Assembly (NCBI GenBank): GCA_002269645.1
Contig: NIVC01002661.1
Location: forward strand, 1-64,000
Length of the DNA: 64,000 nt
Direction: 5' to 3'
Origin: Macrostomum lignano
Lineage: Eukaryota
Shown: piece after piece, positions 1 to 64,000 of the stretch
Layout: every line of letters begins with the position of its first letter
How positions within the stretch are numbered: position 1 is the stretch's first letter
The notes under the pieces: generated by a model
Database searches by the model: none
What the model was told of the DNA's origin: nothing
Seen by the model: the letters and a program-made list of their open reading frames with translations, nothing else
Position numbers and translations under genes: made by a program

Positions 1-331
1 CTCAATGAATTCTAAAATGGGTCTGAACCAACTGCTACATTGGTTTGAACAATCTCTTTGACCGCCGGCGAGCTACTGGTGGTAATTTAAACCGGCCTTA
101 ATGCGTCCAAACACCTAGCTTAGCTCGTTATGTTTCCGGGTTTCGTGCATAAATAGAGCGCGACTACTGTAAGTAGTATTTTGAAAAGTTCTTCGGTACT
201 TTTAGTACTTCGACTTAAATTACATCGCGCTTGTAACTTTTTCTTCCAAAGCTCAGATCTACTTACTATTAGCAGATGTAACAAGGGCTTTTTGTAAATA
301 TTGTGGTACAGTCAATTGACTTGAAACTCAC

Positions 332-1017
332 CCCATCCTTGAACTTCATGCTCAACTCCCGCTGGTTCAACAGTCGAACACTGGCCGAGGCCGGGTCGCT
401 GCCAAAGTACCTGGCCAGGACGAGGTGCTGGGATGCATAGGCTGACGCTGGCAGGTTGTCAGCCGGTGCAACGCCGCAGTGACAGCCGACTTGTCCGCCT
501 TCGTTCAGCAGCTTCAGCAGTGCGTAGCCTTCAAGTTGGTCAGCAGGGCGATGCCGGTAAGAGTAGCGGAGCGCCACCGAGACGGCGGCTGGCAGCCGAG
601 CTGTCGGAGCTGCTGGACCACCGACGACGGCAAGTCAAAGTGGGTCAGCCTTGCGGACTCATTCTGATCGGCTCCTGAATAACTTGCGCCTGCCAGTTGC
701 GGGGTCACCCGCAGTGCGTCTAGTTCCGTCTTTATTATCGATTGGTCATCCGGATTGTCTTCGAAGTCCGGCTGCGACCGCTGTTCAGCTTCTTCGGTCT
801 CTGCGTCCTCGCCCGCGGCTGTAAATCCGCACTCCGCCATCAGGCAGTGCAGGGTGAGCAGCAGCCAGTGAAACTGACTCTCCGGGCGGAGGTCTGCTAC
901 CAGGCGACTCAGCGATGGACAAAGTTGGCCATCTTCTGTGCAGATTTCCGACACCTCCTGGGGGAGTTGGTGCGACCTCGCCATTGTGCTGCATGCAGCC
1001 AGGCAACAGACTGTGCA
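332..1017 (-). CDS. FBXO7: Exon of an FBXO7-like (Fbxo7/PI31 'FP' domain) protein; gene continues beyond the window start; one apparent frameshift near 575
   Basis: Joining ORFs 514-1077 and 269-577 gives ...HWLLLTLHCLMAECGF...PPSRW / LRYSYRH...EGYALL...QHLVLARYF...RELSMKFKDG. This resembles, from memory, the FBXO7 FP-domain motifs LIHLLMLESGY, PEKWK..YKLQY.H and LSRLFKD. Acceptor ttggcgcag at about 1018; donor GTGAGT at 331. No F-box visible in the window. Confidence 0.55.
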
Positions 1018-1220
1018 CTGCGCCAAATAGGCCAGTGTAATTTCCAAACCAATATCTACAAAGTCACTGTTACTCATTTTAGAAGTTCACTTTCTCCATA
1101 GACAAAAGACTCGCCACTTCTCTTCCTCGAAACCAGCTGTTAGAGATCGTAGAGGAAGTAATCGAGTTGCAACCTTTTATTTGGGAAGTGACAAAAATAG
1201 CATACCTCATTGAATCACCA

Positions 1221-1854
1221 GTGACTGAAGCCCACCCCGTGACTGAAGCCCACCCGTGACTGCAGCCCACCCGTGACTGAAGCCCACCCGTGACTGAAGC
1301 CCACCCGTGACTGTAGCCCACCCGTGACTGAAGCCCACCCGTGACTGAAGCCCACCCGTGACTGCAGCCCACCCGTGACTGCAGCCCACCCGTGACTGCA
1401 GCTCACCCGTGACTGCAGCCCACCCGTGACTGCAGCCCACCCGTGACTGTAGCCCATCCTTGACTGAAGCTCACCCGTGACTGCAGCTCACCCGTGACTG
1501 CAGCCTACCAGTGACTGAAGCCCACCCGTGACTAAAGCCCACCCGTGACTGTAGCCCACCCGTGACTGTAGCCCACCCGTGACTGAAGCCCACCCGTGAC
1601 TGCAGCACACCCGTGACTAAAGCCCACCCGTGACTGCAGCCCACACGTGACTGCAGCCTACCAGTGACTGAAGCCCACCCGTGACTAAAGCCCACCCGTG
1701 ACTGTAGCCCACCCGTGACTGCAGCCCACCCGTGACTGCAGCCCACACGTGACTGCAGCCCACCCGTGACTGAAGCCCACCCGTGACTAAAGCCCACCCG
1801 TGACTGTAGCCCACCCGTGACTGTAGCCCACCCGTGACTGAAGCCTACCCGTGA
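1221..1854. repeat. 17-bp minisatellite (GTGACTGAAGCCCACCC)n
   Basis: Direct inspection; explains the spurious GxSHGW ORFs at 1079-1893. Confidence 0.95.
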
Positions 1855-2599
1855 CGGTGTGTTGAAACTCATTTTAATTATTTGTTTCAACATAAAAGAT
1901 TGAAATAACTTTTATTTAATTTTATTAAATCGCTCCAGAATTTACATTTTAGATAAAAATATACCCAGATCTGTAAAATTAGCTAACTCAGGACAAAGAA
2001 TTTCCTGATCCCATTTTTGAGTGCTCTTTGTTGACCAAATGCTTGGACTGTGAGCTCTCAGTTATTGATTTGTGGAGCAAAAAGAGCGAATTTAGCATTT
2101 TTGTTGGTTCATTTTCACAGCTGAAGGTCATAGGCTTAGATAATAACTAGAAATGTGCACTGGAATTCATAAGGCCGCGAGTTTTCTATCAGATTCTGAA
2201 ACTTCTAAACACAAATTAAAACACAAAGTTTTCAGCCATCAATGCCTAAAACAGCAAATCTAAGCAGGTGATGCTGATTTACCTGCAGTCATGCAAGTGG
2301 TCAGAACAAGCCCTTAACCGTAAAATCTGGTGATAAACAATAAGTTGATTGACAGCAGCTGCGGTCCCTGGACTGATTAAAATCTTAGAAATCTTAAATA
2401 AGTCGCTCAAAGCCGAAATTCGGTAAATAAACTGGAAAATTCCAACATGAAAAGCTGGCGAAGCCGTTCTCTAGCGATGGTGATATTCTGTGACACCTGG
2501 GAGGTCCGGTTTGTTTACATCAGACGTGCATAAATGCGAGCCTGTTTTACAGGCAAGAAACTCAGCATCATTCTCGACTGCTAAAATCAAAAGTAGGTC

Positions 2600-4841
2600 A
2601 TGAAGAATTCTCTTGCCCTCCTGCTGCTGCTGGCCGCGTCCACCTGTCTGGTGCAAGGTGATCTAACTTAAATGTTTTCGTAACTATTTTATGCTTCTGA
2701 GCAATTTGAATTCAAACTTCATTGTTGCCTTGTCATGCCATCGCTTTAGGCCAATCCGATGAAGACGACTTGCGAGCTACCTGCTGAGGCGGTTGGGCAA
2801 AACCGGCTCCATCGCTCGGCCTATCGCTCCCGGCAACGGAAGCCAGACGGTGGACTTGTCTCTGGGCCTGTCTCTGCTGCGAGTGGCGTCACTGAAGGAA
2901 TCGTCTGCTGAGATGGACGTGTGGATCCAGATGGTGAGAGAATTCTCTTCACACTCGAGCGTAGGTGGGGGGCCCAGGACGATTGGAGGTTTCGTGTGAA
3001 GGGGTTGCTGACGGAGAAACCGGGACACAGAGGTGTCCGCAGCGCGGTCCCCCTCCGGAGAGTCCAGGAGATGGATGGTTGCTCGCCCGGTAGCCCTTCG
3101 GTAGCGGACGAGCTGGCAGAGATTCTCGGGCCTGAAAACGTCGGAGACTCTCTTATTCTCAATCGCCACTCCGCAGTTCTGGAAGGACCGAGACTCAGCT
3201 GGGACCCGGCCGAATTCGGTGGTCTGAGCCAGATCGCCCTGCCCTCCAATCTGCTGTGGATTCCGGATGTTCGACCTTTCCATGCGTAAGTGTCTCGTGA
3301 CAGGCTTCTAAGATAAAGCTTCCATCTGCCCGCTCTGCTCCATCATTACAAGTATTCCCTCCGCCACCCGACCACCTCAGCGGGAACTACATACCGGACC
3401 GGGTCTCCCCAGTCCGAGTGGTCGCCATGAGCAGCTCTGACGTCATCTACGTACTGCCGGCCAGGCTGCGGGCTCCCTGCGACCGTCTGCGAAACAAGTC
3501 GATGAGCTGCCGCCCGGTGCTGGGCAGCTGGGTGTACAGCGGCCTCTTGCTGAACACGACGCTGAGCTCCAGCCCCTTCAATATGGCCGATTTTGAGCCT
3601 CTGGCCGGTTGGGACGTGGCCAGAGCCACCGCCAGGAGGGTCGAAACCTACTACGATTGCTGCCCAGAGCCCTACATCTCCATCAACTACAGCCTTGTGT
3701 GAGTAAACCCTACATCTCCATCAACTACAGCCTCGTGTGAGTAAACCCTACATCTCCATCAACTATACAGCCTTGTGTGAGTAAACCCTACATCTCCATC
3801 AACTATACAGCCTTGTGTGAGTAAACCCTACATCTCCATCAACTATACAGCCTTGTGTGAGTAAACCCTACATCTCCATCAACTATACAGCCTTGTGTGA
3901 GTAAACCCTACATCTCCATCAACTATACAGCCTCGTGTGAGTAAACCCTACATCTCCATCAACTACAGCCTCGTGTGAGTAAACCCTACATCTCCATCAA
4001 CTACAGCCTCGTGTGAGTAAACCCTACATCTCCATCAACTACAGCCTCGTGTGAGTAAACCCTACATCTCCATCAACTATACAGCCTTGTGTGAGTAAAC
4101 CCTACATCTCCATCAACTACAGCCTCGTGTGAGTAAACCCTACATCTCCATCAACTATACAGCCTTGTGTGAGTAAACCCTACATCTCCATCAACTACAG
4201 CCTCGTGTGAGTAAACCCTACATCTCCATCAACTATACAGCCTTGTGTGAGTAAACCCTACATCTCCATCAACTACAGCCTTGTGTGAGTAAACCCTGCA
4301 TCTCCATCAACTACAGCCTTGTGTGAGTAAACCCTACATCTCCATCAACTACAGCCTTGTGTGAGTAAACCCTACATCTCCATCAACTATACAGCCTTGT
4401 GTGAGTAAACTGACAGACGAATACTCTAGAATGCCACATAGTTCTTAATTCTTTAGCAGAAAAAAGCATCTATTCACAGAATGTGCGTTGTAGTCTACTC
4501 CTTGGGCGAAGATAAAGAGTAGGCAATTAGCGAATTTTCACGCCACGGTCGCAAGTTTACTATGCGCCTAATTACGATCGTGGGCCAACGTATTTATGCA
4601 CTTGAATCCTGGCTTCAATGCATTTTAAACTTTGCTAATTGCCTACTCTTAATCTTCACTAAAAGAGTAGGTTATAACACATTTAACGCAATATTTTGTG
4701 CATTTTGTAAGGAAACTCGAATTGGTGTCTTGTCGGTGAACCATGCTGCCCCCCGCAAATATTCACAGGCTCGACAAGAAGCGCAAGGGCAAGGATGGCA
4801 AGGGCAAGGGCAGGCCTCGCGGAGAAGAAGATGATGACTGA
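2600..4841 (+). CDS. Secreted acetylcholine-binding protein (AChBP)-like gene (nicotinic receptor ligand-binding domain without TM region), 5 exons; two 1-nt deletions (~2772, ~3189)
   Basis: Exons 2600-2657 (signal peptide MKNSLALLLLLAASTCLVQG), 2750-2933 (..RPIAPGNGSQTVDLSLGLSLLRV..MDVWIQM), 3177-3285 (FWKD[P]RLSWDPAEFGG..LWIPDV), 3381-3698 (..C-x9-C..GSWVYSG..YYDCCPEPYISINYSL) and 4769-4841 (VLDKKRKGKDGKGKGRPRGEEDDD*). All introns are GT-AG with matching phases 1,0,2,2. AATAAA at 4873. Confidence 0.85.
3670..4409 (+). repeat. 19 x 38/40-bp tandem repeat made of the AChBP exon-4 end plus its splice donor
   Basis: Unit CCCTACATCTCCATCAACT(AT)ACAGCCT(T/C)GTGTGAGTAAA; the first copy is coding (PYISINYSLV). 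Units counted by hand. Confidence 0.95.
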
Positions 4842-5138
4842 TGAATCTCGAAGACTGCCAAACTTTGATCTCAATAAACGTCTCAAGCTAACAATATTAA
4901 ACAATCGGAGATTTTCTTGAAAAAATAAATCGCAATGCCACCAAATAGATTAAGATGTCTTGAAACTGCACAACTACGAGCTTCCAATTACTCCAGACCC
5001 GACTCCAAGTCTCAAGTGGTACTTTTGTACTTTAGCGCATATGTCGCTTACCCCATAAGCTTGACCAGATGTCAAGACTTTTTAAGCTAAATAAATTCTC
5101 CAAAATTTCTGAATAAATTTTCAACACTACAATACAAG

Positions 5139-5424
5139 AATAATAATACTTTTAATTGACTACACCTTTCCTAATGGGCAGAGGTGCAACCGACAGCTTC
5201 TGAAGGCTGCGTACGGCTGTTCAGTCCAAGGACTGGGGGGTCGTCACACACAGCCTCAATTATCCCAGCTAATGCTGGCACCCATTTTACAGCTGGATGA
5301 ACTGAAGCAATGCAGAGTTAAGTGTCTTGCTCAGGGACACAAATTGTTCCGAGTGGGTCGAGAATCGAACCCCCGACCTTTCAGTCGTGAGTCCGACGCT
5401 CTGATCACTAGGCTACTGCAACCC
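5139..5424 (-). mobile_element. tRNA-derived CORE-type SINE
   Basis: Minus-strand head with A-box-like TAGCCTAGTGATCAGAGCG and B-box GGTTCGATTC. 5281-5340 (CCCATTTTACAGCTGG..GTTAAGTGTCTTGCTCAGGGACAC) resembles the MIR/CORE consensus (CCCATTTTACAGATG..GTTAAGTGACTTGCCCAAGGTCAC). Short (TAT)n tail. Confidence 0.7.
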
Positions 5425-6600
5425 ACTCCTAGGCTACAACACTGCATGCTATAAACGTCAAATCCAATTATCAGTAGCGTTTTTAACAAAAAAGATTTAA
5501 AACGATGTCCAGAACCTTTGTTAGGTAGACAGTAGTATAGCTAACTTTTTACTTGCAAATATGTGAAAAACGCAAATAAGACGAACTAGCTAAAATTGTG
5601 ACTGCGCCGCGCCAATGCAGCTTCCAAACTGTCCTGTGCGCTTAAATAAGTTTTGTCAGTGGGGCAGAGCGCGCAACCGTATTGTCGAAGAATTGTGCGA
5701 GAATAAGGATTGCACTGTTGCGGCCCAGCAGTCCAACGCATTTGGTGCCGCATCTGTGTGTCGCAACGGGCTGCTTCAATGAGCAAAGAGAGCTAATCAA
5801 TAACTTCAGTCGATAGTCAGAATTCTAGGAAACGATAGTCAGAAGAGGGCAGAAATCGAGACCTGACTCACATTATGTACAAGGAAATTTGTAAGCAATG
5901 GACCAAGAACCAGTTGGGGTCAGTCACAATCTTCGGCAGATGCTTCTATTGAAAACATGCGAATTGAAAAGCAACACTGTGCTGCAGCGGGAGCAAAGCT
6001 AAGCACGGGACGGTGCAGGAGAGGCTGCTGGTGTACCGATTAGAAAGCTGGCGATGCGCTCAGCATACTGCTACAAGTAGCTAAGGCAGTAAGACTGACC
6101 GATTTAATAAGCATTTTATGCGCACAGTTTTAAAAACCTTTGCAGAAGGTGTTTTACAAAGTCGAAAGATTAAATGATCGCTAGGGAGAAGGGAGAGCTT
6201 TGGTCAGTTAAATAAACCAAAACATGAAGGCGAAATCAGCATTGGGTTTGCAGCTTATCAAGTGCAGGCAGGTTTGCAAACTTCAGCGGTTCTTTGGTAA
6301 TTCGGGAGGCGCTGAAGCAGACAGTTACAGATCAGGCTTGGTCTGACTGCAGTTGTCTCTCAGCGCCTGCAGGACCTCCGGGTCTCTCATTGCGCTGTCA
6401 AACGAACGGTTTTGATGAGGACTCGCGCACAGGCAAGGCGCCTCTCGGAGCAGTAGCTCAAATGTGTGCGCCATCAGAGCCCGGAAAACTCCCAAGAAGA
6501 CGCTCTACTAGGAGCTAACGGGTGAAGAACACCGGAAGTCCTACTACTACTACTAATATACATGTAAATGGTCAACAACAGCGCAGAGTTGGTCGGAGGG

Positions 6601-9600
6601 TCAGTGACGCGACATGTCCACAGCCATGTCTTCTTCCTCGTCGATGTCCTCCATGTCTCCGGCCTGACAGCAGCCGGTGGTGGAGTCCTCTCTGGCCGGT
6701 GAGGTACGGCCCAGCGGGCTGCCCAGCTGGCTGCCCTGGTCTTCGGCAGTCTCGCCGGAACTGCCGGCCACCTTGATGCCAAGACTCTTGGGTATCTTGG
6801 CCAGTATGTGCACTCCGGCGCCGAAACTTTTGAACCAGGCGCCGCCCTGCTCCCAGGCGGTGTCCACGGACAGATAGAACGGGTGATAGGGCTGTCGGCA
6901 TTCGATGGGTCTCAGGTTTGTGTAAATCTGCAAGTTTATTTGTTACAATGTCTGGAGATGTGGCACAATAGTAGAGAAGTGAAACATGATTCACTGACTT
7001 AAGCTCATAATTGACTGCTCATAAATCACCGTGTGCTCATTAGGGATTGTGCTCATAAGGGACTGTGCTCATAAGGGACTGTGCTCGTAAGGGACTGTGA
7101 TGATAAGGGACTGTGCTCATAAGGGACTGTGCTCATAAGGGACTGTGCTCATAAGGGACTGTGCTCATAAGGGACTGTGCTCATAAGGGACTGTGCTCAT
7201 AAGGGACTGTTCTCATAAGGGACTGCGCTTACTGCTTACCTTGAACACCTCGAGTGCGTCGATGGGCAGCTCACTGTAGGAGTTTGAGGCCGGCAGGTAG
7301 TACCGCCTCTCATCAGCGCCCGGACACTGGCTGAACTGCAGGAACTCGGAGCCGTCAATATTAGTCAACACCTGGAACTGGCCCCAGGTGAGCGACTTGT
7401 GCCGACTGGTGCCACGGACGCAGAAGTGAACTCGATTGAAGAACCACAGCGTGTTGAGTAGAGCCTAAAATCAAGTTCATGTATTCGGCTGCATTCTCTG
7501 CTACTTTTATCAAATAAACAACAACCGTTATATAAGTTTAATTTTGGAAAACAACAACAACTGTTTGGGTGAGGGTTATTAAATAATTATTGATCGACCC
7601 CACCATACGAATGTACATCAAGAGTACAAGTGTACATTGTGGCTTTATTAATTTTGTGTTTATTCATTTCATTTCACTTCCTTTCTAAAAACCTTAATGT
7701 CTCCGAAACTTCATTTCTCCGAAACTTCATTTCTCCGGAACTTCATATCTCCGAAACTTCATATCTCCGAAACTTCATATCTCCGAAACTTCATATCTCC
7801 GAAACTTCATATCTCCGAAACTTCATATCTCCGGAACTTCATATCTCCGGAACTTCATATCTCCGAAACTTCATTTCTCCGAAACTTCATATCTCCGAAA
7901 CTTCATATCTCCGAAACTTCATATCTCCGAAACTTCATATCTCCGAAACTTCATATCTCCGAAACTTCATATCTCCGAAACTTCATATCTCCGGAACTTC
8001 ATATCTCCGAAACTTCATATCTCCGAAACTTCATATCTCTGAAACTTCATATCTCCGAAACTTCATGTCCCCAAAAACTTCATATCTCTGTAACTTCATA
8101 TCTCCGAAACTTCATATCCCTGAAACTTCATATCTCCGGAACTTCATATCTCCGGAACTTCATATCTCCGGAACTTCATATCTCTGAAACTTCATATCTC
8201 CGAAACTTCATATCTCTGAAACTTCATATCTCTGAAACTTCATATCTCCGGAACTTCATATCTCCGGAGCTTCATATCTCCGGAGCTTCATATCCCTGAA
8301 CCTTCATATCTCCAATAAGCCTAACCCCAACGGAGATATAAAGTTTCGGGGTTGGGAAAAAGGCTGCTATTTCGGAGATATGAAACCTTCAAGTTCTTGC
8401 TAAAAAAAGTCCTGGATAAAACAACTCGCATCATTGAAGTGCATTATTAAAGGTGTCTTTGTAGCTATTAAAAAACTTCATTCGATTTGACGGTTTGACA
8501 CGACTTATTTTTACCCATTCACGTGTGTCCCTGCTCAGAGCCAGAAGCAATTCCATTTGCCCAATCTGCAATTCATTCTTTGTCTCAGCAATAATTATAA
8601 ATATTAGTATTCATAATTTCACATGCCGAAAGCAGAGAACAGAAAATGTTCGGCGTCAGCCGTCATAATAATTAATGCCGCTAGCAGCCGACTGCTTCCG
8701 CAGTTGCGCTCTGTTTCAATAAGCATATGCAAGTGTCCGATATACCAAGTGGACAGCCCTGATTCAACAAGCCCATAATGCCTGCTCTCCAGTCTACCGG
8801 TAATTTGGCAGTTGAACAGAGTGACTTTTCCTACTCAACAAAGCTGTATGACTCATATCGTGCCGATATAATTGTTTCTCTGTTGCCAGGCGCAAGTTGA
8901 AAGCTCAATTTGTACAACATAGTCGAGGAAATACAACTGGAAGCAAAAAAAGCAGCACAGAGCCGCTAATTTAGCAGAGGAAATCGAGCTTTCTGGAGAT
9001 ATGAGACTCCATAGAACAGGTGAACTCCACCCCACCTTTGGCTTGGATACCAAAAATCTGCATTTAGCCACGCACGAGTGCCCCTCCGAGCCATAGACAT
9101 CTCGCATTTGTTTCGGACGCGCGGGGACCCAATCGGTGGACAATGTCGCCTATATTACAGTCGAGCCGAGGAAACAGCAATCAGACGAATAAAAGCGCGG
9201 GGGGGCCATTCAGACCAGGAAATATATGGGCGCCTTGTGCAATAAAATGTAATTGGCAAAGTAGCGAATTTCTGGCAAAAGAGCGGAAAGTCGTTTCAAG
9301 CAGAGAGATCGAGAGGATGGGTAGAAATACGACCTAATGTGTCTGTCTCCTTTTGCAGCCACGGTAAGAGATGGAATTCCAAGGACCGAGCACAATGGAT
9401 ACTGTCTCCTGCAGCCAGATAGTTAGCCCCCGCTTTAGGCAGCCTCTTGTGACAAGAGACGAAAATTGATATAAGTTGAAAAAAGACAACAGAGGAACTG
9501 AAAAACACACTGGTGGATGCTCTGCTGTGTCAGCATCAACTGCCGGTAGCGAGCCAACAAGTTCAAACTTCGCGGCTGCTCCTAGTGAAGTATTTTTTCT

Positions 9601-12600
9601 TCAGCGGCTCTTTAAACCTGAAACAATGTAGCGAACTGGTGGCGGGACCGCTCTGATCTCGACGGTTCTCGGCATTCCCTTGTTTTATATTGGCTGACCG
9701 AATTCACGGGTGTTTCACGAGTCGCTCCCGAGCGCGCCGGGAGGCCCCGCGCGGCTTATTGCCAATTATAACCATCGGGGGCCCGCGCTCTTCCACACGG
9801 GCTATGCGTATAAATATACTGTATATATATAAATAGTCTTTTGAATTTTTACGCTCCAACTTCATGTTGCTTGTCCCCAAATCGGGTTCATCATCTGCTA
9901 CTATGCCGGCCCGATGTATTGTGTTGAACCAATAAGGCGCTTCAACAGGCCACGGCGGTCCAAAACCCATGGGAGCGGAAGCCAGGGGGACCGGGGGGGG
10001 GGGCGCAATAAACCTTCGCTCAGGTGGCTTCAATAAATGCTGCGATTTTTCTCTTTTTTATACAATTTTATTATTTCATTTTTTACACTGCACAAAATAA
10101 GCGGTCCTTTATACTCCGGAAGAATTGGGAAATGCGACCACATTGCTCCCGGTGTAAATTCTGTCTGGAGAATCTGTTATCTAAACAAATTGCCCCATGT
10201 CCAAGAGAATTAATAGTGTGCTTGCACAGGAAATCCTGACACGCAAGACTGGCCCGCTTTCGCCCCAAATTCAGGGCGGAACCGCCGCTGACCCATTAAA
10301 GATTTAAGAGATTTGTTTCCGTAATTACCTGCTGCAACCCCGGCGCAGCTGACAAACAATTTCAGATTGACAAGCTCAGGTGGCGTGTGAAAATTGCTGT
10401 ACTTCGCTAAAAGCTCAACCAAGTGATCCGAAAAAGGATGCCGATCAGTGCAAGACCATCTTTTCTTCGGTTCGTTTAATCCTTCCCTGTACAGCATGTT
10501 GCTTATGAAAATTTTGAATTCGGAATTACACTCCCCCCCCCCCGACCTATTTTGATTATTTCATCCTCCATTTTTTTTTATTATTACAAGCCGCGGCGTC
10601 GGTCGCAATAATGATACGAAGTTTGCCGCGATGCGGCTTCAGCCTCTGCCTTACCCCAGCAACCTCCTGATGCCCTCCTGAGCTTTCTTCTTTCCCCTTT
10701 GCTGCTGCGTCTTTCGGGGGTATAAAAGTTTAATAAAACACGGGCGGGGTTGCGGTGTGCATTTTTGGGTCGTTCTCCTTTTCTTTTTAAATTCGCAACC
10801 ATCTCTGGCTAGGAGCAGAAAATCGGGAGAAACTGCGAAGCGCGGGACAGTAAATTGGCTTGAGAGGCGGAAGCAGAGATGACACATCGCGAAGGCTTGG
10901 GACCAGCCAACTACTTGGGGTTGGCTGGTAGCTTCGAATGCTGGAAGAAAAACTTTTGCTTGTCAAAATCAAGAAGAAACGGATATTTCTGCTTCTGAAT
11001 GTCGCGCGTAGCCGCCCCGCCAATTTAACGATGCGATCTTTCTATCACTAATGCATTTTGTCTGTATACAGTTTGGTCTGTTCAATGAAAGAATTCAATT
11101 TTGATAGAGTTGCTACGAGCCTATCTCAAGAACTACCGGTTCTTTCATCATCTGCCGAAAATTACTTGATTAATCATTTAATGTTACATTTGCTGCCATT
11201 TTACAGTCACATATTCCGCTGTGTTACATCTTCCACCATGCTACATCTTCCGCTGTGTTACATCTTCCGCCATGCTACATCTTCCGCTGTGTTACATCTT
11301 CCGCTGTGTTACATCTTCCGCTGTGTTACATCTTCCGCTGTGGTACATCTTCCGCTGTGTTACATCTTCCACTGTGTTACATCTTCCGCTGTGTTACATC
11401 TTCCGCTGTGTTACATCTTCCACTGTGTTACATCTTCCACTGTGTTACATCTTCCGCTGTGTTACATCTTCCGCTGTGTTACATCTTCCGCTGTATTACA
11501 TCTTCCGCTGTGTTACATCTTCCGCCATGCTACATCATCCGCTGTGTTACATCTTCCGCTGTGTTACATCTTCCGCTGTGTTACATCTTCCGCTGTGGTA
11601 CATCTTCCACCATGCTACATCTTCCGCCTTGCTACATCTTCCTATTATCAGCCACAATCTCATCAAAGAAGCAATTAAACCCCATTCGGACTCTCACCTG
11701 CGGACTGTCTGTACCGAGCAGGCCAGAATTGAACAGATGCGCCGCGTGTTCAACCGACAAGCTCTTTGGCACCGCCGTTGTCCTAGAGATCGCCCGCAAC
11801 TCCTGCAGCCTGGCATTCATGGCGGTCCTCGTGCCAACGAATGCGGCGTCACGCAGAACCGAGCCGTTGTAGTTGTAGGTCTGCGCGGTGAGGATGGGGA
11901 TAGGGAGTGACTGTCGGTCCTTCAAATCGTCTGCACGAATGAGGACACTAGAACAGAGCAAGGTGCGCAATGCAAGGTGTAGTCGGTGAGCTAGCACCTA
12001 CTCCCTGTACACTTTAAGCTAAGATCGAGCCTCACAAAAGCGATAAGCTCTGCGAGGCCATCCTGAGAATTCTAAACTTTTGTTTCTCGTCTTTACTTCT
12101 TTGCAAAATAAATAGCAACTTCTCTGTAAATTTGCCATTCATGATCTAATAATGACTGTCAGAAAATCTGACGCAGACACTGAGACAGGCACTGAGACAG
12201 GCACTGAGACAGGCACTGAGACAGGCACTGAGACAGGCACTGAGGCAGGCATTGAGACAGGCACTGAGACAGGCACTGAGACAGGCACTGAGCCAGGCAC
12301 TGAGACAGTCACTGAGACAGGCACTGAGACAGGCACTGAGACAGGCACTGAGACAGGCACTGAGACAGGCACTGAGACAGGCACTGAGACAGGCACTGAG
12401 ACAGGCACTGAGACAGGCACTGAGACAGGCACTGAGACAGGCACTGAGACAGGCACTGAGACAGGCACTGAGACAGTCACAAAGACAGACACTGAGACAG
12501 GCACTGAGACAGGCACTGAGACAGGCACTGAGACAGGCACTGAGACAGGCACTGAGACAGGCACTGAGACAGGCACTGAGACAGGCACTGAGACAGGCAC

Positions 12601-15600
12601 TGAGACCATACGGTTCGAAAAGACCGGGTCTTTGCGTCACGACCCAGAAAAATCCCTCCAATCCAACAGCAGAACCGCTATGCGTGCCTTTTTCCCCAAC
12701 GCCCATTTAGTTTGCATTAATCCATCTGAAACTCGCGACAGGGAGTTTTCCTCCAAGCCTGAATATCTGTTCTCTTATTCCTGTGCTGGCCAAATATTGA
12801 AGCAGCGATATGAGAGGCTTGAAGGTGAGTAGGAGGGCGGGGAGGTCTCTAGGCCCGCGGCTTATCACAGAAATCTCAAACATGAACTTGCCAGCTACGT
12901 AATCTGCCAGTTGCTGCTGCATCCGCAGCCCAGCATCCACGCGCGCGCGCGCCATAATTTAATTAGCTGCGCCCCTCAAGAGCGGCCGGAGCCCCTTTTT
13001 TCTGCGCTGCCTTACATGATATGAAAATATCAATGAAATATTGACTTTGCCACCAAGGTTTGGACCAATAGTGCCTGATGAAGCCGAACTATTGCATGTA
13101 TTGCGGGTGCTTTCAGCTGCGCTAAGTGTAAAACCTTGTTATGATGTTTGGATGCAGAATAACTGGGAATTTGGTGTTTTAAATGCTAACCTGCTGAGTT
13201 TACTGGGATCAGGATACTTGCTAGAAATTGGGTGTTACTAAGATGATGGTTGAGCAATGTGCTCAGCAGACGGACGGGCTGCTCAGCTGAAGTATTTTCC
13301 TAGAAAGCATCAAAACAGCGGCCAGTGAATGCGATTCCGCCTGCTCAAAACCACAGCACATGAAGGCATCGCTTATGAAAGGAAATCGATTGGATAAAAT
13401 TCGATTCGAACTGATGGCCGGAGTAGGGAAATAATTGTGCGAAGGGTCGATGGGGATTAGGGACAGATGCCGTTGGATCGACGGCGCCGCTGTTAGAACA
13501 ATCCCTCTTGAGACCCGGCAGTGCCGGCCGTCTGCGATCTGTCTTGGGAATTTCTACTCAGAAGCAATTATTGCAAACTACTGAAAATTTGCTGCAGAAG
13601 AAATAATTAACAAAATGAGTTCAGACTGGGAGGGATTAACGGGGGGTTGCTCTCGGGTATTGGTAAATCTGACGATAAGCTTTGCTAGGCCGCTTGCCCA
13701 GTTCTCTAAATTGAGCCGGCTGAGCTGCGAGTCGCCACCGAGACCCATGCTGTCATTTCTCCAACACAGTTTCTTGTCAGTGACACCTTCTTTGCGAAAC
13801 CTTTGCTAGGCCTGTTCTAGTAAGGAATGTGCTCGGGCAGACAGGCACTGAGACAGGCACTGAGACAGGCACTGAGACAGGCACTGAGACAGTCACTGAG
13901 ACAGTCACTGAGACAGGCACTGAGACAGTCACTGGAACAGGCACTGAGACAGGCACTGAGACAGTCACTGGAACAGGCACTGAGACAGTCACAAAGACAG
14001 GCACTGAGACGCCACAGCAGACTCACTCTGAGATGCCGCTCCAGCGAGTGGATGAAGGCCTTGAGGCTCTCGGGCTCATACTCTTGGCCGTCCTTCTTCC
14101 TGGCCTGACTGACGAACTCCCGCAGGTGCTCGTCCAGCTCATCGGGCGGAATGCTCTGAACATCGCGCTGGTCGCCGCGCACCTGCTGAATAAAGCGGCA
14201 GATGACCTTCATATCCGACTTGGTCTTTCGCATCGTGTTGTGCACCCCGACGACTCCGGCGGCGCCGATGCCTCCCCGCCCGGGCTGTTGTTGTTGGCGG
14301 CGTCGGCTGCGGCGGCAGCGGCTGCGGCGGCGGCGGTGACGGCAGCGGATGAAGAAGTCGACGAAGATGAAGAATTGTTGCTGACAGGGTTCAGCGGCTG
14401 GCCGTCCCGGAGCTGCTGAGGCCGAGCTCGGGGGCTGTGAGACGACTTGGCGACGCCTCCTGTTGTTGAAGCAATGAGTGATTTGAGATTAAGATGAAAG
14501 TGGCAGAGTCCAACCCGAACTCTAACACTGGTTTCAGTATATGGATTCAGGTCATCTTCAGGCTGTCCTGGACGCTGACAGCGGGGCTATAGGAGCGGCT
14601 TGGGCGCAAACAAGTCGGGAGCAACTGGGTCCCGCTTATTCTCACTTAATCGCAACCGAAATTTTTCAATTGACAAAAATAACAAAAAACATTAGCGATT
14701 TTAAGCTAGCGAGGCTCCATAAAGCTGAAAGGAAGCGACTCGGAAGTCCGTGATGCAGCTGATAGACAGTCGATGCAAATGACAAAGGGAAAAAGCTGAC
14801 ACAACAATATTTCGGCCTGAGCAGACAGCCGGGCACCAGCAGTTTCCCCATTCAACTCAGTCAGAGGGATTTTCTACTTTTTCGGGAAAGTCATCAGCTT
14901 CATCAGGTTTCCCAGATTTTTTAGAAACTAATCAACACTACCTGGAAGCCAGGGGGTGCTTGAGCTGCTGCGAATTGGTTGATAGGACAACTGCAAGGTG
15001 CGGATCGGAGACTGAGCCCTCCCGCTATGATATAAAACCCTAGGGTAGAAAATGCCGAGCAGAGCAGCCGGAAATTTCCCGGAAATTCCCCGCAGGCTCA
15101 CCGAGCAGCGGAGCAGCCGGCAAAGCGGCGCCGCCCGCTGACGCGTCTCCGCCAAGTCCGGACTCGGAACCCGCCGGGCTGTCCACCGCCTGTGGCTCCA
15201 GCGGCGGTGGCGGCAGCGGCGGCGGTGGCGGGACTGGCAGCTGCGGCTGAGGCGGCAGTGACGGGAGCGAGGCCGGTTTTCTACCTTCCGCAGCGGCCGC
15301 GGCGGCGGCAACCGCGGAGGGCCCGAAGCCGTGCGCGGCTGTCATGTGGGCCTCCAGCTGGCGCAGGCTGCGGGCTGGCGAGCCGCAGATCAGGCACTGG
15401 AAGTCAGGCAGGACGCCGCCTCCTCCGCTGGCTGCCGCGGCGGCCGCCGCCGCTGCCATCAAGCCGAAATGCGGCGGCGGCGGCGGAGGAGGCGGCGGCG
15501 GAGGCGGCGGTGGTGGCGGCCCGAGCGGTGGCGGGTGCGCATGCTGGGGGAACCCGGACGCGCCGCCCGATGTGACGGCGGCAGCGGCGGCAGCAGCGGC

Positions 15601-18004
15601 AGCGGCCGCAGCAGCAGCGGAGACTGGGACGGGGCGGCTCAAGCCAGCGGCTGCGGCGGCCATGTGCGACATCGGAAAGTGCAGGACCTGGATGTGGGTG
15701 CTGAGGTCCTCGGAGCACTGGCACAGCGCCTTGCACAGGGGGCAGGCGATCCCGCGCAGCTCCTGACAGGCGTTGGCGGCCTTCTGGTGCTGCAGCAGCT
15801 GCTGGTGCCACGCCTTGTCCAGCTGGGTCCCGTTCGCCAGGCCCGGCCGCCCGGTGAACTTGCGCACCGTGTCGCAGCACTCGATGATGTTGGCGTGCTG
15901 GAATGAACAAATTTTCAAAGTGGCCCTGAGCACCATCTGAAACTCAAGACCATCCTCCTCTTCTTTCTCAACGATATCGCATTCTGTCTGAGAGCTATTC
16001 TCAGTGGCTGTGTGAGTGTTGAATGACAGCAACTGGTCTGAGCCCGATATTAATTATCTGTCCGACTTTTTTCTCACCCAGAGCAGTCGTTTCCTATCGC
16101 ATCAAAAAAGCAAGACAAGGTAAATCAAGCGGCTGTGTTTTTTTTCAGTCAGTGGCAAGAACAAAAGAGGGATCAAAGAGGGACTCTGGTCCCCTTTGAG
16201 TCGGGCATTTGATACTTTGAGTTGCCATCTCTTCCATTTGGTTTTTGTCGATTATTCAATTGAGCAACCTGAGCTGATGAAGGAACTCCCCCCTTCCACC
16301 AAATTGGAGATTTGAGGATAAATTAACAAAAACAATTTCGGGCTGGGGTGGAGGGTCAAGTTCTGTTTTGAGTTTGCGGATCAATGGAACAGGCCGTGAA
16401 ATCTCGGGAGCTCTGAAGCTGCAGCAATATCGCCCCAATTATTTGATAGAGAAATCAACCGCTAGGAAGCGGAATGCGAAAAGCTGCTTGCTCCCCAGCC
16501 TCTTCCCCATCGGTTCAGTTTTTGTTGCTTCAAATTTTTGATGCAGACCCCCCTCCCCTCTATCTCCGCTTCCCGGTCGCGTTTAATTGGGAGAAGAAGC
16601 TGGAGGAGCCTTATTAGAGCCTCATCAAGACACAGGAGAGGGTTGGAAGCAACGAGACGAGACTTGGGCAGTTTAGTGAGGATCTGAGCCCGATCCGGGG
16701 GGAAACAATGCATTGTGTACGGCCCAGCTTTGCGAGAACAAAAACTGAAGGAACTTGGGGGCTCACAGCTCAAGAATGAGAAAAGGAAGGAGACAACTTC
16801 CTTGCAAGCCGCATCACCCCAGCTTCCTTGGTCGCGGGGGGTGGTGGGAATAATACGGAGATGAGAGTTTGTAGGGGATCACGCGATGAGGAACAGACAG
16901 AGAGTACCAGGGCAGATATGGCTTTTCAGTTCTCAAGCCCGCTGTTGTCAATCAGTCTCACACAGGGCAGTGGGGAAGCCGCCGCATCCAACAAATAATT
17001 TGCAAAGCATCTGTGGTAGTAGAAAGATGGCGACCCGAAATTCTTCTAACTAATGGCCGCCACACCTTTTATAGCACCGGCTGCTCCTCGGCATCAGTGC
17101 TAATGGCCCCCCGTATTCACCTGCTCATTTATTCACCCACCATCTATGCTCAGATTATTGTAGTGACGGCCCGAATTCGCTGGAGAATAATTTTGGTGCG
17201 ATCTCACATTGAAGGGCTAGTCAATTCACTGTAGGCTCTATAGGCTGTGAGGTCTATCGGCTTTAGAGTCTAAAGGCTCTGAAGGTCACTGAAGGTCTAG
17301 TTGGAGCTCTAAAGGCTCTGACGGTCACTGAAGGTCTACTTGGAGCTCTAAAGGCTCTAACAGTCACTGAAGGTCTACTTGGAGCTCTAAAGGCTCTGAC
17401 GGTCACTGAAGGTCTAGTTGGAGCTCTAAAGGCTCTGAAGGTCACTAAAGGTCTACTTGGAGCTGTAAAGGCTCTGACGGTCACTGAAGGTCTAGTTGGA
17501 GCTCTAAAGGCTCTGAAGGTCACTGAAGGTCTAGTTGGAGCTCTAAAGGCTCTGACGGTCACTGAAGGTCTACTTGGAGCTGTAAAGGCTCTGACAGTCA
17601 CTGAAGGTCTACTTGGAGCTCTAAAGGCTCTGACGGTCACTGAAGGTCTAGTTGGAGCTCTAAAGGCTCTGACAGTCACTGAAGGTCTACTTGGAGCTCT
17701 AAAGGCTCTGACAGTCACTGAAGGTCTACTTGGAGCTCCAAAGGCTCTAACGGTCATTGAGAAGGTTTTGGTCCCTTCCACGTGGCACTCACCTTGACTT
17801 TCCTATGGTAGATCTCACGATGGTCCTCCATGATCTCCCGGCTGGTGCTGATAGCCTGGCAGACGCTGCAAACGTACGTGAAGTACTTTGGCGGCTCATC
17901 CCGCAGGCTGCACGGAAAATGAGTCTCGAACTTGTGCAGGTTCAGCGTGGTGTAGGCGCATTCCGGACAGCGGACGAAGTGCACCCAGGGCTGCGACTGT
18001 GGCT

Positions 18005-18035
<31 letters not shown>

Positions 18036-18092
18036 TTGTTGTTGTTGGGGCGACGACGGCGGCGGCTGCTGAGCCTGCGGCTGCTGCTCCAT
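6601..18092 (-). CDS. C2H2 zinc-finger + DUF3504 (ZMYM/KCTD1/QRICH1-type, Crypton tyrosine-recombinase-derived) protein, 6 exons; one 1-nt deletion (~14246)
   Basis: Exons 18092-17793, 15897-15102, 14459-14027, 11880-11698, 7464-7240 and 6927-6601, all GT-AG with consistent phases (0,1,0,0,0). Fingers: CSVCQAISTSREIMEDHREIYH, CPLCKALCQCSEDLSTHIQVLH, CLICGSPARSLRQLEAHMTAAH. DUF3504 motifs: IPPDELDEHLREFVSQARKKDGQEYEPESL, GLLGTDSPQALLNTLWFFN..FCVRGTSRHKSLTWGQF, PFYL..W. The start codon (ATG 18092, MEQQ) is uncertain. Confidence 0.8.
7033..7225. repeat. 16-bp minisatellite (TCATAAGGGACTGTGC)n, intronic
   Basis: Direct inspection. Confidence 0.95.
7699..8313. repeat. 16-bp minisatellite (CTCCGAAACTTCATAT)n, with inverted unit copies at 8331-8384
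   Basis: Direct inspection; explains the spurious RNFISPKLHISETSYL ORFs. Confidence 0.95.
11209..11641. repeat. 17-bp minisatellite (CATCTTCCGCTGTGTTA)n, intronic
   Basis: Direct inspection. Confidence 0.95.
12175..12606. repeat. 12-bp minisatellite (GACAGGCACTGA)n
   Basis: Direct inspection; source of the TETG/VPVS/RQAL ORFs. Confidence 0.95.
13840..14010. repeat. Second array of (GACAGGCACTGA)n in the same intron
   Basis: Same unit and orientation as 12175-12606. Confidence 0.95.
17270..17758. repeat. 39-bp minisatellite (CTGAAGGTCTA(C/G)TTGGAGCTCTAAAGGCTCTGACGGTCA)n, intronic
   Basis: Direct inspection. Confidence 0.95.
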
Positions 18093-20291
18093 CGTTGTTG
18101 CTAAGCTTGAGTAGGCGGGAATTGGCAGGAGCAGGCCGAGAGGTGCTGCGCCGAACTGCAGTGGGAAGTTTGCTGCTGCTGCTGCTGCTCCCGGAGTCGC
18201 TTGTAACTGTAGCTGATCCACTCTGCAGCTCTTGGCCTTGCTCTGCCGGTCGAGTCGGTGGCGCTGGCGCTGGCGGAGTTATCTGAAACGGTTCAAGTGC
18301 AGACGCGCTGCAGCAGCCTTGAGCCCGTCACTGGGGGGGGGGGGCAGAGGCGGTAGTGAAGGGGACGCGGAGAGTGAAGGAGGCTCTGGGGGAGCAATAA
18401 CAGAGTCGTGCATTATTCAAATTATCGGATCGGGTCCGGCGCGCACCGCAACCCCGGGCGGCTGATGGTTACAAAACAGTCCCCTCCAGTTCCTTCTTCC
18501 TTCGCCTCACACCTGGCCCATCATCATAAAGAAAAGGGAGGCTGAACAGTAAGAACAGTAGGAGCCTTGAACAGGACCGCGAGGCGTGTTGGCTCAGCAA
18601 AGTTTTCCTAGCATTAATTCTATATCGCGGCGCTGGACTTAGAGAGGGATGGGGAAATAACTCCCGCCTGGAGTGGGCATTGATTTTTCAAGACTCCGCT
18701 TTTGACACCTCTGCTGCAACAGACCCCTGTGCTTGCCGACTTCTCCTAGAGGCCGCACCGCCGCTCAGGTCAATACAGGCAGGCTGCTGGTTACGCAATC
18801 AAACAATTGAGCAGCCGGGAGCTTGCAAAACAATGCGCAAGTTTTTCTCTGCTTCCTGCTGAATGCAAAGTTTCCTTTTTTAAACAGCAGACAAGCTTTT
18901 TTTTCCGTGTGAGATATGCTCCTTCTAGGAGGAAGCCAGGAAACCCAGCTGGTCCTGCAGAGACCCAACTAACTACACCCAATTTATTCTCCCAGAGCCT
19001 ATTCCATTTTCACGGGTAATTCAAAATTCATGGACAAATGAATTGGTGGCTCTGCTGTCTCCCTACCTCTCTTCTCTCCTCTGCAGTCTTGTTCAAGTTT
19101 TTCCATGCCTTGGCCTCTCCTTTCATTATCGTTAAGGATTTTGCGGCTCTGATACGAGAGACTGCTGGGGGCTTGAGAACAGAGGAAGCTGCGGACAAAA
19201 CACCCCGCTGCTATCCCTCCTCCCGACCCCACAGCCCGGCTCAGGCTGGCTCCGCCTTGAAATTCTTTTATTCTATTCTCGGGGCTCTTCCTAAGTCGCT
19301 TCCTCCTTCTCTGTGGTGTCTTTGTATTCATGTGTGGGTGTGCAGTCCCTCCGCCACCATTCAGGCCGGAGTTGAATGCTGCTGCTGCTGCTGCTGCTGC
19401 TATGATGATGTCGATGTTAAAGTAAGTTGCTTGCCAATGAGGAGTGTAAAAAACTGACTTTAAAACCAATTTCTTTCTTTCCGCCTCTTTCTGGGGCTCC
19501 TAGCATTGCTGGGCGGCCCGCTCCGCTCCTTCCCCCTCCCCACACACACCGGGGTCTCCTTGACGCGGGTCTCCTGCGGAAGCGGGGGTCTCACTACTCA
19601 CCACTCACTCACTCACCGCAGGAGAGGGCCCAGAGGCAGCGCAGACAACAGACTGGGCCATGCAGAAAATGGCATAAAAAATTAACTAATAATTTTCTAT
19701 CAATTCACCAACCCCAATTACAAATTTTGCTCAGAGCAAAAGCAGAAAATGCCTTCTATAGTTTACTCTCTTTTTTCACCTCAATACAATTCAAGCTTTT
19801 TCAGGCCCTGCGCAGCACAAGGCATGTCTTGACAAAGCCACTGACAGAGCGTGATACACAATAAGCGCAGCCCCACGCAGTGACGCCGATTACACTCTGT
19901 CGGAGTTGTTGAGATGCTCCACTGTGGTTGGGGGCGAATGCTATCAGGAATACAACCCGGATAAATGTTCGTAACCCCCCCCCCCAGTAACCATCTGTTT
20001 TATCAAGTGGATCGATTCTGTTAGTCTAGTTGACGCAAAAGTTGTGGCCAACCCTTAATGGATCGGTTTGACAGTCCTCTTGCGAAAGTTATCTTCTGTG
20101 CCCGGCTTTTATCTTTCAGTGACAAAATTGGCTCTTTGCCTCCCAAGCAGATTTAAGCTTGCAGACGTGAATAATATTTTCATATCTGTCTGGCTAAAGC
20201 AAGCAATGCGCTTCTTCCCATTATATTTTGGGCAGCGAATCGTTACCGCAAATTCCTCCAGCCCCGAAGGGATCAGCCCCGATCGCTAGGG

Positions 20292-20317
20292 ACACACACA
20301 CACACACACACACACAC
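20292..20317. repeat. (CA)n microsatellite
   Basis: Direct inspection. Confidence 0.9.
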
Positions 20318-21390
20318 GCGATCGTTGCTCTCCCCTGGCTATGATAAAAAATTGAAGCAGCAGACTGGCCTGAACAATTCGCAGGGACGCACAGAGACAG
20401 GATGGGGGACGCTGGGGGGTTGCCAACCTGCCTGCTTGATGCGAAGCTGTGATAACAAAAATATTCCTTCTGTGTGTGTGTTATGTGACGTTTTTTCTGC
20501 TGCTACCGGGGAACTGCGGTTTAATCTGCGCTCCAGTCGTGTAAGTTGGCCTTAAGTCTGCAGAAGGGGGCCTGTAGGGGTGGGCGCTAAATGTCATAGC
20601 AGGTTGCTGGGACCCAAATATATATAGCGGCTTTAGAAATCCCAGATCATGCTTATATTGGGGCAGCTGATGATGTCTGATACGAATGTCACAGAGCTGC
20701 TTCTGTGCCGCCAGTTCCTGCAGCAATGCGGGGCTTTCGCGACCAAAATCTACCTGGAAAGGTGCGCACAGACTGCGTGCGCGCTTCTTTCGGGTTAATT
20801 TGAATTGAAAGAAAATGCTTTATTTCTGTTTGCTTACAATCGGGGCCCAGTATCTATAGCACACGCGCCAAGCATAGCGTACTCAGTCACGCTCTGCTAA
20901 AATAAAGATTTTGTGTCGCAAACAACTTATCAGAGCCCCATATCTGCTAGCAGCGACTCATTCTATATTTCTCTTGCTCATTAAAAAAAGAAGTAAAAGA
21001 AAAATAATAAAAAATGTTCCAATCGCAAGAAACTAGAAGACTTGGTTTGCCTTCCTCGCTAGTTAAAAGTAGTGAATTATAGATTATTTGGTGCAATACT
21101 GGCCAATGAACGACTGCAAAAGGGTGCAGTCTGATAAGATCACCTGGTCGATGCCCTATCTGCATGGCTCTCTGCACCCGCCAGACAGCCGCGGCTGGCC
21201 GCAGGCGAGAGGCGCCCTCTGTTATGCCCGACCCTCCGGTAATCGTCAGATTAGCCCAGCAACTAGTTAGCGTCTCAAGGAGGCTATTATAACACTATTT
21301 GCCGTTGTGCTCAGCCAGTGTGTGACTTTTTGTTGTTGCTATTTAGAATTATTCTGAGCTCTGCACCACCTGCCCCACCTTCTGAGTGCT

Positions 21391-22123
21391 GCGGAGGTTA
21401 ACTTGGCAGGTCACTGAAGGAGCGGAGGTTAACAGTGGCAGGTCACTGAAGGAGCGGAGGTTAACAGTGGCAGGTCACTGAATGAGCGGAGGTTAACAGT
21501 GGCAGGTCACTGAAGGAGCGGAGGTTAACAATGACATGTCACTGAAGGAGCGGAGGTTAACAGTGGCAGGTCACCTGAAGGAGCGGAGGTTAACAGTGGC
21601 AGGTCACTGAAGTCACTAAGTCACTGAAGGAGCGGAGGTTAACAGTGGCAGGTCACTGAAGTCACTAAGTCACTGAAGGAGCGGAGGTTAACAGTGGCAG
21701 GTCACTGAAGTCACTAAGTCACTGAAGGAGCGGAGGTTAACAGTTGCAGGTCACTGAAGTCACTAAGTCACTGAAGGAGCGGAGGTTAACAGTGACAGGT
21801 CACTGAAGTCACTAAGTCACTGAATGAGCGGAGGTTAACAGTGGCAAGTCACTGAAGGAGCGGAGGTTAACAGTGGCAGGTCACTGAAGTCACTAAGTCA
21901 CTGAAGGAGCGGAGGTTAACAGTGGCAGGTCACTGAAGTCACTAAGTCACTGAAGGAGCGGAGGTTAACAGTGGCAGGTCACTGAAGGAGCGGAGGTTAA
22001 CAGTTGCAAGTCACTGAAGTCGCTAAGTCACTGAAGGAGCGGAGGTTAACAGTGGCAGGTCACTGAAGGAGCGGAGGTTAACAGTGACAGGTCACTGAAG
22101 TCACTAAGTCACTGAAGGAGCGG
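21391..22123. repeat. 32-bp minisatellite (GTCACTGAAGGAGCGGAGGTTAACAGTGGCAG)n with a variable 17-bp insert (GTCACTGAAGTCACTAA)
   Basis: Direct inspection. Confidence 0.95.
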
Positions 22124-24849
22124 ATTATTAAAACAGCATTTGAAAGTGTAAAAATGCTGATAAAAAGTATTGATAACATTCCCGAATGCCGGATAGAATC
22201 GCGGTAAACAGAGGAACTTACCGCTTGAGTTTGACGCAGAATTTTGCCAAACTCTAGACAGCTAATCGAAGTTTAGATTTTTAGCGTTGAAACTGGCCGC
22301 CTCGGATTGTAACAAATGAATAACTGAATGAGTAGCACTCGTGGCTTTTGGAGAGAGAGAGTAGGGCCCCGTTATCGCTGCGGTGTCTAACTTTTAAAAA
22401 CTTCGGGCCGGAGTGAGGCATGGGGAGAGGAGGGGACGGAGGTGTGGGAGGGCCCCCAGTCGCTGCGGCTGGCGGAAGTTGGCGAACACTGGGCAGTCTC
22501 CATTGGCCAGCAGAGGGTTGGGGGGAGGGGTGCCCGAGGGTAGCCCATGCTGTTGAGGTACTACTGACACGGATGATACTACTGAGACAGCGCTTTCAGA
22601 CCAGAATCTGCAACTGAAACTCCCAGATCGACAGCGCAAATAAACACTAATAGTTGAGCACAGATTATCTTCCCTATGGGATAGCAGGAGTGGCACCCAG
22701 GATACTGCTGCACTGGGGAAGTGATGTTGCCTCTTCTCTCCCCCCCAACCAGAAGGCCTCACGAACCTTTGGCAGCTTTAGCTCAACACTTCCCCTCTCT
22801 GCTGTCCCATCTCCCCTTCTCCGCTATTATGGAGAGGATAAAACACCGGACTGCGAGCTCGCTTTGTGTTTTCGTTTTGGAGATCTGGGCGTTGGGTCTG
22901 CAGCCCGCACTGGGGTCCCGGCCGGAAGCTGGGGCGCCAAGTCACTTTTCTCCCCCTCCCAGCATCCAGCCTCGCTCTCTCAGCACCTCAATGGGATAAT
23001 ACAGGGAAGCTGGGCAGGGGATATGCTCCGCCCCTCCCAGCTCAGGCCTTGGGTCGTTGAAGTTGTGGCCCTCCTCAGCTCCCGGACACCGCTTGTAAAA
23101 CCAGCTTTTTGTATGCAGCAGCCCAGCTTTTTCAAGGGAAGTAGCCAGCGCACGGGGTCTTCCTTCTGCCTTCTCCATCCGTGCAAGTTGTTTCCTTTCT
23201 GGTGCCTCCTCTGCTCCTCCCCTCCAAGCAGTTATATCTGGGGCAATAAGCTTCATCTGCTCAAAAAATTCTCCTCAATAGAATCTTCAGCACCGCACAC
23301 TCTGGGTGCTCCGAGACCGCAGTCCGGGGCTGGGGGGGGGGGTGAGGCGCTACGGGGGGCGGACGGGTGAAACAATGGGAATCTTCCAGTGGGAGTTGCT
23401 GCGCTCCCTCATCTAGTTAGAAGAAGCTTTTTGGCTAATTTCTCAATTTAAGTAATAAGAAGTTTCGCTGGACCCACTTGAGGCCCCGTTGAGACCTAAC
23501 TGGAGACTCAAGCTGCTTCACTCTTGGGTGTCAAGTTCTGAAAAATTTAAACAAGTGCCAGCATCTTCTCGGCTGCACAGCACATGGGGATGTTTTCTAA
23601 TTCTCTGCTTCTGGAGTCTGTCGGGTGCTCCTTATGCCGGACTGTCCCCATATTCACCTGGTCACTACAGGGACTATTACCTTGCAAAAATATCAACACT
23701 GAAACACACGGAGAGAATTCTCAGTAGTCGCCAAAATAGCAACAGGGCAGTGAGCACTGCTCACGGCAAGACGGTGTTGCACCGTGGAGCAGGCAAAGCT
23801 ACAGAGAGGCAGAGGCGTCAGTCAGGGGATCCGTGGCAGCAGTCTCGGTAATTAGAAGGCATATACGGTTTATCAGCACAAGTCGAGCATGAACAATGCG
23901 GCGATAACCGAGCCGGGAGGCCGTATCTCAGGAGCTCTGGAGCCCGCACCCCCTTCCCCCGGGGGGCTAACGATGTCCGCGTCCAGACTAAAGAAAGCAA
24001 AGAGAAGCAAAAGAAGAAGGAGAGGAGCAGCTCAGCAAAAGGTGATCGCCGCATTCCGCCGGGCAGCCTCCGGTGCGAGCATCTGTAAAAAAATCCCCCG
24101 CCCATGAGCTATTACCCCTTTTCCCCTACCTCTGTTCCCCCAATCCCAACAGACTCACCGCACGCACGAGCCCTGAATTTACTGATTACAGGAGTCTTAT
24201 ATTTAGGGGTTGAAAGGCCATTAATTTACAATGGCTGAGCTGTCCGGTTTCATTCACCCCATCCCAGCCTCCCCAGCCAGTTCCCAGCGCCTCATCGACC
24301 AGAAGTTTTTTTGGCAACGCTGGATACGGTGAAGCTGAAATAACAAATTTGCGCAGCAAAATTAGCGACCAATTCTGCATTGCTTAACAACTGTTAATTT
24401 ATCAAATTAGTCAGGCCCTTCAGGTGAGTTCCCAGCCTGGGGCTGATAATATCCTCTCAACTGGGATATCTCAGTCAGTCAGAGAGAGAGGCTGCGATGA
24501 TTGGGGGCCCAGCCCGAGCAGAACTGATTGAGCTGGAGGGCATTAAACAATCCAGGTTGGCCAAGTGTGTAGCAGGGCCTAGCAGCGGCTTACTCCAGAG
24601 GTGAGAGAGTTATTCAGCATCCCTAGGCCGCCTCATCAAGAGCCTGTGAGAGCTCGTCGGCGCCCCCGGGGCAAGCAGCTTCCTGTCAGCGGGACTTCGC
24701 ATCCGCGGCATAAAAAATAATCAAAATAACAAAAGTAGAGGCAGACACAGAGTTTCACTTGATCTGCGGAGAACTGCGCTAAAATCCCAGCTAATAAACA
24801 CCCTGACCATGGGATCATCAGCTCTATCAGACTGGAGACAGAGCCTGCT

Positions 24850-26619
24850 GAGAGTGAATCACAGCGCCAGTAGAGAGTGAATCACAGCATCAGTAGAGAG
24901 TGAATCACAGCATCAGTAGAGAGTGAATCACAGCATCAGTAGAGAGTGAATCACAGCATCAGTAGAGAGTGAATCACACCGCCAGTAGAGAGTGAATCAC
25001 ACCACCAGTAGAGAGTGAATCACACCGCCAGTAGAGAGTGAATCACAGCATCAGTAGAGAGTGAATCACAGCATCAGTAGAGAGTGAATCACAGCATCAG
25101 TAGAGAGTGAATCACACCGCCAGTAGAGAGTGAATCACACCGCCAGTAGAGAGTGAATCACACCGCCAGTAGAGAGTGAATCACAGCGCCAGTAGAGAGT
25201 GAATCACACCGCCAGTAGAGAGTGAATCACAGCATCAGTAGAGAGTGAATCACAGCATCAGTAGAGAGTGAATCACAGCATCAGAAGAGAGTGAATCACA
25301 GCATCAGTAGAGAGTGAATCACAGCGCCAGTAGAGAGTGAATCACAGCATCAGTAGAGAGTGAATCACAGCATCAGTAGAGAGTGAATCACACCGCCAGT
25401 AGAGAGTGAATCACACCGCCAGTAGAGAGTGAATCACAGCATCAGTAGAGAGTGAATCACAGCGCCAGTAGAGAGTGAATCACGCCGCCAGTAGAGAGTG
25501 AATCACAGCGCCAGTAGAGAGTGAATCACACCGCCAGTAGAGAGTGAATCACAGCATCAGTAGAGAGTGAATCACAGCATCAGTAGAGAGTGAATCACAG
25601 CATCAGAAGAGAGTGAATCACAGCATCAGTAGAGAGTGAATCACAGCGCCAGTAGAGAGTGAATCACACCGCCAGTAGAGAGTGAATCACACCGCCAGTA
25701 GAGAGTGAATCACAGCATCAGTAGAGAGTGAATCACACCGCCAGTAGAGAGTGAATCACAGCGCCAGTAGAGAGTGAATCACAGCATCAGTAGAGAGTGA
25801 ATCACAGCGCCAGTAGAGAGTGAATCACAGCATCAGTAGAGAGTGAATCACAGCATCAGTAGAGAGTGAATCACAGCATCAGTAGAGAGTGAATCACAGC
25901 ATCAGTAGAGAGTGAATCACAGCGCCAGTAGAGAGTGAATCACACCGCCAGTAGAGAGTGAATCACACCGCCAGTAGAGAGTGAATCACAGCATCAGTAG
26001 AGAGTGAATCACACCGCCAGTAGAGAGTGAATCACACCGCCAGTAGAGAGTGAATCACAGCATCAGTAGAGAGTGAATCACAGCGCCAGTAGAGAGTGAA
26101 TCACAGCATCAGTAGAGAGTGAATCACAGCATCAGTAGAGAGTGAATCACAGCATCAGTAGAGAGTGAATCACAGCGCCAGTAGAGAGTGAATCACAGCA
26201 TCAGTAGAGAGTGAATCACAGCATCAGTAGAGAGTGAATCACAGCATCAGTAGAGAGTGAATCACAGCATCAGTAGAGAGTGAATCACAGCATCAGAAGA
26301 GAGTGAATCACAGCATCAGAAGAGAGTGAATCACAGCATCAGTAGAGAGTGAATCACAGCGCCAGTAGAGAGTGAATCACAGCGCCAGTAGAGAGTGAAT
26401 CACAGCATCAGTAGAGAGTGAATCACAGCATCAGTAGAGAGTGAATCACAGCATCAGTAGAGAGTGAATCACAGCGCCAGTAGAGAGTGAATCACAGCAT
26501 CAGTAGAGAGTGAATCACAGCATCAGAAGAGAGTGAATCACAGCATCAGTAGAGAGTGAATCACAGCATCAGTAGAGAGTGAATCACAGCATCAGTAGTG
26601 AGTGAATCACAGCGCCAGT
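24850..26619. repeat. 23-bp minisatellite (AGAGAGTGAATCACAGCATCAGT)n, about 1.8 kb
   Basis: Direct inspection; variants CAGCATCA/CAGCGCCA/CACCGCCA. Confidence 0.95.
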
Positions 26620-27934
26620 GGAGTCAGCACTCGCCACTTTGCCAGCCAATAATTTTTCTCAATATTCCCCGTCAGATGCCGACTTTCTTTTGTTTTATCC
26701 GTGCGCTCGCGCCCCAGAGTCCCGACTTCATCCTGCCCTTAATACGCGCTGCCGCCTAGAAGTGGCGCCACTGATTGCATTTAAAAAAACTGAACCTGGT
26801 CTCACGGTTCCTCTTATTTCGTCCCCCTCCTCCCTCTCTCTCGGACTCTCGTATTGCTAAAAAATCAATTTCCTCAAAAGCGAAGTGGTGAGTTCAGCCA
26901 GGCAGCCAGCCACCCCGGGTATTATCCCCGCAAGGCCCAGTTTTCAACCCCACCTTTCCCCGAGGATTTTCAAGCCTCCAATCTTCAATCCCAGCCAAGG
27001 GGCCAAGTGGCTCGCAGTTGGCGCCACCACATTTGCGCTTATATTTTGGCCGGAGCGGTAAAGCGCGCCCATATTGACAAATCTCTCTTGTTACACACCT
27101 GAAAGATATTGAATTATAACTCCCACACAGGGGGGGGGGCAACAGCTCAGCGAAAACTTTTTGCAAGCGCGCGTTGAGTTGCTGACTGACTGAGGTCCTG
27201 CAGACGGTATTGTGGGCAGGAAGGAAGCGACCTCCTCATATATTGGTCATATTGGCCCCGTGCTGATCCGGGGCGTGCTGAGACCCCCCCCGGCTGCGAG
27301 ACAATGGCCTCGAGAGCATTTGGGAGGGGGTTGGCGGATAAGCCGAGATTGCGGTTTATAAGTTTGAGAGCGAGAATGGCGGACATTGCACTGGGATCGG
27401 GGCTGGGCGGGGAGGATATTGGGGAACAGCAGCCAGATTGCTTATCCCCAGAACGGATTGACTGACTGTCAATCTTGAGAGCTTTCTTTCGAAAGTAGCT
27501 ATATTCTCCCAAACAAAGGGAAACCTTATTCATTATTGTAGTCTTTTATCCCGATTCTGTGTAACACTAAAAATTCGTATATATTAGTCTCGCCTACTAC
27601 TCATAAGCGTTAGTAGTCAGTCTTTCAGACCCTAGCAGAGTGGCATAACAAACTGCGAGATTATGCATGCATTTCAGAACGAACAAACGCTAAGGATATT
27701 TCCGTATCTGTCAACAAGCAACTCACCCAATATCCTATAATCCTCTTAAGACATTAGCAAAGCCACTCGGCTTCTGAATTGCCCACTGCCTCCAAGCAGC
27801 TTTGATCCACATAGAATTCTCTGCCCAACCGTTGTGGCCTGAGCTGCCCGCAGGTTAACAGCTGGGAACAGCTGCGGTTGTAGCACACTGCTAATACTGA
27901 CTGCGGTGCGCAGTGCATGCACTGAGATTGACTG

Positions 27935-28518
<584 letters not shown>

Positions 28519-28519
28519 C

Positions 28520-29287
28520 CAGGGGCTTGACACGGGGGTGGTCTGTGACCAGACATCCCCAGCTGCTGCTAATAGCAACAACATCGATGCCAGCCAGGCT
28601 GACTCTTCCGTGTCTTTTGCGACACCCACCGACAACGTTGCATTTTTACAGAGTAGATTTGCTTGCGCTAAGCCACCCAGGCTTGCCAGTGACAGCAATA
28701 GGGACAGTCTTGAGCTGACCCCTCCTCGATCGGCACTTGCTCAACCAAGCCAGATTAACGTCCATAGGGGACTTAAGAAAGACTGGAAACTGACCCCTAT
28801 CGAAAAGTCAACGATCGCGATCGGCGATGAGAGTCTCTCTGAGCCCGGGCAAGCGCACCCAGATGTACAATTTGAAATTTTTCCGAATCTACGCGCTGAG
28901 AACCTAATCAGGGTGCTGCGTGAGCAGTTGAAAAACCCTAGCTCAGCTGTCAAAGCGGTCATTCTCTTCCCTTGTGGTCATGACCTGTCGAGACAATTTG
29001 AAGGTGTCCTCGACAAACAGCTCACGACAATCGTGAATCATTGTCGCAAGGCCTTTCCAGAGGCAAACATCTACACACTTGACTCAGTGGTGGATGCCGA
29101 GGCAACGGACAGCGTCCGAAGCAACGTGAAAAAATTGAACCGCCATGCCCAGAATCTCAACCAGAAGGGGCACATGTCACTACCCAGACAGGGTTTTACC
29201 TTCCTGTCAGACAAGGTCACACTATCTGACCAATCGGCCTTGGAGGTCTTCAGGATTGTCTACGGCAAAGTGCAAAAAAACTTGTAG
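28520..29287 (+). CDS. Upstream ORF of the PLE, degenerate SGNH/GDSL esterase-like fold (5'-truncated, no ATG)
   Basis: The frame is open from the microsatellite junction. Motif order IAIGDESL / FPNLRAENL / VKAVILFPCGHDL / FPEANIY / VKKLN / SDKVTLS parallels SGNH blocks GDS / FPG / GxND / FPxA / LN / DxxH. Confidence 0.55.
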   Translation, partial: QGLDTGVVCDQTSPAAANSNNIDASQADSSVSFATPTDNVAFLQSRFACAKPPRLASDSNRDSLELTPPRSALAQPSQINVHRGLKKDWKLTPIEKSTIAIGDESLSEPGQAHPDVQFEIFPNLRAENLIRVLREQLKNPSSAVKAVILFPCGHDLSRQFEGVLDKQLTTIVNHCRKAFPEANIYTLDSVVDAEATDSVRSNVKKLNRHAQNLNQKGHMSLPRQGFTFLSDKVTLSDQSALEVFRIVYGKVQKNL

Positions 29288-31521
29288 GTTTTAGGAATGC
29301 GGCTAGCAACCAAGTCTTGAACTTATCGAATTATCGTCTTTCTGACTGCGAAACCGAAATTTTAGGAATGGGGAAGAACTTTGTGCCAGCCCCAATTGTT
29401 ATGGGGTCCAGCGTCCTTTCTGACTCCATCAAGGTTTTCAAGCAGAGAATAGTTCTTAACTCCCTGCTTCAGCGTCGCACGTGTGCTTTCACCCCGCGCA
29501 TCCCTTATACTGGCCGAGCTTCGATCCCCAACATCAACTTGGACAAGTGGCGCTCTCACATAGACCTTTTTGAAAGCCTTGACAGGATTAGAATTCCAAG
29601 AATCATACACAACAAGCCAAACCTTCAGGAGCAGCAGAGAATGGCACTGAAGACTCTTCGAGACAATAGCAGTATCGTCATTAAACCTGCCGACAAGGGC
29701 AGCAATATGGTCGTTTTGAATCGAACTGATTACATACTGGAAGCTAACAGGCAGCTCTCCAACAGGACCTTCTACCAACCGCTTGACACTGCAATGAGCG
29801 CCCAGACCAGTGCCATTATCAAAGCCATTTTTCAAGATCTTAAAGAAGAAAAGATAATTACTAATCATCAATACTCGCAACTGATTCCGCCAACTATTCC
29901 AAGAGATCGAATTTTCTACCTTTTGCCAAAAATCCATAAGGATCCCGAAGAATGGCCTACTCCTGGAGTGCCTCCTGGGAGACCCATTGTCTCGGACTGC
30001 AGCTCGGAAAGCTACATGAGCGCCAAATTTATCGATCTCTTTCTACAGCCGATCGCTATGGAATAAGACTCCTTCATCCGAGACACGGACCACTTTCAAG
30101 CGGCTATTAATGATTTGATTTTTGAAAAAGACGAAAATGTCTTTCTGGTTACAATGGATGTTGAATCCCTGTACACCAATATTCCCACTGATAAGGGGAT
30201 GGACGCCATTAGAGATGCCTTTCAAACATATCCCCAAACCTCAAGGCCAGATAACCATCTTCTTGCGCTCCTGGACATTAACTTGAACAAAAATGATTTT
30301 GTTTTCAACGACACGCGCTACCTTCAAATCAAAGGCACAAGCATGGGAAAGGCCTTTGCGCCATCCTACGCCAACATATTTATGTCTGCCTGGGAATCCA
30401 AAGCTTTAGAAACTGCTCCGTTTACCCCTCGTTTCTTCAAGCGCTACATTAACGACATTTTTATGGTCTTCGTCGGCACTGAAGACGAACTAAAGGAGAT
30501 GCACAAGCATCTGAATGAGTTCGATTGCAACATCCGACTCACGATGCAATACAGCAGAGAGAAGGTTCACTTCCTGGACTGCTGTGTCAGTCTGACTGAC
30601 GAAGGCAACAACAAGAGACTTTCGTGCTCAATCTACTTCAAACCCACCGATTCACGCCAGCTTTTAAATCCGGGGTCTTTTCACCCAAAGCACACTTTCA
30701 AAGGTATACTGAAATCTCAGTTCCTCCGTTACGCTCGCCGTTGCACATTTAAAGAAGACTTCGATGAGGCCAGCAGCAGCTTAACAAGCATCCTGAAGAA
30801 ACAAGGATATTCTGTCCGCTTAATCAGGGATTCTAAAAAATCTGCCCTCATCCAGCTGGGCCTCTACATTGATGGTCGGTGGGAGTTCGGCTTCCAGGAT
30901 TGTGGCAATCTAAGCTGCCGTCCTTGCAGAGAGCACGGGAATTTTGGCCAAGTTTGTTTAGGGTCCAGCGCTACAAAAATGATTTACAAAATTTGTCAAA
31001 AAGTCCGCTGTGACTCCAGGAATGTGGTGTATGCCATTCTGTGCAAGACTTGCAATGACCGCTGTATCTACGTAGGTGAGACTGGAGGCGCTCTTAAAGT
31101 CAGACTTCAGGCTCACCTGAGCGACATTAAACTGGCTAAAGACACCCCAATCTCCAGGCACTTTCGGTCACCAAACCACAGTATTCAGGACCTCCGCTTT
31201 ATGGGTCTGTGGTACCTCAGTACTGAGTGCCTGACCACTAAAGAGGGCGCTCAACGCAGGCGGAGGAATATGGAGCAGAAGCTCATCGCTTTACTACAGA
31301 CCCAGACTCCAGCAGGCTTAAACACCGTCATCACTGAAAAAGACGCCTGCATCCCAATAGTGATCCCTTTCACGGACCACTCTGGGCGAATTGTTCATCA
31401 AATTGGCACGGCCATTTCGAACCACGCTGCAGAGCTGGATACGGTGGCTGCCTATACTCGCTCACGCTCATTAAAGGACATTCTATGTCCATCCAATCTG
31501 CCCGCCGTAACTAATGGTTAG
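29272..31521 (+). pseudogene. PLE RT-GIY-YIG ORF interrupted by one nonsense codon (30064-30066)
   Basis: ORFs 29317-30066 and 30115-31521 share a frame; reading through gives FLQPIAME*DSFIRDTDHF, matching the PLE 'SYIKDT' motif. Confidence 0.85.
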
Positions 31522-31703
31522 GCCCGAAACTCAAACCTCTTTTCAGATGAGCACTAGATGTACAGATGTACACACGCGTTGCAACGTGCCCGCCCAACCA
31601 TATTGATTATTTTATTTTATTCGCGTCTTTCTATACTCACTATAAATATTTAACTCTGTTTTAATTTGCCCTTTTTTTCACAGTTTTTTATTTACAATAT
31701 ACC

Positions 31704-31739
31704 CTGACGCGAAGACCCTGTTTAGGTCGAAAATTCGGT
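31704..31739 (+). ncRNA. Hammerhead-ribozyme-like motif in the PLE 3' region (imperfect core)
   Basis: CTGA-CGCGAA-GACC-ctgttta-GGTC-GAAA-ATTC-GGT: stem II GACC/GGTC, the GAAA core, palindromic AATT stem III, and GGT able to pair with upstream ACC. The core has 2 extra nt relative to CUGANGA. Confidence 0.45.
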
Positions 31740-31802
31740 TCTTTTCTTAGAGTTAAAGAAATTGTGAATTTGCTTCAACTGTGTGCGTGGTTTCATTTCG
31801 CA

Positions 31803-32561
<759 letters not shown>

Positions 32562-33262
32562 AAAATTGCAATCCAATTGCCCTACTACAAGTAGATTCAC
32601 GCGGACCGCACTGAATTATTTACAGCAGCCCCACACGAACTGCTAATCCGACTCTCTTCACGGGAAGGCCAATGAAAATCTATCGAAGTCTCAGGCCTGT
32701 TGAACTTTCGCGAGCTCGTCATGGAATTTCTGCCCCGGATTAGCGAGCAGTTGGAATCGAATCCCGGACCCTCATCTGTCCATGAATTAATGCACGGGCA
32801 ACGAGTCTGCTGCTTCATCAGTTCGGCCGCCGCATGCTGCTCAGAAACTCTCATTCTCTCCTCCAAGGTTCTGCCAGCGAATGCCAGAGCACAGATGAGT
32901 TGAAGAAGTCAAGAGCCAGTCTGACGGCTAAAGTGTGCGGGAGAGAGTGCGCATCGATCGTTTCGTGTGGAGAATTCCTTCTAAAAGAGGTGCAGACAGA
33001 GGCGCAGCGAATCCACGCACCGGATTTGAGCGTCTCCCTGACCTTGAACCGACTCTTGGACAGCAGGCATCAGAAACTTTTTTTATAAAACTTCGGCCGG
33101 CAATACCTTTACTGGTTTCGGGCTTTTCTGAGCAGGCCGCGAACTCTGCAACTTCTGCCTGGAGCTCCCGCTATGCTTCAGAATATAAATGTTTAATGAC
33201 CTTGACTGGCTGGCGAACCCCACCTGCACTGCACCAGCTCAACACTCCTGAGTCTGTCTGCT

Positions 33263-34221
<959 letters not shown>

Positions 34222-35037
34222 GTCAGTATCCCGGGCCGAGCGCACGTATTGGCTACCTGGTGTTAAAGTGTCGATGGTTTCCTACAGTTAATTTCACCTG
34301 CACAGAGACAGGCGCATTGCAAGGCAAGACCCAGCATTCGGTATTGGCAGCAAGTTTTTATCTGCATCGCTTCCCCTTCCAAGATTTGCGTCGTATAAAT
34401 TATAAAAAAATGACTTCCTGTTTTGATAACGAGGCTCGGGGCTCACCTTAGACTTCAGCCTAGCCTTCGGGCTGGCTGGCTGCAAGGTGAGGAGGGCGTC
34501 GCTGAGCTCGCGTGCCTGCACAGCCGCACTGAGCAAACTCAGGATTCAAATTTAATCGGCATCCAGTCTGTGGATGCAGGACGCCTCATCCTCTTCTTCA
34601 TCTGGACGGGCCAGAAGAGACCAGAAACTTCATTCACACGAAAGCAGAACTTAGAACGTAGAGACAAGATGATCGGATTGCTCAATTCAAAAATTCCAAC
34701 TTGACAGCTTTGAAATTTGAAGCGACATTTCATCGCGGATTTCTTGGCTAAGTTTCAAGTCACGAGCACTTTGATAAACTCAAATAGTGGGTGCCGGAAA
34801 AGTACAAGCAGTCAAACACCTGGGACATTTTGGGATAATTTTTATTAAACACAGAGGTTTTCCTTTGGTTAACAGAATTTGAAGGACTTCGCTCGGCATT
34901 TTGCTCAACCAAGGACAAATTGAGTAGCGACTGCGATGGAGTGCGAATCTGGATACACAGCAAATGGATTTAGTGTTGAGTAATAGTTCCTCAAAAGCCA
35001 CAGAGAATCTTGGTGAACTGCTCATTGTCGATCGATC

Positions 35038-38000
35038 TTATTCATAGTTGATCGGGTCGAAGTATCCGCCCCTCGATTGATAGTAGGCCCTCTTCTTGCC
35101 GTAGTTGATGGGATCAAAGTAGGCCCTCTTCTTGCCGTAGTTGATGGGATCAAAGTAGGCCCTCTTCTTGCCGTAGTTGATGGGGTCAAAGTAGGCCCTC
35201 TTCTTGCCGTAGTTGATGGGGTCAAAGTAGGCCCTCTTCTTGCCGTAGTTGATGGGATCAAAGTAGGCCCTCTTCTTGCCGTAGTTGATGGGGTCAAAGT
35301 AGGCCCTCTTCTTGCCGTAGTTGATGGGATCAAAGTAGGCCCTCTTCTTGCCGTAGTTGATGGGGTCAAAGTAGGCCCTCTTCTTGCCGTAGTTGATGGG
35401 GTCAAAGTAGGCCCTCTTCTTGCCGTAGTTGATGGGATCAAAGTAGGCCCTCTTCTTGCCGTAGTTGATGGGGTCAAAGTAGGCCCTCTTCTTGCCGTAG
35501 TTGATGGGGTCAAAGTAGGCCCTCTTCTTGCCGTAGTTGATGGGGTCAAAGTAGGCCCTCTTATTGCCGTAGTTGATGGGGTCAAAGTAGGCCCTCTTCT
35601 TGCCGTAGTTGATGGGATCAAAGTAGGCCCTCTTCTCTGCATTAACTTCCTCTCCATCAGATGACGCATCCTTGATGTCTGTCTGAGAAATCAAGAGGTT
35701 AATTTCTCGTCACCGAAAGTTTATGATGATGTCCAAATTAGGCAAGGAACAGTCGCTAGATTTAATCTGTAGCCCCCTTGTTAGGTCCCCATAAATAATG
35801 AAGATTCTCGAAATTTTCCAAATCGTGCTCAACTACCTGTTCTGAGCCCCGGCTTCAAAGCCAAAGTCCAGCCAAATCAGGCCAGCTGACTAGCTGAAGG
35901 CGTGGACAAGAATAATTCTGAAGTATCTTAATCGCGCTGGGAGCCGTTCTTCCTAACCGGGCGTGCAGTTGACTGACTCAGACGGGGTCGCAGGCTTGAT
36001 GAAAACTGTGCAGCATTGGGAGTTGGACTGTCCGGCTTAGTGGATCTGGATTGCGGGTTGGATAGCACTGCAGCTTTATTCGAATCTTGTTAGGAAGGAG
36101 AAACCTACGTCCCAGCTCTCTCAGCTCTCTCTCAGCTCTCTCAGCTCTCTCAGCTCTCTCAGCTCTCTCAGCTCTCTCTCAGCTCTCTCAGCTCTCTCAG
36201 CTCTCTCTCAGCTCTCTCAGCTCTCTCAGCTCTCTCAGCTCTCTCAGCTCTCTCTCAGCTCTCTCAGCTCTCTCAGCTCTCTCAGCTCTCTCTCAGCTCT
36301 CTCAGCTCTCTCAGCTCTCTCTCAGCTCTCTCTCAGCTCTCTCTCAGCTCTCTCTCAGCTCTCTCTCAGCTCTCTCAGCTCTCTCTCAGCTCTCTCAGCT
36401 CTCTCTCTCTCAGCTCTCTCAGCTCTCTCAGCTCTCTCTCAGCTCTCTCAGCTCTCTCAGCTCTCTCAGCTCTCTCTCAGCTCTCTCAGCTCTCTCAGCT
36501 CTCTCAGCTCTCTCTCAGCTCTCTCAGCTCTCTCAGCTCTCTCAGCTCTCTCAGCTCTCTCTCAGCTCTCTCTCAGCTCTCTCAGCTCTCTCTCAGCTCT
36601 CTCAGCTCTCTCTCAGCTCTCTCAGCTCTCTCAGCTCTCTCAGCTCTCTCTCAGCTCTCTCTCAGCTCTCTCTCAGCTCTCTCAGCTCTCTCTCAGCTCT
36701 CTCAGCTCTCTCAGCTCTCTCAGCTCTCTCAGCTCTCTCTCAGCTCTCTCAGCTCTCTCAGCTCTCTCTCAGCTCTCTCTCAGCTCTCTCAGCTCTCTCT
36801 CAGCTCTCTCAGCTCTCTCAGCACTCTCAGCTCTCTCTCAGCTCTCTCTCAGCTCTCTCTCAGCTCTCTCTCAGCTCTCTCAGCTCTCTCTCAGCTCTCT
36901 CTCAGCTCTCTCAGCTCTCTCTCAGCTCTCTCTCAGCTCTCTCAGCTCTCTTTGTCTCGCCACTTGTCTCTCTTCTCTCCCTCCCTGCCTCTCCTCTCTC
37001 CCTCCCTGCCTCTCCTCTCTCCCTCCCTGCCTCTCCTCTCTCCCTTTTGTCTCTCCTCTCCTTCACTGCCTCTCCTCCCTTCCTGTGTTTCCACTTTCCC
37101 TCTCGTAAAAAGCCATTCCCGGGAGCAGAGCATTCCGAACGTCACTGCGGTAATGAGAGGCTTTAAGCCTTTTGTTTTCAATTTTGAATTCTACTGCAGA
37201 GAAGAGTGAGTAGGTTTTAGTATCGAATTTCTCTGAACAATACTCGTACAAACTAATAATATGCTTGAAAGCCCCTAGTTTTTCATCAGGCCTAATAGAT
37301 ACCTTTTACGATGATAAGGGAGCCAAAAACTTTCTGTCCAGGTGGGGGGGATCCAGAAGGGCACTGCTGTGTTGTGTTTGACATGTCTCAAAGATTTTTA
37401 GAAGGCCTTAGAAGTAAATTAAAAGTTCTAATCCCTAACATAAGAATCTTTAGTATCATATGTAAGAAGGGAAAACTTAGAAAATTCCAACATCAAAAGT
37501 TTTAAAACTTGCTCGTCAAGTACTTCGTTTTTTATTTTTAATACGGGCTGTGATCAGTTAGGATAACTTGGGTAGAGTTGAGGAAAGAACATGGGTTGGG
37601 ACAAGGACTCAGGATAGTAGGTGGGATAAGGACTCTAGATGGGATAAGGACTCTAGATGGGATAAGGACTCTAGATGGGATAAGGACTCTAGATGGGATA
37701 AGGACTCTAGATGGGATAAGGACTCTAGATGGGATAAGGACTCTAGATGGGATAAGGACTCTAGATGGGATAAGGACTCAGGAGAGTAGATGGGATAAGG
37801 ACTCAGGAGAGTAGATGGGATGAGGACTCAGGAGAGTAGATGGGATAAGGACTCAGGAGAGTAGATGGGATGAGGACTCAGGAGAGTAGATGGGATGAGG
37901 ACTCAGGAGAGTAGATGGGATAAGGACTCAGGATAGTAGATGGGATGAGGACTCAGGAGAGTAGATGGGATGAGGACTCAGGAGAGTAGATGGGATGAGG

Positions 38001-38204
38001 ACTCAGGAGAGTAGATGGGATAAGGACTCAGGAGAGTAGATGGGATAAGGACTCAGGAGAGTAGGTTGGGTACAGAGGGTCAGTGATGGAGAGGCTCATT
38101 GACAATAGAATTCTCACCCTGGACTCCGCAGCAAAAGCGGTGCAGCCCAGCAACAGCAGGAGCAGTAGAAGCAGAGGAGATGTTGAGAAGTTTCGCGAGG
38201 CCAT
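35038..38204 (-). CDS. Neuropeptide precursor: signal peptide + 15 x AYFDPINY-amide + one terminal variant
   Basis: Exon 38204-38118 encodes MASRNFSTSPLLLLLLLLLGCTAFAAESR (donor GTGAGA) and splices in phase 0 to exon 35682-35038: TDIKDASSDGEEVNAE-KR-(AYFDPINY-G-KKR)x15-AYYQSRGGYFDPINYE*. Variation between the 36-bp units is synonymous (GAT/GAC) except one K>N in a spacer that keeps KR. Intermediate exons cannot be excluded. Confidence 0.85.
36110..36950. repeat. Low-complexity (CTCAGCTCT/CTCAGCTCTCT)n array
   Basis: Direct inspection; lies in the neuropeptide intron. Confidence 0.95.
37621..38058. repeat. 18/25-bp minisatellite (GATGGGATAAGGACTCTA / GATGGGAT(A/G)AGGACTCAGGAGAGTA)n
   Basis: Direct inspection. 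Confidence 0.93.
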
Positions 38205-38411
38205 AGCCGGCTGCTGAGACAGATGTCGTTTAAAAAAACTCCTAAAACTCAGTCTCCGAGCTGAGAATTCAGCCAGTGAGTCAGTTTGCTGTTTTATGCA
38301 GCTCAGATCAGTCTGACATTCGGTCAGTTGCCGATTGGCTGGCCGATGCGATTGGCTGCACCGCCGAAAAGGGCTGGGTTAAGAGTTGGGGGTGTAGGCT
38401 CGGCCTCTCAT

Positions 38412-39855
38412 GGTCTGTCTGATCTGTTGGGTCTGTCTGATCTGTTGGGTCTGTCTGATCTGTTGGGTCTGTCTGATCTGTTGGGTCTGTTGGGTCTGTC
38501 TGATCTGTTGGGTCTGTCTGATCTGTTGGGTCTGTCTGATCTGTTGGGTCTGTCTGATCTGTTGGGTCTGTCTGATCTGTTGGGTCTGTCTGATCTGTTG
38601 GGTCTGTCTGATCTGTTGGGTCTGTCTGATCTGTTGGGTCTGTCTGATCTGTTGGGTCTGTCTGATCTGTTGGGTCTGTCTGATCTGTTGGGTCTGTCTG
38701 ATCTGTTGGGTCTGTCTGATCTGTTGGGTCTGTCTGATCTGTTGGGTCTGTCTGATCTGTTGGGTCTGTCTGATCTGTTGGGTCTGTCTGATCTGTTGGG
38801 TCTGTCTGATCTGTTGGGTCTGTTGGGTCTGTCTGATCTGTTGGGTCTGTCTGATCTGTTGGGTCTGTTGGGTCTGTTGGGTCTGTTGGGTCTGTTGGGT
38901 CTGTCTGATCTGTTGGGTCTGTTGGGTCTGTCTGATCTGTTGGGTCTGTCTGATCTGTTGGGTCTGTCTGATCTATTGGGTCTGTCTGATCTATTGGGTC
39001 TGTCTGATCTGTTGGGTCTGTCTGATCTGTTGGGTCTGTCTGATCTGTTGGGTCTGTCTGATCTATTGGGTCTGTCTGATCTGTTGGGTCTGTCTGATCT
39101 GTTGGGTCTGTCTGATCTGTTGGGTCTGTCTGATCTGTTGGGTCTGTCTGATCTGTTGGGTCTGTCTGATCTGTTGGGTCTGTCTGATCTGTTGGGTCTG
39201 TCTGATCTGTTGGGTCTGTCTGATCTGTTGGGTCTGTCTGATCTGTTGGGTCTGTCTGATCTGTTGGGTCTGTCTGATCTGTTGGGTCTGTCTGATCTGT
39301 TGGGTCTGTCTGATCTGTTGGGTCTGTCTGATCTATTGGGTCTATTTGATCTGTTGGGTCTGTCTGATCTATTGGGTCTATTTGATCTGTTGGGTCTATT
39401 TGATCTGTTGGGTCTGTCTGATCTGTTGGGTCTATTTGATCTGTTGGGTCTATTTGATCTGTTGGGTCTGTCTGATCTGTTGGGTCTGTCTGATCTGTTG
39501 GGTCTATTTGATCTGTTGGGTCTGTCTGATCTGTTGGGTCTGTCTGATCTGTTGGGTCTGTCTGATCTGTTGGGTCTATTTGATCTGTTGGGTCTGTCTG
39601 ATCTGTTGGGTCTGTCTGATCTGTTGGGTCTGTCTGATCTGTTGGGTCTATTTGATCTGTTGGGTCTGTCTGATCTATTGGGTCTGTCTGATCTGTTGGG
39701 TCTGTCTGATCTGTTGGGTCTATTTGATCTGTTGGGTCTGTCTGATCTGTTGGGTCTGTCTGATCTGTTGGGTCTATTTGATCTGTTGGGTCTGTCTGAT
39801 CTGTTGGGTCTGTCTGATCTGTTGGGTCTGTCTGATCTGTTGGGTCTGTCTGATC
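38412..39855. repeat. 18-bp minisatellite (TCTGTCTGATCTGTTGGG)n
   Basis: Direct inspection; source of the GLSDLL/WVCLIC ORFs. Confidence 0.97.
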
Positions 39856-40839
39856 TTACAGTTCTGATTTAACCAGAGTGACTTTGTAAGAGCAGCGATC
39901 GTGTCCAACACGTGCAGGTCAACCACATTTTCAGCAGACTTCCATTGCCAAATTGCCAATTTACGATCGGAGGCTAATCAATATTCATGCTGTTGAGGCC
40001 AGCAGGGAGTAATTAGTTTAGCGCTGCTGTCTTTTGCAGTACTATTAATAAGAGGACAGCTTATCCAAAATGAGTTAATCGAATGCAACTAAAATGGCTG
40101 GTTGACTACTGCATGCATCTCAGGATTCTCAATCTACATATGCGCTCGCAGTGGCGTAGAGGCGGAGGGGCAGTCTGGCTTTTGGCCATAGACAAAAATA
40201 TATACTAATTAAATGAACTTTCTAAATTAATAACTATTTTAATTGACTGTTTTTGGCACTTTAATGACCTGATCTGTGGCATTTTGTGGCCATTCCGTGG
40301 CCTGATCTTTTAATTTTTCTGCTTGGTCTTGATTTTCTTCACTTTGATAACTTTGTTTTTTTATTCTTAAAAATTTGATGGGCATGATAGGCTATATAGT
40401 TACATAATATGGCACAATAGCAATAGGAATGATTACGAGCATCCTACTGAGTCTTCCGCACATGCAAGCGCGCCAATACTGTACGCAGGCACAGCACTCG
40501 TACACACGCTCACACAGGGTGTACAGCAGCATTTTGACTTTCTAATCGTCAGGCATGTACACTCTCTGTGCCATTTTAAATTTTTCACTTTTTCATTTAA
40601 AGGTTGACAACGAGCGAGTCACCATCACGGCCAGGTCCATCCCAGCGACCTGTTGCGCCGACGGCGACCCCAGCTGGCATGCCACGTCATCCGCTCCGAG
40701 TCGCGGTGCTCACAGCCGGAGCAGGAGGTTCTGCTGCTGAAGCTGCGACTTCCTGTTGGTGGACGCCGACGCACCGGAATTCTGTCGGATAAATGGCCTA
40801 CGTTTGACAGCGTATTTTCTTTTTGTTTTACTTGTTGTT

Positions 40840-41435
<596 letters not shown>

Positions 41436-41720
41436 TGCCAGCCACCTTTCATCAACGGCTAGGGGCCTCCTCCCTGGCCTCCCATGGCGGGTGACCTCGC
41501 CAGCATTCCTAGTCGTAGTATTTCAGAGCTTCTTCCAGTTGCTCACAAACCGCCTGAAGGCCACTGCAACACCACGCCCTCCTTCCATCCGTCGCCGGGC
41601 AGTCCCAGACATGCTGCATTGTCTCGTCTTCCATGTCGCAAAACCGGCGTAAGCTTTCGTCCTGGAGCCCTATCCTCTTCCTGTAGGCCGCCAATTCGAT
41701 CGAGTGGCCTGTGCGCATCT
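41436..41720 (-). mobile_element. 5'-truncated 3' end of an I/R1/Loa-group non-LTR retrotransposon
   Basis: MRTGHSIELAAYRKRIG..SLRRFC..EDETMQHVWDCP resembles the C-terminal CxxC..H..C knuckle of these ORF2s (compare LSGHG..CSFC..ETAEHFVSICP in the element at 50785-52239). Followed by a short 3' UTR and an (AAC)n(TAC)n tail. Confidence 0.7.
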
Positions 41721-42867
41721 AAGTAAATCTAAGTAACTTTTTACAGTGTGCCTCATTTATTAACTACGTCAGTTTGAGGCAGTTATCTGACTTTAACTGG
41801 TTTTAAACCCCCCCGCGCCGGCCTGGCCTCGCTTTGGTGGGTTGGTGGGGTGCTGGTGCTCTGCGTGCGTGCAGGGCTTAGGGCAGCCTCCCCCCCGCTC
41901 TGTGCTATTTAGTCACGCGTCGCGGCCGCTGAGTCGGCGTAATTTTGGCAAAATATTTTTTTCTCTTTTAAATTACAAAATCAATATATTTCGTCGCTTA
42001 AGGGGTTCGTTTTCCCTTTCTGGGCCGCGTCTGCCGGTCTTTTGTGCCACTTGCTTTTATTCTGCGTTAGTCTTTTGGGGTTTAAACTATCATTAAAGTT
42101 TCTGTCTAACTTTTATCGCATAATTGCGATTGCTTGGAAAAAAATCAAACCTCTAGTGAACAATTGCTTTACTAATTTTAAATTCAAAGTAGGTCGACTT
42201 TAAATGTCGAATCTGAAGGCACGAGAAAGTTGCGGTTCAAGTGTGAGATGCAGCGACTCCGCCTGATTCAGGTGGTCAGCGCGTTGCTATGCACACAGTT
42301 TTTTACTGCACTGGCAAAGCTCAGTGTACACCCAGCAGCACCGCACACTCCCCCCCCAGATAGTGTGCATGCACTCTGCTGTGCCTTTCACAAGAGAGGC
42401 TGACACAATGAGCTCACAGGTAAGGGGCAGGGGCAGGTGAGAGGCGGGTTTGGGCAGACTGAAAGCATTAAAAAGCAGGTTTTGGCAGACTGGCGATGCC
42501 ACAAAGCAGAGTTTTGAGCCTACCTCAATTAATCCACTTCTTCTGCGAAGTGTATCGGTAAGTTTTCGAACCATATTGTCTGTTTGAATCGACTCTTAAG
42601 TCGATAATCCATCAAATCTGCATTTGTTCGCACGATTAAAATTATCTAAGTTTGTTCAATGGGAGTTGAATTACACATTTGCTTCATATGACAAGGTTTG
42701 AAAAGACTTCATTAGGCACTTATGTCTGCACAGTTCTCAATCTGCATTCAGTAATCTGAGCTGTCGAACTTGAGTTCCCTTCCAGTTCGGCTTATCTTAA
42801 CTGCTAGAGTTGCACTTCGCATTTCTTTTGTAGCGGATGTACTCAGTTATGAACAGAAGAACTCACG

Positions 42868-43245
42868 CATAAGCTTCGCCACGAACTTACTCATAAGCTC
42901 CCCCATGAACCCACTCATAAGCTCCCCCGTGAACCCACTCATAAAGCTCCCCCGTGAACTCACTCATAAAGCTCCATCATGAACTCACTGATAAAGCTCC
43001 ATCATGAACCCACTCATAAAGCTCCCCCGTGAACTCACTCATAAAGCTCCATCATGAACTCACTGATAAAGCTCCATCATGAACTCACTCATAAAGCTCC
43101 CCCGTGAACTCACTCATAAAACTCCCCCGTGAACCCACTCATAAAGCTCCCCCGTGAACCCACTCATAAAGCTCCCCCGTGAACCCACTCATAAGCTCCA
43201 CTATGAACTCACTCATAAAGCTCCACAAAGAACTCACTCACAAAC
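42868..43245. repeat. ~25-bp minisatellite (GAAC(T/C)CACTCATAAAGCTCC(CCCGT/ATCAT))n
   Basis: Direct inspection. Confidence 0.9.
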
Positions 43246-43266
43246 TCCTACAGCTAACAACCAGCA

Positions 43267-44100
43267 ATGGGTTCCTCGGCTGGCAAGGAAGAGCAGCCGC
43301 CGCCGCCGCAGTGGCGGGAGGCCGGGCGCACCGTGCCGGATCCGCGCGATCCGCCCGACGAAGAAGGCGCCGGTCGGAACTTTGACTTCGGCGATCGGGT
43401 CCGGCGCCAGCAGCCGGAACGAGCGGCGCCAACTGGCGAGCGCGGCATCGGACGCCCGTCCGATCCGTCCTCGGGAGCCGGAGGCGGCGGCGGCGGCAAC
43501 CGCGAGTTCATCCGGGTCGGCGACAGGCTGGAGAACAAGCCGATGGACAAGTTGCAGCACGGCCTGGGCGACCCAAAGCGGGAGAAATTCAAAGCGCCAG
43601 TTGACAAGAAGAAGCTGCGAGGCACCGTGGCGACTGAGAAGCAGCCAGGAGCCACGGCTGGCCGGCAGGTGCTGAACTGGGAGGAGGTGGACAACACCAG
43701 CTCCTACGTTGTGATATCGAAGCCACAGATGCTGGTGGAAGACGCCGAGCCCTACAATAAGAGGCCGTTGCCAACTTTTCGCAGAGGCGCTGACGTGGCC
43801 GAACTCGACGAAGAAGAGCTCGAGGCCAGACGGGAGGCGGAGCTGCTGCCGCTGGAGCAGCAGGTCGACCCGGGCGTCAACATTGACGGCTTGGAGATCG
43901 ACGCTGTCGGCTACCAGGCCAGGCTGGACCCCCTGCCGCTGCTGCTGCCGCGCAAGGCAAATGTGCCGAGGGAGGACTACCTGGGCACCGCCTGCGGCCA
44001 GGATGTCCTGGGCGTGGAGGACGACGGCTACGCCAGAGACGTTGGCCGGCTGCCAAATGGGGAGAGAATAAACTTGCTGCGCATCATTAGCCAGTATTGA
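43267..44100 (+). CDS. Hypothetical 277-aa protein, intronless, no recognised domain
   Basis: ATG-to-TGA ORF with GC-rich third positions like the other host exons here; starts MGSSAGK. Confidence 0.65.
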   Translation: MGSSAGKEEQPPPPQWREAGRTVPDPRDPPDEEGAGRNFDFGDRVRRQQPERAAPTGERGIGRPSDPSSGAGGGGGGNREFIRVGDRLENKPMDKLQHGLGDPKREKFKAPVDKKKLRGTVATEKQPGATAGRQVLNWEEVDNTSSYVVISKPQMLVEDAEPYNKRPLPTFRRGADVAELDEEELEARREAELLPLEQQVDPGVNIDGLEIDAVGYQARLDPLPLLLPRKANVPREDYLGTACGQDVLGVEDDGYARDVGRLPNGERINLLRIISQY

Positions 44101-44142
44101 AGGGCCTGTGCTGATTGGTGATTGGTTCTAGTCGGGGCTTAG

Positions 44143-44908
44143 CTGTTCGCTGTGTCAGTGAGGATGTTCGCTGTGTCATTGAGGATGTTCGCTGTGTCAG
44201 TGAGGATGTTCGCTGTGTCATTGAGGATGTTCGCTGTGTCAGTGAGGATGTTTGCTGTGTCAGTGAGGATGTTTGCTGTGTCAGTGAGGATGTTTGCTGT
44301 GTCAGTGAGGATGTTTGCTGTGTCAGTTTGGGTGTTTGCTGTGTCAGTGAAGATGTTTGCTGTGTCAGTTTGGGTGTTTGCTGTGTCAGTGAGGATGTTC
44401 GCTGTGTCAGTGAGGATGTTTGCTGTGTCAGTGAGGATGTTCACTGTGTCAGTGAGGATGTTTGCTGTGTCAGTGAGGATGTTTGCTGTGTCAGTTTGGG
44501 TGTTTGCTGTGTCAGTGAGGATGTTTGCTGTGTCAGTTTGGGTGTTTGCTGTGTCAGTGAGGATGTTCGCTGTGTCAGTGAGGATGTTCGCTGTGTCAGT
44601 GAGGATGTTCGATGTGTCAGTGAGGCTGTTCGCTGTGTCAGTGAGGATGTTCGATGTGTCAGTGAGGATGTTCGCTGTGTCAGTGAGGATGTTTGCTGTG
44701 TCAGTGAGGATGTTCACTGTGTCAGTGAGGATGTTTGCTGTGTCAGTGAGGATGTTCGCTGTGCCATGAGGATATTCCCTGAGGTCAGTGAGGGAGGATA
44801 TTTCATGAGGTCAGTGAGGATATTCCCTGAGGTCAGTGAGGGAGGATATTCCCTGATGCCAGTGAGGATTTTCCCTGAGGTCAGTGAGGACGTTCGCTGT
44901 GTCAGTGA
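44143..44908. repeat. 21-bp minisatellite (GTGTCAGTGAGGATGTTCGCT)n
   Basis: Direct inspection. Confidence 0.95.
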
Positions 44909-46440
44909 CGCAATGCAATGCGGTATCGTGTATTGACTCAAGTAGTACGCGTACTTTATAACATACTGTAAAATACTTCTCCAGTATTGGTATCAATATT
45001 TTTCTCTAAATATATACCCAACAATGCGACTGCTTTACAAGAAGCCGCGAAGCAGAAATTCTCTGAATAAATTTCGTTTCAATGCCATGCACATAGACTT
45101 TACATCGTAAATGGTGAGCTCTCATTCTGAAGAGAATGAACTTACAAGCTTTACTGGAGCTGGGACCGGATTCCCGCAGTGACCTGGGGTCGGGGATCTG
45201 CAGTCAGAGGCCTGCAGTAACAACACAGAATTGCTTTCATTTCGTGCTCAAGAGGACTCCTCAATTGCAGCCATGATTCCGTGCCCTAGGTAGGCAACCT
45301 CGCCCCTCCCAGGTCCGGATGGCTGGATCAGAAGTTACCTTTCGCGTGCGGTGGTCCTCATGGTATTTGGTTTCTGGGGAGAGCATGACAGACTCGGGAA
45401 GGATCAAAGCTGGTCTGTCTGTACTCGACTCACTGCGCAGCACCTTGCAGTATCTTAACTAATTCGCAATTCAGAAATTGTTCCCCACCAAGCTTTCCTT
45501 TCTGCCTTCTTCTGGATGATCTGCCTGTCACGCGGCACAGAGCGAGGAATTTAATGCGAAGATGAATCCTTTCTTATGAAGGCTTTTATAACAATTTTTC
45601 ATTGCTTACATAACTCAATTAATTCATCGAGTATATTGATTATTCCTAACAAAATCGATAAAAGGGGATTGACTTAGCTGGAAACTCTTTCAACACGATA
45701 CTACTTGCATGATTTACCAATGAATCACTTGGATTACCAATGAATTGCAAGAAGGAATGCAACTCAGTTAATGCAGACGTTCTGGCCCCGAAGTACGAAT
45801 TAACGTTCCGAATATTAAAGAGGCACTGAAAGACCACTAGTGGCAACAGCATCGGAGCAATAAAGAATTAAGCCAATTAGGCTCCATATTTTGTTCACCT
45901 AAGCGGAATCGATCCGAGGATCCTGTCGCGTGAGCCAGACGCGTCACTTCTGAGATGCTTTCTGCCTCCCTTCCACAGGATTGGGCTGCTGTCGGTCGCT
46001 TTCACAACGTCGAAATCCACTACGGAGATAGGCAATTATGATCGGCATGTATGAATTTCCCATCTCCGCATGGCTTTTTGAGTCATGCCAGCCACAACTG
46101 AGGTGCTCTGAATTCTCCGCCTTCAACGTCTACCAGGTGCACGTCTGACAAGCGGCCAATCGTTTTGTTCTGCTACTTGGTTGGCGTAATTACGTCGTAA
46201 ATCCTAGGAGCACCTTGCGAGAAGTTTACGAACTCACGTCTGGGACATTTAACAGCTGCTGTCCTTTCCTGGCACGCAATCAACCGTCTGCTCAGACAGT
46301 GTCGGCACTACTGGAATTTAAGCATCCCATTGATGACTGCCGTGCGCCTTTTTACTCAATTGACAGGCCCACAAACACGGATGTCTCAGGAGTTTCCTAT
46401 AGGCCTTTTTTAGATGGCTTTAGCGTTTAGGTAGCCCACC

Positions 46441-46485
46441 CAAGGACGACTTAAGTAACGTATATATCTACTTAAGTAGTCCTTG
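46441..46485. mobile_element. 45-bp hairpin insertion flanked by an 8-bp direct repeat (putative miniature TIR element or footprint)
   Basis: AGCCCACC | CAAGGAC-g-ACTTAAGTA-(11 nt)-TACTTAAGT-a-GTCCTTG | AGCCCACC. Confidence 0.5.
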
Positions 46486-47135
46486 AGCCCACCCTTAGAT
46501 ACCGTAGCTTAGTGGTCGCCAGAGGGGTTAGCGGAATGAAGCCAAATAAAGTAAGTCCAAGGCCGATCAAATATAAAAATGTTGATTATTTACAACGGAT
46601 TGCGGTGTAAACAGAGTATTCATTGCATCAAATGTTTTTGGCGAGTTTTTCTTCTACAGGACCATAATAATAAAAATTATTAAGGCGATCAATAGCAGGA
46701 ACGGGTGCCCCAGCTAATGACTGAAGTTTTACCAATTTGGGCGAGGCAAAAACACGCATTTTATGCCCGGAACACTGGGCTTGTTTATAGGACTCTGCAG
46801 TCTTCCATCCACAGGAAGACTGTCTAATTGCATAGAGGATGACGATAGCTCATACGTGTCGAATTCGATCGCGACTGCAATTAATTCTGGGGCCGATTAA
46901 GCGTCATCAATAAGACTAAAATTAAGGAGGCTGCAGGTTTCACCATGCTTTCGTGATCAATTTCTGCCTTGAGCTGTGCGATGTTATATAACTTATGCTT
47001 GCTTTAGAGCGATTGGAGTGCACAGTGACAGCAAGAGTGACTGCAGGCTGGGTGCTTGGGGAAACAAGAGTTAGAGAGAGTTTCTGCGATCTGAGACTGG
47101 CTGTAGTGTACGTCCAGTCTATGCCTTTACTCTAC

Positions 47136-47775
47136 TGTGATGACTAACTATAGCCCTCTCGACCAACGTGCACTGACTTGTCCCTCAACTGTTGCGTAAC
47201 ATTGTAGCCGCACGTCGGCAGTGATACTATATAGTAGCTCAAATATACGGTCCATGAGACCATGATTTTCTCAGCACACAAGCGCACTACAATGGCGTCG
47301 CAAGCAAGCCTACCCACACCGCCCACATTGAACTTGCGCGAGGAGCCCAATGCGGCACATACGAAGTGGAGCAAGTGGCTGGCTCAGTTCCAGCTGTTCG
47401 CCGCGGCTGCTGACATCTCTGACAAGAAGCGACTTCGCCAACTCCTTCTATACACAGCGGGCGAGGACTTGCAGGCCGTTGCAGCCGGACTCGCCGACAC
47501 CGATGATGACGTCGACAAGCTCATCAAGGCTCTCAATGAGCACTTCACCAGCCAGCTCAACCTGCCCTTCACCCGCTACCAGTTCCGGCTGTGCACCCAG
47601 CAGACCGGAGAGTCCCTGGACGACTGGCTGCGGCGGCTCAACAACACCGCGGACTGCTGCAAATTCGAAGGCCTCCGGGACTCGCTGATCCGCGACCAGC
47701 TGATCGCCGGCTGCAGCTCCGAGCAGCTCCGCAGGAAGCTGCTGGCCATGGACAACGTGGACCTGGGCCTACTTG
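47136..47775 (+). mobile_element. Truncated Ty3/gypsy (Mag-like) fragment: putative short 5' LTR (47136-47291), PBS-like site and gag N-terminal half
   Basis: TGT...ACA bounded segment followed by TGGCGTCGCAAGCAAG. Gag motifs KWSKWLAQFQLF, LLLYTAGEDL, RYQFRLCTQQTGESLDDWLRRL..C.F..LIRDQLIAG..LRRKLL. Similarity stops at about 47770. Confidence 0.7.
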
Positions 47776-50700
47776 ATGTATCCGTAAGATTTAACGGGAG
47801 TGACAGTGACCAGTGAAGTTGAAGTGGAGTTGAAAATGTTTAAAGTGAGAGTTTTTAAATGAAAACAATGGCTTTCAAACCAGTTTACGGAGTATAAACA
47901 ATTTGTAGCGGTATAGTTATCAAATACTCGTAAATATTACGTGGCTAAAACTAGAATAGCTGGAAAGTTGTTATTGGTCTGGTAGTTATGAATGCTATTC
48001 ACAATTTATTTATTCATGTGAAGCAATCAGTCGCGCCAAAAAGTCGAAGAATATAGAATAAATCTTAAAAAAATAATAAGCAGGGAGCAGGGCATTACGA
48101 GTACGACTGTACTGCGATCAAGGCTGGCTGTCGTAGAGTTTCTTAGACCTTGAAAAGCTGCATTTATTAATTATCATATTTTCAAAGGCATGCTTGAATG
48201 CTTATTTTGCTACCGTCTCGCTAATTAGAGACGATTGACCTCATAATACTGAATATATAATTCGATTCGTGGAGTCTAGCACTCGAACTCCTTGAAATTA
48301 ACTTGTGGAAAGAAAATGGTTTGACTAAGAAAGTTTCCCAGATCCTTAATCCAATTAAACTTAAGAATTCTTTCGATCCTCTCGCCCTCTTTCCAGTGTG
48401 CATTTTCACAAGTCAATTTGCATGCGGATCTGATTATTATTCAGTAAATATTTCAATCAATCTTCGATGCAAATTCAATTTTTCATCAACCACCAGGCAA
48501 CAATCACTTATCAATTGCCATATTCTCATTGCATGGCCAGTCTGTTCAGGGATTAATTTTTTTAAATGCGACATCACGTACATGTACATGTAATTCAAAT
48601 AATAAACAGACATGTGTAAAGGGTTTATTTGTCTATAAATATCGAAAATATCGCTGCGTGGAAAATAATGCAAAAACAAATAATACAGACAGATGCATCG
48701 GTTTGCGCGAGCCTGCGAGGAGGGCTAACCAACCAACCGCCTTGAGGTGCATGAGGGGGCTGTTTGGGTTGTTGGCTGTCTGGTGGGGGGGGTGATACTT
48801 TGTACATGTATTTAGGCACTTTGCTTTCGTTAGAATTGTTTCTCGCTAATTTATTAATTTTAAACCTTGTCTATTCCGTTCATTTTAACAATTACATGAA
48901 ATAAATACTATCGACTGAACTGGGGTGCATCTCCTAGCTTTTCGCTGCATCCCCGTCGCCACGCCACACTCAGTTTGTCTTTGCCTCTCCTTCACTAATA
49001 AAGTAGAAAAATAACATCCAGCATTCTATTGCATGCACGAATTCACACATTGAGACTGCCTGCTGTATGCATGCTGCATACATGTACATGCATGCGCATT
49101 GCACATGTTTGTGTTAAAGCCAAGATACGCTATTAAATATAAAGATATAAATGTTACCAATTTAAGCCTAGGTGTAGACATTGATTTCAGTGACGTTAGA
49201 GAAAATAGTACAATTTTCTTCTTGTTATATGCTGCCGGACAGTAGTTCTTCCGGTTTGAAATATTCGCGTGGGGAAATTTTTTTCTTTCTCACAGTCTAA
49301 CAAATCAAGTATGCACACTATTTTAGATTTTTTAAGTTTTTGTTTCTTCTTAAAGCCTAATTTTATTTTTTATGAGAAAACGTTTTACAAGTTTTATATT
49401 TGAGACAGTAATAAAAACCAAAAAAATTTAAAATATACATAAAAAGGGACAATTAGGAATATATCATATTCATATTTCAAATCATAAATTTATCATATGA
49501 CCAACACCTATTAGTATATATGCGGTATAGGCTGTATAATTTATATAACTTAGCCTTACTAAACAAGAAATAGAATATAAAACAGCTGTTATTCAATAGA
49601 CAATAATATATCGATAAAGCCATTGATAAGTATTTGATACAATGATTTTAAAAGGCATACATTTTATCACATTTTTTGCCTCTCTTCTCATTCATATTAA
49701 ATTGAGAAGTTTAGAATGAAATAGCAAGACATAAATCACATACAGGTATATTGATACCTAGGATAAATTAGTAAGTTTTGAGACAGTTATGCCTTAAATC
49801 CCACATTTTCTTTTAGGCCTAATCTAAAGCATAATTTTACATGTCTTTTAATGTGAAGCAATTCTTTTATTATTTTTTTATTAGGCTTTGTTTGTCTCAT
49901 TTGTGAGTTCAATAAACAATTGAGAATATACAAATTTTAAACTGAAAAATTTGTTTCTAGTTTTAATAAAATACCTCATTTTATATGATATATTATTTAA
50001 GTTTTTAAAGCTTTAGACTTTCAAAACATTGAAATAATAATAATAAATAAATAAAGTAAATAATGATATCTATATTAGTATACTATTAATTATAAGTCTA
50101 TGATTTAAAAATAATTTAAAGACATTGATTTGTTTGCAGATCTATTTTTTCCTTTAAATTAGGCCTAATAATATAATTATCAGTATTAATAGTTTTATTA
50201 AAATTGTTGGGCACTAGTCCATTAATAGCTTTATAAACATTAAAATTTTTCATTAACATTATTGGACTGTCATTAATGTTTTTCGCTATAACACATTAAT
50301 AAATTTTCATCAATAATTTTTTGACTTAATGTCAATAATAAATTCATGGTTACAATTAATGACAATGCCAATAAGAAAAAAACTAAAATATTAGTCTAAT
50401 GAGAAGTTACAACATAACAAATATATTTTAATTACCAAAGTGCCTAATTATTCTATTTTGTTTGTGATGACAATCAAAATCAAACATATAGGCCTATAAC
50501 AACTTCTTACTTATGAACCTCAATTTAATGAATAAAAATTATGAACTTTTTGCTTGCATATGAGCATCACTGTTATTCACTTCTTTCCCAATATTTTATA
50601 TCTTTCTATTGTGCCTGCTAGTGCTATTGAAACAACCTTCCTATTAAAATTTCTATTAACTAATTGGCTTTGAAGTTTTAAATAAATAAGCTTGACTTGA

Positions 50701-50784
50701 CTTAGCTGCAGGGCTGTCCCGGAGGGGACACAGCGGGAAGGCGCGGGCGCCCATTCCGCTAGTCCCTGAACGGCCGACGCGTCG

Positions 50785-53700
50785 CTATGGACGGAGGGTT
50801 GGCGCCGCCCAGGGAGGTCCCCCAGTGTCGCCAGCAGCTATGGTGCTCTCTGGAAAGGAGAGTTCAGCCCTGCGGGTGGCCCGAAGGTAGCGCATGAGCT
50901 GATTAAAGTTTTCGGGTTTGCACGCTTCAGTAATAGATGTGTGTGGCCCGAGGTAAGTGAGTCTGGCCCGCGTGAAGGCGGGACAGATGCTGACGAAATG
51001 CTCAGCGGTTTCGTCACCTGAGTTGCAGAAGCTACAGGTGGCGTTGGTGGCGTTGCCCTGCAGGTGCTGGTGCCTGGAGAAGCAGCCGTGACCAGAGAGG
51101 GTCATGGTGGCAGCCCGGATGTCTCTGCGCGAGAGGCGCAAGAGGAGCTTCCGGAGCTGGTGAGAGGGCTGAGGGACAGCGCCTCTGGATTGCCTGCAGT
51201 TCGTGCGGTTCGCCCAAGTCGATCGGTGCTGAGTCCTGATCCACGCTTTGATGCGCGAGTCGATGACACAGCCAGGAATCGGGACAAGAGGTTCGGGGCC
51301 GAGAGAGGAGCCGGAGGCACCAACTTTTGCAAGGGTGTCAGCCAACTCATTTCCTCGGATCCCCACATGCCCCGGAACCCACTTAAGGGTAATTTTGTTG
51401 GCGGAACCCAACACATTGAGGAGTTTGATACAGTCAAGGACTGTAGCAGAGTTGGTGCTGCAGCCACTGATGGCGTGCAAGGCAGCTTGGCTGTCCGAAT
51501 GGAAAATGATGTTCTTACCAGTAACGCCAGTGGCGAGAAGCTCTGCAGTGCAGGAGCTGATGGCCAGAACTTCATTTTGGAAAACACTGGAGTTGACCCC
51601 AGTGTATTGAGCGTGGGTAGCGATGACCCTCCCGTTCAGAAAGATTCCAACACCAAAGCCGGTGTTGGCTGACTGCTTAGAACCGTCGGTGTAGCAATGA
51701 AGCTCACCAGGGTTCCAATGGTCATTGATGTTATCGCGCGAGTCGATAGCTACGGAGTAGCGCTGTCTCAGGTTGAGCGTTGAGGCAATGCCATCGGTGA
51801 AGACGCGATTGGCCTGACACTCGTTGAGAAAGTTGAGGCACAGATCGCTATGCGGGACAAGGTTCCGCTTAGCAGGTGCTCTCATGTAAATGAATTTGAC
51901 GCCGGCATCAATTAGACGCCGCGTCGTTCTAGCCGCCTCACCCCTGATGAAGAGGTCAAGAGGCGGAAGATTAAGGAAGGCCCCCATGCCAGCAAAGGGC
52001 GTGGACCTGGTGGCGTTGCAGATGAGCCTACACGCTCTGCCTTGGATCGTGTTGAGCAGGTCTGCATGGCTTTTGACCTGGGTAGCGCTAACCCAGACAA
52101 CAGAGGCGTACGTAATGGCAGGTCTAACTACGGAAGTATAGATCCACCAAAGCCGCTTTGGGGATAGACCCCAAGAAGTGCCAAGTGCTCGTCGGAGCTG
52201 GGCCAGGATGGCTGAGGCACGCTTGGCTTTTGCTTTCACGTGGAGGACCAGTTGAGCCGGTGGTCAAGTATGACCCCGAGACATCTGGTCTGGTGCGCGA
52301 AGGCAATATCTCTGCCGTAGAGCTGCAGAGGACGTATGTTCCAGCGTAGTCTGCTGGTAAACATAATGGCAACGGTTTTGGGCTCAGAGAGTTCCAGACC
52401 ATTGTCATTGGCCCAGGATTCTGCTTTGCGGATAAAGCTCTGCATCAGATCCCTGAGCGTGCTGGGAGACGGTCCTGCCACAATGGCCGTGACGTCATCA
52501 GCATACCCGACTTTGAAGACGGGGTCGGGTCGGGAGTCACTCAAAAGAGCGTCCATGACCAGGTTCCAGAGCGTCGGGGTGAGGACTCCGCCTTGGGGTC
52601 CACCCTTACAGACTCTGGTGGAGGCAGTTTGCCCAAGAAGTTGGGCAGTGACCGTACGGTTGGAGATCATGTACATGATCCACCGTATGAGGGTAGCATG
52701 AGCTTTGCGATTTTGAAGGGCCCTCTGAAACGCTTCAAAGATAACGTTGTCGAAGGCGCCAACAATGTCAAGAAAGAGAGCCAGAGCGTAACCGTCACCC
52801 AGTACCGCCCTTTCAATCTTCTCGACAATCGCATGCAGGGCGCTGTCAGTCGACCTCCCGGTACGGAAGGCGTGCTGATTATTGCTGAGGGGCATCGCTG
52901 TCAGCTCGCAGGACAGCAGCCGCCAGAGAATAAGCCTCTCAGTGAGCTTAAGCATTGCTGACGTTAAGCTAATAGGCCGGAAGGCCTTGACGCTTTGGTA
53001 GTCACCCTTCCCAGGTTTGGGAATAAAGACTACCCGAGCTTCAGTCCAGCATTTGGGAACGTATCCCAGCTGGATAGAGGCCCGCATAAGATTGCGGGTG
53101 AGTCTCAGGAACGAGGGTATCTTGGCTGCTTCACGAAGGAGAACAGGGTAGATACCATCAGGTCCAGGAGATTTGAAGGTTTGAAGGTTCTGACCGCACG
53201 AGCGATTAGGTCTTCAGTGACAATGCCCGCCGCTAGGGTGGCTCCATCCATCGAATGGTTGGGCTCCGGTCTAGCAGTAGGTACCCTCGGGAAGAATGTG
53301 CTAAGCATATGCTGAAGCACTTCTTCAGGGTCTTTAGTAAGAGAGCCATCATCTTTTTTGATCATGGCTAATTTGGACATTTTGTCCATTGTAAGGGCCT
53401 TGACAAGCCTAGAAGTAGGTCTGTCTTGATCCAATTCATTGCAGAATTGGCGCCACTTACATTCCTTGGCCTTGCGCACTTCAGATTTGAAATTGCGGGA
53501 GGCTTGCCGGAAAAGCTCCATGTCCTCCGAGTTTCCGGTCTTCATGGCACGGCGATGAAGGCTTTTTGCCTTCCGCCTGAGTTTCCCCAGCTCCGGGTTC
53601 CACCACGGCGCCGAGGTCTTGCCTTTGTAGGCGCGAGCAGGACAAGCCGCTTCGTAGGCTTCAATATGCAACCTGTCAGCGTCTCAGCCATATGATCCAC

Positions 53701-54519
53701 ATCCTCGCAGGTCTCAATCGGACGTAAGTCCGTGAGTTCCTGCAGGTGCAGATCAAGGGCAGCCTTGTAGGCCGCCCAATCAGTGTTGCGGATATTGCGT
53801 CTCCAAGTGATCGGAGACTGGGTTTTAGTGTCCGCGATGTTAAAGGCGATAAAGCAGTGGTCAGACAGGGAGGGCTCCTCAGACCAGACTCTCCACTCCT
53901 CAACTCTGTCAAAGAGTCTTGGGGTAACGAGTGTGGCGTCAGGACCTCGGTCCATCTGCCATTATTAAAGGTAGGAGTGCTGCCGCGGTTGCAGAGCATG
54001 AGGTTTGTGTTAGAGATGAGGGCCAGAAGCTCCTCTCCTCTAGTGTTGGTATCTTTGCTGCCCCAGTGCTTGTGGTGCGCGTTGAGGTCGCCCCCTAAGC
54101 ACAGCTCAGCGTTCTGGGACTCGCAGTACTGCGCGAGGCGCAGTAAACTCTCAGGAGCAGGGTCTCTGTCGCCTGGGATATAAACCGAGGCAACAAGACA
54201 CGTACGCGGAGAGAAATGATTAGATTGGATGACGCAAAGGTCTCCATCAGAGAGATCAGTCCTCAGCCAAGCCTGGAGATGGCTAGCAGCGAGGATAGCC
54301 GCTCTAGGGCGGCTGTTCCCCGGGCCACACACAAAAATCAGAGTAGCCAGAGGGAATGTTGGGCAACTTACCGTTGCGCATCCAGGGTTCCTGGATCAGG
54401 ATGAGGCCTGGCCTGTACAGCTCAGCAATCTTCATCAGATTTACTGACGCAGATACGCAATGCTGTAAATTAATTTGCAGACAGAATGTCGCTCCTTTGG
54501 CAGCGTGGAGCTTAGTCAT
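50785..54519 (-). CDS. LINE ORF2 (apurinic endonuclease, RT, RNase H, C-terminal Zn knuckle), split by 5 apparent frameshifts
   Basis: QINLQH, LIQEPW, GGDLNAH..WGS, SDHCFI (APE); PKPGKGDY..FRPISL, GGPQGGVLTPTLWN, GYADD (RT); CYTDGSK, FQNEVLAI, HSDSQAAL, KWVPGHVGIRGNELAD (RNase H). Shifts near 54320, 53940, 53670, 53175 and 52245. Confidence 0.9.
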
Positions 54520-54542
54520 ACTGTATTAAATGCAATTTCTGG

Positions 54543-56120
54543 CTAGAGCCCAGGGCCATCAAGGAGACTTGGACAACAGATCGTCCTCGTCCCAGGCCGC
54601 TGGGGCTTGACTGGGAGATGGGAGTTGGTCGACGTCCATGGCCTCCTCACCCCCACCGGCCCCCCAGCAGAGTCCTCAGGCTCCGATGACAGGATGGAGG
54701 AAGCTTCCTCACCTGCATCTTTACCTTCAGACCCCACCAGGGTGGCCGAGGAGAGCTCGGATTCCGAAGACCCGGCCTCGTCCTCAACTCCTTCTCCGAC
54801 TGGCAGGTTTGGTTCCCGGGGCTTGGCCGGAGCCGTTACCGCGGTCGCCGAACTGCTGCTAGCAGAGGGGCGAGATGCAGCTTTGGCTTTGGGATCGGCT
54901 TGCGCCTTTCCTTGGGCCTTAGACTGCGCCCCGCTCTTGCCGGAGATGCCGGGGTTGGCAGTAGCCTTCCCTTTGGCAGACTTTCCTCGGCGCATCTTGA
55001 GCTTGAGGGCACCCAGCTGGAAAGAGGATCCATTAGGGTACCGACTCGCCCAAGTGCTGGAAAGGCCGAGGACAATTGAGTTGCCCGTCTCCCCCCTGCG
55101 GACTTTACGGTGATACACCAGTCCACTAGCAGGGAGGTCGGGGTTCAGACGCAGTAGGACCCGGCGAATAACGTCTGGTCCAGCTGCGGTGCTCTTAGCA
55201 GGGACGAAAACCACATAGGGTATCGTCTTTGGACGCTGGCCCTCGCGAAGAAAAAGAGCTCCGCCAAGGTCAGCATCCAAGGAGACCGTCGGTAGCCGCT
55301 GGAGCAGCTGCCGAGCGTCCTCCTCGCTGCTAGGAGCAATAAGAACGAATGTGCTTCGCAGCACCATCCGCTCAATGCCGATGGAGATTCCCTCCTCGAC
55401 AGTCAGCTCAATCAGATAGGAGTCAACAGCACTCCACACTTTTTGAAGCTGATCAGTGGTCCAGTCCTGGTCGCGACCTTGGATGATCACTCCCGGGATT
55501 TTGGCCTTGGCCTTCGCCGCAAAGGTAGCTCCCGAAGGAACCTCCTTGTTGGCAGTGGCCATTTGTTGCGCCGTGGTTTCGGCCTCAGCAGCCGCGGCAG
55601 CAGCTCCAGGGAGCGCCGCCGCTGAACTACTGGAGCTTCCACCGGCCGGCCCGCCTGGTTGCCTTGGGACTCCAGTCGCTTCAGCATCCATGGTGGACGC
55701 CGCCGCTTTGGCCCCCGCAGCTCCCTTCTTGGCCTGCCTTTTGGCGCGTTGTTTAGCGCGTTTGCGCTCAAGCCGAGCCCGCTGAGCTTCATCGGATCTG
55801 CCAGATTTGGCCGGTCCTTTAGGCTCAGAGCTCGCGGTTCCCTTAGATCCACCAGCGGAGCTGGCAGGTCCTTGGGTATTTTGAGTTTGGTAGCTCTGGT
55901 CGGATCTGCCAGCAGAGCCAGCCGGTCCTTCCTTTGCCACAGTTGAATCAGTCGGTTGGGATCTGCCAGCAGGGCCGGCCGGTCCTTCGGACTGAGGTTG
56001 GGGTTTAGAAGGGTCCCCGTCCCTAGAGATAGCTTGATTATCCATAGACGGCTCGAAGGCCATGATAAAAGGTTGGTGGGCTACCCTCAAAGGGGCGCGG
56101 TACCCACCCGGCCGCTCCAC
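54543..56120 (-). CDS. LINE ORF1 (gag-like; basic coiled segment, DUF4780-like region)
   Basis: 525-aa ORF directly upstream of ORF2; RARLERKRAKQRAKRQAKK. Probable homopolymer frameshift near 54660 (the alternative C-terminus is EEAMDVD..DEDDLLSKSP*). Confidence 0.8.
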   Translation of the reverse strand: MERPGGYRAPLRVAHQPFIMAFEPSMDNQAISRDGDPSKPQPQSEGPAGPAGRSQPTDSTVAKEGPAGSAGRSDQSYQTQNTQGPASSAGGSKGTASSEPKGPAKSGRSDEAQRARLERKRAKQRAKRQAKKGAAGAKAAASTMDAEATGVPRQPGGPAGGSSSSSAAALPGAAAAAAEAETTAQQMATANKEVPSGATFAAKAKAKIPGVIIQGRDQDWTTDQLQKVWSAVDSYLIELTVEEGISIGIERMVLRSTFVLIAPSSEEDARQLLQRLPTVSLDADLGGALFLREGQRPKTIPYVVFVPAKSTAAGPDVIRRVLLRLNPDLPASGLVYHRKVRRGETGNSIVLGLSSTWASRYPNGSSFQLGALKLKMRRGKSAKGKATANPGISGKSGAQSKAQGKAQADPKAKAASRPSASSSSATAVTAPAKPREPNLPVGEGVEDEAGSSESELSSATLVGSEGKDAGEEASSILSSEPEDSAGGPVGVRRPWTSTNSHLPVKPQRPGTRTICCPSLLDGPGL

Positions 56121-57273
56121 CTGACCGGGCAGTAGGCCAATAGCACCCTCAAGGCTGGCCCGACACCAGGAGGGGGACCGCTTGCGACCGGACTACTCCC
56201 CGGCCTTCCAGCCCATCGGCACGGTCAACACCTTAGGCATTAGAGAGTACGTTGAGCAGTACCACGGCCTGCAGGTTGGCGAGCCAGACCCGCATACCCA
56301 AATTCGGCCGAAGCCACTGGATAGGGTCGCCAGCGCCGGAGCCCAGTCTGTCCAGCAGCCCTAGGGACTGCCTTGAACACACGCGGGGACGAGTACCCTG
56401 GGTCGACTTGCGAGACAGCGTGGGGGGGGGTCTGCGGCTGCCAGAGGCAAATAGAGGGTGCAGACCTCCCACCAGCCTTGACCTGCTGAAGATAGGGGCA
56501 GGCGTAAAGCATCGCAGACCTTAGCCCATGGGCCTAGTCTGTCTCATACTTCACTGGCATGCTGAATACGCCTTCGCGTGCAATAAATAAGCTACTTGTT
56601 TTATGTTATACTTACAGTATTTTTCATTTAAGATTTTGCTTATTATATGCTACTTTTTTACTTTTAACTTCCTTGGATGATCTGTGTCAGCTGAAAATAT
56701 AGAATAGTAAAGACAGTGTATTATAAAGTCTGTACAAGAAGAAAGTGCAAAATTCCTATATTTTTATGTTAACTTTCATGGATTATCACTTATCAATGAT
56801 TGTCAATTAACTTTCAGTCAATTTAACAAAATTAAGAGTTAATAAGTTAAGATTTTTTGTTTTAATGCTAATGCTTTTGTCATTAATGGAAGTTAAGATT
56901 TCTATTAAGGTGCCTAATACTAGTACCTATTAAAGTAATATAATTTCTAATAGTGTGGTAGGCATAATTATTTTTTGGCAAAAAGTAGTTAATACCTATA
57001 TTGACAACAAAAATTTCAATAATATCAAGCTAAAATTAGACTTTAACTTTGTTTATTAACTTTAATATATTTATAAACTTTGGTTGGGTCATAAATGACA
57101 TAGTCATACTTTTGCTATGCTGTTGCTCAATGCTCGTAAAAGCAGGCTATTTGTGCTGCCACTGCACACCAATTCTTTTCCTATAAGTTTTCTTACACAG
57201 CACTTTGAGCAAGTCTTGAGCACCTAGGCGCAGTTATCAGCAGCTGCAGTCGCGCACAAACTTCCAGCAGGAC

Positions 57274-58227
57274 ATGCCCGGAACTGGCAGCAGCCGCAAG
57301 CTGGACACTGATCTGGCCGCTAAGCTGGCCCGACGGCTGATGCGCTGCGAGGGCCGGTCTTGTCGGCACGCTTCAACCACCGACAGCGAAGGCGACGAAG
57401 ACCACATTGATGCGCAGATCCGACGCCGGCAGCGCCAGGACGGCGGCGGCATCAGCCTCTGTCCGCAGTTGGCGCTGAAGCTGGCCAGCCGGCTGGAGAA
57501 GTCCGAGTCCTGCGATAGCGGCGTCTCCGTGGCCTCGTCCTCCTTCTGTTTGACGGCCGCGCCAGCGCCGGCCAGCAGCCTCTGCGACGCCGACGCCAGC
57601 CGGTCGCTGCCGGTTAGCCGGCGCGGCTCCCTGGAGGCCGAGTTTCCCTCCCTGCCACGGCGGGAGCTGCTGCGCCTGCGCGACCTCTTCTCCGCTCAGG
57701 CCGCCGACGCCGCCGCGAAAACCGACGCCGGCATCAGCAGAGTCAGCGAGCCACGCCTGCCGCCTGAGGCCGTCGGCCGCCTGTTGGAGCAGCTGGGCAC
57801 GCCGCTGACCCACCTGACGCTGCGCTCCGCCATGCGCGACCTGGACGCGGCCGGACCGGACGGCCGGATCGGCTTTCGTGGCTTCCTGGCGCTGCTCGGC
57901 CGGGCTCGCGCGGTCGCTGCTGCCGCCGTCGCCGCCGCCGCGGCTGCTTCCGCCGCATCAGCTGACAGCGAAGAGGACGGCCTGATGCCGGCGTGGATCG
58001 ATGCCAGCGCCGAGGTGACCTCCGTGCCCGTTGAAGAGGTTGGCGTCCTGGAGGCGCGCAACTTCTTCGAGTCGCAGATCGCCGTTCTGCAGCAGCGCGC
58101 CAGCCGGCCGGCCGCTGCTCCGGCTGCCGCAGCGCGCTCTTTGTCTAGCAGCGAGGGGGCCCGGCGCCGGTTGTCTCCGCTGGCTGGCGCTCGCGACCAG
58201 GCGTCAGGGCCGAAGCCGGTTGATTAA
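57274..58227 (+). CDS. EFHD2: EFHD1/EFHD2 (swiprosin)-like protein with degenerate EF hands, intronless
   Basis: EFPSLPRRELLRLRDLF ~ EFKEFSRKQIKDMEKMF; LLEQLGTPLTHLTLRSAMRDLD ~ MMEKLGAPQTHLGLKNMIKEVD; IGFRGFL ~ LSFREFL; EEVGVLEARNFFESQI ~ SEGVKGAKSFFEAKV (comparison from memory). Orthology not established. Confidence 0.7.
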   Translation: MPGTGSSRKLDTDLAAKLARRLMRCEGRSCRHASTTDSEGDEDHIDAQIRRRQRQDGGGISLCPQLALKLASRLEKSESCDSGVSVASSSFCLTAAPAPASSLCDADASRSLPVSRRGSLEAEFPSLPRRELLRLRDLFSAQAADAAAKTDAGISRVSEPRLPPEAVGRLLEQLGTPLTHLTLRSAMRDLDAAGPDGRIGFRGFLALLGRARAVAAAAVAAAAAASAASADSEEDGLMPAWIDASAEVTSVPVEEVGVLEARNFFESQIAVLQQRASRPAAAPAAAARSLSSSEGARRRLSPLAGARDQASGPKPVD

Positions 58228-58323
58228 TGGATGGGAGCATAGATGAAGGAATTAGTGGATTGCTCAACTCACGGTTCTCGGTGGGCTCAAGCGAGGGGTG
58301 TGTTTCATAACCTCGATATTTCA

Positions 58324-59055
58324 CAAGCTCCAATCTCCACAAGCTCCAAACTCCACAAGCTCCAATCTCCACAAGCTCCAAACTCCACAAGCTCCAATCT
58401 CCACAAGCTCCAAACTCCACAAGCTCCAAACTCCACAAGCTCCAAACTCCACAAGCTCCAAACTCCACAAGCTCCAAACTCCACAAGCTCCAATCTCCAC
58501 AAGCTCCAAACTCCACAAGCTCCAATCTCCACAAGCTCCAAACTCCACAAGCTCCAAACTCTACAAGCTCCAAACTCCACAAGCTCCAATCTCCACAAGC
58601 TCCAAACTCCACAAGCTCCAAACTCCACAAGCTCCAATCTCCACAAGCTCCAAACTCCACAAGCTCCAATCTCCACAAGCTCCAAACTCCACAAGCTCCA
58701 AACTCCACAAGCTCCAATCTCCACAAGCTCCAAACTCCACAAACTCCAAACTCCACAAGCTCCAAACTCCACAAGCTCCAAACTCCACAAGCTCCAAACT
58801 CCACAAGCTCCAAACTCCACAAGCTCCAATCTCCACAAGCTCCAAACTCCACAAGCTCCAATCTCCACAAGCTCCAAACTCCACAAGCTCCAAACTCCAC
58901 AAGCTCCAAACTCCACAAGCTCCAATCTCCACAAGCTCCAAACTCCACAAGCTCCAAACTCCACAAGCTCCAAACTCCACAAGCTCCAAACTCCACAAGC
59001 TCCAATCTCCACAAGCTCCAAACTCCACAAGCTCCAAACTCCACAAGCTCCAAAC
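58324..59055. repeat. 16-bp minisatellite (CTCCACAAGCTCCAA(A/T))n
   Basis: Direct inspection. Confidence 0.97.
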
Positions 59056-60775
59056 TTCAGAAGCTCCTGTAGTGTGAGCATCTTTGCGTGTATTTTGTTG
59101 TAAATTGACTGCATTAGTTTCTATATTGTTATTGAATTGTTATTTTGCTTTAGTTAGTCATACGTTTTTTTGTGTACTTTTTCCTTGTTAGTTAGAATCT
59201 AAAATTGTAAACAGGTTAGAGTTAGACGCCGTTTGTGACTCAGCGGAGGGTTGAGTTTGTCTGCGAACCCCAGCTTTGCGCGGTCAGCCAATCAGAACCG
59301 GCCTGGACCCTGGCACGCGGCAAGTTTCAGTTCTACCCGGCGCCGCGGGCACAGTTCAATTCGGCTTAAGCAAGCGGCCGGCCAGACGACCACCACCCGG
59401 CTTGAGGGGGGTTTTGAGGGGTTGTGACTCTGGCTATATATGAAAGTGTGTTTTGGCAATCGGATCTCGCTTCTCTCTCCTTTTCCCGGTTTGTCTTGTC
59501 CAGTTCCCGGCCGGTGGCCCGATTTTTCCCTCCTCTTGTTGGTTCGCGCTTTGAGGCGTTTTGATTCTATCACCCCCGGTCCATTTCTTTGTCCCCGCCC
59601 AACCGCAGTAGTCTTGTGGCGTAACGTCTACGGCATTCCTGTCTGAAGTCGTCGCTATCAAGCGCGGTTAGATAGAGACTGTCGGATCTGATCAAGTACG
59701 CGGCCTCGACCCCGAGGGCCTCAGTGTTACACTGAAGGGCAGTGCCGATAGAATTTAGTCGGTACTCCGTTGAACGGTCGATTCGGCAGGGCTCTCGTTT
59801 GAGAGTAGGTTCTGGTTTAGGCCAGGGGTTAGGAGTCTTCTCCGTGGTCCTGTGTTCGGTGCCTTCTTCTTCTTCAGCTGAGATCCGCTTGTCAGTGCGT
59901 ATATAATCATTATTTATTAACCGTTATTGTCGTTTTGTCAACTCTAGTTATCTGCGTCGTTTGTCTAAATCTTGTAACTCAGCTAATCAAATTAAACCGT
60001 CAATCAAGTTAGTTGTTCTTGAAATAGGATTATCACTCTCTAAATCTTTCGGTTTGTGTTCCCTCGTGTTCTTTATTTTCTTGTACTGTACCTGCGGCTA
60101 TTGGAGAAAGACTGGTAGGACTCGCCGACCGGCGATAGGCGATTAGGATTAATAGCTTTAAAATCTTCGAACGCTCCAAGTAGGTTTGTCTAGGGCCTAA
60201 ATAATTTCTCACCGTGCATGCTATTTATCTAATTGCCTATTTATCACAAGTGGAGCCCCTGGGAATCCAATAGTTAGCAGGCGGCAGTTTATTGGTAGGC
60301 GCTCTAAGTGAGCAAGCTTAGACTAAAATTCAACGAGTCTGTTCCAGGCTCGTAGCGGCTATTTCGTCAACCACGCAGTGTGCAGCAACTCCGCATTAGG
60401 TGTGGTTTTGCGGTTGGCCAGTTACCCCAAAATACTGAATAGGATTTAGGAGTGGGAAAAATAAAATTGACCTTCTAAAACTAAAATTAGCACTTTAATA
60501 GAAACTTGCGTGTGAAAGTAGATTTTGTTTACAGTTGAAAATTTTATTAGTGTTTACCAGCATAGTCTGCGAGTGCGCGCACTAGAGAGTACATTGGTTG
60601 AATTTGTCTCAGTGTACATTCAGTTTTTCTTATCAGTTATTGCCAGTGCGAGCGAGGCGACCGATTCCGCTCAGTAGATAAAATAGAAAGCTAGATTATT
60701 GAAATTGTTATAGCTTTACAAGTTGTACTTTCTGAAGTTGCAGTAATAGAAATTCCAATTGGTTGAAACTTAGCA

Positions 60776-62008
60776 ATGGCGCAAGACGGAGAAAATAGTC
60801 AGGAATCGAAGTCAGTTGAGATTAGGAACGAAGGCGAAATAGATGAGGCCGAACATTTGAGAACAGTAGTGAGAGAACTGCAGGATCGCATAAGAAGAAT
60901 GGAAACCGAAAATCCCGAACCTAGAGTGATTTTGAAGTCGCATAACAGCGTAGCAAAGCCCAAGCCATACCGACTTGGCTCAGATTTCGAATTGTTTCTA
61001 AGAATCTTCAACAACTACTGTCAAGGCAACAGTATAGACGAATCGGCTAAAGTGTATCAACTATTGTCGCTCCTAGACGAAGACGCCTACAAGGTTTACA
61101 TTAACTTAGGCCTAGCGAGCACCGAATCATTTGAAAGCATCGAAAAGACTTTAAAGGACAAATTTAAGCCCGTAGGACAGAAGGAAGAAGCGAAGCTAGA
61201 GCTGATGAACCGTAAGCAGAAGGAAGACGAATCATTAGAAGAATTTTACGACTCACTAGTTGAATTAGTTAGGAAAGCAGGACTAGAGAGTCAGGCTAGA
61301 GAGCGAGTTTCTGAACGATTTGAAGCCGGCATAGCAAATTATAAAGTCAGGCGCGCAGTTATTGCCTATCGCAGAACGCATGAATCGAAATACCAGACGC
61401 AAGATTTACTGACTGCAGCAAAGAACGAGGAGATCCTCGAAGAACTCGCAAACCCAGGCAGTCAAAAGAATAGGAGGAAGCAGGAGGGCTCAAATACTTT
61501 GACAGCTCAAGTAGAAAAAGAGCAGAAAAAGCCAGCACCCAGCGCGGGGCAGGGCCACCAGTCATTTGGACCTCAGTTTGCTTCCCCAGCCAATTATCCT
61601 TCGCAGTACCAACCGTACCAGAATTATCAGCCTCAGTTCGACTACAGGCAATGGCAACCTAGGTTCGCCCATAGACAAATGAACCCAAGCTATAGGCCAC
61701 AGGCACCAGTGCAGCCTCCGAATAGCTTTCGGCCACAGCATCATATGAGCAGTTACTCGAGACCCTATAATAGGCAGTCTTCGCCATTTGTCAGGCCCGC
61801 CATGACACGCCCGTCACGCTTTGGTCACGAGGCCGGAGGGGCCAATGACAGGTTCAAACCTTCGGGGGCGAACGCGCCAAATGCGAGAAAGGCCTGTTAT
61901 GAGTGCGGCGAAGAAACTCACCTGGCTAGAGACTGCCCAGTTAGACGAAATTCTTTAAACTACCGACGGGGCGGCACCAAGGGAGGGCCAACCGCCCCCA
62001 GCCACTAA
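60776..62008 (+). CDS. Gypsy Gag with a CCHC zinc knuckle
   Basis: 410-aa ORF; capsid-like FELFL..QLLSLL..AY..RKQKEDESLEEFYDSL; CYECGEETHLARDC. Confidence 0.92.
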   Translation: MAQDGENSQESKSVEIRNEGEIDEAEHLRTVVRELQDRIRRMETENPEPRVILKSHNSVAKPKPYRLGSDFELFLRIFNNYCQGNSIDESAKVYQLLSLLDEDAYKVYINLGLASTESFESIEKTLKDKFKPVGQKEEAKLELMNRKQKEDESLEEFYDSLVELVRKAGLESQARERVSERFEAGIANYKVRRAVIAYRRTHESKYQTQDLLTAAKNEEILEELANPGSQKNRRKQEGSNTLTAQVEKEQKKPAPSAGQGHQSFGPQFASPANYPSQYQPYQNYQPQFDYRQWQPRFAHRQMNPSYRPQAPVQPPNSFRPQHHMSSYSRPYNRQSSPFVRPAMTRPSRFGHEAGGANDRFKPSGANAPNARKACYECGEETHLARDCPVRRNSLNYRRGGTKGGPTAPSH

Positions 62009-64000
62009 ACCTATTCACTCCCAATAGAAGAGCTGCAGCAGTAGGAGACCAGCGAGTTCGATCAGGCAATGAAGAATATGGCAATTTAGTTTGGTACAAT
62101 TATTACAGAGGCTACGGATTCCTGCGAGATAGCAATAATAGAGATATATTCTTTCATGTGACTAATACTAATATAGCAACTGATTACGAAATTATGCATT
62201 TTCTGCGCCAGAGGGCGACAGTAAAATTTATTCGCACTAACGATACTACTCATAGTAGGAAACAGAGAGCGGTCAATGTTAAAATTTGCTCAAGCGAGGA
62301 ACGCAGATTAGCAGAAATTAACAAACAGAAGTCAGCGAGCTTAGCTAGACAGTCAGAGGCATTGACGAAAGAATTAGAGAAACGAAGCGAAGCTGCGGCA
62401 GCTCAGAGAAGCGCATTAAACAGCATAGACTTGCGACTTAGTGAAGTAGAAGGAAAGAAAGCTTCAGCGGACGAATCAAAGGTAGTAAAAGAATTATCAG
62501 ATCTAAGAACCGAATTGAAGGACTTGCGCCAATGCTTGGTAGGAAAAGTCCAGGAAGAATCAGCGAAAGAAGAACCTGACAAGAGTGCGACGACAGCAGA
62601 ACTTAGAGCTGAACTTAGGGAAATGAAGCAAGAATTAAGGAAGTTAGAGACAGCCATCCAGCGAGATGTGGCAGCTGAGAAGAAAGCGACAGAGAAGCAG
62701 GAGAAGACCGTAGAAGCAGACATATCTAGCCAATTAGTGAATTCAGGATTATTCCTCGATAGCCAGATTAACGGATTAAGCGAAAAAATATTAGTTGACA
62801 CCGGCGCCTCGAATTGCCTAATTGATAGTAAATTATATCAGCGCCTCTATCCGGCAAATCATAGTTTGAAGCCATGCTCAGTGAATATGCGATCCGCCAA
62901 TGGCCAGACTTCAAATTTATTAGGCCAAGTAGCATTGCGCGTCAGATTTGGGGACTGCGAGATTACGCACCCATTCTATGTTGCTGAAGGCTTACTAACA
63001 TCATCAATAATAGGCATCGACTTGTTAACTAGGCATAAAATTAAATTAGATATAGCAGGAAAATCCTTAGAATTTAGTGATCGCAGAATTCCGCTTGTAA
63101 CAACGAGTGATGAAACGCGTTGCGTCCTACTGCAAGTAGTCAAGAAAGTATCTATAGCACCGATGAGCGAAATTTATGTCAAGGCTAAATGTAAAGATAT
63201 TCCAGAGACTGCAGAACTCGGCTTCATTTCAGGCCGCAGTCAAATTAGCGAGAAAGATGAGCCATTAGTAGCTAAAGCTATTACTAGATTGGACGAATTC
63301 GGCGAAACTTACGTTAGATTAATGAACCTGACAGAAGAGGCACAGACAATTCATAAGGATGAGGTAGTTGCGCAGTATCAACCGCTGAAGGAAGATGTAG
63401 AACTTTTCGCAATGTCAGAAACTGATTTAGAAGTAGGTGCGCAGAAGCAATCGAAGGCAGCAATTACGGTGCAAGAAGCTGATAGACTTAGGGATCAATT
63501 CCGCTTAAACGAGACCGATTTAAGTGAGGCTCAGAAGAGAAAAGTAATTGAATTATTACATCGTTATCAAAATATAGTTTCAAAGGATCAGTGGGATATC
63601 GGAAAGACCAAGATGGGCGAATTCAAGATTGAGACTACCGATGAAATTCCAGTCAGAATTCCCCTGCGCAAGCAAAGCCCTGAGCAACGAGAATTTGTTA
63701 GCGGGCATGTGCAGCAGCTATTAGAGCACGATTTGATTGAGCCCTCAGAATCTGAGTGGAGTTGCCCTATTGTTCTCGCCCGGAAGAAGTCCGGAGAATT
63801 CAGATTTTGCTGTGACTTCAGACAGTTAAATAATAAGACTAAGAAGGACAGTTTTCCGTTACCGCTAATTCAAGAATCGCTGGAATCCCTGGCAGGCAAC
63901 ATGTACTTTAGCACCCTAGACATGGTCGGCGCTTATTGGTCAGTGAAGGTCAGAGAGACTGACCGCGAGAAATTAGCGTTTCGAACCCATGATGGCCTGT
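61945..64000 (+). CDS. Gypsy Pol (-1 frame): cold-shock domain, coiled coil, aspartic protease, dUTPase-like spacer, RT N-terminus (partial; missing from the ORF track because it runs off the window)
   Basis: Translated by hand: no stop from 61945 to 64000. CSD GNLVWYNYYRGYGFL..DIFFHV (62080-62160); LVDTGAS (62791-62811); IIGIDLL; RT SEWSCPIVLARKKSGEFRFCCDFRQLN..DSFPLP..YFSTLDMVGAYW..DREKLAFRTHDGL. Confidence 0.92.
61954..62022 (+). promoter_or_regulatory. -1 programmed ribosomal frameshift signal (U_UUA_AAC + stem-loop/pseudoknot)
   Basis: Heptamer TTTAAAC at 61954-61960 in the correct gag phase; 7-nt spacer; stem GGGGCGG (61968-74)/CCGCCCC (61992-98); loop GGGAG can pair with CTCCC (62018-22). 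Confidence 0.8.

Follow-up and report, generated by a model that had tools for sequence, protein, structure and literature searches.

A transmembrane-less gene of the acetylcholine-binding-protein kind in the flatworm Macrostomum lignano, with a predicted signal peptide and a charged tail exon

Introduction

Acetylcholine-binding proteins (AChBPs) classically serve as structural surrogates for nicotinic acetylcholine receptors (nAChRs), yet what they do in nature is poorly understood. Most descriptions of them come from molluscs, from one annelid and from spiders. The molluscan AChBPs (those of Aplysia californica, Lymnaea stagnalis and Pleurobranchaea, together with the AChBP-like genes of Haliotis, Saccostrea and Lottia) consist of a signal peptide and a ligand-binding domain (LBD) only, at a length of ~225–250 aa, with a Trp in loop B, the loop C motif Y-x-CC-x-x-x-Y, an aromatic residue in loop D, a variable Cys-loop without FPFD and basic residues directly past beta10. 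The AChBP of the annelid Capitella teleta and the AChBPs of the spider Cupiennius salei are likewise LBDs without transmembrane (TM) segments.

The gene from Macrostomum lignano described here is alike in these respects, its signal peptide being a putative one, and the molluscan proteins are its top sequence matches in the PDB. It is unlike them in phylum, in overall sequence (26–31% identity) and in the spacing of the Cys-loop, which is x9 in Macrostomum against x10–x12 in the molluscs and x16 in the spider. What also sets it apart from the molluscan AChBPs is a tail of 23 residues, rich in K, R and G and then acidic; no charged tail exon has been reported for the Capitella and spider proteins either. 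With alpha7-type and other alpha nAChR subunits the gene shares the motifs WIQM.W, WxPD, GSW and YxCCxEPY, the fold and a phase-2 intron after loop A, but these subunits possess TM1–TM4, FPFD and mostly an x13 Cys-loop, none of which is found in the Macrostomum gene. We consider it likely that this gene encodes a secreted, TM-less AChBP-like protein, presumably serving extracellular ligand sequestration, and that the frameshifts interrupting it in the analysed DNA are errors.

Results

The window, i.e. the whole stretch of 64,000 nucleotides that was analysed, comprises positions 1–64000 of contig NIVC01002661.1 (assembly GCA_002269645.1); its first segment (L003, contig 1–14841) equals window 1–14841. 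Three-frame translation of 2300–5200 gave a five-exon gene on the forward strand (2600–4841; Table 1) containing a putative signal peptide, a complete nicotinic LBD and the 23-residue charged tail, with no TM part. With one base restored in each of exons 2 and 3 the product is 247 aa long, and an exact exon-chain search reproduced the annotated 247-aa protein of a sister contig (L004) with exons of 58, 185, 110, 318 and 73 nt. The original prediction, made from the letters of the window, had named a signal peptide and a complete LBD with DVWIQM, GSWVYS and YYDCCPEPY, a C-x9-C loop, a last exon followed by AATAAA and, upon unspliced reading through exon 4, a stop at YSLV*: all of these are present, the signal peptide as judged by inspection. 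Its exon 3 of 110 bp after restoration of 1 nt agrees with the intact paralogues, and the junction 3698–4769 on which its tail depends is confirmed both by the annotated paralogues that are intact and by a related species, in spliced transcripts. Other splice choices that would avoid the frameshift in exon 2 (a donor at 2651, an acceptor at 2765) were rejected: they bring in a stop in frame or have the wrong phase, and the acceptor of the intact copies is that at 2750.

Table 1. Features of the AChBP-like gene in the window (L004 and L005, sister contigs with the intact gene)
Feature	Coordinates	Strand	Description
Exon 1	2600..2657	+	start codon and putative signal peptide MKNSLALLLLLAASTCLVQ; phase-1 donor GTGATC
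Exon 2	2750..2933	+	184 nt in the window copy, 185 nt in intact copies; encodes N-terminal helix, beta1-beta2 and loop D Trp78, up to ...EMDVWIQM; holds frameshift 1
Frameshift 1	2766..2767	+	missing A; L004 and L005 read GAC-A-GAC
Exon 3	3177..3285	+	109 nt in the window copy, 110 nt in intact copies; encodes FWKDPRLSWDP...LWIPDVRPFH including loop A Phe116; holds frameshift 2
Frameshift 2	3186..3188	+	C-run one C short (3187); L004 and L005 read GACCCGAG
Exon 4	3381..3698	+	remaining LBD, AGNYIPDR... C-DRLRNKSMS-C ...LGSWVYSG... ETYYDCCPEPYISINYSL(V); Cys-loop C151-x9-C161 (sequon N156-K-S), loop B Trp168, loop C Y209/C211-C212/Y216; closes past beta10 (INYSL-V) at a phase-2 donor
Minisatellite	3670..4410	+	38–40 nt unit (38, also 78, by TRF), 19 copies
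Exon 5, coding part	4769..4841	+	tail (V)LDKKRKGKDGKGKGRPRGEEDDD; stop TGA 4839–4841
Polyadenylation-signal consensus	4873..4878	+	AATAAA, 32 nt past the stop; identified from sequence only

The N-terminus, which is the same in the intact paralogues, has K2, an h-region LALLLLLAASTCLV (residues 5–18, mean Kyte-Doolittle hydropathy 2.66) and V-Q-G at positions -3 to -1. On inspection it fits a signal peptide, and the protein is hence putatively secreted. At the other end, the tail holds 9 K/R, 7 D/E and 5 G among its 23 residues, the basic ones first and the acidic ones after them. It is kept in the paralogues, and in the structural model described below these last 23 residues have a pLDDT of ~62, so that the tail is probably disordered; a function as a matrix or heparan-sulfate tether, as a calcium-binding end or as a propeptide cleaved by a convertase would be speculative.

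M. lignano has at least five copies of the gene (Mlig018664 and Mlig011179 groups), near-identical or paralogous to one another, and the locus is one of them. Intact 247-aa copies are PAA75741.1 and PAA79548.1 (Mlig018664g5 and g6), with identical coding sequence on the two sister contigs NIVC01000864.1 (L004) and NIVC01000628.1 (L005). A word-indexed protein search returned a 250-aa protein at 91% identity (BLASTP), whose cluster consists of named Macrostomum lignano proteins, and a 252-aa protein at 67% identity; further M. lignano members of the cluster are PAA56211.1 (g2), PAA85864.1 (Mlig011179g1) and PAA56111.1 (g4), the product of the window copy. No paralogues were found elsewhere in the 64-kb window. 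The intact proteins are named "hypothetical protein" or "Neur_chan_LBD domain-containing protein" in the databases. We are dealing with a real, conserved flatworm AChBP-like gene that is already deposited as an uncharacterised protein. Neither Mlig018664 nor Mlig011179 occurs in the supplements of the M. lignano papers that we searched, and our literature search, whose coverage was incomplete, found no description of a flatworm AChBP.

Spliced-transcript orthologues are present in two other species, one of them with the tail. Two short contigs, from SRR28338164 and SRR28338165, carry the orthologue P0002 (252 aa). One of them, the transcript contig L001, matches the window in three abutting blocks whose ends coincide with the borders of exons 2, 3 and 4, and is thus the spliced cDNA of another species. 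P0002 passes in frame directly from ...YNLVL to NPKRNNDEEKRKGDKRRGDDQDDD*, and its tail is similar in character to that of M. lignano. P0010, a more distant homologue of 236 aa from SRR28338166 that is 44–47% identical depending on the alignment, lacks the tail, both Cys-loop cysteines and the aromatic residue of loop A. (A further protein, P0015, has SRR31412048 as its source run.) The gene family is under purifying selection, with dN/dS (Nei-Gojobori) of 0.21–0.23 between M. lignano and P0002 at a dS of ~1.1, and of 0.29–0.32 among the M. lignano paralogues; given the losses in P0010, function may have diverged inside the family.

The only Pfam domain in the protein is Neur_chan_LBD (PF02931, 1.1e-24). 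A phmmer search of the PDB returned Aplysia AChBP, its alpha7 chimeras and alpha7 itself (1e-26 to 1e-22), the alignment to these relatives showing a gap of three residues within the Cys-loop; the Pfam and PDB matches both lie far beyond chance. Identity to Aplysia AChBP is 26%, and the only new matches from a word-indexed profile search were Aplysia AChBP and one without a name. The AlphaFold2 monomer model (alignment of 75 sequences; pLDDT 91.4, pTM 0.83) consists of an N-terminal helix and a beta-sandwich. Its Foldseek matches in the PDB are nAChR extracellular domains and AChBPs, with target-normalised TM-scores of 0.85–0.90 (0.86 for the Capitella AChBP, 4afg) and an rmsd of 1.6–2.8 Å.

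Searched exhaustively with HMMER, 1.84 billion representatives yielded 3194 matches; of the best 158 LBD domains among them, 72 belong to proteins that end at most 45 residues past the LBD and have no TM segment. Leaving out the five macrostomid proteins, we compared the remaining 67 TM-less relatives with 80 TM-bearing ones. The named TM-less neighbours include the "soluble acetylcholine binding protein" of Pleurobranchaea and AChBP-like proteins of Saccostrea, Haliotis and Lottia. Cys-loop spacing was x13 in 68/80 TM-bearing relatives and ranged from x8 to x23 in the TM-less ones, with x9 in 9/67 and x10 in 11/67; a Phe in loop A occurred in 13/80 and 16/67, respectively. The M. lignano Cys-loop (C-DRLRNKSMS-C) is x9 and not the canonical C-x13-C with FPFD, and Cys-loops of AChBPs are known to vary (PMC4569296). 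The short Cys-loop and the loop A Phe that the original prediction had singled out are both there, but they are not special to this gene: judged by these comparisons, they are hallmarks of channel loss that are ordinary among TM-less relatives.

Discussion

In the predicted agonist site, loop D provides W78, loop A F116, loop B W168 and loop C Y209, C211-C212 and Y216: its aromatic cage and its vicinal cysteines are intact, with Phe replacing the usual Tyr in loop A. We propose that the protein would assemble as a homopentamer with this cage at the subunit interfaces, to which the principal face would contribute F116, W168, Y209, C211-C212 and Y216 and the complementary face W78. Having no channel, it would act outside cells, where it would sequester acetylcholine or related cationic ligands. 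Of the four N-x-S/T sequons in the protein, that of the Cys-loop, N156, is invariant across all five family members; the short, glycosylatable Cys-loop (C-DRLRN-x-S-x-C) would reflect a lost need for coupling to a pore.

The strongest competitor to ligand sequestration of this kind, to which we assign a minor share of the probability, is that the family is a secreted LBD scaffold with another ligand or role: binding of another amine, capture of a toxin from the diet or the environment, or, via the acidic C-terminus, a matrix or calcium role. Pearl-oyster proteins of the AChBP family reportedly act in biomineralisation. P0010 is expressed despite having neither a loop A aromatic nor a Cys-loop disulfide, which indicates that the function conserved across the family may not be cholinergic binding, and the tail character kept between M. 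lignano and P0002 suggests a role beyond ligand buffering; even the known AChBPs have unclear physiological roles (PMC4569296). Against this, M. lignano and P0002 retain the aromatics of loops A–D and the vicinal cysteines, as do, position by position, 61–67 of the 67 TM-less relatives, and a secreted AChBP-like protein with an intact predicted agonist site continues to be the reading that we prefer.

A different question concerns the window copy itself. The product annotated by GenBank at this locus is PAA56111.1 (Mlig018664g4; 3427–4841), a truncated protein of 114 aa which begins only at a Met inside exon 4: this restriction is the expected effect of the two upstream frameshifts. Comparison of the window exons with L004 and L005 reveals only the two missing bases and not a single substitution in the coding sequence (741 nt). 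The intact paralogues place the two sites after 2766 and in the C-run 3186–3188, and not at 2772 and 3189 as originally predicted; with the positions corrected, the N-terminus reads ...SDEDRLASYLLRRL. The same pattern extends beyond the exons, as the non-repeat part of window 1–3669 differs from both sister contigs by seven single-base deletions (at 3, 194, 210, 304, 586, 2766 and 3187), one insertion and ~0–2 substitutions. Eight indels per ~3.0 kb lead to an expectation of ~2 in 741 nt of coding sequence, and 2 were observed. From 4411 on the pattern flips, with ~40 substitutions in 2.6 kb and few indels.

Many single-base indels combined with almost no substitutions are read as consensus error, and we regard it as highly probable that both frameshifts are errors of this type at the contig end. 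The deposited sequence is a Canu assembly of PacBio reads to which Pilon polishing was applied, and 180 Mb of it lie in blocks that are at least 95% identical (PMC5730564); we infer that the difficulty of placing short reads uniquely in near-identical blocks hampered polishing at this locus. Without the two deletions the window gene would be intact and its protein the same as PAA75741.1 and PAA79548.1. It is unlikely that Mlig018664g4 is instead a real, very young pseudogene disabled by two genuine 1-nt deletions, i.e. one redundant copy lost from a neopolyploid genome in which three or more copies are still intact. Both frameshifts do stand in the deposited assembly, for which the annotators gave the 114-aa product only, and in so redundant a genome (PMC5730564) the loss of one copy would be tolerable; the frameshifts are, however, two of eight indels spread evenly over coding and non-coding sequence, seven of these eight are deletions in the window, and indels and substitutions stand in a proportion that typifies consensus error in long-read data and not divergence. 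The truncated GenBank product at this locus is therefore probably an assembly artefact.

The absence of a membrane part, which the original prediction had stated as no TM helices following the LBD, holds at each level that was analysed: PF02932 is absent, the highest hydropathy of any 19-mer past the signal peptide is 1.13 (Kyte-Doolittle), i.e. there is no hydrophobic TM-like stretch, and tblastn with ten full-length relatives detected no TM-domain homology in the 64-kb window, all matches ending at 3696–3699. Splicing of exon 4 to TM-encoding exons, the outcome that would have spoken for a receptor, is seen neither in any annotated M. lignano copy nor in the transcripts of the two other species, all of which end without TM segments. 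That we see here the 5' portion of a regular nicotinic subunit gene, with the tail exon as a minor alternative 3' end, is accordingly most improbable, as nothing in its favour was found past the general possibility, nothing beyond 3699 is matched by the receptor relatives, the adjacent annotated gene (6601–14233) lies on the opposite strand, and copies and transcripts alike are TM-less.

The exon-4 donor is itself part of a minisatellite, a feature absent from the description in the original prediction. The unit of this repeat comprises the last 29 nt of exon 4 and the GTGAGTAAA donor, and the donor is consequently present 19 times in the window, 20 times each in L004 and L005, 9 times in L006 and 32 times in L007, an older paralogue. 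The tailed 247-aa protein can come only from the first donor (3699); all others take in the TGA after YSLV, with the predicted result of a tail-less protein of 224 aa ending in ...INYSLV*. The window is also rich in other mini- and microsatellites, the abundance of which has already been reported for the M. lignano genome (PMC5730564).

With regard to origin, the gene structure can be set beside those of nicotinic receptors and of molluscan AChBP-like genes. Exon 3 (110 nt) we take to correspond to an exon of 110 nt that nAChR genes conserve, and exon 2 (185 nt) presumably represents the fused 140-nt and 45-nt exons seen in vertebrate CHRNA genes. The phase-2 intron after loop A is common to Macrostomum, Haliotis (exons of 49, 134, 155 and 358 nt) and Saccostrea (58, 137, 149 and 346 nt). 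The two molluscs have kept the intron ahead of beta1-beta2 that is lost in Macrostomum, whereas Macrostomum has kept the intron ahead of FWKDPRL that is missing in the molluscs; these also have no phase-2 intron past beta10 and no tail exon, their stop codon lying inside a large last exon. The lineages have thus lost different ancestral introns and terminate differently. On the level of gene structure, the different intron losses and the separate tail exon suggest an origin independent of the molluscan AChBPs, although the intron data are equally compatible with an independent truncation of a receptor gene and with one old AChBP gene that had both introns. The phylogeny against AChBPs and nAChRs that the original prediction had put forward as a check supports neither origin: in a neighbour-joining tree of 158 LBDs the Macrostomum clade has a bootstrap of 100%, but its attachment to the remainder only 0–5%. 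In the study of the spider AChBPs, which also have atypical Cys-loop lengths, the phylogeny was not resolved either (PMC4569296).

A more far-reaching scenario, which we put forward only tentatively and hold to be rather doubtful, is that the macrostomids made their own AChBP independently of molluscs and annelids by cutting a nicotinic gene at the border of extracellular domain and TM1, via a new donor and a new 73-nt tail exon, and that the choice among the 9–32 donor copies could switch between secreted isoforms of 247 aa and 224 aa.

The presence of a selected, conserved AChBP-like family in Macrostomum extends the AChBP kind to the Platyhelminthes, and its distinct gene structure provides a concrete handle on the question of a repeated origin of soluble LBD proteins. 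Transgenesis of M. lignano has been published (PMC5730564). In this transparent animal the in vivo role of an AChBP-like protein, be it synaptic buffering, a toxin sink or a matrix-bound decoy, would thus be testable.

Minisatellite at the exon 4/intron 4 border and the origin of the contig start

The exon 4/intron 4 junction of the AChBP-like gene is spanned by a minisatellite that also occurs in other M. lignano copies of the gene, including the older paralogue L007, and the donor GTGAGTAAA is thereby multiplied; the tailed protein, the 247-aa product with the charged tail of exon 5, is obtained from the first GTGAGTAAA donor only. On either side of this repeat the window relates differently to the two sister contigs that carry the intact coding sequence (L004, NIVC01000864.1; L005, NIVC01000628.1): over its first 3.7 kb almost all differences are single-base deletions, whilst past the minisatellite (4411-7030) the type of difference changes to approximately 1.5% substitutions. 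This contrast between positions 1-4410 and 4411-7030 suggests either that a contig end, chimeric or of low coverage, was joined on inside the repeat, or that gene conversion took place. Mini- and microsatellite arrays are very dense throughout the window, with periods of 4-49 and up to 238 copies, and hold many of its long mechanical ORFs.

Positions of repeats and neighbouring features
Feature	Sequence	Positions	Strand	Details
Minisatellite	window	3670-4410		38-40-nt unit, 19 copies
Minisatellite	L004	11073-11857		38-40-nt unit, 20 copies
Minisatellite	L006	7101-7415		38-40-nt unit, 9 copies
Minisatellite	L007	7160-8377		38-40-nt unit, 32 copies
Upstream ORF	window	2534-2584		short; MRACFTGKKLSIILDC, terminates ahead of the AChBP-like start codon
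Adjoining annotated gene	window	6601-14233	-	313-aa product; Pfam DUF3504, weak QRICH1
Satellite arrays (among others)	window	1216-1855, 7032-8313, 11209-11642, 12174-12606, 24850-26613, 27935-28518, 31804-32561, 33266-34219, 38412-39856, 58322-59067

Related proteins and genomic neighbourhood

A more distant family member, P0010 (on L008, from SRR28338166), is expressed and retains the Cys-loop length, the RLRN-x-S sequon, the loop B Trp and the CC of loop C; both Cys-loop cysteines are gone, replaced by T and G, the aromatic residue at the loop A position is lost to Ile and there is no charged tail. Several of the top database matches (P0011, P0012, P0013 and P0021) are predicted proteins of 850-1200 aa with 2-5 ligand-binding domain matches and several TM blocks, and are probably tandem receptor genes merged by gene prediction.

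The copies on L004, L005 and L006 are flanked by the same DUF3504 gene as the window copy. The paralogous Mlig011179 copy, unlike that of the window, has Tom7 and Med20 genes upstream, with no gene called within the 6 kb fetched downstream. At this locus the annotation takes the counterpart of the upstream ORF into the protein as an N-terminal extension in the same frame, giving the 269-aa PAA85864.1; this extension is probably an annotation artefact, and it would bury the signal peptide.
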